Assembly (NCBI GenBank): GCA_050084515.1
Contig: CM114271.1
Span: 17,236,001 to 17,300,000 of the forward strand
DNA: 64,000 nucleotides
Source: Blasia pusilla
Lineage: Eukaryota
Direction: 5' to 3'
In this document: piece by piece, positions 1-64,000 of the stretch
Layout of the letters: each line of letters begins with the position of its first letter
How positions within the stretch are numbered: position 1 is the stretch's first letter
Made by a program: the position numbers and the translations under genes
Notes under the pieces: model-generated
The model's database searches: none
What the model was told of the DNA's origin: nothing
The model's input: only the letters and a program-made list of their open reading frames with translations

Positions 1-2194
1 GATTGGATAGCCATCTTCCTCTCTCTGTAGTGTTGGCTAAAAGCCTTAGGATAGCCTTTGGTGCACTTTTTGGTTTCTTTATCCATACATTGTGCATTTG
101 GATTTAATGGTCCACATGGCCCATGAACCATGCAATTAGCAATGAGAATACAACCTTGGATGGGTAGATTGATCAGGATCTCTGCTGAAATAATACGATC
201 ATAATCATGAGTGGCGTGGTTTATCCTCCCGCCCCTAATATAATAAGAACGTGCATATCGGCAAACCTTTTTTGGAATTCCACCACATGGATACATCCTG
301 CAACTCGTCCTAATATTTGCTTCTTGATGATAAGCCTTAATAACTCTTTCTTTTTCTTCTCAAAAACCCGTACAACCAAATCTGGTCGGTCTGCAACCGA
401 TTGACCAGGAATAAGGTTGATGTAATCTCCTCCCACTTTGGATTGCATGTCATAGTCAAAAAGTAGTCCGGCTTCCCCAAATGTCTTACAATTGCCATTG
501 CATCTTGATACACTTGATGCATGTGACGCGGTCCTCCAATAAAAGAAGAAGGTAATATAATGCGCCTCCCAACCTTGCGACTATCCACATCATGTCGATG
601 TATAGCATCCTTTACACCTTGATATAATTCAACCCTTAACTCCTTTTGATTCAAGCGAACCCATGATAATCGTTGCATCTCTACAGTTGCATAGAGGTCA
701 ACCATATATTCTTGAGTAAGTCGACCAAACCGCAATAACCGATTGTCATCTTCGCCTTCAATCCGCGTTTGAAGTCGAAAACATGCAAATTGCAAGGCCG
801 TAACACTCTTTGTTTTTCTTTCCACAAAAATATCACCATCAAGTCTTTCCTCATCCATCCAATCTTCTAAAGGATCCACGTGTCCCTCCTCATGAATAAT
901 CCGGCCCAATCGTTCGGATTCTCTATGACCTTCAATCCTCCCGAAGGGTATTCCACGATGCCAACCTGCTTCACCATAGGTAAATAGGAGAACAAAATGT
1001 AGTGGAATATATGCTTCATTGAGGTCTGATATACGCTTCACTCCTCCTCCATGTAGTCGTACAATTATATCACGATGGTCAACATGTTCACTACCATCAC
1101 CCGGCAATATAGCCGCAACCTCAGAAGCAATTGGTAAATTATAACGCTTAGCATCGAGACCTCTCTTACTTGCCTTGAGGATGATCTGCATATTAACGTC
1201 AATTGCTTCATATGCCATATGACGAAAGATCTTCACATATGGGTTGCATGCATGTAACATGTCTTGTAGCCCTCTCAAAATATCTGAATTAAGATCAGAA
1301 GATCTAGACATAACTCTTTCACGATTCTCCAATTCATTTGCGGTATCATGGATGTAGAGTTGAGCAAATTGGGGATGACCCCCCATATCAGGATGTAAGG
1401 ATCCAATAGAATGATAAATTCCGCCTTGGATCCTAAAGTGTCCGGTGCCACCTATTTGTTCATTTATATGCACTCCAGTAGAGGCAAGTTGAAGCGCAGA
1501 ATTGTAAGCTCTAGCATGTGTAAGAAAATGAAGACTTCTAGGACCAACACCTGAAATCAAGGATTTCAGGAATGGAGGAGACGATTTCAAGAGGGGTAAA
1601 TGTATTCTCCCATGGCCACAACACATGCCATATGGTGAGTCACTAATCTTTAAGCCTTTCACCCTTTCACATTTCCAATGTAAAGCATGACATGATGGGC
1701 ATATCTCTGTCATATAACCCAACGTATGACGACCGTTGACACGATTCAAACTCCTCTGTAATCTCAACTTCCTAATATCATTTTCTTGGAAATTTGGTCT
1801 TCTTGCAAGATTCAATAATGTATTTAATCTTACAATCCTATCAACAACAGACAACGGAGGAACCCTAGAAGCATTTTGTATAGTGGCACTTTCTGGAGAT
1901 AACACGACTCCATTAATGGTAGAAGACGAAGGATCTACTCTTGAGCTTGCTTCATCCTCGGAACGGGGAAGAGTTGAAGAATTCTCACCAACTTCATGTT
2001 GAAACAGAATCGGAAGAGTGATAGGTAACTTAACTTCTCGTATCACATAAGTAGTTGGCCTTGTCGTAGATATATTATCGACAACTTCATGGAGTGCACT
2101 ATCACGTAACTCCCGTCTTGGGGATGCAAGATATGTAGATGGAAGATGAAATTCTTGATTTTCTGCTACCATTCCTCCATCCTCATTAAAAGGC
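1..2194 (-). mobile_element. Helitron Rep (rolling-circle initiator) coding region, N-terminal/Rep part of RepHel; runs off the left window edge
   Basis: ORF 337..2172 has the Helitron Zn-finger (CPSCHALHW...CCGHG) and helitron_like_N blocks (AYNSALQLAS, FRIQGGIYHSIGSL, PQFAQLYIHD, LLFTYGEAGWH, GRLTQEYMVDLY, ILPSSFIGGPRHMHQVYQDAMAIVRHLGKPDYFLTMTCNPKW). It continues through frameshifts into DRPDLVVRVF, VEFQKR..MHVLI (HUH region) and MVHGPCG..NP...CTKGYPK. Confidence 0.93.
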
Positions 2195-3090
2195 CTGAGA
2201 AAACATCAATATATTACATAATACATACAAATTAAAAATGAACAATCAAAGATTTTCAGCGAGATGTAAAAATTTAGATATGTACCTCATGGATTGACTA
2301 CCAATGGCCATAAGCTCTTCATTTGGAGTAGTTAGAATACTTTGAACTACCATCGGAGTCTCAACTTGACCATGAAGCGCTTTCCTTCTTTTTCTATACT
2401 CTCGATAATAACACCTCTTTTTTCTTTCAAGGCTTCCATTTTATCAAAGACGAATAGCACGCGTTTTGGGCCTCGCCGCGTAGAACCTTCCAAAAATCAC
2501 GTACATCCACAGGATTCAATGGAATGGGAAGTCTGAAACAATACAGAAATGTTAAGAGTAATGCACTAACTTAAATGAAAAGTGAAGATTATGAAGGATA
2601 GAAATGTGGACATGTGAGGTGATTGTGAATTTTGCAAACTTACGTAGGAGATGTTTCGAGAAGGAATTCATCTTCAACAGGTGCTTTTTGAGCTAATATT
2701 TCCTTGCAACGTGCACGCCTTTTTTGTTGTGCGTTCACACGCATCAATTTTCGAAAGTCACGCAAATGTGTCGGATTTGATGGAATAGGAAGTCTATGCA
2801 AAAATTCCAAGATTGTATCATTTTAGTATATACATACAAAACATGGGATGTAAGGCGTATCGTGGAAATGGAAATAGGTTGCTTCCATTGTTCTCCCAAA
2901 GAAAGGTGCTTACATCGGAGAGGTGTTCTTCAATTCTTCGATTTGTCTCCCTGAATTTTGTTGTAGAATCGGTATATTTGTGATAACACCTAGCGGCCGT
3001 CTCTCCACGTTCAATAATAATCCACCTCCACTCGCCATCTACATTACACACCACAGAACTACTTAATAAAAATTGAAAAAGAAATTCCTG
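2195..3090 (-). other. Putative upstream exons/introns of the Helitron gene
   Basis: Minus-strand GT-AG introns at 2195-2285, 2533-2643 (GTAAGT donor) and 2794-2913 (GTAAGC donor). The 3' part of exon 2286-2532 (ILTTPNEELMAIGSQSMR) splices in frame to the main ORF, but that exon is not open throughout. Confidence 0.55.
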
Positions 3091-3470
3091 TAAAAAAGTC
3101 GAGAAAGACAATTATGAAAATTAAATTGGAAAAATGAGAAAAAAAGAGAAAGGGAATGAAAAAGTTTCGAGCTAGACATAAACCAATTTTAGAGGAAGAT
3201 TTTAAAAGAAAAATTTTAAGAGAAAGAGAATGAGAAATTAATGTTTTTTTCAAGAAGAAAAAAATGTAAAAGTTATTCTAGTTGGGATGTTTAAGAAAAA
3301 TTGGAAAAATATGAAAAAGGAAAATTTGGAAAAATAAGAAAAATTGGAAAAAGGAAATCCGGAAAAGAAAATCGGAAAAAAACCCTACCGAACCTATCCC
3401 AAACCTACAACCGAACCTATCCCGAACCACCCTACCCGCAGTTGGCGCCGCCTTTATAACTTGCCCAAAC

Positions 3471-3790
3471 CTAACGGTCCACTTTTTGTGGACCGTTAGA
3501 TCTGGGATCGGACGGACCGCGTCTGAGACGCGGCCGCTCTTCCCCCCTTCCCCCCAATTTAGGATCGTTCGATCCTAAATCGGACGGCCAGCGCCGAGAC
3601 GCGCCGCCCCACCCTTCTTCCCCCTCCCCCGATTTAGGATCGTTCGATCCTAAATCGGACGCCAGCGCGTCGAGACGCGCCGCCACCACCTTCCCCTTCC
3701 CTCCGATTTAGGATCGTTCGATCCTAAATCGGACGGCCAGCGTCTGAGACGCGTGGCGCCCCACCCCTTCCCCTTCCCACCTTCTAACGG
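3471..3790. repeat. Array of ~74-bp units, each with a perfect hairpin
   Basis: CCGATTTAGGATCG-TT-CGATCCTAAATCGG at 3629-3658 and 3703-3732, with a shorter version at 3557-3580. A separate hairpin CTAACGGTCCAC-TTTTT-GTGGACCGTTAG lies at 3471-3499. Confidence 0.9.
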
Positions 3791-4030
3791 GACGCAATTC
3801 TACACTGCCTCTCACGTTCATTTCCAAGACGATGCGTCCGTGGCTAAGCGCGTCTCGCCCCTCACGGGCTCCGCACTTCTCCTCACGGGCTCCGCTCTCA
3901 CACTTTTCCTCACGGGCTCCACTCTCTAGGTTTCGCCGAGAACGCGTTTCGCATAGTTGCCTCACGGGCTCCGCGACTCGCCTCACGGACTCTGTCTCAC
4001 ATGGGTCGCGTCTCTTGGTCAGGCAAAGCA

Positions 4031-4300
4031 GAGAGCTTTCTTCACCCGGTGTGCGTCTCTTGGTTGTGCAGAAGAGAGCTTTCTTCACACGGTGTGCGTA
4101 TCTTGGCCTGCGGCAGCAAGAGAGCTCTCTTCACACGGCTGTGCGTCTCTTAGCTGTGCAGCAGTAGAGCTTTCTTCACACGGCTGTGCGTATCTTGGCT
4201 GTGCAAGAGTAGAGCTCTCTTCACACGGCTGTGCATCTCTTGGCTGTGAAGCGAAGAGAGCTTTCTTCACACGGGTGTGCGTCTCTTTGGTCAGGCGCAC
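4031..4300. repeat. Tandem minisatellite, ~45-bp unit x6
   Basis: Repeated AGAGCT(T/C)TCTTCACACGG(C)TGTGCGT(C/A)TCTTGGCTGTGCA units. Confidence 0.9.
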
Positions 4301-4400
4301 TTCTCCTAGAGGACTCCGCTCTCACACGGTCTTTGGTCTTTCGCTCATTCTCCCGTCTTTGGTCTTTCGTGCATGGTTCAACCTCGCTCTAAGCCTCACG

Positions 4401-4497
4401 GGCTTTGCACTCACTTGGCTGTGCTACATTGCAGCAAACTTCTGCTCGGCTTTGCACTCACTTGGCTGTGCTACATTGCAGCAAACTTCTGCTCGGC
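4401..4497. repeat. 47-bp tandem duplication
   Basis: GGCTTTGCACTCACTTGGCTGTGCTACATTGCAGCAAACTTCTGCTC occurs twice in tandem. Confidence 0.9.
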
Positions 4498-5623
4498 GGT
4501 GTTTGCTCTCATCTGGCAGTGCCAGATGGTTCCCGAATTCTGTTGTTTGGCTGGCTAATTAGGGTCTTGTGCACATCGTTTGGCGCGTGCTTGTTTCGAC
4601 TTAGTAAGGAGTCTAGTCGATGGAACAGTTCTCCCACTTCCTCTCACGTCCACTTCCAAGACGATGCGTTCAAGTTGCGCCCACCCATAGACTATCTTAG
4701 TGGACTTAGTGATCTTAGTGATCTTGGTGCTGGTTTCGGTTTCTCTACATTTCTGATGCACTGCTCATTCGATGCAGTAAGGTGGGTTGGAGGTTGCACT
4801 AAGTTCTAAGGCAACCCCATCATAATCCGCGTTCTCCCAGAGTTGAGTACTGATAGCTAGGGATGGAGAGTCTTGTGACAGAAATTCATACATGGAATAC
4901 CACAACTTCCATAAGTCACTTGCTTCTCAAAGATAGCATTACATGTGTCATTTGCTACAGATGATTCATCTGCAAACTCTTTCTCTCCTAGCTACGAAGG
5001 TCATTTCCAAATATGTATATTAACTACCACACTCTTTCCAGTTGGTGCTCTCTGAGGTGAGATGTTCATCTCCTGTGGTTCTGAGACGCATGTAGTAGGT
5101 CTTTCTACCTGAATAGGGGATGTCCTATGGGACTCCGAATGCTGATGTTTTACATTGAGGTTCGGAGTTCTCTGCCGTTTCTTTGCAGATCCCCTCTCGT
5201 TCGTGTTGACCCTCTCGTTAGTGGTCCTTCTAAGTCGATATGGGGCGCGCGCTGGACTTCAATAAAACATCGTTTCCCAAACCTTCAATTGGTTGGGATG
5301 ATACCCTTGTCCGACAACGCAGGATGTGATCCAGCAGGAAGGGAATCCTTCACCCCACCTTCGAAGCCTGGAGCATGTTCGGGAGTGAGTCTCTCTCCCC
5401 AAGGACTGCTTGGAAAGTATGACTTTTTCCACATACTCAAACGTATGACTTCTTCTCCAGATATGGGGGACCACTTGGAGCTTTCCAATGGTTCAACATC
5501 AGGTGACTTTACACCATAATTCTTTTTGGATGCAGTGGCCTTAGACACACTCTTCCCCTTCCCTTGTATTGACTTGCGCGTTGTGACTCTGGTTGCCATG
5601 TTTGGTTGGATGTATTTCGTTTT

Positions 5624-6020
5624 GCACCTCTGTCCAAAATGGCCGCAGGTCTGAGAGTCGTGCTCAGGAGCCGCTGGACCCGAGCCGAGTAGAGCTTGTG
5701 CTAGGGAGTCGCTGGAGCTGCGGCCGGAGGTGGAGCAGGAGACAGAGTTGGAGTTGAGTCGAGTAGTATACGTGCTCGGGAGCCCCCAGAGCTGCAGCCG
5801 GAGGAGGAGCGGGAGACAGAGTTGGAGACAGAGCTCGAGCTGCAAACGAAGTCGGAGCTGTAGATGGGCTCACAGTTGAAGCTGATGAATCTAAACGATC
5901 CAGCACCACCTGGATCGTTTTTCACCTCTGTCCAAAATGGCCGCAGGCGTGAGAGCCACTAGAGCTGCAGTCGAAGTCGGAACTGTAGATGGGCTCACAG
6001 TTGAAGCTAATGAATCTAAA
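5624..6020. repeat. Local direct duplications
   Basis: CACCTCTGTCCAAAATGGCCGCAGG at ~5624 and ~5923; GAAGTCGGA.CTGTAGATGGGCTCACAGTTGAAGCT.ATGAATCTAAA at ~5848 and ~5973. Confidence 0.8.
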
Positions 6021-6307
6021 TCAGACAGCACCACCTGGTTTGTAGGGAGCATACAAACATTAGAATGTTACCGTGTGTATTGCTAGAGGTAGAGTTCGGA
6101 ATCTATTGCATCACTTGTAATAGCAATATTACCTCAGAATGCACGCCTTGAAAATAAAGCAAATAAATTGTCACCTGATTGTCGAGAGCACAGTGGAGAT
6201 TTTTAATCTCTGTGCAGCAATAAATACAATTCCCCCCAGGGGTTTGAAACTTGAACGCATCGTCTTGATCCCTCTCGCCGACTTTTCACTAACTGAGAGG
6301 TCATTTA

Positions 6308-6445
6308 CATCAACGGACGTCCCTTCTCCCGAAGATCTTAACTGTCCTAAGGACGAAAATTTGAAAACTCGCATAAAATCAACGGATGTCCCTTCTCCCG
6401 AAGATCTTAACTGTCCAAGGACAAAAATTTGACCACTCGCAATAA
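6308..6445. repeat. ~69-bp tandem duplication
   Basis: ATCAACGGA(C/T)GTCCCTTCTCCCGAAGATCTTAACTGTCC..GGAC.AAAATTTGA..ACTCGCA occurs twice. Confidence 0.85.
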
Positions 6446-8430
6446 AAGCCTGAAGCGGCGGATTACCCTAAACCCTAAAATGCACCATCCAACAGCTATG
6501 AGAAAACAGCCATCATAATCCAATCTGTCGATCCCTCATTTGGCGAAATGTCCACGTGGCAGAAGGCTGGTTGGTTGCACTTCTATAGTATAGATTAAAC
6601 ATACCACTCCAAACCAAACTGGCAATGAAAGGTCGAATTAGCCTTTCGGAAGTGCAGTACTCCATGTCCATCCGATGGATGGACATGGATGTACAACCAC
6701 TAACCCGAGTGGTCACTTAATTACGCTGCCCGCGAACGCCCATCTCGGAATCTATCCGGATCCAGGAGATTCGGCCGAAAGCCTGAACGACTTGCGAGTC
6801 TCTGAAGCCGAATAAAATCTACAAGACTCAAGAGCCGCGCGCGGTCCACAGTTCTCCCCGTCCTCGCCGATTTTCGACCCAAGAGCTGAGCTACTTCGCC
6901 CACCCAAATCCCAGCTGCGTCCTGCGCGCGGTTTTCTCTGTTTCCGAATGGCCTGAGAACGCAATGGTGATATGGATAAGCCTCGGAGTGATGTCACTCT
7001 GCTACGAAGAGAGCGACGCGAGAGATGGAGCTCCAGGAGGTCCGCCTTCCGAGGCGCCTAAAATCTAACAGATCGGCGCTAGCGTAGCGGACAGGGCTCA
7101 CACAAACGAGGATCATCGGACTACACCGAGCGATGGACCCCAAACGCAAAATCTCCCTGAGGGTCTTACACCCTCCCGCTCTGAAGCATCGACAGGAACT
7201 CATGGAAAGTGGTCCGACAGGACTCGAGACGTAGGGTGCCGCCTGTTTCCCGTCATTCATTCGCTAATGATCTGTGCCAAGCGGCTGTACAGTGTTTCCA
7301 GTTTCAGACCGCAACTGAATTGGACCTGGCAGTGCGCGTTATGTCGTGGAGCGTCGATTTGGAACTGGCGATATTCATGTGACCGGATATCGAAACCATT
7401 GAAAATTGCTTCGTGACGTCGGCCATGTTGGACTGTTGCGAGCAGCTCCATCAACGAACACTAATCTGACCCGGAAATCAAATCGAGGCCCGCTGGTACG
7501 TACGTGCCGCGTCCCACACAAATCTCCGAGTGGTCATCGATCCATCGAACCTGTCTACTGCAAACTTTCGGGGAAGTCTGGGTGTGCGCAGGCTCGTTGA
7601 AACCGAGGCAAACTTATTTTGTGGTGACCGCTGCCACAAGTCAATTATTGCGGAGATGTTCTTACGTGACTTTGGGTACATAAGCGATGGGATTTTTTTT
7701 TCGGAAATTCTCGCTTCACTCGTAACATCGTACAACAAAATGAAGTACAATTTTTTTCCCCTTCACAGTGATGTTGGGAGAAGGGGAGGAAGAGATTGTT
7801 ATAGGGTTTAGGTTTACTTTGTTACGATGGCATTCGTCTTCCTATCTTTAGAATTTCAATTTCTAAAAAAGCGAGAGTTGGGGATTTTCGACTTCCTCTA
7901 CCCTATAAAATCATCTCCCGAGTGTAATTGTGGCAAAATACATAACATCTCCAACTACACATCAACAAAAACTTGTTTGTAAATGTCTATATTACCACTC
8001 TCATGTTTGTATTTAATTTTATGACATTACTCTTTTTTAAATGATTGGGATAATTTTAGAATTGGCATAATTCATCATCAAATATTATTAGCTTTCCCTA
8101 AAATGGTATATATATATATATCTAGACATCATAGACATTTTTTAAAGTACCATTCATTATCTTAAATACATAAGTCTAAATAAGTCATAGGTGTGTAATC
8201 CCATGTAATAAACAAAGCATATTGGTTCAAACATGGATATTGTATTATTATTAACTAGCAATCTATAGATTATATAATAAAATAAATTAGAATTTATAGA
8301 AGAAATTAGAACTTGCAAGTAGAGGTAGAGAGTTCTTCATCCTTTTAGATATTTTCATTATTAAAGATTTATTTGCAAGTAGAATTCTCATAAAGATTTA
8401 AAAGATCTTGTGGCGTGAATGTGTTGTGTG

Positions 8431-8990
8431 CAACGTTGCAGGGAAACGGACACGTTTGTCCATGGGACAAATTTGTCGGCTCGGATCCAGGCCGCAAGAA
8501 CCCGGGCCCGCATGGACATGTTCGTCCTTAGGACCAACATAAGTCGGCAGATACGAACCAAGGTTGCACACGGGAAAATTCGTGTTTACACACATCTCCA
8601 AATCTGTAGACTTATGTCCGTCTCGAGCACGGGCATGTTTGTGCGGGCCCAAAAACCCGAGTCCACGCCAACCGAGCATTCCGCCCTAGCTCGCGTAGAG
8701 TGCATCGCATTCTTGCAACCTGACGCTCATTTTGCCGCCCAATTTATAGTTCGCTTCGTGTCGCTGGCTTCCAAATCGCGGTTGAGTCAGACCCATATCC
8801 CGTAATGTGCGGGCGTCAAGAGGTCTGCGCCTAGCCCACCCATTCCTCGCTCGCACGCCCGCCCTCGACTCGCCTCACCCCACCCGCGCCCTCCTGCGCC
8901 TGCCCATCCTTCTTGCATCCACCCGCCCGCGGTCAAACCTAACTTGTCCTCCAAGCCCACACTTGGCCCGCGTCCTACAAACCCTAAAAG
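8431..8990. mobile_element. Degenerate copy/copies of the non-autonomous hAT-type TIR family
   Basis: Terminal-like sequences CAACGTTGCAGGGAAACGGAC (8431) and CAAGGTTGCACACGG (8559), GGACATG/GACTTATGTCCGTC subterminal motifs and a GC-rich body. No TSD confirmed. Confidence 0.6.
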
Positions 8991-10049
8991 GAAATGTGGT
9001 AGAGTTCTATTGGTGGAGGCTAAGTTGGAACCTACTTTCTCCCTTTCCAAACGTCTTAAATGGGTTAAAAAAAAAACCCTATAAGCAAATGGCTCATAAG
9101 TGGGCCCCAAAATGGTCTTAAGGGGGTGATTAGGGGCTAATAAGTCACATTTTCTCTCATTCTTCATGTTTTTCCTCCTTTTCTTTGGGAGTGGGATTAG
9201 TTTTGGATTAGGCCCCAAATTTCGATCGGTGCGTTGAGAGCTAAGGGCTTTCAAAGTTGCTAAGAATTATGGGGAAATCCGTTGCGTGCCTTTGGGAATA
9301 GTTAGATTTTATTTGTGACCAACTCTTGATAATGCACTTTGAAATGATATGTCTATACCTCTTCCTCTAACAATGAATTTTCCATGTTAAGAAGATCATT
9401 TCACTAAAATTGTCAAAGTTATAAGGCATGTTTATGAAAAATATGTGATGTTTAGAGTTCTATTCTTCAATCTTAGAACATGATCTTCTCTATTGTAGGA
9501 CATAATTTGGCATATATACTTGTATCATATTGAGCATGTAACTATTACATGCCTCCAAAAAAAGAAAAACTACACGCTCGTGCTTGAACATTGTATTCCT
9601 TGTTCTAAATGTCCTTTACTTATGGCCCTCCACAAGATGCAAACAAGTATTCATACTCCTCAACAATGCAATGTGCAAGATGCAAATATATTACCTAATC
9701 CGATATTTCAAACATTGGAAACCTTCCCTATGTACCCTTATGTTATTTCCTTTCTTCATCTTCTTGTAAAGTATCCTCCATGTATAGCTTTTCTCAAGTT
9801 CTTCAATCACTAATGTGAGGTATTTTCTACTTTTTTAGACTTTGCGATCCCAAGGAATGTCACTCGAGTATAGAGCCCCCACATGTAACTAGAACGCTTT
9901 TTCTCAAATGAAAGGCAATACCTTATTGAATTTTCCTTGATGTTAGATGAAGATCTATAATTGTTTATCTCATACGAGAACGACTTATGTTCATGACTTA
10001 TGTTTTCATACCTGTACGTTATGTTTTTAAATGTCTTCTTCTTATATAG

Positions 10050-12850
10050 GTATATTTTCTTCATTGAAGAATGTTAGCAAATTTTCAAGTTTGGCTTATA
10101 TTTAGAGCGACCAAGTATTTTTAGATTGGTTATTCATCTCCAAAATGAACAAATTCTACATTCTCATGCTAATGATCCATTCGAGACCATTTTACAAAGA
10201 CGCAAGGATACAATTCTAATGGTATGGTTTGCAACCAACCATTTAGATTCATCAACAAAAAAATATCTATATGTTGATTATCCTTCACATTACATATGGA
10301 AAAATAAAATGTGTCACAGGCATAACCAAGCATAACATGGTTGTGATCATCCTATGGGGCGCTTATATCTGACTTGTTTAGGTATGCATTTTCTACAATA
10401 GTGCATATCTTAAGCAAACCATTCTTTACTTTCCATTGCAAAGTTCATGCATAGATTTTGCATATGCGCTTTGTTTCCTTAAATAACGTTTCATAAATTG
10501 TAGGAAATGGTGAATGTCATTAGTTGTGATTGCTTCTTCATCACATTCGAGGTGCAACTACATATGCAGATTTGAGGATTCTGCATGGAGAAATCTATCT
10601 AACCTTCAAAAAGGCTGCTATTCAATTAGAACTTTGACAGGATGATAGGGAGGTAATACTTGGCTTGCAAGAAACTTGGAGGTTAATCGCTTTGTCAACT
10701 CTTTGCTATAATTTTGGCTTATAACACACCATCTACATATCCAAATTCATCTTACCAAAGATTTGAGGAAAAATGTACATATAATTTTTCCTCCTATAAT
10801 CAACTTTACGTCTCCATGTAATTTGCATTATTTTAAATGTCTTTTATGGTAAATCCAAGCCTTTTTGTGCACAGATAACAAGACTTTAAGATATTCCTTG
10901 GAATGCAGAGATCATCAATTCTACTTTGTTCCATGTTCTAAACCATTTGGAAGACCAAGGGAAGGGATTGTCAAACTTTCTAAACATGCCCCAATCCATT
11001 TTCCACGAACAAACCTTCCCAATTTCGCATCTTGAGAAAGAAAGAGATCTTATATAATATAAAAGAGTTATATGAAGAAGCTATCCATGGAGAGACATTA
11101 TTGAATTTAGGGAAACAAGTTTTTTGAGATGGGGTGCATGAACAACTTTAGAACTTGAGTGAAGATAACCCACTTTTGATAAGGACATGAAAGCTTACAT
11201 CATTCATTACTTCTCTCATATTCTTCATGTAGAGTATCATTATTTTTTTCTTACATAAAACCTTCATCGTGTCTTTGTAAGAAAAAATATTTTTTTATTG
11301 ATAGTCTTGAACGCTTGGTGGGACTGAAAAAATATTTCTATACAATCTCCTACTCAAAAGTATTTGGGGTCAAGGAGATATTGTATAGGTTATTGCCTCA
11401 TGATCCAAGATAGTGGCTTTATTTTTGGAAGGAGTTTATAGAATTTATTCTTGCTTCAAGATTTTGATCAACATTGATGAAAATTCCACCTGCAAGTATG
11501 AACCAATATCTATTATTGCCTATACTTCTATCCAATAGATTACTTTCTTTACTTCATTCCATCCATGACAAGATATCAATTGACTCATTACCTCTTGCAG
11601 GATCCTTGTTATTAGTAATCAGGTATGTGCCATCCAAATCTCTAAGCTCATCATATGGGACGAGGCAATTATGACTGATCATCAATCATAAATTGCAAGA
11701 TATCATAAGATATGCGTATCCTCATTTAAGAGAGTTACCACTCAGTGAAAGCATATTGGTTTTTGTGGAGATTTCCATCAAGTCCTTTTCCTTGTTTGTC
11801 ATGCATATCATCTGCAAATTGTGCAAGCCACATTTAAGAGATCCCTTTTATGATCTTATATGAGGGTGATGAAACTTACCACGAATTTGAGAGTCCAAAA
11901 TTTGGAAGGTATCATTCTTTCTTTCTTTCTTCTTTTTAGTTTTTGGTAATTGAAAACGTACCAATTTGAGAAATTTTTCTATATATGTAAAGTTCTTTGG
12001 TTCCACATATACAGATCCTACACATGCCTATCAAGAAGAGTTTGCAAATTGGTTGTTGCAAGTTGGAGAAGGTCGTCTTCCTTTACATAAGGAATTAGGG
12101 GATGATATGATCTTTAAGAAAAATATCAAGGATCTCATATATAAATCTCATGAATATATTCTATGAAATAATAATTGATTGTCAACCATTCCATGACATT
12201 ACTTTCTTGAGGGATATCACTATTTTAACACTTAGAAATTGAGATATGGATCATATCAATACCAAAGTTATGTCCCAATTTAAGGTAACTTTTTTATTGC
12301 ATATTTTTGCACCCATTTTTGTTACTCTATGAAAATGATATGTACCTTTAATATAATTTTATATCTTATATAGAAGAGCATATTTATCTTAATGCAGATT
12401 CTGTTTTAGATGAGGGGATGTCTCATGTTTATCCCACGGAGTTTTGGAATATTAGTTTACCTTTTGGATAACCGCCACATTCTTTCCTAAAGATAGGGGC
12501 ACCAATGATGTTATTACGAAACATAAATGGAGCAAAAGAACAAGCTTATGGGACACGATTGATCATGGATACCAATATTATTACAAGTAGAAATATTGGA
12601 GATCGGATTTTCATCCCACACATTCTTTTGATTGCATATGACTTTAGCTTACTTTTAAATCCTCATAGATTTCATATTTTTATTTATCCTTTTTTTTTTA
12701 TGACTATTGATAAATCTCAAAATCAAAATTTACAACAAATTAGAATCTACTTACCAAGATTTATATTCTTTTATGGACAATTATATGTTATTTTATCAAA
12801 AGAGCATGTACTAGAAATACGATTCTTATAATTACTTGTATTACAAGAAT
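10050..12850 (+). pseudogene. Decayed Helitron RepHel remnant (end of Rep plus PIF1-type helicase)
   Basis: Ordered degenerate motifs across stops, frameshifts and introns: RLVIHLQNEQ, LMVWFATN...YVDYPSHYIW, LLLHHIRGATTYADLR, FFID..GGTEKIFLYN (Walker A region), KLIIWDEAIM (Walker B), GDFHQVL, FANWLLQVGEG, LKIGAPMMLLRNI..YGTRL, MTIDKSQNQNL...YGQLYVILS. Confidence 0.88.
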
Positions 12851-15800
12851 TGCATTTCTAGTACATGATATCATACATATCGTACCAATAAGAAATTCTT
12901 TATAGTTAATATAAATAATCTCTTTAAATCAAGTTGATTTTTTCTATTACTAATTTTTACAATAAAAATCATGCATATGCGTGCTAACCAAGTTCGAAAG
13001 AGGGATAATGAAATCAAATCCCACTAGTGTAAGCATTAGTTTACATTACCCCCATAATTAAATCTCACATATAATCTTAAATAGATTTGAAATGATGTTA
13101 TTGGTTGAAAATGCAAAGGATTATGTGGCATGAAAAGAGGAGAGGAGTTTGTAAAATGAAAAGGCATCGTAATAATGATATACTAGATAGCATGTTTGTG
13201 CAATCATTTTTTTGTAATTTCATAATATTTTTTATTTAAAAATTTAAGTATATTTTTCTTATTAAGTATTAGAGGAGAAATAAAATTAAACTTTAAAAAA
13301 TTAAACTCCTTGTTGAAAATTTAAATAATAATCAACTCTCGTAAATAGTTTAAAAATAAGTTTTTCGAGTGAAATAATTTTCTTTCTCCACTAAAATTCA
13401 TTTCTATTTCCAAAAATATCAAATCTGAATTAATCTTATTTATTATTATTACTTTTAATTTTCCTTAAATTTTTTTAATATAATTTCGATCTTCTTAAAT
13501 CTTCAAAGCGTAATAACAATCCACCTTTCTAAGTAATTCCGTTCTTAAATTGAAATTAAAATGAAATCCCACCCCACTTAATAATTCCACCTTTTCCATA
13601 AAATAGAAAAAACATGTATTGCTTCTTTAATGAAATTAAATTTCTTTTCCTTTCAAATGTGAATTAACGGAAAATATTTTATATTTTTTTTATTTTATTT
13701 TTTTAAATATATTCTTAGTTATTATAATATAAAATATTTTCTATATTAAATAATAAGAAAAACGTGTTAATATTTTTTTAATCTTATATTTTGATCTCCC
13801 ATCAAGTATGAATAAAAAAATAAAATTAGAATTATTTTGTAAATTTTCAATAACCCTATTATTTTATCTTATTTTATTTCTAGATCACAAATTATAATAT
13901 TAATTATTATCTTTTTAAAAGGCATACATTTTCTTCCACTTAAATTTATTTTTTATAATTATTTTCTTATTATTTTATATTTTCATTTTATTGTAGATAT
14001 GATCGCCAAATCTGTATTATCATGAAAAAACGCCTTCTTGATTTACGAACACCCTATATTTGACGAGTAACAATATCGAAATTTCACATGATATGGACAA
14101 CATCATCCTTCCATCATTCTTTTCCTTTCACGGACTACTAACTCTTCAAATAATTTTTTCATTTCATCTCACATGCACCTTATTAGTATATTCTCTCTCC
14201 TCACAAAAGGAAGTCCAAAATATGAACATGATGGCAATCTCACCAGACAAATGGATAGAAGATTAAGTGGATATGGAAGCGAAGAACTGTTACTCCATTT
14301 CTAACTTGATATACATAGTGGTATCTACGGCAAAGACTTTGCAAGGGTGTCACGATAATTCGCGTCTGCACGCGAAAGAATTACCGGTGACTCGATCGCT
14401 CCGGCGCTTCCGACCGGCCTCCCTGCCTGTCTCCAAGGGATGTGCCTGCGGTACCGGCCACGGAGTCCCGGAGGCTTCGGCACTGCGTGAAAACCGAACA
14501 CGGCATTGTGCGTCCGTGAGTGAGATAAGTTGATTTTCCCAAGCGCCGCGATCTTCGTGATGGCTTGTGCTTGTACCCATGGTTGCCACCACGAAGTTCA
14601 CGGCGATCGGAACATGGGGAGCGTCCACCTGACTCCACCATACCCTGGGATGGCCCAAGTTAATAGTCATGATCATGAGCTAGGGTTCCAATGCGCTCTT
14701 TAATTTCTTGTGGATTTCGAGCGTACGTAGTACGTACGTGCCATGGCACGAAAAGCGCGGGTATCTCTTCCGGTGATTCGATGGAGCTCTAACTTCTAAG
14801 GCCAGACAGAGACGCTCCGACAGAGACAGACCGACCAACTGACCTGCGGAGGTTCGCTTATCCCAATAACATTGAGAGTAGACCTCTCCTCTCACATTAA
14901 GTCACGTGAGTGGATGGCTTCTTCCCTCGGCTACGCTCCTGCGGCATTTCTCCTCCGTTCGACCCGTCGACTCGCTCCTCACAATTAGTTATGGAACGAG
15001 TTTCCAAGGGGCTGCCGAAGGTTCACGGTCGGATCGGATTCCTAGAAGCCATCCGCGGCCTCGGATTGCGGTCAGGACTCAGGAGTTCACAGTTTTCGAG
15101 CACTTTTCAAAATAGACGCGATTCCCGAATCCCGAATTTAACGAGATTCCCCGGTTTGGTCTTCTCTCGGCGTACATCTCCTTACGCTGCTCGAATCTCG
15201 ATTCTTCTACCGCATCCCACGGCCTTCGGAATCATACGAAACTGCGTGGTGTGGCAATCGCGAACAAGTGTTAGCAAGAGGACTGCAGCCGAGGCGCGTC
15301 GGGGACTCGACTACAAGGGAGCGGGGCTAGCCAGCTAGCACCACGTTCGTCAGATTAAGCACTGCTGAGAAGTTTTGAGAAAGTTGAGCCTACGGATAAT
15401 TACGCAGATATGTGAAATGATGATGGTGAGTGGACCGTGTACTATCATCGGCTGCGGATTTTTGTGACCTCGTGGAGGAAATTCGGTGCTCTCATTTTTG
15501 GCGCATTTTTGCGCAGGTTCTTCTGCGTCCGCCACTTGGTTTCGATCAGACAAAACTGTTAGCACCGGTACGATCCTTGAGTGAAGAGCGCGGATCATGT
15601 CGACGCCTGCAGATCACTTTCCTGCACGCGCTTTGCTTCCAGTCGCATCAATCGACCAATTCCTCGTAGCCTTACTTCCAGCCTTTACAACTATTCATCA
15701 GTACATACTCTCATGTACTCCATGTGTACAACAAAGATGCTGGCTCCGCCGCGCGAGCGAGAGAGAGAGGGCAGCAAGACCCTTGTGCAGGGTCCCACAG

Positions 15801-18800
15801 CACATGGAGCGCTACGTCATATCCACCACCACACCATCAACGGCCTCCAATTCAATGGCTGGTGCGGCCGCTCCACCCGCCCATCAGACCGTACGTAATC
15901 CACCCGTACGTATTCTGCAATGGATGCAAATTTGTCGTGGCCAGAGGTCTTAATGAGGTCACATATGATATGAGCGTCCACTAACTACAGCAGAACTTTC
16001 CGGAGTCCAGACTCCAGAGTCCAGACTACCTCTATCGATGATGGAAGGTCCGCTCCACATCACAGCATCTATTTCAGGTGCAGTCAATCAATAAAATCAG
16101 GAAATTCACTACAGCGACAAGAACTGTGCGTCAAAAGGAGGCCACCACACCCGATCTATGACAGGCTTGTCCGTGACGGAAAATCATAACCGATTCGAGC
16201 ATGAGTATGCTGTGATCCCAACATTATACTACAACGCTGCAATGTTATGCCATGAATCCAGCGGTTCGTCGATCCGGATACAAATTCATCGCTTGATGTA
16301 TTCACTAAGAATCATACGTATTCTTTCTTTGGTGACAGCAACAATTGTGGCGAAAACTCTCGAGGTTTCCTTGCAAAGTTGGAGGTCAGGATTTTTTCGA
16401 TACACGTGATGCGTATTCGTAGAGTTCAAAGACGGACAGAGTTCTGGATGTCAAGGGAAGAGAAGATTGGATTGAAACTCACCGCTTACATAGAACTGAT
16501 CGAAAATCCAAAGCTCTCGATCTACGCCTGCAAATCATTATGGCTCAAGGGAACTCATGACTCGCGTCCTTCACATTAATTCCTTCAAGACATCGAGGTG
16601 ATCTAGAAAAATGGTAATGGTGGATGATCTCTCCTGGCTCAAGGCTGGGTCCGATATTCCCGGTTATCAGGCTCGATCCGTCCACTGTTAACGTGTCTCG
16701 AGTTCAAGACAAAGAAGTCAAAGATCGACGATGGAATTCGAAACCCGGCAAGCTTCAATTTCAAGAAGGTGAGGATCGGAAGAAGACAACGGGTTCTTGT
16801 TCCAAGTGCGCGATTTCCGATCCGCAGAGAGCGTTCTCCGTGAACATCGTTAAGAAGACAGTGGCCCAAGCTCTCTTTACAATTGGTACGATTGACATGT
16901 GTACGTCCTCCATTTGTGTCAGTTGTAGATAAGTACTTCGTGGAGATGAGTGCCCGCGCCTGCGCGCAAGTGGCAGATCACTAGTCCTGAAGGAAGTCGG
17001 TGATCGCGCGCCAGTAACTGAGCTGGAATTCAGGAGGGTTCAGTGTACGTGCACTTCCTTGATAGGAGCTTGGCATTTTGGCCGGGGGACTCGGGTGAAA
17101 AGAATTTCGCTTACTGGGAATGCGCGCCATGAAGTCCAACTTTGTCGAGGAAGAAGTCTAGCGACAATCATACGTTTGGATTGGAAGCAAGCGAGGTTGG
17201 AAAAGAACTTTTGCGAGCTAGGTCCCTTAAATAAAGGGCCCGCTGAGCCTGGGCAGCAACCATCGTCGCCAATCAGTAAAAGAGGTAGAAAACTGAAGCA
17301 GATTGATGTGGGGATGTCTCCGATCATAGAAAAGTGAAAGGTAGGTTTGTACCTTTCTCGAGCGAGACGATCGCCTGCCCGCAATGGTTGGTACGAAGCA
17401 CTTGGCATCCTTTTCTCCCCGCAATTATTTCCTCCTCAATCATGGATTGTTATGGTTGTCATCTCTTCAGGAGGCGCATCCATTACGTTGGGACCACACA
17501 TCAATGACATCTTTTTCGTATGATCCATCATTGCAGTTGTAGTGGAACTGCGTTTTGGTTTCAAGACACGTAGAGTACAAACTGCCCCGTACTAGCTATC
17601 GAAGAGCTTCATTTCCTTGAAATCAGCGCCAGCGTACGTCCGTGCGTCGACGTCCTTCGTCTCCTTCAAACAAGCGAGGCCGAAAACTTTCCGACTCCCC
17701 GAACGCCATGATTCGTTTCGATGTTTGCGATCACCATCCAGCATCCCGGCCATTGCGCGGACGTGCGTCCCCTCTCCTGCGGATTCGGTGGTCACAGGTC
17801 TCATGCATTTGGATACATTTGAACGTTATCACGACATTTACATGTAAATTCAAGACTAATCTGGCGCCGACACCAAACCGAGTAATCTATCGCTGTACAT
17901 CGTGAATACATGTGGACGGTATCACCTTTCCACTCAAGACCAACTGTACTTCCAAATCTTTGACCCCACCCCGAGATAACTAGGCTGTTCCGGGGATATG
18001 GCCGTAAACGGGACATAGATTTAATGAAAGTTAGTGTGTCGTGAGCGCCTCTAATCGTGGGATGAAGTTCTTCCGAGGTCGTTAACGTTACATTGTAGGT
18101 CGGAAGGACCGGATATTGAAGATTGAGGATCGCAAGACGGACTGCATACAAACTGAGGCATGCAGCGATTCTCGCAGTGGTGGTATGGTAGTTGAAATCA
18201 AATAGTGCATATTATGTGAGCGAACACATCGTCAAATAGTAATGATTTCTCGATAGTCACGGGGCTGATCACCCTCGTTTTGTTTTGAATTTCAATAAAG
18301 TCCCTGCGCGGATCGGATCAAGCATGCATAGCATAAAACAAATGCTTGCATGACAAGTTCAGAACGTGAGTGGCGGTGACTTGAAGTGAACTTACACTGC
18401 CTCAGAATTAGAAATTGTCAACGTTCCCGTCTATGGTATCCCTGGAAGACAAATGAGTACCACTCATAGTCTTAAACACCTTGATTCTTTGTATGTAGTC
18501 GGGTGTAAAAATGGATCGCTAGAATGTTTGAAAATATGAGTCCGACCGTCATTAGCATCAAATTCGGTGGGAAAGTAGAATGAAATCGGGATGAGGAAAC
18601 AAAATAAAACGACTCGTTTCACTGTCCGTTGTCGAAGGGTAAAACCACCATGCATCTGGCATGCGGCGGAGGGAAGAGTTGCGGTTAGAGTACGGATAGC
18701 GCGGTACATATGTCGAGGTGAGCTATGAGAAAGAAAGAGGAAGAGATGAAATCATTAATGTTTGAAGACTATGAGATCATGATAGATCAGCACTCTTTTC

Positions 18801-20277
18801 CTTCCATGTGATGACATGAACGAGAATATCCGGAAGAGGAGGCGAAATAATCCTCGTAGTTTAGAAAAAGGTGATGCATGTGACGATTCCAGATAGACTT
18901 CATGGATGAGGGGATCCTCATGCGTGTATATATCGATGGGATGAACAAGTAAAAAAAACCGTGAAAGATCCGGGAATCAAGGGATCCTGCCGGATTCAAT
19001 TTAAATCCAAGGTCATGACATTCTCATGTAAGTAAAACATTACAAGGAGTTAGATTGGTCCGAAATCTCAGGGGATGACACATGTGACAAACTGTGGTCA
19101 CTGCAAAACAGTACTGGATACTTTACAACATTAGTACAATCCCAGATGAGCTTAAGAATCGAACCTGAGTGAAGCAGGCCACAGAGAGCGTGAATGAATG
19201 TGTGTCGTTACAAATGTACTCGGCCTAGCAACTGGGAGTAAGCAGAAGTCGCAGGCCAGAAAGTAAGATTTGCTACCTTCTTATGATCATCAACGTTGGA
19301 GCATTGAACTGCAATATGGCAGCCGGATCCGGATCGTAAGTTGATGTCACCTCCGCTCACTAAACTGAATTCGCAAGATTTCAGTTTCTGTGTAACGCAT
19401 AATACGCATGCTATGATACACACTCTGCGCGTATATATGCACCAATGAGGTGGTTCGTGCGGGCACGCCTGGCTTCCAGCTATCTTCCTGACCCTGGCCC
19501 CGTAATTAGCAGAGACTGCCATGTTGCCCATTAATCACAGATCGACCACCCCGCCAGTCGCTCATCATTACGAGACACAGTTCATATCAGTCTGCGGATT
19601 TCAGAGACCAAACGCTGGCCCTGCTCCTGCCTTATTGTCGGAGTCGACTCATAGTCAGGGACGGGACAGAAGCGCATCCTCATTATATATTCGACAGAAG
19701 ATAATTTACCCTAAAGCGCGCTCCACACCGACTCCGGTCCCCCCTACTTTTGTTCAACGTACACGTACACGATAGGCTTGGACTTGGAGCATCTCAGTCA
19801 GGGCAGCGCTGAGGTCTTGGGACATTCGCACACGCTTTCCGATAACCCCTACGACGTTGTCTGCTCAGCGAGAGTGCAGCGCACATCCACCTGAGATGCT
19901 GCGATCATCCCCATTCCATGGCGAGATGTCATCTGGATCTCCAAAAGACACACTCGCGATTTCACCATTCTCCAACTCCGTTCTGTGGTTTCCAACTCCT
20001 TGCCACATCTCGATTTTCATCTCGTCGAAGCAGCGAACCCGCCCTAATTTGTCACTCCCCTGCGTGCGAATGAGAAACTCACACATCCATTTCATAATTC
20101 GATTATTTCGTTACATCCATGGTTTTCTCTATTCCTTGCAATGTGTCGATCTTCCCGCGGCAGCGAACTGGCCCTATTTCATCGATCCCACCTTTGAAAA
20201 TCAAACTTAGAGGGTGCAATCCTTGAAAGGGTGCGTCTAGTATAAATCTATATAAACAAAAGGGTTCGAGTGTTGAA

Positions 20278-20640
20278 ACATTTCACTTCATGAAAAGGAG
20301 TTTAATTGAGAGGACACATAAGGGAAAGGAGGAACCCAGGTTTATTATTAAAATTTGAAGATCACCTTAGTAGGCATAAGTAAATGAACATTTATAGAGG
20401 AAGGAGTTCAATAAGAGGACACACGGGAAAGGAGGAACCCAGGTTTATTATTAAAATTTGAAGATCACCTTAGTAGACAAAAGTAAATGAACATTTCACG
20501 AGAAAACATAAATTATTGTGTTGGACACATTTCACTTTTAAGGAAAAGGAGTTCAATTGGGTGGAGAAAAGAAGGGAGGAGTAGAGGCTTATTAAAATTT
20601 GAAGATCGCCCTCTAGTAGATATAAATAAATCAACATTTT
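20278..20640. repeat. Three related ~105-115 bp direct repeat units
   Basis: GGAAAGGAGGAACCCAGGTTTATTATTAAAATTTGAAGATCACCTTAGTAG..A.AAGTAAATGAACATTT occurs twice near-identically, plus a diverged third copy from ~20527. Confidence 0.85.
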
Positions 20641-20809
20641 AAGAGAAAAAAGGAATTCTTATCTCTATGATGAGTGTAATTTATATTATTAGCTAGAGAT
20701 ATTATAATGAGTGTAAAATTTATAATATTATCATTTCATTTTGTAAACTCGTCTCCTCTTGATATTTGGTATTTTATTAAATATTTTATTTAAAATTTAA
20801 ATAAAATGG

Positions 20810-21033
20810 CACAATGGCATGTTCGGGTTGGGCCAGGCTGGCCAACCCACCATGTGCAAGCCCTATGTAGGCATAGCTGCGGGCCACAAAACCGGTGTGG
20901 GCTCGGCCAGCCCGAGTGCCCGCCACGGGCTCGGCGGGCTCCGCCGCTCTAGGGCCCAGCTGCGATGCGGGATGTCGGTACTCGGGCATGTGGCGTGGAC
21001 ATGTTTGGACTTGTCCATCTCCGTATAACCTTG
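20810..21033. mobile_element. Truncated hAT-type MITE copy
   Basis: Right end GGACTTGTCCATCTCCGTATAACCTTG matches the family terminus; GC-rich body; the left terminus is not found. Confidence 0.65.
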
Positions 21034-22641
21034 CTCTTGACACATTTCCTTTTAATTATCCAATAGAATCGCTCGTTGTCTGAGTTAATAAGATTGTTCA
21101 AGTTTCATTGTACACTTTGGATGGGTAATTCAAAATTATAAATTATTTTCAATACTAGTACTAGTTATCATAAAGAGGCCTCTAGCAAGACATCTTTAGT
21201 AGAAACTTTCTTGTATGATCACTAGTAAAAGTCCATTGGAGATTGGTTGTTGAAAGGGTAAAAGTAATGTGATCTCTTCCAACCAATACACTCACAAGAC
21301 AACACGTGACCTTATGCACAATATCGTGAATGGATATGATCATAAGGATCCTCTTTCTATATTATATATACATCTCACCCCCAATCGGCCAATTACTATA
21401 ACATACATGTCAAGAGTGGGGTGAAGATTGGCTTTTAATAAATTTAAATAATTATTGAATTTCTCATATCATTTTTTTACCTTTTATTTTTTAAAATATT
21501 TCAGTTTTTTCTGAAAAAAAATTTTATATATGATATGTTGGACCAAAAGGACATTTGAGTTCTTTGAAGAGGACCATCCATTTTTTATTCATCTAAAGAG
21601 AGTGATTTTAAACAATTACTTTAAAATTGACCTTGTGAGTCTTGATTTGTTGAAACGTTATTATTTTCTAGTTCCCTTTTCTTATTGAGGATTCCATTTT
21701 ATTTTTCTTCCCCTCTTATTGAGAAATTTTTTGAAGGGAATGAAATTTCATGAACTCCTCTCTTGTTACATTCTTAAGATTTTGTAACTTTCTTTCTCCC
21801 TTCGCTAAGTTTTCAAATTGAAAATTTTATATCTTTATCTTTCCCATTCCTTCTTCAAAATTCTCCATCCCCTTCAGTCTCCCATGCAAAATTAAGAACA
21901 AATTTCCATATAAGTAAGAAAATAGGTGTCAGACCAATGATGGGGTGTCCAATTTAGGATCAAATATTTCAGATGAAATATATGGTATGGAATTTAAGGG
22001 AAATTTTTGAGAAAATTTATGGAATATTTTGATTTGATTTTTCAACGTAGTAAAAAAAAGGTGTCATATCAAACACTTGGATGTCCAATGAAAAATTTGC
22101 AATTAAGTATGCATGAAGTTTTAAAAAAATTATCGAATATTCAGTTTATGCAAAACCTTGCATAAAATTATGAGCATTTGTATTGGAGATTCTAAAGCTC
22201 TTTAGTTTCAAGTGGTTGGTTTGAAGAACATATTCAAATCTATTAGTAAGTCTTAATTTTTAATTTAAGGGAATTTCTATTTAGTGTCCACTTAGTGGAC
22301 GGTTTATTATCTTTAGTTTATTAAAACTAAACCTTTAAGAAGATTTTCTTCTTATATTGAATATTTTATGTAATATTTCTATGTATGTCCATTAAAACAA
22401 GCTTTCATTTTGTTACTGTGAAATTAATTTATAACAAAGAATCATTGAGTCACTCAAAATGGTCAAATATTTTAGAGGTAAGTATCAATCGAGGCTACAT
22501 CGAAACACAAAAATCTTGAGATGGTCTCGAAAATGAACATGTTTGTGGACATGCTATTCTGCCCTCAACCCCCCAATGCTCACGCTCGGATTTTTTCAGG
22601 AACCCGAATCTCCCGCATATTGGCACGGCATGGGTTGCACG

Positions 22642-22852
22642 CAAGGTTGCGCACAGACAAAGTCCGTGTCCGCGGACTTATGTTTGACACTCAAGCCTTG
22701 TGCGGGCACCTAGCCCGCCCAATGGGGAGCCAAGCACACCATGCGGGCCTGGTTGCGGACCACACAATGGGTGCGAGCTTGGGTGTGGGCTCAGGTGCGG
22801 GCCAAGCATGTCTGTCGACATGTTCGGACTTGTCCGTTTCCGTGCAATCTTG
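22642..22852. mobile_element. Non-autonomous hAT-type MITE (211 bp)
   Basis: Termini CAAGGTTGCGC...GTGCAATCTTG; 8-bp flanks GTTGCACG / GTTGCAAG (7/8). Confidence 0.8.
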
Positions 22853-22909
22853 GTTGCAAGTGTGGGCCACCGCGGGGGAGGGGGGAGGGGGGGATTGTTC
22901 AAGAAGGAG

Positions 22910-23895
22910 AAAGGTTGCACACATACAAATTTTGTGTCTGCGGACTTATGTCCATTGTCCATCCCTAGGATGGACCTGCCTACGCGGGTCCCGATTCCCG
23001 CGGCCATCCTACCCGCAACGTAGACTCAAGCTTGGCCAACCTGCACCCAACAAGGTTACGTTGCACACAAATAAAGTCCATGCTTGCGAACATGTGTCTA
23101 TCCTAGGCATAGACATTTCCATGCCGACCCGAGTTCCTAGAGCCATCAATTAGTGCAACAACCCGTTTTCCATTCTTCCCACTTGTTCTGTAGCCCACAC
23201 CAAGTTTGCGGAGGCCCGCCTTGCTCAAGCCTACTACAGGCCCTATGTGGACCTAAGCCCACCCTCTTCTGGCCAAACGGGCTTGATGAGGGCCTGGTGA
23301 GCTCTCATTTCCCGTGCGCACGTTTGATCCCTATCCCCACCTGTTCTTGCGTCCCAACTCCCAAGCCCGCGTGAGCAATCAAGATATCCAAAAAACTTGA
23401 GAGGGGGACCCATTCGGCATATTTCGTGAGCATTGTTGTTTGCTTCCGTGCAACCTTGGCACCTAGTCCAGAAACTTGTCGCCCATCTTTGCCACCCATT
23501 CTATAGCCTACATTGAGCCCATGCCTTGCTCATAGAGGCTTGCCCTAAGACTTCATTGGCCCGCATAAGGCTTGCATAGGGCCCATAGCTAGGCCTTGTG
23601 CGGGCGAGGTTGTGGGCCATGTACGGGCAAAATAAAGACCCTATGCGGGCTAGTGTAGGGTTAAGACGAGTTGGTGGGGGCTCGATGAGGTCCAACCGTC
23701 TAGGCAAGGGCTCATAGCCTGCACACCCATTCGATCCCTACCCGCCTCTCTTAATCCGAGCCCGCACCCGTTCTTGCGTCCCAAGCCTGCACGAGCCATC
23801 GGGGTACGAAAGTCCTAGGGCACCCATTGGGCATGTGTGTGGACAGTGGACATATCCGTCCCATGGACAGACAAGTCCATTTCCGTGCAGGCTTG
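22910..23895. mobile_element. Non-autonomous hAT-type element containing a nested copy
   Basis: Termini AAAGGTTGCAC...GTGCAGGCTTG; perfect 8-bp TSD AGAAGGAG (22902-22909 / 23896-23903). Confidence 0.85.
23051..23458. mobile_element. Nested hAT-type MITE
   Basis: Termini CAAGGTTAC...GTGCAACCTTG; flanks GCACCCAA / GCACCTAG (6/8). Confidence 0.7.
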
Positions 23896-26542
23896 AGAAG
23901 GAGGTGGCGGGAGCGCGATAGGGGCAAGATGCTTGGCCCCCATCCCACCCAACCCATTGTGTAATCTTTCTATGTGTGTCCATTAAAAGAAGTGTTGATT
24001 TTGTTATTGTGAAAAAAAATTGTAAGAAAAAAATTCACTCAAAATAATCAAAGATTTTTGGTGTGTAGGTATAAATCAAGGTGGCACAAAAACAAACATG
24101 CCATCCCACCTCGGCACATGGGTTTCTCGGGAACCTGGGTCACCCATGCAAGGGCAAGATAGGGCGTAGGAAGGAGGCGACGGGAGTGTGAGGGACTAGA
24201 CACCACCCCCCCCCCAAAAAAAAAAAAAAAAGATCTACAAAATTTGTTATTATATTATTTGTAATTTCATGATTTCCAATTCTCTTCTTTACTTTCCTAT
24301 TCCTTGCCACATATCATCAATCGCATCAACAAACTAGCCCTAACTAGTTATTCCACAGCCCGAAATGAAAACCTTGTGACTTTCAAGCTTGCAATCCAAA
24401 TGGATCCACCTTAAATGATTGGTCAATGATGAAATGCCATCTGGAAATGCAAAAAAATATTAGCGATTTTCTCTATATTCTAATTCATCTCTTTAGTCTT
24501 TAGTTTCCCATTCCTTGTCATGTCTAAATCTTCCCATGTCATAGCAATAAATTGGCCCCAAGTAATCACTCCATCGTTGGAAATAAAATTCTTGTTACTT
24601 TAAAGCATATAATCGAACATGACTCCTAATTTGTTTCTTCAAATCGCAAAGTCCTCCTCACAAGCGCCCTAATAGTGTCCACAATGTATATTATAATGTG
24701 TATAAGCATAGCACGAAACAATGAAAAATATTTGGTAGGATTGAGGAGAAGATTAAATTACTTGTTATTGATTTTTTGCATTAAACATTAAACTAGCATG
24801 AAAAGATCTATAGAGGCATGAATGAGGTTTTATGCAAGATTCAGCACAATTTTTTTTAAATTACTAAATATTTGGGTTCTAAACAGCAACACAAATTAAG
24901 AAAAAAATAAAATAATTATTGAGTGGTTTTCAAAATAATAACCCATTAGGTTCAGAAAGAATAGAATCATGTAGTCTTATCTCATCTACCATACAAAAAT
25001 TTAAAAATAATAATTTAATTTTTGAAATAAAAAGTTGTAAAACCTTTGTAAGTAGGCTAGACCTCCCCCACATCTTATATGAATCTCGATTGCTCAGATT
25101 TAGTCCATGCATGCTATCTATAGTATTAAGGCAATATGGGTCTTTCAAAGAGGGGGGGAGATTTTCTTTTGTCTTAGATCTCTGGGATTAGAGAAGATCT
25201 TTCCTTTTTTATTAAATCCTCGTGAAAGCCTTCCTTGAGTCCAGACTCATACACAAATATTGTTAAGTACTGCCTTTCTTATGGAGCTACACTTGAAAAC
25301 TCGCAAATTATCGCCACAATAGCTGTTGGCTTCAATACTCTATGTTAAACCTACTAAAATAAGAAGAAATTAATTCAATTTAAGGAACTTTATAAAAAAT
25401 GACTCATGTCTTCATGCATACCATGATACCATTGATTACATTTAACTAATATAACCTATATATAGTTATATATATAGTTATAGTCATATCTATTCTTTCT
25501 TTGAACATGCTGCTATCGAGTCTCCTCTCATGCCACGTGTTCAGAGGATACAAGAAAAACTCATGAATTTTTATTTTTATTTTTTGGGGAAAGTGAAAAA
25601 ATATGTAGTAACTGTTTCCTTTTCAATAAGAGAAGGGGAGAGAAAGAGAGAGATTTAGAATCAAAACTATCCTTATCAAATATGGAAAAATAAAGATCAC
25701 ACACATCTATCTATAATCTTATTTATCATATTTGGTCCTCTTCTTTGTTAAGCTCTTATCTCATGCTATGTGTCAAAAGCCTTCATGAATACTTTATCAA
25801 CATTGTTTCATTTTTAGTTTGAAGAAATGAAGTTTTAGAGAGATAAAGTTTCATTTGTGATAGAGGATGGGAAACGAAATAGTTTAATTTTGAGTCTTGC
25901 TTCCCAGCTGGAGTCATGTTTTTTCACGAAGGAATTCATAAGAATTATCTTTAAAGTGTTTAGTTTAAACTTCAATAGAGGAGGAAAAGAAAGAAAAGGA
26001 TAAATTTTTATATATGATGATTTAAAAAGAAAAAAATTTTGTCACTATTTTATTTTCATTCGGGGAGAGAAAGGGATAAAGTTTCAACGAGGGAGGACTT
26101 CGTAAGGAAAAAAATTTGAAGTGCTTAATTTTCAATATAAGAGGGGAGAAGACACTAAGAATAAAGTGTCAATAAAGAAGGGAAGATGTGACACGAGAAT
26201 AGGAGGAAAAGAACTACTTTCCTTCCATCCTCTCCGGAGAATCATCTCAATTTCTCCAAAAAAATGAAGAGATAGACCCTTCACCCATACAAAGAGGAAT
26301 GGAGTCAATATACATGGGAGATACAAAGTTGGAGAAAGAAAGATATATGGACCCTCTTTAAGTCACAAGTGTGAAATGTTCTCTTTGATCCATAACATCA
26401 CACACTAATCAAGTTTGACGCTACTATCCAACAACTAAAGAACATGCAAGGCCCCAACCCTCACATGTTTAGCCTCCCATAGGAAAATTTTGACTTGTTC
26501 GCCTACTTACGATTTCCCCCTTCTCCTTCCCAAACATAGGTC

Positions 26543-26823
26543 TTCCCTCCTACCTCATTGCTCCTTTCATCATTGCCTTGCCTTCCATCATGGACTAAAA
26601 GTGTGGGTCCTACCTCTTGGAACCCATGTCCGTCCATGTCCGTCCTAAGGAATGACTTGTCCATTTTTGTGCAACCATAATAATATGGGTCCAACATCTT
26701 GATATAAGGCCTTGACATGAATATATTGCTCCATGGACATGGGTTCCAAGAGGTAGGACCCACACTTTTAGTCCATGATGGAAGGCAAGGCAATGATGAA
26801 AGGAGCAATGAGGTAGGAGGGAA
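26543..26823. repeat. Perfect 89-bp inverted repeat with 103-bp spacer
   Basis: 26543-26631 is the exact reverse complement of 26735-26823. Confidence 0.95.
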
Positions 26824-26985
26824 AAAGAAATGGGGGAGTATAGAACACGAAGGCGAGTAAGGAGATTGAGAAAGAAAGGAAAGGTGGGGCCCATACGGAC
26901 AAGTCCTTTCATAGGACGGACATAAGTCCACAGACATGGACATGTCCATATCCATGGATACGCACTTTGTCCACATGCAACCTTG
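26730..26985. mobile_element. hAT-type MITE fragment
   Basis: Ends GGACGGACATAAGTCC...CACATGCAACCTTG; body homologous to 28720-28810. Confidence 0.7.
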
Positions 26986-27362
26986 CATATTATCTAACAT
27001 CCAATGAATTCTCGCTCATACCCATGGGTATCAACCATTGGCACAATTTTCCAAAAGGGCTGCAAACAAGTCAAAATTTTCACAAATATTTTGTTTAAAA
27101 AGAAAACTAGTATAACCCCTTCAAAATGGAGAGTAAACATGAGATAATACAATGGTAAAAAAGGAAGATAATCTGTGTAAGGGACTTAATATGAAACACA
27201 ACACAATTTTTAAGTTCAAGGGTAACACAAATAGAACATTCAGTAACCATTTGGACTCGTAATGGAGGGTAATTAAATAATATCTTTACTATTATAATAT
27301 CATCTATCATAAATAATAATAAATAAATAAATAAAACTTCTCGCACTTTGCATAATAGAAAA

Positions 27363-27394
27363 CTAGTATAATACATGTGCTATGCATAGCACCC
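27363..27394 (-). mobile_element. Candidate Helitron 3' terminus
   Basis: On the minus strand, the palindrome GTGCTATGCATAGCAC is followed ~10 nt later by CTAG|T, the canonical Helitron 3' end arrangement. Confidence 0.55.
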
Positions 27395-28673
27395 GATTGT
27401 TAATTTGAATTCGTTACACATGCCATCACAAAAACAACCCACAATATATACATGTCATCATCATAAATCCATCCTTTTATAATTATATAAATTAATAATA
27501 TTTAATATTATTCCAAAACCTAATTTACACAAAATAACATGACCTTAGATAACATGGGCATAACCCTAATAAGAAAACAAATCAACTCGTGACCCCCCGG
27601 AGCGTTAACTCAACCAGAGTCTACCGTACGTCAGTTAACGGAAACTCTTCCAACGGCACGTCGCTCCGTCGGTACAAATCCCACCTAAAGTTGCCACGAC
27701 GTCCACTACAGTGAACGCTTCCGCTGGGTAATAGCATGATCCCATCAGATCAGAGACACAATCCTTTATTCAGCGATTAGAACCCAAAAAGTGCCTCCTT
27801 GGCATCTTCATGTAATCAGACTCTGAAACCCACAGGTCCTCGAGTACCTTGCGATCCGATCGGATCAGATTTTCTGTCAGTCTTACGGACTTACAGTCCG
27901 TGTCAAGGACTCACGGATCCATGCTCCTGTCACCCTCAGCCTCCAAAATTGACTCTATGGCACAAGAGTCTAAATGCGTGTGCTCCCATTTGTCTGGAAG
28001 TCCAACTGCCCAAAAGTGCCTTTTTTGCGGAGCCCACGGTTTAGTGGACAGGAACTGGCTTAGCCTTAGCTGAAGGGGCCCCTGCAGTATTGAGCTCTGT
28101 ATGCTTAACTTTGTTTAGTAATCATGATTAAAAAAGCGCATAATAAAGTGGATTTTCAAATTGAAATAAAAACTTATCCACTTTATTATAGAAATGACTT
28201 TACTACTTAGACCTTTTGTCATGAAATCTCGAAAAGAATACACTTTCCATATTAGGACCACTCGTCTCTATTGGATATTCATTTATAGGGAAGGCCTCTC
28301 TTTTCTTTTTGTGCTGGTATCCTTAGATATGATAGGTTCGTTGACGTTTGATGGATTTAAATTCCCAATCCCCTTTTATTCATGCAATGAATTCTTTTTC
28401 TATGAAATAAGAAGTTGAAATAATTTTTTTAGGACCACCAAAGGACCTAGCAAAAGGCTAGCTCAAGACAATGAAGACATACTCATCTTTTAGAACTTTG
28501 AAAATGAGAAAAAAAAATTATCTCAAGTGGTATGAAAGAAAATTTTATATCAATAAAATAGTAGTGAAAATAACTCGGCATTTTTTTATAGAGAATTGAT
28601 ACATTTCAAATTAATCATTTTCTATAAAATAATGTTTATAAAATCAACTCTATTTTTTAAATTATGACATTTT

Positions 28674-29390
28674 CATGCTTGCACAAAAATGGACATGGAC
28701 AGACAAGTCTGAACATTTCCATGGACATGGATTGCAAGAGGTGGGACCCACACTTATACTTCAGGATGGAAGACAAGGCAAAAGTGAGTAGGGCAATAAG
28801 AGGGGAGAGAGTGGAGATGGAGGGTGTAAGAAACAAGAGAGTATCGAACACAAATGCAATTGGGGGAAATGAGAAAGAAGGAGAAGATGGAGTCCACATG
28901 GCACATAGCAAGGTTACACACGGACAAAGTCCATGTCTACGGACTTATGTTTGTACTATAGATACATATGTCCGTGCGGGCTTGGGTAAGTGGGGCCCGC
29001 ACCCGAGCCCGAGCCCACGCACGCGCCCATTGTGTGGCCCGCAGCTCGATCTGGGGCGAGCTCGGGGCAGGCCTCGAGCCCGCCTTGCGGGCCCTCGGCA
29101 GGCTGGGCACGAACCTCACGCAAGGCTCGCATGGAAGGCTTGTTGGGGGCCTCAAGCCCGTGCCTAGCCCACCCCAGGCCCCCAACCCGCGCCGACACTA
29201 GGTTGCGGGCCACGCAACAAGTGCGAGATCGAGGAGGGCTCAAGGCCGAGCTCAGGTGCGGGTCGGGCATGTCCATTCCTAAGCAACCATGACACATAGA
29301 CAAGTCCTTCTATGAGGCGGATGTAAGTCCACCGATATGGATATGTCCGCGGATAGCGTCGGACACAGACCGACTCCACATACAACCTCG
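28674..29390. mobile_element. Older hAT-type element containing a nested copy
   Basis: Degenerate termini CATGCTTGCACAAAAATGGAC...TACAACCTCG; flanks GACATTTT / GATATTTT (7/8). Confidence 0.72.
28909..29291. mobile_element. Nested hAT-type MITE
   Basis: Termini CAAGGTTACAC...GCAACCATG; flanks GCACATAG / ACACATAG (7/8). Confidence 0.75.
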
Positions 29391-32300
29391 GATATTTTCT
29401 TACTGTAATAATTATTTTTGAAAAAAAAAATCCTTCATGAAGAAATAATTCTAGAAAAAAATAAAAATTGGAACTAAACTCCAAACATCCAACCTAAGAT
29501 CATATGCTATGAAGAAGGGATCTAAGTCCATCCTCCTTAGGCTCCTTAGGTTCATAGGATTGAGGTTAGACCTTTGTCATGTGATGAATCAAAATATAAT
29601 ATTCTTCAAAGGAAAAAATCTTATATTTTTTTCCGTTCAAAATAAATCCAAACAAATTTCTTTTCTTGGAGATGAGGAAAATATTTTAAAAAGAAAATTT
29701 GGTAAAAAAATATTGTGACATAATAAGGGGTAAATTACTAAAAAAAAATAGACTAACAATTGCTACTTCTCCCTACTTTTGTTACTTCTCCTTCAAGGAT
29801 GTCACTATACATATGCCCAGGGGAAGGGGGTCTTATGCCCCATATACCATGTGCGGCTAGGCTCCTATTTGACCCTCCTTATTTTCAGTCAATTAAAACT
29901 TTTTTGACTCAATTAAAAATATGCCTATAAAAAAATACCCTTCAAGAACTGTTTGGCTACTTTTTTCCCTATTTGATCCTTCCTTTCTTTATTTTTTTTA
30001 ATAATCCAAAAATATTAAAAATACCCTTAAGTTTGACGTACGTTGCTGTTGACTTTTCCTTCAATGACATTCCATAGACTTCTCCCATAGCTTTACTATC
30101 TAAATCATTCAATTTTATTCACATGAATCATTCATTTGAGAGTATGGGGCATGTATCATGCTCCAAGATGTTTGAAAGATAATAAAAATAATGGGAGATA
30201 AGGATGAGAGGGAAAACCCATAAAAGTATCAAACTCATAATTTCTTCTTCAGACTCTTGATAACATCTATTTCCAATATCAAGTTGGATGTAGATTACGC
30301 GAACCAAAAGCATCACATAACATTATGTAACTCTATGATCCCTACTATTCCAAAGAATGAAAGTATTGATGGATCTCTATATTGACCTCTTTCTTCTCTT
30401 AAGGGTTAAAATTTTGACTTGGATATTGTGTGATCCATGTTAATTTTTTTGCAGTTCAAACTCCAAGAATGCATTCACAATTAATAATACAAAAAATTCA
30501 TTAAGAACATATTCTTGTATAAAACTAGGTATGTAGAATCAATTAATGTTGTAACGATTTCGTGTTAAAGAATTGGAAAGATATGAAAATGAGATTTGGT
30601 TGAAGGAAAAATAATCATCAAAGATATCACGTCCTATAAAATAAAAAAATTTAAGAAAAAATATCTTGCTTTAAAAGTGGGAAATAGTGAGGAAATTTTG
30701 AAAACTCAAAGAAAATTGAAGAAATTGAATTCTAACTCATATTTTTAATGAATAGTATAGAAGGAAAGGGATGAGATCATGAGGAGAAAAGTGACATTCT
30801 TACATTTTTTGTACATATCATATTGGAATTTAGGGTAACTAAGGGTGAGAAATGATACGGACACTTGCAACTCTCTAGGATATTAAAAAGTTTTAGAATA
30901 GAAAGATTGTCCTCTAATAGCTAGTAAGAGCCCCCACTTTTGCGTTGAGTATTTGAGTGTATTCCTTGAACAAACTTCAACAAAGATAACTTGCCCACCT
31001 TCTGCAAAAGCATTCATTGAACAAATTAAAAAATTAAAAAATTTTACTATTGTCTTTTATCTTAATTTATTATGTAGCTACAAAGTACTTGTAATGTGCT
31101 TACGACGGGATTTGAGATTATGGAGAGTATTTTATTCAATGATGTGAATCTTTCTCCGCCTTATCCAAGTTCTTACTTGAAATCTATTAGCATATTAGAG
31201 AGGGGTTTTCATTCCCCGTGAAGGGCAAGACAACCGTGACCACAAATTTGAGTATCTCAAAGGTTATGGGTAGGATTTTTAGTCAATTCAATTCCATGGG
31301 ATTTTTCTAAAAAAAATTACATGATAAGCGAATATGGAGGAAAATTTAAGGTGCTATTTTTGTGAAACAGATATCACCTAGATCATGCTAAATGGTTTAC
31401 CAGTGGACCACATTTATATCCGTTCCATATCAGTGCAAACTAGTGTGACCTAGAATTTCCCACCATTTGTCTTATCTCTTAATTAGAACGTTTAAATCTT
31501 ATTCATATGCTAATGTCACGGCCCTTCTTCATAATATAAGTGACTACTAACTATTCCCACTATGGGACAGACTTACGAGGCAATTGACAAGAGTGGCAAA
31601 CATTGGAAACCCATCTTCCACATCAATCATGATAGACACTTTGTTAGTTCATGGAGATGGCCTAGGATCAAGAGTCTTCAATTAATATAGAGCATGAAAA
31701 TAATGCCAAAGTTTGGATGAAATATCATGGATGGCCCCCACATTCTTGAATTATGAGATGGCTCTAAATCAAGTCTTAGATTGCAAGGGGGATCACAACA
31801 CAAGTCTCACTTGGGAAAAGAAATGCCAAGTATTTGCAACTCATTGAGAAGCTCATTCAAGAAGGCAGTTCAATTCCTATTGGGTAAACTTTTGGCAAAC
31901 TTGGATAACCGAAACAAATTGACGTTAGCAAATACGTTCATTCCAATAGAAATGCACATCGATATCGTAAATATGTAAGAGATTTTTTCTCTTAATTTCT
32001 TCTTCAACCATAGCTTTCATGGTTTTTTTTCCCACCAATATCATATTTAGTGACCAAATTGATCATGAGAAGGGGACCTACATTTATAAATCCAAGTCAA
32101 TCCTACACATACTTCACTATCGACTCTATGTCATAAGTCATTCTAAACATTGCATTGGATCAATAGAAGGCCGCCACCCTCAAGATCATGGTAAGTTCCA
32201 ATTACATCATGCTTTATGCATCATGTAATTACCTCTACAATTGAGCCAATAAAATCTTCAATTTAGCTCTAAACACATATGGAACAAAAGAAAAAATATT

Positions 32301-35300
32301 TTACCATAAAAGAATTAAGTGAAGTCTTGTCCATCATACAAGGAATCCAATCTCTCATCGAAACCTATATCCAAGAAAATTATCATCAATCTATGTATTA
32401 TTTAGAGCCTATGAAACAAGGAGAGCATGAAGAACTGGGTAAGAATTCAAATATATAGGGGAAAAATCAAATTCAACATTTTTATTTGGTAAGGATAATT
32501 GAACTACCAATTCATGCTCACCTTCAATGGTTTGGAAGAAAGTTTAAAATTTTGAAAAAAAATTTATCCACATCAATCCTAGTAAAACAAACCACATAAA
32601 TTTGTTTTTTTGTGTGCACAAAAAGCCATGATAGAGTTTTATTAGTGAATGTAATAGTAAATTTTATCCAACCACTAAAAAGAAAGAAGATGATTAAGCT
32701 AGGAAGAGCTTTTTTGTGGTTATTAGTGTTCAACATGGAAAGTGGACAAGTCTTGGAGAGAATCAACATTGTTTAGTATTCCCACGAGATCGATGCTAGA
32801 TATCTCAATTCCTTAAAACGTCGATACAATAGGATTGATATTTTGTTTAATTTTATACAAAAGTGGTCTAAGAGAAAATTTGGTCATACATAAATGATGA
32901 GTTCGAATACAATTTCCCACCACAAACTTCTATAACTAAATTATTTCTAATAAAATAGGAATATTTTTAACAAAGAAATACATCTTTCTTTTGCTATTTC
33001 ACACATCCCATACTATGACAAGTTTCCCTATTATATCTTACTTCAATGTAGTTAGATATAATAGGGACTCCGGGACAAGTATTAGATAGGATTATTAGAA
33101 TTGAAACCTTATCTACCTCCTGTTATTTTAACTAATTATAAATTTTTTCCAGGTTTTATTTTTCCTTCATCTTCATCCATTCATTTTTTCCTTCTTAAAT
33201 ATTTTACTTTTCCTTTTAAGAAAATACCCAAAAATAGAAAATAAGGATTTCCTTATAAAAATAACTACACAAATGATTATTCTAATTTATTTAAGAATCA
33301 TATGGTGATCGTATCCGCCATTGGGAAAAAAATGACACTATTTGGTCATAAAAATATCCCAAATTAGCAAAATTACAAATTAGATATCCTTGTATGTATC
33401 TAACAAAAAATTGTATCCTACTAAATAGATAAAATGCTGGATTATAAAGAAAGATGGTAATCTTGGAGTTTCAAAGTCAAAATTCTTAAAAGTTACAAGC
33501 AAGTAGTTTTTTTTTCCCGGAAATTGATACTTTTTTTTAATGGTCAAGAAATAATTTTTGAAATTTACTAAGTTTCAAACGGTTATCTAATACGGTACAT
33601 AATCTATCAAAGGATATTGTTTCACTCTGTTGAACGCCTTCGAGCATGATATCTGTCCCTCTTACATAGAAATCAATGCATTTTGGAAGTAGTGATTAGG
33701 AAACGTATTTTTTCCATCCTTCTATCTTTCTTTTTTATTGTGAATTTTTTAATATTTCCTCCTCGTTTCCTATCTATGGCTTATTATTTTCTATTCTATC
33801 TCGACCCTTATGGATATGAATCTTAGGGTTTTATCTCCCTTCACTAAAGCCTCTAGCCTAAAAATCCTTTTTTTTTAAATTAAGAAAAATTCCATTATTG
33901 GGTTTCCAACGAGTTTGCTATCTCCTTAAGTTTTGGTTTATTTTCCCTCTTCAAGAAAGAACCTCCTTTAGCATCCATCAAATTTATGCTTACTGTGGAA
34001 CACCAACACGTACTTCGGGAATTAATAACATCAAAATTGATGAACAATGTGACAAAACCGTCATGGGAATATTTATATGAACCTGAGATCTTATTTCATG
34101 ATATTATAAAACTAATGAAATTACAAGTAAGTTAAAAATCTTTTGCTGGGAACCATCTTCTTGCTGTCCTGTATTTGCAAAAAAGAAACCACTCTCATAT
34201 ATAAATATAATGAGGAGGATGTAGGCTCACTCTAAGATTACAACCAAATTAGATATTTTCTTAAAATGAAAAACAAAAAACACCCTCATTGGATTGATTC
34301 CTTCTTGTAGACGTTTTGTTTTTCTTAAAATACGGAATATGTTTCCCGTAAATAAAGAATATCTGAATCCGGTGCATGATTTTATAGCCGGCCATGTATC
34401 GGTTTCCGGCGCTCGCTAGGGTTCCGTTAGGGCTTCTGCGCACGCCCACAGCGTGCACAGAAGATGTTGCTGTATTGACGACCAGAGCCGCACTCTCTCT
34501 CCCTCTGCTTCAACAATTATTCCATATCTCTCGTTTTTCCCGCCCTCGCTCCTCTCACACTCATGAGAAAGTCTACGGCGAAGTTGGTAGGGCTCCGTGA
34601 AGTGAAATGATGGAAGAATGAATAGAGAGCGGGACGATCGATGTTGAGCGCGCTTCGAGGGAGAATCGAGAGAGCGGAGGAATCGGGAGGATTCGCGCGA
34701 GAGCACGGAATTGCGGGAATAGAATACGGAGGATGCCGGCGAACCACGGAGTACGTTAATATATAATACATCATTTCGTTTCGCCTCAACATGGATTATC
34801 GCATTCCGTTTCAATTTAAGTGTCGCCGTCCACCAATCTTGGAATGTGAAAATACGGCCGCAGCGCCATGTGATTCGTGATTACCCCCCTAGTTCGTTAA
34901 GTGCTGTTATTCCAGCCCTCATAGAGGTCATGGAGTCAGAACTCTGCGTTTCTGACTCTATTGAGCTCGCTCGCTTGCTGGCGCCGTGTTGTAATGGAGA
35001 TGCAGAATTTCATAGCACGATTGCTGGAAGCAAAGTTCGAGTCACAAGAATCGGGATCGCCGCTCATTCATTCATTCATTCATCTTTCCGAAAGCTGCGA
35101 GTGGCGCAGGCCAGCCCGTCCGTCCGTCCATATCATCGTCATTATGATGGAAGCATCGGAACCTTTCGCTCCACTCGCCTACTCGTACTCGTGGACACGG
35201 GACTCCGACTCACAAATGTCGAGCACGAAATCGAAGTGCCTCAAATTCGTGTTTGCGTTATTGAGCTCGCACGCGACTGCTCAGCCGGTATGAGCTGGCT

Positions 35301-35639
35301 GCAGTACCCGGTACCCGGTCGCCTTGGAACCGGCTAGGCGCTCGGGTCTCGTGACGTTCGAACGGTATGGAATGAATGAGTGTTATTAGTGGTAAAATGA
35401 TTGGTCGATTGATTGATTTGCTATGCATATGCAAAATCAGTTCCCCGGAATTATATGTTCTTTTTTTTATTCTTAGAAGTAGAAAAGGAAGTCAGGAATT
35501 GAGATACAAAATTTGATAAGTCAAACTCGAAAATCAATTCTACCAGCTTAGCGAATGATTAATAGTTTGAAATGAATCTTCATAATTTAAAACAAATCTG
35601 CCGCGATTTTTAGTGGTTGGTGAGGCGAAAATGGATAGA

Positions 35640-37300
35640 GAGTTGAGTGAGTCGATGACCACCAACCACTTTGGCTTGACATATCAATGCCGATGTTTAT
35701 GCATGTTGTAATGCCATTGAGATGTAATGATGAAAACGAGTAGTGACAACGTAAAGAGAGTATTACAACAAGGGATGAGTTGATGATTCTCGAGGAAATG
35801 GTCAACATCTATTTTCAAGAAATTATCAAAAGATACATTGTAAAAGCAATAGATTCGTCGCTCACATGTCTGGCCGAAAAGAAGTGACTCTTTGATTCTT
35901 TATGATACATGACCCGTAGAACCTTTAGTATGTGCAACTCAACACACTAAATCAGAATAGGTTGGATCAACAACCACCACATCACCCAATAAACGAAAGC
36001 CACTTCTAGATATCATAAGATAAACTCTTCGACAAGAGTTGCTTGTCTAGTAGAAGGTAGAATATCTAGTTGCTTTTGTCCAACGATATACCTTGCACTA
36101 CAAGCCATTGATATTATGACCTCTTCGATCACATCATGGGTCGTTGTTCATTCTCCACCATAGGTACATCGCAGATTCTGTGTACCCTTTGCATGAATAC
36201 GATCCCCGCATACAAAATTAGGCATACTTAGAAGAGAAAGATGAGGAAGTCCAAAGTATAATTGTAAAGTTTTCAAGAATATACTCTGTGGAAGACGAAG
36301 TGGAAGAATAAAAGGATTTGCAATAAGTCATACCCCCACTGCAACACCCGCACATGAATGTAGAAAATTTGGAAGAGTGTTAGAGGATGCCTCAAAGAGA
36401 ATGTTGGAAAAGTTGATTTTATACAAATTCTCAAAGATAAGCTCTTGAAATCAATTAATCCCTTCGGAAAAATCCATTTATTGGAAGGGGATAAAATTTC
36501 TTGTGTATCAAGAGGAAGAAGAGCCCAGACAGATTTGACTTGTTTGGAATAGTACATGAAGCCAATTGGCATACCAAACAATTAAACCCTTTTGATACAA
36601 TTGATACATAGTAGGTGGGATGAATATTGAGGAAAGGCATGAAGGAGACCATACTCAACATTTACTAGGTTGGAACTTTAAGCTTAAGATAGAGAGTTTC
36701 TCCAGAAAATAGGTATAAGCAAAAAACCACTTTAGAAGGAGAACCTATAATGTGGGTATTATTAATATACAAGAGAAGAAATAAGATGAAAATGTTTGTG
36801 CTAATGATGAAAGGGCGCAAAAATGTGCAATGGAAAAAAGTGGGCCACCCATGGGATCATCTTGACATATGCCACATCATGCCCACATGCTTATTGAAAG
36901 ATACTATATTTTCTAAAAGTATTATGGTGAAAATAGATAATGGGTGAATCATAGGTAAGAAGGAGTGAACAATGGAATGAGACTTGGTAGTTGTCCTCCT
37001 ACAAAGCATAACTCCTCGAATATGGACACGCAAGAAACTAAATTCAATATGTTAGCCATATCAACTTATATTGCTAATCTATTACCCAATCTAGATGAAT
37101 ATCAAGATTGAAGTATATCCCATGAATCACTATCTCACAATCATTAGGGATACCCACTCCAAATTGATGAGGAAATATGTGGATGCTAAAGTGGGGATAA
37201 AATTGCAAGCATAAGGATTGACTAACCAGGCATAATAAAACTTGTCCAATAGCCAAAGGACGCCTATTAGAAGGAGGCTTATCCATACTCAAAATATGAT
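35640..37300 (-). mobile_element. Decayed CRE-like (RLE-type) non-LTR retrotransposon remnant
   Basis: Ordered minus-strand motifs: RPLAIGQVLLCLVSQSLC, PHQFGVG, VDMANILN (cf. D..NAFN), CQDDPMGGPLFSIAH (cf. QGDPLGP.LF), INNTHIIG (cf. .DDT), CVCG...NLRCTYGGE*TTTHD (CCHC region) and ISMALQHA (cf. SIALQR). Many stops and frameshifts. Confidence 0.75.
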
Positions 37301-37844
37301 AAGCCCTAAAGAGCCTAAGGATGAAGATTCAACAAAATATTAAGTGTTGAATTTTTAAGATTTTTTTTAAACTAAATATTTGGGTTTTTGGTTTCCACGC
37401 AGGTAAATTTTTCTAATAGATTTCTTGTCAATGATAAGATGTCCAATGGAACATTCAAGATTAAATATTCAAGAAGTTTTTGAAGAAATTACTGAATATT
37501 TGACTTAGGAAAAACCTTGCTAATTTGCAAAGGATAGAATATGGAAAACACCTTTTCGTAATATTACTAATGTATACACACACCTTCTACTGAGACATAA
37601 AGCCACTTGTTGAATATTCTATGATAGAGAAATCGCAAAGATGATAAAAAAACCATATCTAATAGTCAAAATTTCCAGTCAAATTTTATTTTATTTTATT
37701 CCATAAAAGATGGTGTATCACCATTTAAAAGGGATGAATAGCTTCTAAGGGTGTGATTGTGTTCGCAGTTGGAATTGTCAAAGAGGGAGGGTCCCAATGC
37801 TCGAGCTACATGTGAAAACTTACCAACTTGCCCTAAAAATAGGC

Positions 37845-38042
37845 TAGATGGGCTGAGTTGCTACTAAGGCCTTTGCTTGAAGTAAATCCTCATTGATTAT
37901 ACTATTCCACTAGATGGGATGAGTTGCTACTAAGGCCTTTGCTTGAAGTAAATCCTCATTGATTATACTATTCCAATAGATGGGATGAGTTGCTACTAAG
38001 GCCTTTGCTTGAAGTAAATGCTAATTGATTATACTATTCCAC
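37845..38042. repeat. Tandem repeat, 66 bp x3
   Basis: TAGATGGG(C/A)TGAGTTGCTACTAAGGCCTTTGCTTGAAGTAAATCCTCATTGATTATACTATTCCA(C/A) starting at 37845, 37911 and 37977. Confidence 0.95.
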
Positions 38043-38995
38043 TTTGGTCTCACTTTTACTTTGCATTAATATCTTTGCTCCATACTAGTTTTAAATGCAC
38101 ACGTCATTTTCAAAAGTTATCCATACCACATTCTTATTGGAAGGAAAAGAATCCTTCTCTTTTCACTATGGAAAAAAAATAGCTTATGTCTTATTTAGAA
38201 AGCATCATCGGTTGGTTATTCTAACAACAATTAATGTTTTCCAAATGATGACTTGTAATAGAAGCGCCATGGCAATAATAGGGTGCACAATGGACGTTTT
38301 TTAAATACGAAATATTCATGTGATATCAAGCCTAGGACCCAAAGGCTTGAAAAACTAGAACTCTTTTTTTCACATTTTTCAGCCAATAAATTTCTTCCTA
38401 AAAAATTGGTAGATGTTTTCCAAACCAAAGTTACCTTGGGAAAGGCTTTCTTTTTTGGCCCATGTGGCCACCAAAAACCCATATAAATTAGGGGTTGAGA
38501 CCTATCGTCCATAAAGCATGCACAATGAATGAAATTTCCTTTCAAGGAAGACTCCCAACCAATAAATTTTTTTCTTTGTGAAGGAGCATTTCTTACAAAG
38601 AGGAAGATATTGCCACCACCAAAAAAAGAAATCCCAAAAGAAGCAAATCATAATATCCTTAGACCATCAACATTATTCTAGATGCATAGATAAAATTATT
38701 ATCTCCAAGAATTGTACTTTTTTCCTTTCCGTGTGTTCAAACAATACATGTCGAACAAAACCATCCCCCAAATATGTTGAGGGGCCATGAAGTGCTCCTC
38801 AAAAATAAGGGAGCACTTCTTGGCTCTCTCCTCAAATACTTCTTGAAAAGAGGCCAAAAAAATGAAGGATAGACTTGAACTTCTTTGAGTAACAAAAGAA
38901 TCTATATAGATCAAACAAGTATAATTTTTTTTCTCAACAGAAGTTAAATTGTAAAAAAAAATTCTTATCATTTTCTTGCATTTTCCACTCATAAT

Positions 38996-39421
38996 CAAAG
39001 TTGTATGAAAACGGACATGCCCGGCCTGCACCCGAGCCTATGCAGAGCCCGAGGTGGAGCCCGCCGCGTAGACCCGGGCTCACACAGCCCGCACCCGGTA
39101 GGGCTCGCAACGTGGATTTGGCCCCCATTGGACGGGCTCAAGGCCCTACGCGGGCCCTAAGGCAGTATGGCGCGCTTTGGGCGGGCTCCCAGGCCGCTCC
39201 TTGAGGACCTTGCACGGACCTAGAGCCTGTCATGCGGGCCAACCGCAGGCCCTGGCGGGCGACGCAACGGGTGCGGGCTCCATCAGCCCGGGTCTACGCG
39301 GCGGGCTCGAGGGTGGGCTCAGGTACAAGCCGCGACTACTTGCGCCCGCATGGACATGTCCATCCATAGGACGGACATAATTTAAGTTTGTAGACATGGA
39401 CTTTGTCCGTGTGCAACCTTG
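38996..39421. mobile_element. Non-autonomous hAT-type MITE (426 bp)
   Basis: Termini CAAAGTTGTAT...GTGCAACCTTG; perfect 8-bp TSD CTCATAAT (38988-38995 / 39422-39429). Confidence 0.9.
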
Positions 39422-41479
39422 CTCATAATATGGTTAAGAAAATGTATACGTCATTTCACTTTCAAAGGTTGATATTTTATTAGCACATTCTTATATTCTA
39501 AAAAATTTCACAAGTAGTAAGTTATATTCATTTTGAATAAATATTTTAACAATTAATTCAATGAAAATGATTATAAAATGGCTGAAAAGCAAGAGGAAGA
39601 CATGAAAAGAAAATTTTATTTGAGAAGAGGTTAAAGTAAGGAACAAAGGCTCGTTTCTTTCTTTTTAACTCCAAATAAAAAGTGGGGAATTAGAGGGATT
39701 TTGATTCTCTTGAAAAGGAAGAAGGGTAGTGAATTCGGTCTAATTGAATCCTAAAATATGGAGGTGGATAGAATATTTTCCAAATTAAAAAGAGAGGAAA
39801 TATTTAAATTAAGAGAGGGAGCCAAAAATAGCATTGGTCTTTTTTTAAAACAAGGGATATGAACTGCTTCCTTAAAAATAAAATAAAAATTTCCAAATGA
39901 GGAGGTTTGAGTTGGGAAAAAAATCCACCCAAAATAAAAACCTTCTATGGAGTGTTTTCCAAATAGAGAATGGAATAATGGGATAGGGGTATAGAAGAAC
40001 CCCATCCGATTATTATGACAACAACTTTTCAAAAGCAAGGGGAAGAAGTTTTCTTTGGATCGTACAACAAGATAGAGGTGTACTATTTTTTTTTCTTACA
40101 TTATATATGTAAATATTTATGCAAAATATGGTATACAAAGAATGGGGAAAGTAGCCTTGGATGGATAAAAACGTTGCACAAGCTCAAGAGATGGTAATAT
40201 TCACGAAGATAAAAACTTGGATGATGGCCAAATTCATGGAAACCAACCCAGTAGATACGATTGTTACTTCTTGCCAACGTACACTTTGCCACAAACATTA
40301 TAAGGTTGGGACATGTCTTAGAATTGAGTGAGGCATCCATGCCATAATTGCCACAAATGCTTTTAGGGAGTATTTCAATGGGAGGGATACAAGGCAAAAG
40401 GAGAAGGCAAAAGAGATTGAGTCTATTGTGGCCAGTTGTAATTTTAGATAGAAGTTGAAGAATTTTTTGTTGCGACTTTGCCAACAATTATTTTCCTGAG
40501 AGAATATGATAACCATAAACCAACGACGGGACATATTTATCGCCATGTCTTTGAGATAATGGAAGAGACCTCATTTTTTCCCTATAAATTCATATCTATA
40601 TATATACACTTGCATAACATGATATTTTTCATGAATTTTTTCCTAAAAATATGGCTTAATATTTTTCCATGTCAAGACCATTCATGCATAAATGCAATTA
40701 TTTATTTATTTTCATATCCTTTCATTTGTGTAATTTATTTTTATCTTGCAGAATTATCTTCTCAAATAAAGAAGAGCATTTTTGGAAAAGGAAAGAAATT
40801 GTGATATTATTCCTTTTTATCATTATTATATCCCATGTTTATGATCTTCATTTGAATTATATTATAGAAATTACACCTTTATATAGGAGATTGTTACAAG
40901 CACTAGCCCCCAAGTGAGGGATTCCTATTTCAACTTATACACATGGTTCCCGCATAAAAATTAGAAATACCCATACATATGAAATTAAAGAAAAGAGAAA
41001 AATACTTGAGAGAATATCTTCAAAATTATTCATTTTGGTTTAATTAAATTTTTGCTCATTTTTTTTAAAAATCATAAAGAAGAACCAACATGAACTCAAA
41101 ATTTTCCATTCTATAATTGAAAGAATGTCCATCATATCTTTGGGCAATGAGGCTTAAGTGTCTATTGTTTTGGGCAATAAACTTTAACATAGGATTAGGA
41201 AATATACTAAATGTTTCTTTTGTTAATTTTTTTGGGTAAGTAGGAAGAAAAACCATTAGAAGGTGCATTTACGATAGAGCTTTGTATCGAACCTATGGAA
41301 AAGAACCATGGATGAATTGGAAATAAAATGGCATATACAACAGATTTTATAAACATAATATTTGTAGATAAGTAAGACAAATCAAGAAAAGAGGGGAGGG
41401 GAAGAGGGAGTATTAGATTGGGTTGCCTCTCTTTTCTCATTCACTTGCTCTCTCATTTTCATTTGCTTGGAGCCTCTCT

Positions 41480-42950
41480 CAAGGTTGCATACGGACAAAG
41501 TCGATGTCCACGCACTTATATCCGTCCCTAAGATAGACATGTCCATGCGGGCAAGGTTGCACGGAAATGGACAAGTCTGTTAATTGGACGGACAGGTCCC
41601 GATATGTCCTCGAAACATGCCCGGCCAGCACCCGAGCCCACCTCATGGCAAGCAAGGTGCAGACTCGGTGCGGGCAGGCTAGACGCATGCTCGGGATGGG
41701 CAGGCACGGGCATAGGGTGGGTTGGGCGCAGGCTAGGGCGGGCGGACAGGCGGGCAGGCTCAAGGCAACCGGGTAGGTGTGAGCTCCATGCGGGCAGGCT
41801 GGACGCATGCTCGAGATGGGCAGGCACGGGCATAGGGTGGGTTGGGCGCAGGCTAGGGCGGGCGGACAGGCGGGCAGGCTCAAGGCAACCGGGTAGGTGT
41901 GAGCTCCATGCGGGCAGGCACAGGCTTGGGGCGGACATGCGCGGGTTGGACAATGGACGTAGGCTAGGGCGGGCAAGCGCGGGCTCCAAGCGGCCAAGTG
42001 CGGGCTCAGGGCAGGCAAGCTAGGGCGGGCAAGCGTGGGGTCTCGACTGGTTGGGCACGGGCTAGGACGGGCAGGTGCCGGCTCCAAGCGGGCAAGCGCA
42101 GGCTCAAGGCACGCAGGGCACAGGCTAGTACGGGTAAGCGCAGGATCTAGGCATGCAGGCTAGGGATGGACGCGGGCTAGGGTGGGCAAGCACGGGCTAG
42201 GGCTAGGGCGGGCAAGCATGGGCTTATGGCTGGTTGGGCACGGGCGAGGATGGGCGGGTGCGAACTCCAGGCGGGCACGCGTAGGCTCGAGGTCCACCCT
42301 AAGCCCGCACCTAGGACCTGAAAAAATTGGTCCATTGGACCAAGATTTGGTCCAGCGGACCAATTTTTGCGGCCCAGACCCTGCGCCCACGGCTCGCAAG
42401 GCGGGCTCGAGGTCCGAAAGAATTTGGTTCGTTGGACCAAAAATTTCCCACCCTTGGTACCTTCGGTCTTAGCCCGCAAAATTTTGGTCTGCCGGACCAA
42501 ATCTTGATCCTACAGACTAATTTTTGCAAGCCTTGAGCCCGCACCTAAGGCCCGTAAGGTAGGCTCGAGGCCCTTACCGAGCATGCCCCACGCCGGGCTG
42601 CCAGCTACGCAACGGGTGCGGGCTCGAGTGCGGGCCTTGGGTACCTGTGCCTATAGACTTATGTTTGTCCTATGGACGGACATAAGTCTGCGGACATGGA
42701 CATGTCCATGTGCAACCTTGCATGCGGGCCAAGGCTCCCGTGGCCCAATCTAGGGCCCAAAGCCCGCCCGATGTGGGCCTTCGTGGGGCTCTTGCGGGCC
42801 CTATATGGGCAAGTGGGGAAGTGGCTATGACTTGTAGCCCACACATCTATTCAATCCTTGCCCGCCTTCCTTAATTTAAGCCCTCACAAGCAATTTGGGT
42901 ACCACAAAACCCAAGTGGGGGGAGCCGTGGGGTATGTTTGTAGACATGTG
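41480..42950. mobile_element. Outer hAT-type element (right end decayed) interrupted by a nested copy
   Basis: Left terminus CAAGGTTGCATACGGACAAAGTC at 41480; the GC-rich body resumes after 42728; right terminus not resolved. Confidence 0.6.
41552..42720. mobile_element. Non-autonomous hAT-type element (1169 bp), nested
   Basis: Perfect 11-bp TIR CAAGGTTGCAC / GTGCAACCTTG; perfect 8-bp TSD CATGCGGG (41544-41551 / 42721-42728); internal 120-bp tandem duplication at 41671-41910. Confidence 0.93.
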
Positions 42951-45900
42951 ATATTGGTCAATATATCATATCCATTTCGACCATAGTTGATGAAAAATGT
43001 CACCATACATTTCGATGTAAACTAATCAAATATTGCTTTGACAACAATATTCCGAAAAAATCACCTAAGAATTGAAAAATGAAATTAGCTATTGAAATGG
43101 TAGGTAAACCATTCTAAATGGTATTCCAACAAGATTACCATGCATTCCTTTTGTGGTGTTAATATGCTAAGTTCTTCTTGATTTTATGTATATGCAAGAT
43201 GAAAGCTTACCATAAGCAAGGGAAGTTTCTTGATCCACATATGAATGCAACATATGTTTTATCCTAATCATGTATAATTGTAGAACTTTTTGATACATGA
43301 TAGTTAACACATGGAGTAAAATTCTTTGAGAATTACTTTGTTCAAGCATTTTTGTGGAACATCAATGATTGGTTGTGACAATGATATTGTTTAATTACAG
43401 ATTGTGTGGTATGTGGGAGTTAGGACAACCTATACTAAATTTTGACACTATTATGAAGTGGAAATCAAATGTAGGGGGTTGACAAGAAAAGTGAGGAATA
43501 GGAGAATGAGGAAAAGAGAATATGGTAGACTCTTTGTGAGGGGTGTGATAATCCAACAAGAATTACTAGTTGATTACCTAATTTTATCAAATTGGGCAAT
43601 GCTAGATCACATGAATGACTTTTTTTTAGATTGTTAGAATGACCAAATTATGGACCATGTATAGAATGGGACATGTGATGGTTTCCATTCCTGTCTTCCG
43701 AAAGACATTATCATTGATAACTATTAATGATTGCCCTATTCCAATGATGGATGCAAACCTTTCATACATATCAAAATAAGACAAAAGTAAATCCTCTCTC
43801 ATAGCACTTTATCTTGGATATTTTTACACCTGATAGATTACTTACCTCGAGAATTTAGAACTCAATATAAGGGTAGCCTTTCATTTGACAAATAGAGTTG
43901 TTGAGCTTTAGAATGATAGGTGTTTGACACCCATTTGTTAGTTACTTGCACGAGTTGAGTTTGAGACTCCATACCTTTATCATGATGAGAAGAACTGGTG
44001 CAACTCTTTACACATTGAAAACTCATAACAGAAGAAAATCAACGAAAATCTTTTCGAAACTCCTTTATTCTTTCTAAATGATAGTTCGGAAAACAGTGAA
44101 AACTGTCAACAAATACGCAACAAGGAAAGATATCTTCAATTTTTATCAATTTCATATGCTGGATTTTTGTAGTTATGGAGCAAAATGAAGGAAATAAAGG
44201 TCTTTATTTCCTTCACAATCGGAAGTCCAAATTTCTACTTTAAATTCACACTATAATGGAAAATGTTGAGGAAAAAGTATGAGACCTCTGGTTTTCAAAA
44301 TCTAAACAAACGGGTACTTTTTAGGAGAAAACATTAGTTTGTAAGAAGATACTCTCGATGGAAGGAGAAAAGGTTACATATGATATTCGAGTCACTAAAT
44401 GATATGTACATAACCATAAAAATTGAACACGTTAATTGGTACACACATTTTAATCATTCTTCTAATTTTAATACACTTGATACAAGAAAGATGTAATATT
44501 GTAAATTATGTAACCTGAGATGGAAGGATGAAACATACTCTTTGGAAATCATTTTTCTAGGATACAATCGTCCACTTCTTTGCGTAAGAAGTGTTTTCCC
44601 ACCAACTCACGTAATTGTTGGACAAGGAAGAATTGCATATCGCATGCAGGCCTCACATGGGGCAGGTCTTTAGAGTGATCCTAATAACAGCTGCTTGTTT
44701 CTCATGCAATTGGAGCTGAACAGGTCTGATTTTGGGACTCCCACATACCAATTGTCATGGTCCTCTAATGCGGCAGAATGTGCATTACTTGCTTATTGAA
44801 CATGAATGTGCAGTCCAACAACTAGATTTCATCAAGCTCTGTCTGCAATATGGCTTCAGAAGGGACTGCTATGGATACATTACCTGAAGTAGATGATTTG
44901 GGAAGAAGTACCAGACTTGAATCTCTGGGACACACTATGTCCAGGAGATCCCTTGAGGTCATTTTTTTTCTCAGGTTTCACAAGAAGAAATTTGGTCAGT
45001 CTGTTGGACTGACTATCTCCAATCTCACCCCCACCTTACCTATCTAGAGCTTTGCAGGAAATTCCATCTATCATTTCATGGTCAGAAAATTCGGCATGTA
45101 AGCGGCTATCCCCATTTACCTGAGACTCAGTAACCAATGCTGGAACAAGAAAATCTAGGAATTTCATGATCCAAACGAGGAGCCCTCATGCGCAAGAAGA
45201 AACGCACTCCAAACACATAATGGAGAGCAGAAAAGGCGGATCCCATCAGAATATCAGATGAGCATGACAACAGCTTGCATCGGAAGCACGCACACAAGAA
45301 CAAGAATCTCCATCAGCTTTGATTCATTGAGGATCTCAATAAGCTTCCTAAAACAAGAGGAATACGTACTGCCAAAAGGACCAATGGTGAAGGGAACTTG
45401 TGAAAATGTCTGTCATTGAAGCCAGAGAATTAGTCTTTCCCATCACATGTGAATGCTACAGATTTCCATGGTCAGTCAGGTCATCCAGCTTCTGTCTTAA
45501 CTAATGTCACTATCCCATACCAAGAGAATTCAATTTCTTTGGTAAGACTCCAGGAAATGAGGTAATCTTCACCATATTCCCGTAAACCTATTTCGACCAC
45601 AAGTCATAAGGTTGAACTGACAAACTCCAGATCTACTGGAGTAGGGATGAACACATCGATTCCAATACATACCGGCGATCAACCAAAGTAAGGAAGCGGA
45701 TAAAATCCAAAGATATGAGATAAACTCTGGGAGTATTGAGGGCAATCGATGGCTCCCAGCTGTGATGGAAGATTCAACTGAAGTAGGATTCCACACAAAC
45801 TAATTACATTAGATCGATAGAGTTCTTCCCTTTTATACATGCCGTAATAGGATCAAGGTGCACACCAATATAGAGCTCCACTCTATCCCTTTCAGATCCT

Positions 45901-46785
45901 AGATAATAGATACTGCAATATAGATGCACCTGACGGTCACTCTTCAAAGTCTATCTCACAGTCAGCCTTCATTGTGTACCATCTTTAACTACTCGTTCTT
46001 GGAAAGCAGCTACATTCGATATCCCTATCTTGAGAACAATAAAATGTGATCGCTTACCTGAATCGAGAACCTTGTCGCAATCTTCGTGTTTCTGAACCCT
46101 TCCTTTTTCAGCGAAGGCACAGTTCATCAAGTTCTACCTACTCTAGATCCTAGAAACAAGTGTGAGGATTTCTTTCATGGAGAAAGTCAATGCCACCCCC
46201 TGAAGTTTGGCTAAGAAGGAAGTAACCAAGATCAAGGTTTGGACGAAACTGAAATTTTGGAATTTTTAATGTTGTGTTGACCTTTCAAAATGAAATTCCG
46301 GAATCCCAAATGAAAATTTTCAAATTTCTGTTAAGAAAATATTCTTGAAATTTTGCGGTTCCACACCGTTGAACTCAAAATTTCAAAGCCTCAATTTCCA
46401 TCGAACTGCCTTGCATGAAAAATAAAGCCAGGATACTTCTGAACTTTACCATTGACTGCTATGTTACAGTAGGATCACAAGCAACTCACACGATAAGAGG
46501 CAAAAAATGATACCAACTGCATGCTGCAATCCATCACCTTGGAATCATTCTCTTTCAGAATGTTCCACATCTTAGGCATCTCAGCCTATGCCAATGGCCG
46601 CAGCCCTGAGTGAATCCATACATCATATCAGTTAGAATTTGTGATCTAAAAGGAGTCACACAGAGGCAAGGAGAATGATTACAACCACAAGCACAAAGGC
46701 CACTTTGAGCCACGTGCAGCTTCCATACTTTTGGGTTGTGTGATCCGACTAAAATGGTGGGCGGACGGTTCCACTGCTCTATTTT

Positions 46786-49700
46786 TCACTTCCTGTGCAA
46801 TTCTAACTTGGACTTAGTTGCCAATGCACTCCGGAAGCATTGAGTGAGCTTTGTCTGAGTATGACTCTTCAGGGGAAGTGTAAAATCATCGGAGACATCC
46901 AACTCCTGCACATGAGAGCGTCATTCCAATTGCACTTATGAGCAGAATGCCAGTGCACAGGAAGTATGAAAAAGCAAATTACCTGCAATCACAGTCAGGA
47001 ATGTGTTTAGGATGCTGGTAATTCAGCACAGAACGGCACCTGTAAGAGATGATGAGCAGAGCGAAGTAAATCCATATCTGCATCAGATGCACAGCCTCGG
47101 GCATCTTGTGTGGTCAACCACATGAAAGCCGCTTGGAGAACACTACGAAGTCCATACCTGAGCACGACTTGACTCCTGTGCCATGCCACAATTATTCTCA
47201 GAAGAATTCCAAAACCATAGAGTCGAAACATTCAAGGATCAACATTCCCAAAGAAGTACACCCGTAAATCTTCCAGTGTGCAGTGGGTGAGGCATCTGAG
47301 GGAAACTCGCCCTATGGAAAAGTGGAGTACCTGAAACAAATAACTCCTTTGTTGTAAAGAGAAGGTGTAGAAGACCAGTTCACGGATCTGTGTTCAACAG
47401 GGCAGAAACAGCCAATGACTTAATGCTCATACTCGCAGTCTGATCCTTTCAATCATCTTTCCCGATCTAGAACTGTGCAATTACCATACGAATAGCAATT
47501 CTGCAAGCACACACAAAAATCATGTCTGAACAATCTGGAATCACAACACACGCCAGGAAATATTCCAGTGGTACCTGGCTCTCTCAACCATAACTTCATG
47601 GTTCAAGTCAGGGCAGTGAGTGGAAATCAAGTGTAACCACCCTTTGTACCGCTTCCATGATTTGTGCAGCAACTCCCACAATTCTTTTCCAATCACAGCC
47701 TCATTGGGGCTGACCTGTTTGACAGATCCCGACTTCCAATGTACCTCAAAGTCAGAACTACTCACTGCTAATGAGTATGTACTCTGGGGGTCTTCACACC
47801 AAGGTGTCAGAGAGCTAATGGCAATCGTGCCATCTTTGTTATCATCCAGAACTCCGTGAGCTTTGTTATCTTCAGTCAGGCAACCTGCTTCTTTCACCTT
47901 TCTCAGCATCATATTTGCTATGCAGTCTGCCCGTCCCATGAAAGCAACTCCAAAGGCCTCGTATAACAGGATCCAATCATGGCCTGTCAACTTTCTGATG
48001 AGAGAGTACATAACAGTTGAAGGGTGACGCGAATTTTGTAACCCGTTGTCATACCACTCATTCAAGGCACGACGAAGATAGTCATAGCCTTTCCTGAATA
48101 CGTGAAACCGATGCCGTACGTTTGCTGACATGGACAGGTTTTTCTTGAATACCCACCTGCTTACCCACCCAAATTAACCTGACAAGTTAGAGCTTACGGC
48201 CGAGTCGCGGCAGGGAGAAAAATAAGGACTTCAGTACTCTACTTATATCCCAGTGTCCCACCGACCATAGAAGAGCAACCGTGGATAGAGCCAAATGCAG
48301 GATTGGTACAAAACGTCAGAAACACGAACAACAAATGTGAGGAATCATTGAATCAACAATTCCCAGCTCAACCTTCACTAGGAAAGGAGAGCTTTCCATC
48401 ACCATCATTATAAATCCTGTGCGTTCGAATACAATAAAATCAACCGATCACAAAATCCAAAGCCAAAATAAAGGCGAATTACCCCCGTTATGGCATTTTG
48501 CACCTTCCGTTGAAATTACGTGCGAGCGAATATAGTCCACTTACCCAATAGCGAAATCCAAATATAAACGAAGGCCACTCAACCTGGGAAGTGCACTCCG
48601 TGTTGTTCCTCAAAAAACTCGCGTGCGTGCGAATACAATCTAGTTACAGAGTTGCAAATCCAAACCCAAAGAAAGACGAATCCACCTTGGCAGTACATTC
48701 GGAGAAGAGTCGCTCCCTAGCAGTCCACTGTCAGAAACGCCCTCCAGAAAATGCTCCCACAGATTATCTTGTACTCCTACAGCATACCACCGCTTACATG
48801 TCTGGAGAGAAGAACAAAGATCCTTGAGATCGAGCCTCTTCATAACGTGAAAAATTATCTCGTCCGGCATCTCACCGACTGGACTCGTATCCCCGAGGTC
48901 CTCTTCCGCACCCTTCCCCCGAAAACTCTCTTCACTGCCAGGAAATTCACCACTTGCCCGCGTCCGCTTAGCAGGTTGCGTGCAAAGTTCATGGTGTCTG
49001 GTGATTGAAGGATTCTTCTGCTTCACACCCTTACTCATATCTACTCCCCATCCCGGAAATGAGAATGTAAGCCCGGGAGGACCGAGGGACAGATGAGGCT
49101 CACGAACCCGCCGGGGTCCTTCGTTTCCCCTCCTCTCGGGTACAACATGGGGACTCTCCACCGTGGAGGTCGAACCTGTGGAATACTGCCTCTCCAATGA
49201 TGTCGCCACGGACGCATTGGATCGGCTGACACTCCCGAGTCTCCGGTTGCCAGAAACACTCTCATGAGCCGATTTCTCCCCAAAGCCAGAGCCCCTGCTG
49301 TAATGCGAAGAGGACAGACCTAAACATGTAGTTTCCTCATTCTGGAAATGAAACTGCCTCTCCGGTGACTGCGTTCTCCCCTCTTCGCTCAAGTTTCTAG
49401 TTCGCAGTCCTATTTCCACATCGCAGTGCGCCTGGGCTGTCACGATCTTTCCTCTCAGTTCGCCCAAACCTCTACCAACACGTTGGACTTGCTGACTTGA
49501 GAGCACAGTCGAGTGCCTGCTTTTCACTCCAGTGTCTCGTCCAGAGCTCACATCCTCACGGGGCCTTTCAAAAGCGGCGTCAAAATCGAGCGCTTGAGCG
49601 CGACCCCCAGCCTCCAGCCAACCTCGCCGCGGCACACTTCTCCTCTCCAACTCCTCACTGCAATCATCCTCGCCATGGCAGAGCGCCAATTGCAGTCGGC

Positions 49701-49950
49701 AATCCACGAATGGCACTTCACCAACCGCACCAGAAGGCGGCGAAGACCTCCTCCCAAAATTGAACCTCGACTCCACTCCTTTCGACCTTTCGCCCTCCGC
49801 ACTACGAGCCCCGGTGCTCGCTCGCTCGTGCTGCGCCAGGAGCGCGGCCTGGAACTGCCGCTCCAGATTGGCATCCAATTCATCATCATCCCCCCCGACA
49901 TTTTCCGCATGAATACTCCTCAGGTCCTCCTCCACCTCTTCCTCCTCCAT
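46786..49950 (-). CDS. F-box protein (~719 aa) with long low-complexity N-terminus and C-terminal cullin-repeat-like helical domain; exons 49950-48686, 48156-47575, 47387-47331, 47175-47040, 46905-46786
   Basis: F-box motif MPDEIIFHVMKRLDLKDLCSSLQTCKRWYAVGVQDNLW. Four GT-AG introns with consistent phases (2,2,2,0) give an open 2160-nt CDS ending in TGA at 46788-46786. The start could instead be the ATG at 50046. Confidence 0.82.
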
Positions 49951-50269
49951 CGTCACGCCCCTCTCCTCCACCCCTCCCGTTCTCACCAGCCACAGCGCGA
50001 GCGGTTTTCTTCTTCCTCGCGCAAACGCACCAATCTCTCCATCCACGTCCCGCGATCCCCACCTCTCCCTGCGCTTGCGTCTGATTTCCCACGCGCGACC
50101 TTCACCACCTCCACACCCGATCTGTTCTCAACCACCACTTCCTCTGCGCCACCCTCACCTCCTGCCTCTCTCTCTCGCAAACGCATCGCCCGTCGCCCAC
50201 CTTTCCCACACCATCGCTGCCAAATAGTGCACTCTCGTCTCTCCCGTCCTCTCCCTTCTCCGGACTCCA

Positions 50270-50410
50270 CTCACGCCACTGCTCCTCTCCTTCGCCTCTC
50301 CCTCTCCCTCCTCCACACTCCGCTGCTCCTCTGCCTCTCCCCTCCTCCACACTCCGCTGCTCCTCTCCTGCTCTCCCTCCTCCACTGCTCCTCTCCTCTG
50401 CCTCCTCCAG
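50270..50410. repeat. CT-rich low-complexity/short repeats upstream of the F-box gene (probable 5' UTR)
   Basis: CTCCACACTCCGCTGCTCCTCT repeated, pyrimidine-rich plus strand. Confidence 0.55.
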
Positions 50411-51623
50411 AATCCAGTGCTCCGCTGCCCCCCATCCTGTCCTGTCGACTATCCCACACCGTCCGAGCGACACCTGCGAACTCAGCTTTCCCACGCTCTC
50501 TGTGCGCGTCCCAGCGACACCTTTCCGCACCGCCGGGAGGCCCCGTCAGTCGTCGTGCATACACACACACTGAGGCTTTACTGAGCGAATCGGCCGCGCC
50601 GGGAAATCCCGTCAGAAGCTTTGTCGGGAGGCGCGCGAGGAGTCCGGAACAGGAAAGGGAGCTCGGCCGCCGGCAAAGGAAACAAAAGATGGAGCTATTT
50701 ATTACTCCCATTTATTTACCTTCGGACTAGTGTTTTATACTAAGGGTAGGGTATGGCAGTTTTAATTTCCTTACTTTTCATAATTACCACTCCCTCCGTG
50801 GCATCTAAGGTTCGTTGGAAGGGTGTGAAGACAAAATAAATTTGCAGATGTGATAAAAAAATTTAATGACATATGCATTTTAGATTAATAATGTAGATAC
50901 TTTTAGAATAAAAATTTACATGTATGTTTAAAAGTATTTTAAAAGGAGGATTTTTAGAATATAATTGTAATGGTTTTTTTCAAATGGAGTGTCCCGTGGG
51001 CAATGTAATACCCGTTTGTATTATTGTTCTTCCAAGAAGAAAAGACTACGAAATGGGGTTTTTTGCAAATCATTGCACATGCGCACAAGGGGTCTGCATT
51101 CTATGGAAGTCTTATCTTTTTTTCTATTTGTAATGATGCGTCACATCTTTAACAAAAGACTATTAGTGGGCAGCCCATGCCATGCACAGGAGTGAAAGGG
51201 AATCATTTTTTTCTTGCACGTAGAGGGTAAAATGTTTTCTTGCTGCCCGGTTGTCACATGTCAACCAAAGAGGTGTTTGCGAATCAAGAAAACACTCTCC
51301 AATAATATTGTATCTTATTATTTCTATTATCATGATGAAACCTATCTCTTTACCACTTATTAAGTTTTATTATACATTAACCCAATAAAGATGAAGTATA
51401 TACCTTAATAAAGATGAAGATACAATTCATTTTGAATCTTTAAATGAGTATCTTCATCAAAATGTTTAGATCTACTATTGTAAAAATAACAAGTATTTTT
51501 AGAAAAGTAGGTCTACACCCCACATACTTTCATTCTAGTTGGACAAAGCATATACCTCCACACAAAAAGTATCCCTCTAGTTGGGACTATAAAAATAAAA
51601 AGAATTATAAGTCACACATACAG

Positions 51624-52651
51624 TGTCGCGACCCTCATAACCAAACAACACCAAATAGGCGCCAAGCGGAACATCAGAACTCAAGTGGACTCACGTTGCA
51701 ATGGTTGCGCTTTGGAGAGGCGTTTGGAAAAGTCTCTTGGAAAAGTCCAAGAGACGAAACGCAGAATAGAGTTGTGCATTTTGTGCGTTAGTGGTTGCGA
51801 TCAGGAAACCTAGACCAAACGCGAGCCAAGACTTGAGATGAGTTGAGTCTTGGAAGGTTGGTTGCCAAAGAGGTGAGAACGAGTTTTGGAACACGACTAG
51901 CGTTTGGGGAATTTGATTGTGTTTTGGACCATACCATTTAGCTTAAAGATTAATTTGGGACAAATAAGGGCGTGTTGGAAAGCTTATCTTGAGACACTTC
52001 CAACGCACCAAAGATCTCAGCAAACTCATTAGTACAGACTGAGATGTTGGCAAAAAACGAGTGTGAGAGCAATCGGGTTGAGGGCCAATTGGAGAGGCCT
52101 GGGTTTCTTTCCCTAAAGATAGGGGGACCCCGGAGATCCCCAGAAGTACTAGTAAGGGAGGAGTCTCTCCAAGATGTCTTGGACACGAATCCCCACTTTG
52201 AGCGCCAAACGGCGTCTCAGAGGCACGGGATGGAACGAGAGTTTGGCGTTGGAACTCGAAACCCAAACCTGATCCAAGGGAGTGGACTTTGTATGCCACA
52301 CTTGGATTCCAACCCGAGATTCACTTCGTCGAGTCTCGATTAGGGACTCATTGGATGTCCATCGGACAGGTGGAACCGCCATGCGCGAAACGCCGTTTGA
52401 GGTTCTTGAACCGACCATAAAGTCTCTCCCAAGTCTTTCGAGACTTGCCGGTGTTGTAAACCGCAAAATTAGGAAGGTTAAGCTTGATGAGAGACCGAGA
52501 CGAGAACTCAAAAAGTTAGCCCGCTGATTGATCCAAGACCCGACTAACCAGAGTGCGTGTTTGGATGCAGATCAGTGTTGAGAGTGTGACCTACTGAACG
52601 CACGCTTCCGCAACAACAAGATTAACGTTCAAGGAGAGTAAGCGCACAACA
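51624..52651. mobile_element. Solo LTR (1028 bp)
   Basis: Begins TGTCGCGA and ends ACAACA (TG...CA); perfect 5-bp TSD TACAG (51619-51623 / 52652-52656); higher GC than the flanks. Confidence 0.88.
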
Positions 52652-52849
52652 TACAGTCTCTTACATGAAAAATCTTTTTCCTAGCTAATTTGAGATACCT
52701 TTTTGCTTATGCTTCCTCTTCTCCTATGGCTTGTTGAACAACTCCTTGGGTTCTTTTTCTATCTAGTACATCATGATGCCCATCATGATTATTCTTACTA
52801 GTAAATCATGATACTCATATGTTGTGTTGTCTATTGCTAGTCACTTCAA

Positions 52850-54650
52850 ACTAAAATAAGATTCAATGCCAACCCCAAACCAGAATTGGAAGTTCATAAT
52901 TGTAAATTGGTTTGTAAGTTCACTTCATACAAATCCATCACAACTCTATGTAGCTTTGTGAGTGCATACAACCATTCTATTACAACTCACATTGAGCTTT
53001 GAGCAGGCTCATAAAGGTGTTTGCCTGTCATACTCGTAAATTTCACCTTCTTGAACTTTACGAGCATGGGAGTTCACAATAGAGTCGCATGAGACTCATA
53101 ATGTGCAAGTCCTAGAGAGCACAAGTAGTTATTTGTGAGTCTCAAAACCAAAACCTTGGGCATAAATTCTCCTTTTGTTTCATTTTTTCTTTTCCTCACA
53201 ACTTTCCAACTTTCCTCTCCTCATTTTGCAACTAGTCTCCTTCTAAAGTGGAGCTTTGTATTTAATTTTTTTGACTTCTTTTATATTGAAGGATATATAG
53301 ATGCGTGAAGTTCATACAATTTTATTTCCTATAATTCTTCATCCAAAAATACAAGAAATGAAAGAGAAAACATGAGCAAATTCAAAGCCACCCCTAAGAA
53401 GAAATTGGTAGGAATCAAATCCCTCTTGAAAATACTAAAAAATTACTCCAAAACGTGCAAAAAAAAGAGCCAAAAACCACTAGTTTGCAAGTGTATAAAA
53501 CCACTACTTTGAAAGTCTCTTGCATGCGTCTTGCGAGTCCAAAAATACTATTTGGACTCGCTATTTTGCAACTTTTTTGCAATCACTTTGCAACTATTTT
53601 GCGAGTGAATTGCAACTGAATTTTGTGACTTAGTTGTGACTACATTGTCTCACAAGCACTTGTAAATCACTCGTAAATCCACAAGTCAAAGATGAGTACC
53701 TTGCAAACTATGGCCGGCATGTGAATATAAGAAAATGGAAGTTTTGGGTAGGGTTGAAGTCATAATGGACTTGCAAATTGTGAGTCCATTATGAAAGTGG
53801 AACTCAAAAATTTGTGAGTCCAACACAATTGTCTTACAACTATCCTTAGGCTTGTATAATTCTCAAACTTGTTATGAATGTATTAGTGGTTGGAACCGAA
53901 TTATCAAAAGCATTCCAAAAGTATGGTATTCATCACAAAACATACGGCAAGTATAGCTAACATGACCTCATATATGGAGAACCCTCAAAGACTTGAATAG
54001 ATTCTAGGCTAAGTTGTATCATCATTAGAGTATTGTGAGACTTGCTCTTCTTAAAATCCAATTTGCATTCAATTATTCATTCTCTTTTAGGTCATAATTT
54101 TTTTATCTTTCGTCTCACTTATGCATCTCATGCCTTGCTTATAAGTCTAGCTCCAACTTATTTCCATCATAATGTGACTCTATTAGCGTTTTGATGTTCC
54201 CTCTTAGCACACATTCGGTTTTGAGGATCGCAACATCCCTCTTTAAAGAAGTTGATACCCTCATCAATGAAAACACTACTAGGAATGAGAGGTGCTCATT
54301 CATATTTTCTCAAGTCCTTTTTAATGTTTATGAATACTTTACAATTACAAATTTATAAACCCACTTTATGTAAGTCACTTATGCGTGATTTGAAATCCAA
54401 TGCAAATCAACTCTAGTTTGAGACTATTTGGAACTTTATGAGCAAGTTATGAGTCTCATTCATTTACAAGTTTGATGAGATGTAAGATACTTGTAAAAAT
54501 TCTTACATTGAGATTTGTGATGTGTGTCTTAAAAGTGCGAGTAACAAGCATCATATCTTGCAACTTCCAAGAGACACGACTGACTAGCAAAACCCGCATA
54601 ATGCAAGAGTTTAGGTGCATTTTCAAATGACTCGTATGGCACTCAACTCC
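52850..54650. repeat. Degenerate short-motif repeat region (GTGAGT/ACTCAC/TTGCAA-rich), probably TE-derived
   Basis: Recurring TTGTGAGTC / GACTCA / TTGCAACT motifs in both orientations; hairpin GCGAGTCCAAA...TTTGGACTCGC near 53533-53561. Confidence 0.45.
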
Positions 54651-54899
54651 ATGAGATGAACTTATGGAGACAAGCAAAAAGATCGTCTTTTAGATTGGAA
54701 GTGTTGAATCTTGACGATCTAGATGAATAAGTGAGAATGTGCTCTCAATTGGGAGAGACTTTTTGATGAGATATGCCCATGCCATTTGAGAACTTGGCTC
54801 TTACACAACATTGAGATACATTGAGATTGTGACTATTCAAAAAAGAGGATATCGATCGACGATCTGGAGGTTCAATCCTCGATTCAATTAGGGAAATTA

Positions 54900-55500
54900 T
54901 ATGGCTATTTGTAACAGACCACTTAACAACTGTAACATTGGTTGTTACTACATGGCCGACCCATAATTTTGAGGATGCGTACGTTGTTGCCATCTGACTT
55001 TCTCTTGCTAGAGGGATGTGATAACATGATTTGGGAGGATTAAGTATATCACACCATCTTCCGTGCATTTTCAATGAATCTCATTTTGCAATTTGAGATT
55101 CATTGTAGTTATATCTTCAAGGCTATGGTGTATGTTTTGTGGATCCATCGTAGATACGACCACCATGCTAATCAATGATGGGTATTTGAGAGGATGACAC
55201 ATGACATGTTTGACCCCACCTCGCATTCAGGGTCTCCAAAGACAATGTATGCATCCTAGATGTATCTAGGATAGGAAGCATTGGATTTGGATTTATTTGA
55301 GTGACATGGATAACGAAAAGAAAATTAAAAATGGGGCTACAAGAGCATCTAAACTCTTTACACCTAGTTTCACAAAGACATATGTCAATGTACGTAAGAA
55401 TAGATGGATATCTAGAGTTAGAAAGACCTAACCACCAATCAATGGTGCAATTTGAGACCTTTTGATGTATGGTCATGTACGTATGCTTAATTTTTAGGTT
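54900..55500 (+). mobile_element. Decayed 3' end of a gypsy element: integrase C-terminal region, PHD finger and 3' non-coding region
   Basis: ILRMRTLLPSDFLLLEGCD, then CMFCGS...MLINDGYLRG*HMTCLTPP...MHPRC (55129-55263). 55295-55470 is homologous to 57315-57485. Confidence 0.7.
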
Positions 55501-56559
55501 CTTGAGCTTTTTGGACTGTGAAAATGATGTAATGTGTACTTGCAAGACAATTCAAGCACTAAATGTCACATAACAGAGCGAGCATGACACCAACTCGTGC
55601 AAATAAGACAATATCTCAAACCCTCCATCCATCCACTTTTTTAAATAAGTAAAAATCTAAATATTTGAAGGCCACACATATAAATACTAACATTTCATTT
55701 CCCCCAAAGGGCAGATTTAAGTACCATGTTATATCAATCTCTATCATCAACAATCATTGTCTAGATTAATCATCTTTGGCCAAGAATCCCATCTTAATAA
55801 AAAAAATCTATTCATTAAGTTCTAATTTTAGTGAGGAGTAACTCTTTACACAAGACAAGATTTCAAGATTGTATCTTTTCAAAATTCACTCCTAGCATAC
55901 TGGTATACGTAATGGAGGAAAAAAAGGGTACTAAGAAAAAAATTCAACGTGGCTCACTTTCAACCGTCAGGAAAACAAAACATGCGCTATGGCTCATTTT
56001 CAACCGTCTAGGAAAACAAAACATGCCCTATGCGTGCTTGCCTACAGAATACGGTTGCAGAAACTCATTAGGGATAGAAGAATTACTTGTGATTGTCCAA
56101 CAAGTCAAAGCTTTCACCCATAGGATCCCTGGCCTACTCCGCTACACACATAGCAACGCAAAAGGAGATGAGAAGGCTCTTTCTTTGATAATTGAGAAAT
56201 CCAGTGGAATGCAAAAACTAGCCAAAAATATATGAGGCGAGAAGAATTTCTTTATCCCTCTATTTGTCACACAAGGCAGCAAGAGAAGGTATGATTACGA
56301 GCATCTTACGAGCGAGGAGTGAAGTTTATTTTTTACTCTGTGTTAGTGGTGCAAATGTCGCCTTTGTTGGAAATCTCTTTCCTCATTGGGAGCGTCCATT
56401 GAAGCAAGCTTGGAATAGTAGAAACCACAGCAAAAACCTTTTGGGATGGAGAAGGGGTGATGCAGGCGGGAATAAAGACGATTGTGCAGGCATGCTTCAT
56501 GGAAGTTCTACAATTAGCAAACGACAGAGAGAGGGACTAATGGCGTGCGTGCCTGGAGT

Positions 56560-57597
56560 GGGAGCAAGAAGTCGTTCCTGGCACTACTTGCTTCTGATGT
56601 TATGATGTTGGGAGGTACGCCCGCCGAGGTTTTTCGGCTCACCGCTACGCTATATGAGTGCGGAGTTGGTGTTCTTGCATCACACTCAGGGGTGATTGCA
56701 GAGGAGGTGATGGACCTGCCCTTGGATCCTATGCTTGGGCCGTCCACGTTACATTCATGGTAGGCTGCGGCTGCTAGGATGGCGGAGATGCAGTCTAGAC
56801 CCTTGATAGAGCGTGCCATGGCTGCTCTTGATGTTGTGTTGGTGGATAACCATGGAGAGGTCTTCCACTTGGTGAGTCCAAGACGTAGAGTTTTTAGTCT
56901 GTAGCGCATCTTGTTGGATTCAGAAGCACAATCCCTGATATGGGGGAAAGCGGATTTCAGAGATTTGGAGCGTTTTCCATTTCAGATACAAACATCCTTG
57001 GGTGGAGCGAGTACTGCACAGTATATCACCCGATAGGAGGTCGTTGTATGGTTTGGAAGGACCATGTGCGAACTGTGCGCCATGTCACCTTCTAAACATT
57101 AACGGTATAGTTGATCCAAGCTTAGCAGAAGTTCCTGCAAGCTTACGATGTATGTTGTGTGGTTCCGCTTGTGGTGCATCCACTATGCTAGTCTATGATG
57201 GGTGTTCAAGAGGATGGCATATGGCATGTTTGACACCACCTCTCACTAGGGTTTCTCAAGGACGATTGATGTATCCCAGATGTACAGAGAGTAGGTATTT
57301 CTAGATTCTGACTTGTGTCTGTGACATGGATGACAAGAAGGGGACTAACGATGGGGCCATATGAGCACCCAGATTTTTTTCTCTTAGCGTTCTAAAGATC
57401 TATGTCATAGCATATAAGGATAGATGACTATCTGGAGTTAGAGGGACCTCACCACCAGCTAGGGGGACGATTGGAGATATTTTGGTACTTCTCGCCTCTA
57501 TGTTTGGATGCTATGAGTTAGCATGGGATCGTGCTTGTTTGTGTGTGTGTTCGATGACAACCATGTATGTTGTGTAGCGATGTGTATGCGCACGACA
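56560..57597 (+). mobile_element. Internally deleted gypsy derivative: pre-protease/protease fragment joined to integrase C-terminus plus PHD finger
   Basis: 56590-57010 is collinear with 60790-61390 (SW*AAAARM, LVDNHGEVFHLVSP, ILLDSEAQSLIWGKA, FQIQTSLGGA). It is followed by NCAPCHL and PHD CMLCG..MLVYDGCSRGWHMACLTPPLTRVSQGRLMYPRC (57149-57283), and ends with an LTR-end-like ...GCACGACA. Confidence 0.8.
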
Positions 57598-57599
57598 AC

Positions 57600-58513
57600 T
57601 ATCACGTCTTTTAGGATAGATCGGTGAGATCTAGTAGAGCGCCTTTGTGAGTAGTGGAGGACAGGCTCATGAGGTCGAGGATGACCTATTGAGGCCCCGA
57701 AAAATCTGAGAGAGCAGGTTTCCCATTTGTTTCGGCTCATTTGGAGCCATATTGATGAACTTACTATTTTGGGTAAGTACCATTTTGAGTATATGGTCGA
57801 GTTTCTATTTTTTGAAGTGGCCCCCTGGCCTAGGGAAAAGACCAAATAAAAGGATTAGAAGATGTAATCTCCGTAAATGTGATCCAATTGTCCTTGACCT
57901 CCTACATTAGATCAAGAGCCAAGGATGTGACTTGGGAACATAGGTTACCAGGGAGAGAGCTTGGGAGAGGGGAGGGGTATACCTCAAGGAAAGAGAGTTT
58001 GAGAGCTCATTCTCTCTTTGTTGAACCTCTTGGCATGAGGCGGCGCAGTTATGGTCCCTTGCCTTGTGTCATGACCATACAGATTATGTCGTAGAGTATA
58101 GTGTGCTAGTAGAGGCCGTAACTTATGTAGGGCCATAATTTCTAGGTAGAGATGCGGTTTCATACATGGAGTTGGGGGTTATTCCGTTGAGGGTGACTTT
58201 TCCAGTAGGGCCTGCTCTTAGGTTGGAGGCCATAGTGTGGAGTGCACTCAAAGAACAGTTAGTTCTTTGAGTTGAGCCTGTTGCGTTGGGAGTTAGCCTT
58301 GGTAGTGAGTAGAGCTCTTGGCTATGGTGGTTCCCGTAAGCTTCGACCTGGATTCTCCCATCGTGGAGTGGGTTTGGCTCGATTGTATATGATTCTATAC
58401 GTGTTTTATGACAGTAGGTCTTTCATGGATTTCACTCAAAGAACTGGAGTAGATCGATGGTAGCTTCGATCGTGGATCAGTAGAATCTGGTTAGGGCTGA
58501 TTGTGTGATGACA
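57600..58513 (+). mobile_element. Probable 5' LTR of the MTase-bearing gypsy element
   Basis: Starts TATCACGTC (cf. TGTCACATC of the solo LTR at 59178), ends ...GATGACA just before the gag-like region, and is non-coding. Boundaries cannot be verified because the 3' LTR is outside the window. Confidence 0.45.
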
Positions 58514-58554
58514 GGTTAGGTTGCCCACACCCATAGCTAGTAGAGCTAGAAAAG

Positions 58555-60555
58555 TACATGACATCGACGTCACTTGGTTACTTAGTGGTGGTGCCGCATC
58601 GACGTTGGTCATCACGGAGTTGTCTGGTGGTGTGGTTTGGGACCGTGGTGCGGACAGTGGTGGTTTTACACGAAGTGGATTGAGGTATCGGCTACCTTTT
58701 CCACTTATGACGGTTGATGAAGAAGAGGACGAGGGTGTTCCAAACACCAAGTCTTCTACAATGTTATCGAGTGTTGCAGCTCCATTGAATTGGGACATGG
58801 ACGGGATATATGGGGCCATGAAGGGCCCATGACGATACTCGGGTGCAGTGGGCACCATTGAGTTGGAGGACTTCATTCAGAAGTTTGATACGTGATGTGA
58901 TATGTAGTTGTTGCGGAACGCCACATTATTTACACCCTTCTTGGCTTGGAAGGTGTTGTTTCAGCACTTGGAGGGACCACCCATGGACGATTACCATGAG
59001 TTTAGGAAGGACCATGTTGCTGAGATTGAGGCGTGGAGACAATATTGGTCTCCAGGTTATGTGTCTATTACTCATGGTGGTATTGGTAGTAGTGCTCCTA
59101 CTATGCCAGCCAGCCCGACGTTGAGTGGTACGAGTACGAGCCGGAGTGGGGATACTAGTGGAGGTACCAGTGGGGATTGTCACATCTGAGTAGCCGATAG
59201 GCCGAGATCTATCATGGATAGGGCATAGGAGCCAGCAGACTATCTTGAGTGTAACTTTGTCCCACAATGTCGGATGAGGTTGAGAATAGGACCATTGTGT
59301 AAGGAACGTCGTTTTTGACAACTTTCATGTTGAGGTCTTTTACAGCCGGGTGACTTGTTGAACAGGTCACCTGCCCCTGGTAACCTGTACGCGTAGGTTA
59401 CCAAGGGGTAGGGCTATTTTTAGGGGAAGAGCCTTTTGGCTCTTCTCAACCCTATATAAGAGAGGAAGATGGCTTTCCTAAGCCATCTTTCTCATGTTGG
59501 GCCGTTGGAGCACCTCCCTTGTATGTGTGTGAGATAGGACTAGGGTGCTAGCGTCCGGATTCCTTGATAGGTGGACGAGGCTTGATATGCCGATGTAGAT
59601 TGAGGAGTGGAGTTTTAGGCCGGGTGTGCCGTTTTTACTACTCTTTATTTTTGTTGTGTGATCTCCATGTATATGTATGAGTTGATTTTTGTACATGTGT
59701 GGATCGACTCGTGTGTGGGGAAGATCGGTGTTGTGTGGTGTAGATGTAACCAACGATGTATGTTGTGTAGCGATATGTATGCGTACGACAGGGTTCTAGT
59801 GGAGGGGTACTAGTGCCCCACCATCATTCAGCCCGGTTGCAGAGTTCTTCAAGAGGTTGAAGAAGAACTATCAGGGAGTGAAGACAGAGAAGTTGAGGAG
59901 TCTTCAGGAATTTGAGCGAAAGACTGGTGAGAGTCTTCGTGAGGCATACATTCGTATGCAACGCTTGATTTCAATTACCCAGGGTGTGACTGAGGCTCGG
60001 ACAGTCCAGTTTTGGTATGGGATCTTGGATAGAGAGTTGCGTTGTAGGGTACGTGATGCTACTCTTATGAGTGATGATTCACCCACATTGACCCATGTGT
60101 TTGCTCTATCTGAGAAGATTGAGCTTAACATGATGGAGGAGAGAGTGGTGACATCCGCATTCAGTAGGGATACAACTACTACTTCTCGTGTTCAACAGTC
60201 CACCTCACAGTCTCGTAGTAGTGGTGGTGGTAGTAGTAGTGGGAGTCGTGGGGGATACACCCGACCTCAGTTAGGTCCTAGAGGGACACTTGCGCAGAGA
60301 CCACTGCCTTCATTTGCTGCCCCACAGCAAGGACAGTCATGTTGGACATGTGGAGGTGATTATGTTAGGAGGTTTTGTCCCCAAGAGGATGGGAGATGGA
60401 CTTTGGAGGATGGGCCTCAGTCGGCCCCAACTCAGTGTGATCATTGCGGGAGACCGGGTCATCCTCGAGAGCGTTGCTTTGATCTTCATCCAGAGTTGAG
60501 ATCCGGTGACTACCCCTACCACTACGACAGAGTCATCTATGGCTGCCAGGATTGA
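58555..60555 (+). pseudogene. gag (interrupted by a solo LTR, with in-frame stops)
   Basis: YSGAVGTIELEDFIQKFDT*CDM*LLRN...LFQHLEGPPMDDY before the insertion; FFKRLKKNYQG...GESLREAYIRMQRLI and Zn knuckles CWTCGGDYVRRFC / CDHCGRPGHPRERC after it. Confidence 0.8.
59178..59790 (+). mobile_element. Solo LTR (613 bp) inserted in gag
   Basis: TGTCACATC...GTACGACA termini; flanks GGGAT / GGGTT (4/5); TATA-like CCTATATAAG at ~59451. Gag-like coding sequence lies on both sides. Confidence 0.8.
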
Positions 60556-61250
60556 GCAATTGGAGCAGAGGTTGGCTACTATGGTTGGTATCCAGCATAG
60601 AGCAGGTTCGGGAGCAAGGGCTTCCACCTCTTATGGAGGGGATGATCTCTCTTATATGGCGAGTGCAGCACAGGTTAAAGCATCAGCTGTAGTTACGAGA
60701 GGAGTCATTCGAGCGTCAGAGCCACGTGGTGCTACTGTGGAGTTGGACCCACAGAGGTCCTGGAGGCAGGCTAGGCTTCCCCATTCATTCTTGTTGTCTG
60801 AGGTGCTTAGGACTCCATCCATGGTTCCTACGCAGCCTATTGAGCCTACAGCGGGGACTGCGGCATCTACATCGCGTGTAGTAGATACGGATGCAGCATC
60901 CAGTGCATTATTGCGGATGGCAACTTCAGTGTTGGGATCCCCATTATTTTGAGCCACGGAGCTGATGGCTTTAGGAGTTGACTTAGCTCCTGTATTTCAA
61001 CTAGCAGCCACGTTGTGTGAACGTGGGAGTGTTACTGGTACACGTGGTGAGGTGGATGAGGGTGTTGCGGTGGAGTGACCCCCCTATGTCAGGTGTAGCA
61101 TTGAGTACCAGTGCTACTTGGCAAGCAGCAGCGGCGAAGATGGATGCATTACGAGCCCGGCCAGCCATTGATTGTGAGAGGCTTACACATGGTGTATGTA
61201 TGTTGGACAACCACATTGGGATATTCTGATTGGTGAGTCCTACATGACAG

Positions 61251-61600
61251 GTGTATAGACCAGATAGAGTCTTGTTAGACTCTAGTGCCCAACCTTTGAT
61301 GTTGGGAAAGGCGGAATGTATTGGTTTGGGTATTCGAAGGTCAGAGCTTGAGCCTTGCCCATTCCACATTCAAACATCACTTGGAGGAGCCAATGATAGG
61401 TCTCAATTCATGACACGGGAGAAGTTGTCTGTACAATTGAGACTAGATCATGCGACTGATAGCTCCCGGTTGGGAGTACCTGCAGTGGTCATATCAGCCG
61501 GGTCGTATGATGTACTAGTTGGAGGAGCAGTATTGTACCCGATGGGTTTTCAGATGGACTAGTGGACTGAGACAGCGTCTTATAGACCTGGTTGGCAGTT
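61251..61600 (+). pseudogene. Retrotransposon aspartic protease
   Basis: VLLDSSAQPLMLG (D at 61278; cf. DSG) ... YDVLVGGAVLYPMGF. Confidence 0.8.
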
Positions 61601-62002
61601 CGGGGATGGACATATGAGCCAAGTTCTTGTGAGATTTATTTATGGGGCTCGACTAGGAGGGTCTTCTCCAACAGTATTAGCATCTGTGGCTAGTTTTAGT
61701 GGAGTAGTCACTTGGCCAAGAGACTTTTTGGAGGGTAATCTTTATGCTGTGGATTCTCCTGTGCATGAGGAGGTAGAGGAGGTCCCTAGTTTTGCAGCAG
61801 TGGCATCCTCATCGTTGGATGTGCCACTTTGGAGTTCAGGCGGTGCACTTCGATAGGAGGATGATCGCCTAGTTAGGAGGCTTGGTGTGAGGCTGTTATA
61901 CCTCACGAGGAAGAGGAGGCCCCACGACGGACCCCTACTTCTGGTCCAGTTGGGTTATCCCCTTTGGATACTACACCCATTGTATGGCAGTATTCGCCGG
62001 AG

Positions 62003-62960
62003 GGCATTTGTGTGTTAGATCTCTTTGGTGGGATTAGCACTGGTTTGGCTGCAGTGTTGTAGGCCGGTATTCTTATGCGGAGATACGTGTATGTGGAGCG
62101 AGATGAGACGGCCCACAGAGTCTCATCCCGACATATTGGTCAGTTGATGCGGAGATATCCTGAGTTGTTGCCGCCATTAGCTATTCGTGGGTACCAGCGT
62201 GCTTTGCCGTCACACATTGCATTGTTGGGGGCGCAGGACCTTGAGAGGGTTGGTCTTGTGGATTTGGTGATTTCTGGATGGCCATGTCAGGGTCATACAC
62301 GTGCAGGTCGTGGTGAGGGATTACACGACCCTAGGTCTCGATTTGTTTTGGGAGATGTTACGGGTGTTACGACATCTTCAGGTTCATCACACACGTGCTC
62401 TAGCTTACATTCTGGAGAATGTTCCATTGTTGGATGACACTCGGACCCGGATGATGGCGAGTGTTCATAAGGTGTAGTGTTGGATTGGACCAGCAATGTT
62501 TTTGGATGCAGCGCGAGTTGGCTCGCGTGCACATCATCCACGTTTGTGGTGGACAAACTTGTTGCCTAGGGAGGTTGTACGTCGAGCATATAATGCAGTG
62601 CAGTGGGATCCTTGCCTTACAGTGGATAGTATCTTGGATATTGGGCGACTTTCTCAGGTGGTGAGGGTTATTGATCGATCACCCATGGCAATGGTGAACC
62701 GTGTGGGCCAGCCTAGGATGACACTACCCACATTTGTGAGTTTTCCCTTGTCACATGCCTACAGGGAAGGTGGTCCCGAGCTTGTATGGGATTCTCATGT
62801 GCGACAGTTGGTGGAGCCTAACGCTGATGAGAGAGAGCGTGCGATGGGATTTGCTACTGGTGTGACAACGGTTGCTTCCATTTCTGAGGCTTCACGACGT
62901 CATGTGTTGGGTCAGGCCATGGACCTGAATTGTTTGACCTGGATTTTGAGTCTTGGTATG
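62003..62960 (+). pseudogene. C5 cytosine DNA methyltransferase domain (DNMT3-like motif order) within pol
   Basis: Motif I VLDLFGGISTG (62012-62044), II YVYVERD, IV DLVISGWPCQG (PCQ 62282-62290), VI YILENV (62415-62423), VIII AHHPRLWWTNL, IX ERERAMGF, X RRHVLGQAMD. Stops at 62060 and 62475 and one frameshift near 62345. Confidence 0.9.
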
Positions 62961-63340
62961 GCCGAGTTGCGTCGACTTCGGACTATGTCTATGGGTCTTC
63001 CACCCCTTGTGATGAGCTCGATGACTACCGGGATGGTAGAGACATCGGCTGAGGGCGAAGAGAATAGTATTTTGCATCCTTGGAGTAAATGGGATGTAAT
63101 GGATGGGCATGTGGAGTTGGTTGCTCATGCTGGTGGAGGAGTTATTTGCTCAGATGATGGTGTAGCTAAGGGTGTACCATCTTGTGAGAAGGTTGCATAG
63201 CAGCCAATGGCGTCGTCCTCTCCCTCTAGTGTGCCAGTGGAGGAGACTTGGGAGCCATTACTTGGGCCCAAGCTTACGGGAGGTGAGAAACGACGCTTGA
63301 CACAGTTCCTACGTGCTTATAGGAGTTTTTTTCCTTTAGC

Positions 63341-64000
63341 ATGAAGGAGTTGGATGCTTTGGTTGGACCCCATATACGGATTGATTTGGCTAGTGATACG
63401 CCAATCTTTCGTCGTCCCTACCGATATAGTGATATGGAGAGGGATCTGATTCAGAGTAGGACATTGGACCTTTTAGAGGCTGGATTAGTGGAGTTGTCGC
63501 ATGGAGAGTATGCATCAGCCACTGTCATGCCTGCTAAAAAGGATGTGCAAGAAACTACACGGATAGCCGGATGTGTGGAGATTACCGTCCTATCAATCGG
63601 CAGACCAAGGCCGATAGGTATGCCATGCTCATACCTGAGGATATCTTTGATGTGGTGGGACAGGCAAAGATTTTCAGTACTTTGGATCTTCGAGCAGGAT
63701 ACCATCAATTGCTGATTCGAGAGAGTGACAAGGCCAAGACAACATTTTGGGGTGTCAACTCTCATGGCAAAGATTGTTTGTACCAGTGGAAATTTGTACC
63801 CTTTGGGTTGAAGAATGCACATGCCGAGTTTTAGAGAGTGATGGACAGGATCCTAGCAGGGTTGGATTTTGTTCGGTATTACATTGATGATATCTTGGTG
63901 TTCAATAACACGGTGGAGGAGCATCAGATACATTTGCAGATTGTGTTTGAGCGGTTGAAAGCTCATGGTCTACGTTTGCATCCAGGAAAGTGTAAGTTCT
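63341..64000 (+). pseudogene. Ty3/gypsy reverse transcriptase (frameshift and stop; truncated by window edge)
   Basis: PIFRRPYRYS, YASATVMPAKKD, RMCGDYRPIN, FSTLDLRAGYHQ, VPFGLKNA, YIDDILVF (63880-63891 for YIDD), GLRLHPGKCKF. Confidence 0.95.

What the first reader, a model, noticed from the sequence alone, without database searches (positions are those of the whole stretch)
54900..57304. PHD finger at the pol C-terminus of related elements: a possible reader-plus-writer retrotransposon family
Seen: two independent degenerate PHD fingers of identical span (135 nt; 55129-55263 and 57149-57283). Each follows integrase C-terminal-like sequence and precedes a homologous 3' non-coding tract. The second lies in a fragment whose protease region aligns with the MTase-bearing element. 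Established: C4HC3 PHD fingers read histone H3 tails, DNMT3 is targeted by a PHD-like ADD domain, and chromoviruses carry a chromodomain at this position. Inference: the family encodes both a histone reader and a cytosine methyltransferase, loosely recapitulating a DNMT3-type system inside one TE.
Basis: partly seen in the sequence, partly recalled or inferred. Interest (0 to 1): 0.8.

Follow-up and report, generated by a model that had tools for sequence, protein, structure and literature searches.

The report
Retrotransposon carrying methyltransferase and PHD finger
Two decayed PHD-finger remnants are the tail ends of dead copies of a green-plant jumping-gene family whose intact relatives carry both a DNMT3-like DNA methyltransferase and a histone-reading PHD finger on their integrase.

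Summary
Both 135-nt PHD relics sit exactly where stated. Copy 2 reaches Pfam PHD (E 3.5e-5) and matches a Marchantia PHD tail (62% over 72 aa, E 3e-21). The two copies are homologous (71% over 325 nt), not independent inventions. Copy 1 follows a decayed integrase C-terminus. Copy 2 is an internally deleted element in which protease is joined to the PHD tail.

The family-level inference is supported from outside the window. Among proteins retrieved by the methyltransferase alone, all 35 that extend far enough past integrase carry the PHD. Among 80 metagenome loci retrieved by integrase-core motifs, 38 of 40 informative loci have the methyltransferase, 63 of 66 have the PHD, and 29 of 32 have both. 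One apparently intact element reads gag-protease-DNMT, TAG, RT-RNaseH-integrase-PHD.

The methyltransferase matches only DNMT3A/B/C among solved structures. This is the Gypsy-DNMT3 kind reported from Klebsormidium in 2018, and it shares that family's odd split-repeat ends. The main text of that paper does not mention a PHD.

The PHD is fused to integrase and is separated from the methyltransferase by a stop codon. It is therefore more likely an integration-targeting reader, like a chromovirus chromodomain, than a guide for the methyltransferase. The window copies are dead. Whether the window's own methyltransferase element ends in a PHD lies beyond base 64000.

The parts
54698..55128 (+). Copy 1: decayed integrase C-terminal region (stops and frame breaks); 5'-truncated fragment
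   Evidence: tblastn of P0192 residues 427-469 to 54698-54826 at 65%, continuing to 55221. P0198 904-942 aligns to 54710-54826. No RT or integrase core lies upstream.
55129..55263 (+). Copy 1: PHD-finger relic. 5 of 8 zinc ligands kept; TGA at the conserved Trp.
   Evidence: P0056 1575-1605 aligns to 55129-55221 at 48%
55264..55437 (+). Copy 1: 3' non-coding tract homologous to that of copy 2
   Evidence: blastn 71.4% over 55115-55437 against 57135-57457; alignment A1
56584..57048 (+). Copy 2: protease-like remnant, joined by an internal deletion to the PHD tail
   Evidence: Marchantia gag-PR-DNMT proteins align here at 33-48%. 56764-57033 aligns to the window's own 61125-61418 at 41-51%.
57053..57148 (+). 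Copy 2: conserved pre-PHD linker holding the family's Cys-Ala-Pro-Cys-His motif
   Evidence: alignment A3; 28 of 43 long methyltransferase homologues align from 56993/57053 onward
57149..57283 (+). Copy 2: PHD-finger relic. 6 of 8 ligands kept, reading frame open. Stop codon at 57302-57304, six codons after the last Cys, as in the bryophyte-type tails.
   Evidence: Pfam PF00628 E 3.5e-5; P0192 62.5% over 72 aa, E 3e-21; best matches listed
57326..57604 (+). Copy 2: 3' tract equivalent to the 'B' terminal repeat of related elements. Ends with a conserved 40-nt motif at 57558-57597.
   Evidence: blastn to the post-PHD B region of 19 related loci at 67-73%; split-repeat layout in L010 and L074
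58189..58445 (+). 'A'-type terminal repeat upstream of the methyltransferase element's leader
   Evidence: blastn to both A1 and A2 repeats of L010 and L027 at 72-77%
58797..59177 (+). Methyltransferase element: start of gag (ATG at 58797), with three in-frame stops
   Evidence: Marchantia P0153 residues 1-99 align to 58797-59093 at 76%
59178..59790 (+). 613-nt insertion in gag, absent from Marchantia homologues. Starts TG, ends CA, flanked by GGGAT / GGGTT. Its last 40 nt match the B-repeat end. Candidate solo terminal repeat of a related element.
59809..61075 (+). Methyltransferase element: gag with two CCHC-like knuckles, and linker
   Evidence: P0153 129-572 at 61-68%; weak Pfam Retrotrans_gag
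61104..61880 (+). Methyltransferase element: aspartic protease region
   Evidence: P0153 580-838 at 68%; P0070, P0207 and P0296 protease parts align here
61877..63200 (+). Methyltransferase element: DNMT3-like cytosine-5 methyltransferase, broken by frame shifts and an in-frame stop. ORF1 ends at TAG 63198-63200.
   Evidence: Weak Pfam DNA_methylase around the Pro-Cys-Gln motif. 788 homologues. Homologue P0153 hits only DNMT3A/B/C in the PDB. Stop context read.
63246..64000 (+). Methyltransferase element: start of ORF2 and reverse transcriptase, cut by the window end
   Evidence: Pfam RVT_1 E 3.5e-7 and 1e-10; P0174 532-680 at 83%

Best explanation
The two PHD relics are the decayed 3' ends of two old copies of a Ty3/Gypsy-type retrotransposon lineage of green plants.

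Layout of intact members: gag-protease-DNMT3-like methyltransferase, a TAG stop, then reverse transcriptase-RNase H-integrase-PHD. The PHD sits within a few residues of the pol C-terminus. The element ends are split direct repeats (A1 ... B1-A2-B2).

The three window pieces:
- Copy 1 is a 5'-truncated tail.
- Copy 2 is an internally deleted element, with protease joined to the PHD tail.
- The neighbouring element (58797 to the window end) is the 5' two-thirds of a third, also dead, member.

How it most likely works (inferred). The PHD is fused to integrase at the position where chromoviruses carry a chromodomain. There it would tether the integration complex to nucleosomes by reading the histone H3 tail. 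By sequence class the likely ligand is H3 with unmethylated K4. The methyltransferase is made from the upstream reading frame. It would methylate element DNA de novo, as proposed for the published Gypsy-DNMT3 and Symbiodinium elements.
For: Shown in the window:
- PHD identity and homology of both relics.
- An integrase C-terminal remnant precedes copy 1.
- A protease remnant related to the methyltransferase element precedes copy 2.
- Gene order gag-PR-DNMT-RT in the neighbouring element.

Shown in relatives:
- Pfam positions give CCHC/PR-DNMT-RT-RH-IN-PHD in P0207, P0301, P0302, P0304 and P0309.
- Marchantia model P0192 combines this methyltransferase type (57-64% to window 61485-62858) with the terminal PHD.
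- In the two methyltransferase-retrieved sets (197 proteins), 35 carry DNMT+IN+PHD. The 16 with DNMT+IN but no PHD all end 204 residues or less after integrase. The PHD starts 193-206 residues after integrase (5th to 95th percentile of 244 proteins) and needs about 50 more.
- Of 80 loci fetched with integrase-core patterns, 38 of 40 with enough upstream DNA have the methyltransferase, 63 of 66 with enough downstream DNA have the PHD, and 29 of 32 informative for both have both.
- L006 has two open frames of 1369 and 1047 aa in the same frame, separated by TAG. Pfam finds Asp_protease and DNA_methylase in the first and RT, RNase H, integrase and PHD in the second.
- 214 of 253 tails keep a full C4HC3 pattern.
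- P0198, a complete 1083-aa RT-RH-IN-PHD ORF, comes from a transcriptome assembly.

Domain classes:
- The methyltransferase (P0153) hits 25 of 25 DNMT3A/B/C chains in the PDB.
- The PHD profile's best PDB matches are CHD4, KMT2C/D, PHF12, KDM5 PHD1, WSTF, ATXR5, DPF3, PHF21A, KAT6A, BAZ2A/B, UHRF1 and AIRE.
- The tail model matches foamy-virus and Ty3 integrases up to the PHD.
Against: - None of the three window pieces shows the methyltransferase and the PHD on one copy. Copy 2's protease is only 33-48% identical to the Marchantia proteins, against 55-68% for the neighbouring element. It therefore belongs to a different, older subfamily whose internal content is unknown.
- Some relatives lack one part. 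Three proteins with more than 600 residues upstream of RT have no methyltransferase. P0305 extends 257 residues past integrase without a PHD. L013 and L034 lack the methyltransferase, and L064, L066 and L067 lack the PHD.
- The 80 loci come from about ten metagenome data sets. They may be many copies from a few host genomes, so the counts are not independent events.
- The histone specificity rests on my recalled knowledge of what the matched PDB proteins bind. No binding was tested.
- The co-occurrence may be inheritance within one clade rather than functional coupling.
Confidence: 0.8

Rival explanations
1. The PHD relics come from a methyltransferase-less sister lineage (RT-RH-IN-PHD only). 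They merely lie next to a methyltransferase element, so in this genome reader and writer are not carried by the same elements.
For: - Copies 1 and 2 have lost the region where the methyltransferase would be.
- Copy 2's protease is much more diverged than the neighbour's.
- 32 of the 117 RT-IN-PHD proteins used for the tree start too close to RT to show what lies upstream, and 3 truly lack the methyltransferase.
Against: - Copy 2's tail is closest to bryophyte tails (P0314, P0316, P0332, P0192; 60-67%). These fall with the clade whose DNA loci carry the methyltransferase upstream in 38 of 40 cases.
- Copy 2's protease still aligns to gag-PR-DNMT proteins, E down to 7e-18.
- The three methyltransferase-less proteins sit in the other (RT-RH-DNMT-IN-PHD) clade.
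Confidence: 0.15
2. Reader and writer act as one unit. The PHD guides the element's methyltransferase to chromatin lacking H3K4 methylation, as the ADD domain guides DNMT3, so the element builds its own silencing or stealth mark.
For: - Near-obligate co-occurrence.
- In the second architecture the methyltransferase lies directly before integrase-PHD (RT-RH-DNMT-IN-PHD: 67 of the 117 tree rows; domain positions). There the two could stay on one mature protein.
- The PHD's nearest solved relatives include readers that I recall bind unmethylated H3K4.
Against: - In the window's architecture the two are separated by a conserved TAG stop and about 1300 residues of RT, RNase H and integrase. A protease is encoded, so separate mature proteins are expected.
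- No ADD or PWWP family was reported by any Pfam scan.
- No experiment bears on it.
Confidence: 0.2
3. The PHD-like stretches are chance cysteine-rich frames or captured host exon fragments unrelated to any transposon.
For: Both are degenerate. The Pfam score of copy 2 is only just above threshold (24.2 against 24).
Against: - E 3e-21 to a Marchantia PHD tail.
- 250 of the 431 session proteins hit the copy 2 tail at E 1e-3 or better.
- The conserved pre-PHD linker, the integrase remnant and the terminal-repeat tract flank the relics in the family's order.
Confidence: 0.01

Closest known systems
KnitGypsy-Dnmt3 / streptophyte 'Gypsy-DNMT3' (de Mendoza et al. 2018, PMC5890265; section 9 and Fig. 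4 legend read)
   Same: - A DNMT3-type methyltransferase inside the coding region of a Gypsy-type element.
- The same position between protease and RT in Klebsormidium protein P0307.
- The same unusual DIRS-like split-repeat ends, noted in the Fig. 4 legend and seen here in L010 and L074.
- The integrase of P0307 is 79% identical over 361 aa to Klebsormidium P0346, which goes on into a PHD.
   Different: - 'PHD' occurs nowhere in the paper's main text or in the one supplementary file held. Its figures and other supplements could not be seen.
- Here the family is traced to liverworts and mosses (Marchantia, Calypogeia, Sphagnum) and to chlorophytes (Haematococcus, Tetrabaena, Chromochloris).
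- A second architecture with the methyltransferase between RNase H and integrase is seen here.
Chromoviruses (Ty3/Gypsy with an integrase C-terminal chromodomain)
   Same: A histone-reader domain is appended to the integrase C-terminus. The presumed role is tethering integration to a chromatin state (role of chromodomains as cited in the passages read).
   Different: No chromodomain was reported in any Pfam scan of family members.
PHD fingers in Chlamydomonas transposons (Gypsy-7a_cRei, PMC9940879 figure legend; 'common accessory domain', PMC8557442 passage)
   Same: A PHD finger inside the pol of a Gypsy element of a green alga.
   Different: That legend lists PHD before integrase and lists no methyltransferase. 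Relatedness to the present family was not tested.
'EpiLTRs' (bioRxiv 10.64898/2026.05.21.726589; passages read)
   Same: Single LTR elements that combine a chromatin reader with DNA methyltransferases.
   Different: Those combine a chromodomain with an adenine methyltransferase and a DNMT4-related enzyme, in Cymbomonas and Euglena. Here the combination is a PHD with a DNMT3-like enzyme.
Host DNMT3 with its ADD domain
   Same: A DNMT3-type catalytic domain together with a PHD-type zinc finger encoded by one genetic unit.
   Different: The finger is a plain PHD, about 1300 residues downstream, beyond a stop codon, and fused to integrase. No ADD or PWWP was detected.

Membership tests
PHD finger (Pfam PF00628) | Score at or above the curated Pfam threshold | tested here: met
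   Copy 2: 24.2 bits against 24, E 3.5e-5, partial match 1-35 of 47. Copy 1 could not be scanned because of its internal stop. Intact relatives score 26-50 bits.
PHD finger (Pfam PF00628) | Complete Cys4-His-Cys3 zinc-ligand set | tested here: not met
   The window relics keep 6 of 8 (copy 2) and 5 of 8 plus a stop (copy 1), so they are non-functional remnants. 214 of 253 related tails keep the full pattern.
Ty3/Gypsy LTR retrotransposon | Domain order protease-RT-RNase H-integrase | tested here: met
   Seen in relatives and related loci. The window shows gag-PR-(DNMT)-RT only, up to its end.
Ty3/Gypsy LTR retrotransposon | Two identical long terminal repeats | tested here: not met
   Related loci show split direct repeats A1 ... 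B1-A2-B2 instead (L010, L074). The window shows a B-type tract after the PHD and an A-type repeat before the gag leader.
Gypsy-DNMT3 (KnitGypsy-Dnmt3) | DNMT3-type methyltransferase within the element's coding region | tested here: met
   Window 61877-63200 is homologous to P0153, whose only PDB matches are DNMT3A/B/C, 25 of 25. Klebsormidium P0307 aligns to the window's methyltransferase at 40-48%.
Gypsy-DNMT3 (KnitGypsy-Dnmt3) | DIRS-like repeat layout with Gypsy-like domains | tested here: met
   Fig. 4 legend of PMC5890265. Split repeats in L010 and L074, with homologous A and B tracts in the window. A complete element could not be examined in the window.
Chromovirus | Chromodomain at the integrase C-terminus | tested here: not met
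   No chromodomain family among the Pfam hits of 56 family proteins scanned. A PHD occupies that position.
DNMT3-type reader-writer protein (ADD + methyltransferase on one chain) | ADD or PWWP reader on the same polypeptide as the catalytic domain | tested here: not met
   ORF1 of L006 shows only Asp_protease and DNA_methylase. The PHD lies in ORF2, after a TAG. The same stop is at window 63198-63200.
PHD readers of unmethylated H3K4 | Binding to the H3 tail with unmodified K4 | not testable with these tools
   Only sequence-class resemblance to CHD4, KDM5 PHD1, PHF21A, AIRE, BAZ2 and DPF3. The binding specificities of those proteins are recalled, not taken from a call.

The most novel reading that the evidence does not exclude
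Across green plants there may be one ancient retrotransposon clade in which a PHD histone reader on integrase and a DNMT3-type writer are kept together almost without exception. The writer has been placed at two different positions in two sub-lineages. This would suggest selection for a self-contained epigenetic module: the element chooses H3K4-unmethylated chromatin for insertion and methylates itself there. In effect that is a mobile counterpart of the host DNMT3 reader-writer logic. It could also have seeded or exchanged parts with host enzymes.
Probability: 0.25. Interest if true: 0.8.

Novelty: new variant of a known kind. Interest (0 to 1): 0.6.

Why it matters
Retrotransposons that carry DNA methyltransferases are a recent and still sparsely studied discovery. 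How they benefit from the enzyme is open.

If the same elements also carry a conserved histone reader on their integrase, there is a testable model: read a chromatin state, insert there, and write DNA methylation. It would also extend the family from one charophyte alga to liverworts, mosses and chlorophytes, including the genetically tractable Marchantia.

Two further points help experiment design. The methyltransferase sits at two different places in two sub-lineages, and a conserved TAG separates writer from reader. Together these suggest which proteins are made and in what amounts.

The copies in this window are themselves dead relics of no functional consequence.

Tried and rejected
- The window's whole genome is not held, so full-length copies in the same genome and the sequence beyond 64000 could not be examined.
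- Earlier scan notes were not open.
- Pfam over 207 window ORFs of 70 aa or more found no integrase domain anywhere in the window. The integrase remnant before copy 1 is visible only by comparison with family proteins.
- A simple two-LTR model for copy 2 and the neighbouring element failed. Only 40 nt are shared between 57558-57597 and 59751-59790. Related loci explained this as the end of the B repeat.
- I considered that copy 2 and the neighbouring element form a head-to-tail dimer sharing a repeat. I think this unlikely, because their protease regions differ greatly in divergence. The stretch 57605-58188 between the B-type and A-type tracts remains unassigned.
- The strict readthrough motif TAG-CAR-YYA (recalled from plant viruses) is present at the ORF1/ORF2 junction in the window and in L006, but in only 1 of 40 related loci. 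16 of 40 have TAG CAA CC(C/T) at the same place. Readthrough is therefore a suggestion only.
- Fold search of the integrase-PHD model returned integrases and gave no separate information on the PHD. The pre-PHD linker was modelled at low confidence.
- No repeats were found in L006, so its termini are unknown.
- The tree is a quick FastTree with long-branch warnings. I use it only for the two-clade split.
- Literature: seven full-text searches found no paper describing a PHD together with DNMT3 in a Gypsy element.
Full report
**What is in the window**

The window is eukaryotic, and no whole genome is held for it. At the stated coordinates there are two stretches of 135 nt. Each begins with the codons for Cys-Met-(Leu/Phe)-Cys and ends with Arg-Cys.

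The second stretch lies in an open 121-codon frame (56939-57304). Pfam calls this frame a PHD finger at E 3.5e-5 and 24.2 bits, against a threshold of 24. The first stretch has an internal stop and could not be scanned.

The two are homologous at the DNA level: 55115-55437 against 57135-57457, 71.4% over 325 nt, E 7e-39. They are also homologous at the protein level, 45% over 58 residues. Their equal length is therefore inherited. They are not independent inventions.

Against an alignment of 18 intact family tails, copy 2 has lost the third and seventh zinc-binding Cys (both now Tyr). Copy 1 has lost three ligands and carries a stop at the conserved Trp.

**What surrounds the relics**

Pfam over 207 window ORFs of at least 70 residues found no integrase. 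It found a Helitron (224-2205, minus strand), a Pif1-like fragment (12472-12828) and an F-box gene (48643-50127, minus strand).

Downstream lies a decayed element with gag, an aspartic-protease-like region, a cytosine-5 methyltransferase with recognisable motifs, and the start of reverse transcriptase. It is cut by the window end.

Copy 2 is preceded by sequence that aligns to this element's protease region, at 41-51% amino-acid identity. Within about 20 nt of where that alignment ends, the pre-PHD linker begins in another frame. Copy 2 is thus an internally deleted element. Everything between protease and the last 30-50 residues before the PHD is gone.

**Relatives found through the methyltransferase**

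A search of 1.84 billion representative proteins with the 240-residue methyltransferase ORF (62478-63200) gave 788 hits at E 1e-3 or better.
- Of the 22 hits of 1500 residues or more, 16 carry a Pfam PHD about 200 residues after the integrase core.
- Of the 43 hits of 900 residues or more, 28 align to copy 2's PHD and the 25-50 residues before it, at 33-50% identity and E down to 7e-15.
- Two gene orders appear. Most have RT-RNase H-DNMT-integrase-PHD. A minority, like the window element, have protease-DNMT-RT-RNase H-integrase.

**Named relatives**

The closest named proteins to the window's methyltransferase come from Marchantia polymorpha (59-77% identity), Calypogeia fissa and Sphagnum. 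The window therefore probably comes from a bryophyte, most likely a liverwort. This is an inference from similarity only.

The Marchantia proteins align from an ATG at 58797 through gag, protease and methyltransferase to the stop at 63198-63200. So the element starts about 1 kb earlier than the first visible gag frame.

One Marchantia model, P0192 (Mp_7g09570, 612 aa), joins several parts in a single protein:
- the end of protease and parts of this methyltransferase (57-64% to window 61485-62858);
- the integrase C-terminus;
- a PHD at its extreme C-terminus (Pfam E 4e-9).

Its tail is 62.5% identical to copy 2 over 72 residues (E 3e-21). Its integrase C-terminal part matches 54698-54826 just upstream of copy 1, at 65% over 43 residues. 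This confirms that copy 1 follows integrase-derived sequence.

**Relatives found through the tail**

Searching with the tail of P0192 gave 122 longer and 163 similar-length proteins. Nearly all list integrase and PHD families. They come from Marchantia, Calypogeia, Sphagnum, Klebsormidium nitens, Haematococcus, Tetrabaena, Chromochloris and many unnamed metagenome contigs.

Pfam positions show full polyproteins in the window's gene order with a terminal PHD: P0207, P0301, P0302, P0304 and P0309.

**Domain census**

I ran a blastp domain census of all 431 session proteins.
- In the two sets retrieved by methyltransferase alone, 35 proteins have DNMT, integrase and PHD.
- 16 have DNMT and integrase but no PHD. 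All 16 end 204 residues or less after integrase. The PHD begins 193-206 residues after integrase and needs about 50 more, so none of the 16 is long enough to be informative.
- In the whole census, only P0305 extends far enough (257 residues) and still lacks a PHD.

**A test at the DNA level**

I fetched 80 metagenome loci using patterns from the integrase core. This does not select for either accessory domain. Mapping domains by tblastn gave these counts:
- 38 of the 40 loci with at least 3.6 kb upstream of integrase have the methyltransferase between protease and RT. The misses are L013 and L034.
- 63 of the 66 loci with at least 780 nt downstream have the PHD. The misses are L064, L066 and L067.
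- 29 of the 32 loci informative for both have both.

These loci come from about ten data sets and may be many copies from a few genomes.

One locus, L006, looks intact. A 1369-residue frame (Pfam: Asp_protease, DNA_methylase) is followed by TAG and then, in the same frame, a 1047-residue frame (RT, RNase H, integrase, PHD at 990-1034).

The window has the same stop at the homologous place: TAG at 63198-63200, followed by CAG CCA ATG. 16 of 40 related loci have TAG CAA CC(C/T) there. The strict plant-virus readthrough motif, which I recall as UAG-CAR-YYA, fits the window and L006 but only 1 of 40 loci. Readthrough is therefore only a suggestion.

**Ends of the element**

Related loci have split direct repeats. 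In L074 the layout is A1 (784-1072) ... B1 (10226-10406), A2 (10406-10694), B2 (10695-10875). L010 is alike. This is the DIRS-like repeat layout that the Fig. 4 legend of de Mendoza et al. 2018 notes for KnitGypsy-Dnmt3.

In the window:
- The tract after copy 2's PHD (57326-57604) aligns to the B region of 19 loci.
- 58189-58445 aligns to the A repeats.
- 58607-58800 aligns to the leader before gag.

The 40-nt match between 57558-57597 and 59751-59790 is the conserved end of B. Its second occurrence closes a 613-nt insertion in the neighbouring element's gag (59178-59790). That insertion begins TG, ends CA and is flanked by GGGAT / GGGTT. It is possibly a solo repeat of a related element. The stretch 57605-58188 is unassigned.

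**What the domains are**

The methyltransferase of Marchantia P0153 matches only DNMT3A, DNMT3B and DNMT3C among solved structures (25 of 25, best E 1.7e-8). This agrees with the published 'Gypsy-DNMT3' label.

A profile of the PHD tails matches 113 PDB sequences. The best are CHD4, KMT2D and KMT2C, PHF12, KDM5 (Lid, 5A, 5B), WSTF, ATXR5, DPF3, PHF21A, KAT6A/B, BAZ2A/B, ORC1b, UHRF1 and AIRE.

From memory, many of these read the unmodified H3 N-terminus (H3K4me0 or H3R2). The family also has Gly rather than the cage Trp two residues before the His. Both points are recalled knowledge, not tool results.

A model of an integrase-PHD tail (mean pLDDT 61; PHD part about 80-87) matches foamy-virus and Ty3 integrases over the core and C-terminal domain.

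**Family structure**

A quick FastTree of the integrase-to-PHD region of 117 proteins separates two clades:
- A 37-row clade (local support 94) holds 12 of the 15 proteins with the methyltransferase before RT. It also holds 25 ORF2-like proteins that start just before RT.
- A 74-row clade (support 89) holds 64 of the 67 proteins with the methyltransferase between RNase H and integrase. It also holds the three proteins that truly lack the methyltransferase.

Long-branch warnings apply, and I use only the two-clade split. Under midpoint rooting, which the tool applies for drawing only, the PHD would be the shared feature and the methyltransferase would occupy two different sites. No outgroup or root test was run.

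In the first clade the PHD ends a median of 3 residues before the C-terminus. In the second a further median 324 residues of unknown nature follow.

Copy 2's tail ends six codons after its last Cys. Its best matches are first-clade bryophyte tails at 60-67%.

**Relation to the published family**

Klebsormidium P0307 (protease-DNMT-RT-integrase, 'partial') ends 167 residues after integrase. Its integrase is 79% identical over 361 residues to Klebsormidium P0346, which continues into a PHD. The published family therefore very probably has the PHD too.

The word PHD does not occur in the main text of that paper, nor in the one supplementary file held. I could not see its figures.

What else is in print, from the passages I read:
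- PHD fingers in retrotransposons in general (bioRxiv 10.1101/2021.11.30.470311).
- PHD fingers in Chlamydomonas Gypsy elements (PMC9940879 legend and PMC8557442 passage).
- LTR elements that combine a chromodomain with methyltransferases (bioRxiv 10.64898/2026.05.21.726589).

Seven full-text searches found no description of a PHD combined with DNMT3 in one Gypsy element.

**Verdict**

It is not directly visible in the three dead window copies.

The 'DNMT3-like system' reading is an analogy. The PHD belongs to integrase and is more plausibly an integration-targeting reader. The methyltransferase is made from the upstream frame.

I rate this a new variant of a known kind, of moderate to good interest at the family level. 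The window copies themselves are relics.

Noticed in passing
window 63198-63200; L006 5083-5085; 16 related loci (for example L010 6940): A TAG stop at a conserved position separates gag-protease-methyltransferase from RT-RNase H-integrase-PHD, in the same reading frame. It is followed by CAG CCA (window), CAG TTA (L006) or CAA CCC (16 of 40 loci). This suggests stop-codon readthrough, or a separately started ORF2. The methyltransferase would then be made with gag, and the PHD only in the rarer longer product.
   Followed up: partly
L010 1676-1975, 10238-10805; L074 784-1072, 10226-10875; window 57326-57604 and 58189-58445: The family's ends are split direct repeats (A1 ... B1-A2-B2) rather than two plain LTRs. 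This is the DIRS-like layout mentioned for KnitGypsy-Dnmt3. The window carries homologous B and A tracts.
   Followed up: partly
window 59178-59790: A 613-nt insertion in the gag of the methyltransferase element, absent from Marchantia homologues. It starts TG, ends CA and is flanked by GGGAT / GGGTT. Its last 40 nt are 92.5% identical to the end of copy 2's terminal tract. Possibly a solo terminal repeat of a related element.
   Followed up: partly
proteins P0044-P0145 and others: A second, larger lineage has the methyltransferase between RNase H and integrase. It also has a further stretch (median 324 residues) after the PHD with no Pfam match. It comes mostly from unnamed metagenome contigs and from chlorophytes such as Haematococcus.
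   Followed up: partly
window 57065-57100 and alignment A3 columns 8-12: A Cys-Ala-Pro-Cys-His motif about 20 residues before the PHD is conserved across most of the family: it is complete in 12 of the 20 rows of A3, and its second Cys is invariant. It might be an extra metal site or an extension of the finger. The structure model was of low confidence there (pLDDT about 37-46).
   Followed up: no
window 224-2205 (-), 12472-12828 (+): Helitron helicase-like N-terminal domain (Pfam E 9e-36 and 3e-11) and a Pif1 2B-domain fragment. These are remains of Helitron-type transposons.
   Followed up: no
window 48643-50127 (-): A 495-codon open frame with an F-box domain (Pfam E 1.5e-11), possibly a host gene. 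It lies in a GC-richer stretch about 5 kb from the retrotransposon relics.
   Followed up: no
window 57605-58188: About 580 nt between copy 2's B-type tract and the A-type repeat of the next element, with no match to related loci. It is unclear whether this is a diverged A repeat of copy 2 or unrelated inserted DNA.
   Followed up: no

Follow-up and report, generated by a model that had tools for sequence, protein, structure and literature searches.

Does the locus studied here hold a retrotransposon with a DNA methyltransferase as a standing part of its polyprotein, or a gypsy-type element that received a piece of a host gene? The window, i.e. the whole stretch of DNA that was analysed, is 64,000 nt of Blasia pusilla (contig CM114271.1). 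An earlier note, made from the letters alone, had described a series of C5 cytosine methyltransferase (MTase) motifs, in linear order on the plus strand, within the pol region of a Ty3/gypsy element, between protease (PR) and reverse transcriptase (RT). We located each of these motifs within 61976-62972; the MTase is collinear with PR (61134-61613) and RT (63249 onward) in a gypsy-type polyprotein. The place between PR and RT is thereby upheld, while the assignment to pol needs refinement: the MTase lies in a first reading frame, Gag-PR-MTase, with a stop before RT.

The stretch at ~58.2-64.0 kb (plus strand) represents the 5' two-thirds of a gypsy-type retrotransposon copy, now dead, that belongs to a green-lineage family. 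The features identified are as follows (evidence in parentheses).

57407..57604, plus strand: B-like repeat segment, 3' of an upstream PHD fragment
58189..58445, plus strand: A-type terminal repeat, the 5' repeat of the element (blastn)
58797..60555, plus strand: gag, with two CCHC-type knuckles at ~60360-60510 (tblastn, Retrotrans_gag, ORF strings)
59178..59791, plus strand: insertion of ~0.6 kb within gag (tblastn gap, RNA reads)
61134..61613, plus strand: aspartic protease region (tblastn with the PR segment of locus L030 and with proteins P0002/P0009)
61976..62972, plus strand: DNMT3-type C5 cytosine MTase domain, motifs I-X linear (Pfam PF00145, structures, alignment)
63198..63206, plus strand: conserved in-frame stop TAG CAG CCA, end of Gag-PR-MTase (comparison of loci)
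63249..64000, plus strand: start of the second reading frame and RT, running past the window end (RVT_1, tblastn)

The gag region is 68-76% identical to residues 1-357 of the Marchantia protein P0002 (tblastn); its Retrotrans_gag match is weak (Pfam), and the CCHC strings are readable in the ORF at 59800-60555. It is interrupted by stops at 58830, 58893 and 58905 as well as by the foreign insertion. At the insertion site 716 bp of the window stand against ~30 aa in relatives (tblastn). RNA reads jump over 630-655 bases here, the ends of the jump are not those of an intron, and some reads link 59791 back to 59178, like a B-to-A junction. The inserted segment, foreign to the ancestral gene, probably derives from a related element as a solo A-B repeat unit. 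In the protease, the active-site string reads D-S-S (D-S-G in relatives, whose protease region matches Asp_protease_2 in Pfam) and in-frame stops occur at 61227, 61245 and 61560. The RT, detected by RVT_1 (E 3.5e-7 and 1e-10) and 61-82% identical to P0009 (tblastn), has frame changes near 63330 and 63551 and a stop at 63832. With 11 in-frame stops, 7 frame changes, the ~0.6 kb gag insertion and a leader ~0.8-0.95 kb shorter than in five relatives, the window copy is incapable of the functions proposed below; it was rightly called inactivated at first reading.

Upstream of the element, the segment 57407..57604 resembles the stretch between PHD and the second A repeat of L001 (68%, 206 nt) and the region of the second B repeat of L013 (75%, 63 nt; both blastn); in the self-comparison of the window its last 40 nt were found again at 59751-59790. 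Together with the PHD fragment it most likely belongs to the 3' end of a sister copy with an internal deletion, placed head-to-tail before the element. The A repeat matches both A copies of L001 and of L013, as well as L009, L022 and L023 (70-78% over 145-268 nt, blastn); its start is uncertain and may extend from 58189 back to ~57598. The self-comparison revealed no second full copy of the element in the 64-kb window, and a search of the window for a methionine-tRNA primer binding site, with a 12-base motif and one mismatch allowed, gave 0 matches. The window ends within RT; RNase H (RH), integrase (IN), PHD finger and 3' repeats are known from relatives only.

Is the domain between PR and RT a DNA methyltransferase? 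Its motifs, all on the plus strand, are motif I (DLFGGISTG, 62018-62044), motif IV (P-C-Q, 62282-62290), motif VI (E-N-V, 62415-62423), motif VIII (RAHHPRLWWTNL, 62526-62561), motif IX (ERERAMGF, 62829-62852) and motif X (LGQAMD, 62907-62924). The domain is broken at three points: TAG at 62060, a one-base (+1) frameshift at 62342-62345 and TAG at 62475. Its unjoined pieces give a sub-threshold DNA_methylase match (E 0.095, Pfam). Read through, with X placed at each of the three breaks, it scores 27.8 bits against PF00145 (E 2.1e-6; cut-off 22 bits), and the Pfam check proposed for the domain thus had a positive outcome. The MTase of intact relatives scores 35-54 bits.

Among solved structures, the best matches of the read-through sequence are the catalytic domains of DNMT3A/3B/3C (E 2e-8 to 4e-6), vs 2.6e-4 to 0.03 for DRM and >0.01 for the bacterial M.HhaI/HaeIII. 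The MTase profile compared with the PDB ranks DNMT3A/B/C first (~1e-18, 70 bits), ahead of DRM (2e-8), M.HhaI (6e-7) and DNMT2 (1e-5); no DNMT1 chain appeared at <=0.01 in this search. The AlphaFold model of the L030 MTase (pLDDT 95.7, pTM 0.93) matched DNMT3A/B/C in all ~30 PDB entries listed among ranks 1-50 (E ~1e-20, TM 0.8), and the alignment with DNMT3A spans motifs I-VIII, then IX-X, in order. Sequence and fold agree with the initial suggestion of a DNMT3-like enzyme rather than a circularly permuted DRM. At the level of sequence the domain is confirmed as a complete, linear C5-MTase of DNMT3 type, and co-occurrence of PR, MTase and RT in the window is far beyond chance.

The arrangement could, a priori, have arisen by insertion of a host DNMT3 gene fragment into this single copy; the relatives argue against it throughout. 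A protein search yielded 26 homologs (15 from Marchantia polymorpha, 1 from Calypogeia fissa, 2 from Sphagnum and 8 others), 20 of them with a precomputed PF00145 assignment, and the order PR-MTase-RT recurs in proteins of Marchantia, Calypogeia, Sphagnum and Closterium. Of the 80 metagenome loci examined, 75 show the MTase preceded by PR, followed by RT, or both; four of the rest are too short to judge, one has gag immediately before the MTase, and none has another domain order. The architecture is identical in every informative relative. Locus L030 is intact: its ORF1 (1369 aa) runs uninterrupted from gag through MTase with matches to Asp_protease_2 and DNA_methylase (51 bits), and its ORF2 (1047 aa), in the same frame after TAG, contains RVT_1, RT_RNaseH, Integrase_H2C2, rve and PHD. 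The family order is Gag(CCHC)-PR-MTase, stop, RT-RNaseH-IN-PHD.

An exhaustive search, in which the query was an alignment of natural locus translations only, without the window read-through, returned 439 clusters at E<=1e-30; the best 150 hits are all transposon polyproteins, with no host DNMT3 among them. The unrooted MTase tree follows element architecture, a single split setting apart 166 of 167 tips. We conclude that the MTase is an intronless family trait and not a captured fragment lacking in relatives; one-off capture is refuted by the domain order in relatives and in the 80 metagenome loci, and we give it practically no weight.

The nearest named hosts of the window element are land plants (liverworts and peat moss), the case for which the earlier note had considered an under-described lineage; that view is refined below, since the element belongs to a published kind. 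Among moss- and liverwort-like land plants the MTase-carrying family has many copies and is transcribed. Chlorophyte relatives differ in having the MTase after RNase H and before integrase instead of between PR and RT. A protein atlas search produced uninformative weak leads only.

Comparison of copies, recommended at the outset, gave MTase dN/dS values of 0.14-0.22: 0.14 for the pair L043-L030, 0.22 for the window vs L025 and 0.20 for the window vs L001. For the same L043-L030 pair, PR with linker had 0.21 and the ORF2 start/RT region 0.30. The MTase is under purifying selection, no weaker than that on PR and RT. One close pair of copies had an MTase dN/dS of 0.93, as expected for decay after insertion, and the domain is uninterrupted in 5 of the 66 loci with an MTase hit. 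In an alignment of five sequences from lineages 44-47% identical, the catalytic Cys, the motif IV Gln and the motif VI Glu-Asn are invariant, as are the Arg of motif VIII and the greater part of the glycine-rich motif I; the motif IV Pro and the motif VI Val are altered only in L047. Across 38 sequences, neither the catalytic Cys nor the Glu of motif VI varies.

This conservation bears on an alternative by which the DNMT3-fold module is real and serves in something other than DNA methylation, as a DNA/RNA-binding or scaffold domain, an RNA methyltransferase or a decoy for host methylation. Such a role could be read from several peculiarities: motif X has G-Q-A-M-D where a G-N/R-S type is usual, more residues separate motifs VIII and IX than in DNMT3A, and E replaces P before the catalytic Cys in one distant clade (that of L047). 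Moreover, the related domain of KnitGypsy-Dnmt3, a Klebsormidium nitens element, produced no detectable methylation in yeast (PMC5890265). The yeast assay is uninformative on that domain because human DNMT3B was inactive in it too, and the authors themselves deem the test inconclusive (PMC5890265). Invariance of the catalytic residues and the dN/dS of 0.14 speak against such a role, and we consider it unlikely. A putatively active DNA methyltransferase is the reading that we retain.

Are there copies that could make such an enzyme? RNA runs labelled as the same species each contributed 1916-2571 reads that align with the element at >=88% likeness. The first mate maps to the minus strand in nearly all of them, which we took as sense-strand RNA. 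Most reads are 90-99% alike to the window copy and hence originate in sister copies; the extra base at 62342 is absent from most of them (33/45, 27/38 and 41/57). The sister copies are numerous and yield sense-strand RNA that covers the element.

The first reading frame includes the MTase, and past the stop RT-RH-IN-PHD follows in phase. Among the 24 clade-1 loci with an adjacent MTase-RT pair, 18 share the position of the stop and the CAR after it, as does the window; the other six are frame-shifted at the junction, where our method could not read the stop. The junction stop, one in-frame UAG that some decayed copies have as UAA, is directly followed by CAR-YY(A/C). It reads TAG CAG TTA in the intact L030 and L043 and TAG CAG CCA in the window, while 16 further loci have TAG/TAA followed by CAA CCC or CAA CTC. 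The motif CAR-YYA thus fits the window, L030 and L043, the moss-type copies having mostly CAA-CCC. Some relatives (P0236, P0245) are single uninterrupted polyproteins without the junction stop; a more distant clade, L047-L080, lacks a stop behind the MTase, and TAG is found immediately ahead of the MTase in part of its members.

Leaky UAG-CAR-YYA stops operate in tobamoviruses, and a leaky UAG is used in gammaretrovirus gag-pol as well. There, as here, a single in-frame UAG separates two long frames. The gammaretrovirus-type stop lies between gag and pro-pol, whereas the stop described here comes after PR and MTase, and its readthrough is deduced from sequence. A conserved stop with RT-RH-IN-PHD in the same frame suggests leakiness, and we regard 63198..63206 as a candidate readthrough stop. 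Alternatively, it could be a true terminator, with RT-RH-IN-PHD expressed by splicing, reinitiation, a subgenomic RNA or in trans. Gene models of Marchantia/Sphagnum (P0003, P0009 and P0013) do splice over the MTase-RT stop region, and the CAA-CCC context of most moss-type copies departs from CAR-YYA. Yet the two frames are always in the same phase, with one stop at the same place despite saturated synonymous divergence, and RNA depth is unbroken across the junction (bins 62948-63478). A true terminator therefore appears improbable to us, and a leaky stop is preferred.

With a leaky stop, Gag-PR-MTase would be the major translation product and RT-RH-IN-PHD would come only from occasional readthrough. 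The MTase would then reach Gag-like levels and accompany the particle; once cut free by PR, it could methylate new cDNA or DNA at or around the new insertion, and the C-terminal PHD finger of the integrase may read chromatin for targeting. That the MTase methylates the cDNA of the element or its target site is what we infer. A dead gypsy-type copy with a DNMT3-type MTase fixed in the polyprotein, together with these putative readthrough and self-methylation steps, is in our judgement the probable joint explanation of the window.

A broader reading is offered as a tentative one, since we doubt that all its parts hold together. By it, bryophytes including Marchantia polymorpha would harbor a high-copy transcribed lineage with a leaky stop and a DNMT3-type enzyme made at Gag level and active on DNA; the enzyme would methylate its own cDNA, insertion sites or host DNA in trans; and the lineage would date far back among green plants and algae, the MTase having changed its place in the polyprotein just once between the chlorophyte and streptophyte branches.

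Transposon DNMTs have so far been tied to organisms hard to manipulate, and M. polymorpha is a genetically tractable model. The named copies in this species make the question of self-, target- or host-methylation testable; if the reading is true, transposon-encoded writers would be a real contributor to land-plant methylomes. Element copies P0001 and P0022 bear the UniRef name 'DNA (cytosine-5-)-methyltransferase'; with element copies annotated as host genes, counts of bryophyte DNMT genes can be inflated. New details are the conserved in-frame stop, the A-internal-B-A-B repeats of the relatives, purifying selection on the MTase, its second position in chlorophyte relatives and the sister-copy RNA. 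An enzyme ahead of a conserved stop and its second position in chlorophyte relatives are relevant to the ways in which retroelements gain host chromatin modules and adjust their dosage.

To what known kind does the element belong? Terminal repeats of the relatives have the layout A-internal-B-A-B, not a plain LTR...LTR; two identical LTRs bounding the element are not the arrangement seen in them. B-A-B follows PHD in 12 of 19 assessable loci, and a 5' A copy is present in all four B-A-B loci reaching far enough upstream. No A/B repeats were found in L005 and L011, and a repeat search found none in L030. The window, which stops short of the 3' end, shows A-like and B-like segments upstream of gag only.

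KnitGypsy-Dnmt3 of K. nitens (de Mendoza et al. 2018, PMC5890265) has an intronless, non-permuted DNMT3-type MTase in a gypsy-type polyprotein, an MTase Ka/Ks <0.2 and an A-coding-B-A-B repeat structure 'the same as that of a DIRS retrotransposon'. By this description it shares with our family the embedded intronless MTase, the repeat order and purifying selection. Its host is K. nitens, whereas here the hosts are bryophyte-like (Marchantia, Calypogeia, Sphagnum), plus Closterium; protein searches with family sequences returned no K. nitens protein. Given the common A-internal-B-A-B layout, the family is best filed as a land-plant member of the kind published in 2018 from a green alga, not as a new kind. 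In the literature searched we found no description of DNMT-bearing retrotransposons in bryophytes, though supplements or figures of PMC5890265 and PMC12344493 may list copies. What transposon-encoded cytosine methyltransferases do was still an open question in 2018 (PMC5890265).

The precedent cited in the earlier note, DNMT-carrying retrotransposons in a charophyte alga and in dinoflagellates, is indeed described in PMC5890265. The dinoflagellate SymbioDIRS-Dnmt3 and SymbioLINE-Dnmt are regarded by its authors as separate acquisitions. SymbioDIRS-Dnmt3 has the A-coding-B-A-B repeats in common with our family; the backbones described there are tyrosine-recombinase (DIRS) or LINE, unlike the PR-RT-RH-DDE integrase found here. 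Chlorophyte relatives (Haematococcus lacustris P0231, Scenedesmus sp. 'pol' P0126/P0230 and many others) have a homologous MTase (~35-40% identity), gypsy-type domains and, as here, a PHD finger after the integrase.

Host DNMT3A/3B/3C and plant DNMT3/DRM share the catalytic fold and the motif order I-X with the element MTase, and the DNMT3-like motifs IX-X (ERxxGF ... LLGxxxx) are present in it too. The element MTase has no PWWP or ADD domains, is embedded in Gag-PR-...-RT and has a longer insert between motifs VIII and IX than DNMT3A. DRM is circularly permuted, unlike the element MTase, and scores far lower (2e-8 vs 1e-18). With Ty3/gypsy elements (Metaviridae) the family shares the order PR-RT-RH-IN, to which the MTase is added after PR. 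Finally, a chromatin-reader module at the integrase C-terminus, as here, is found in chromoviruses and also in PHD-bearing retrotransposons (for these see PMC6673714); the module of chromoviruses is a chromodomain, whereas in this family it is a PHD finger and occurs alongside a chromatin 'writer' encoded by that same element.

We mapped the element on the + strand by stop-to-stop frames together with tblastn searches with relatives. The cytosine-5 methyltransferase (MTase) lies on the same strand as the protease (PR) and the reverse transcriptase (RT), as the earlier note had claimed, and an alignment placed its motifs, in linear order, where that note had located them. The 3′ end of the element falls outside the 64-kb window.

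Features of the studied element and of the sequence just upstream of it
57407–57604 (+), B-like segment, 3′ of a PHD fragment
about 58189–58445 (+), A-like segment, 5′ of gag
ATG 58797 to about 60555 (+), gag with two CCHC knuckles
61134–61613 (+), protease region, then linker (stop-to-stop frames, tblastn)
61976–62972 (+), cytosine-5 methyltransferase domain, then short tail (stop-to-stop frames, tblastn)
63198–63200 (+), TAG closing the MTase tail
63249 to beyond the window end (+), reverse transcriptase

Two fragments precede the element on the + strand. The first (54698–55263) is an integrase-tail/PHD fragment of a related element. The second (56584–57292) is a copy without MTase, RT, RNase H (RH) and integrase (IN), in which a protease-like stretch (56584–57048, 40% to the Marchantia protein P0002) abuts a PHD finger (57071–57292, Pfam PHD 25.8 bits); it is followed by the B-like segment, the A-like repeat and the gag of the studied element. 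The B-like piece behind the PHD fragment suggests an internally deleted sister copy, placed head-to-tail ahead of the studied one, and the two look like a pair with one common A repeat. Elsewhere in the window, another transposon is represented by a 622-aa open frame at 337–2205 (−) whose N-terminal domain is Helitron helicase-like (Pfam 124 bits), and a 495-aa open frame at 48640–50127 (−) with an F-box domain (Pfam 44 bits) is probably part of a host gene.

The copy is inactivated, as had been supposed from the sequence. Relative to Marchantia proteins it has 7 frame changes and, apart from the conserved junction stop, 11 in-frame stops (58830, 58893, 58905, 60950, 61227, 61245, 61560, 61854, 62060, 62475 and 63832). 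The MTase domain is broken by TAG at 62060 and 62475 and by one extra base at 62342–62345. A foreign insertion of ∼0.6 kb is present in gag (59178–59791), and the protease has D-S-S where D-S-G is expected. The leader, from the A repeat to gag, is about 160 bp long (58445–58607), ∼0.8–0.95 kb shorter than the leaders of about 950 bp in five related metagenome loci (L001, L009, L013, L022 and L023); part of it, possibly including the primer-binding site, thus seems to be deleted. Among differences from the family's DNA contigs (run X1, 58700–64000), places with A/T in the window and G/C in the contigs are roughly twice as frequent as the opposite (A>G at 86 and T>C at 57 places versus G>A at 41 and C>T at 33), and several stops belong to such changes. 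A bias of this kind would be expected if methylated cytosines had been deaminated in a silenced copy.

The unjoined MTase pieces matched Pfam DNA_methylase with an E-value of only 0.095; the stretch was therefore read through with X at each break (protein P0027). This break-corrected translation, for which the earlier note had proposed the Pfam search, passed the Pfam cut-off of 22 bits with a score of 27.8. Among solved structures it matched the catalytic domains of DNMT3A, 3B and 3C best (E-values from 2e-8 to 4e-6), versus 2.6e-4 to 0.03 for permuted plant DRM and >0.01 for bacterial enzymes and DNMT2. These values and the linear motif order agree with the initial view of a DNMT3-like enzyme rather than a permuted DRM. 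With a five-sequence profile, solved structures of DNMT3A/B/C were matched at about 1e-18 (70 bits), DRM at 2e-8, M.HhaI/HaeIII at about 6e-7 and DNMT2 at about 1e-5; no DNMT1 chain was found at ≤0.01.

An AlphaFold model of the MTase domain of the intact metagenome locus L030, built with a 38-row alignment, had pLDDT 95.7 and pTM 0.93; the PDB fold matches listed (about 30, ranks 1–50) were all DNMT3, at E-values of about 1e-20 and a TM of about 0.8 on the target. Among five lineages 44–47% identical, the motif IV Cys-Gln, the motif VI Glu-Asn, the motif VIII arginines and most of the glycine-rich motif I are invariant; the motif IV Pro and the motif VI Val are altered in locus L047 only (E for P before the catalytic Cys, ENT for ENV). 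Across 38 sequences, neither the catalytic Cys nor the motif VI Glu varies. Compared with DNMT3A, the motif VIII–IX stretch is longer in the element's enzyme, and PWWP and ADD partner domains are absent.

The C-terminal 310 residues, used as query in a word-indexed search, retrieved 26 proteins with 35–76% identity to them (15 from Marchantia polymorpha, one from Calypogeia fissa, two from Sphagnum and eight unnamed). A precomputed DNA_methylase domain was present in 20 of them, some also having RVT_1 and RT_RNaseH; by Pfam, full relatives read gag(CCHC)-PR-MTase and, beyond it, RT-RH or integrase. In metagenome contigs, 599 stretches matched; 352 of these were confirmed, and 80 were retained. 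Domain mapping found PR before and/or RT after the MTase in 75 of the 80 loci; four were too short to tell, one had gag directly 5′ of the MTase, and no other domain order occurred among the 80. This rules out a one-off captured fragment: the MTase is a trait of the element family. Five MTase domains, natural and unbroken, from these loci were combined into a profile for an exhaustive HMMER search. At E ≤ 1e-3 it matched 11,959 cluster representatives, of which 2,053 remained at ≤1e-10 and 439 at ≤1e-30. Each of the 150 top matches, mostly long polyproteins, scored at least 228 bits. Further named relatives came from Scenedesmus sp. (‘pol’), Haematococcus lacustris and Closterium spp.; no Klebsormidium protein appeared by name among the relatives recovered by these searches.

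Most copies are decayed: of 66 loci with an MTase match, no more than 5 have an uninterrupted domain. The 9.3 kb contig of locus L030 is intact; its two open frames share one reading frame and are separated by a single TAG.

Open frames of L030
976–5082, 1369 aa, ORF1: gag, Asp_protease_2, DNA_methylase (51 bits)
5086–8226, 1047 aa, ORF2: RVT_1, RT_RNaseH, Integrase_H2C2, rve and a C-terminal PHD finger

We surveyed this junction in 24 loci of the window's clade with an adjacent MTase–RT pair. Of these, 18 have a stop at the corresponding position with CAR directly after it: L030 and L043 have TAG CAG TTA, and 16 have TAG or TAA, then CAA CCC or CAA CTC. The remaining six are frame-shifted at the junction and unreadable by that method. 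The window has TAG CAG CCA, with RT in the same frame beyond. The junctions of the window, L030 and L043 fit UAG-CAR-YYA, the classical leaky-stop context of tobamoviruses; CAA CCC and CAA CTC depart from it in the last base. From this likeness in sequence we infer that Gag-PR-MTase would be the main product, with occasional readthrough of the stop into RT-RH-IN-PHD. The readthrough model is limited by some unnamed relatives (P0236, P0245) that are single uninterrupted polyproteins, and by a distant metagenome clade (L047–L080, 30–34% identity to P0002) that has the same domain order without the conserved stop after the MTase. In five loci of this clade an in-frame stop is lacking there, and about 10 loci instead have one just before the MTase (TAG, or TAA in L065). 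The MTase is thus found on either side of the frame boundary, depending on lineage.

In public annotation, two transposon copies (P0001 and P0022) are named ‘DNA (cytosine-5-)-methyltransferase’, and gene models P0003, P0009 and P0013 splice around the junction stop. Bryophyte DNMT gene counts derived from such annotation may be inflated.

A dN/dS comparison among copies, suggested at the outset, gave the following.

Nei–Gojobori dN/dS estimates
L043 versus L030 (both intact, different metagenomes), MTase: 0.14 (dS 0.26)
L043 versus L030, PR and linker: 0.21
L043 versus L030, tail after MTase: 0.60
L043 versus L030, ORF2 start and RT: 0.30
Window versus L001, MTase: 0.20 (dS 0.7–0.8, 75% amino-acid identity)
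Window versus L025, MTase: 0.22 (dS 0.7–0.8, 75% amino-acid identity)
L025 versus L001, MTase: 0.93 (dS 0.06)

Purifying selection acts on the MTase (0.14–0.22) outside one close pair, L025–L001, whose value is as expected for neutral decay after insertion. Given 0.14 versus 0.21 for PR and linker and 0.30 for RT, the MTase is under no weaker constraint than the canonical retroelement enzymes.

The MTase occupies two positions. The protein set contained 249 proteins, the window read-through left out, and 196 had a near-full MTase domain: 48 with PR-MTase-RT order, 113 with the MTase between RNase H and integrase and 35 untypable. Named streptophytes (Marchantia, Calypogeia and Closterium) have the first order; named chlorophytes (Haematococcus lacustris P0231, Scenedesmus sp. 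P0126/P0230) have the second, as do P0039, P0045, P0059 and many unnamed relatives. An unrooted FastTree tree, without outgroup, was computed from 167 MTase domains: those of the 161 typed proteins, those of five loci and a single natural piece of the window; the 35 untyped and the 53 partial proteins are not in it. A single split (support 0.97) sorts 166 of the 167 tips by architecture. The natural piece of the window clusters with L025 and L001 (support 0.82).

Three RNA runs and one DNA run, filed under a single coded species label, were compared with 58700–64000 at a likeness of at least 88%. The RNA runs gave 1,916–2,571 reads each, from 6–12% of each run, with all 30 bins covered. The first mate was nearly always on the minus strand (for example 66 versus 0 at 61886–62062), which means sense RNA, given usual stranded libraries. 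Reads at least 99% alike numbered 33–37 per run and the bulk were 90–99% alike; hence the RNA is mainly from sister copies. The window's extra base at 62342 is absent from most reads (33/45, 27/38 and 41/57), many reads have one-base differences at other frame breaks (61079, 61873/4, 63325/7 and 63549/52), and some skip the gag insertion over 630–655 bp with non-intron ends. The family is very abundant in the DNA run, which yielded 117,942 contig pieces; depth here does not give a number of copies.

An intact element might package the MTase and then release it by the protease; the enzyme could methylate the element's cDNA or its insertion site, and the PHD finger may target chromatin. In the only experimental test of the closest published relative, made on its domain in yeast (Klebsormidium nitens, PMC5890265), no activity was detected, in an assay that also failed for human DNMT3B and so does not discriminate. 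The catalytic motifs are intact in the family described here. We consider a role of the domain outside DNA methylation rather improbable.

The earlier note had raised a possible under-described land-plant lineage and pointed to a charophyte precedent. Both stand: bryophyte relatives were found, and the kind itself is published from K. nitens, a charophyte with DNMT3-type domains inside gypsy-type retrotransposons that have DIRS-like repeats and evolve under purifying selection (PMC5890265). In its main text, neither Marchantia nor liverworts nor a PHD finger is mentioned. In the full-text literature searched, such elements are not described from bryophytes; figures or supplements may contain relevant rows. 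Within that literature, the following appear to be unreported: the bryophyte occurrence, including a model species; the conserved stop, by which the MTase belongs to the Gag-PR frame; the presence of a PHD finger downstream of integrase in these same elements; the second MTase position in chlorophytes; and transcription of sister copies.

The element is a land-plant member of the published kind. The ends of the relatives are not plain LTRs. Repeats were assessed in 19 of 27 loci with a PHD match, eight having too little 3′ sequence; in 12 of the 19 a direct repeat B (113–198 nt) flanks a segment A of 284–342 nt just 3′ of the coding region (two were ambiguous and five had nothing). A second A copy lies 5′ of gag in all four loci reaching far enough upstream (L013, L047, L065 and L078), which gives the arrangement A-internal-B-A-B; in L001 and L022 the A pair was seen, their contigs ending too early for B2. 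The same layout is published for KnitGypsy-Dnmt3, the DNMT3-bearing element of K. nitens, and the dN/dS of the MTase in our family matches the Ka/Ks of <0.2 published for the K. nitens family (PMC5890265).
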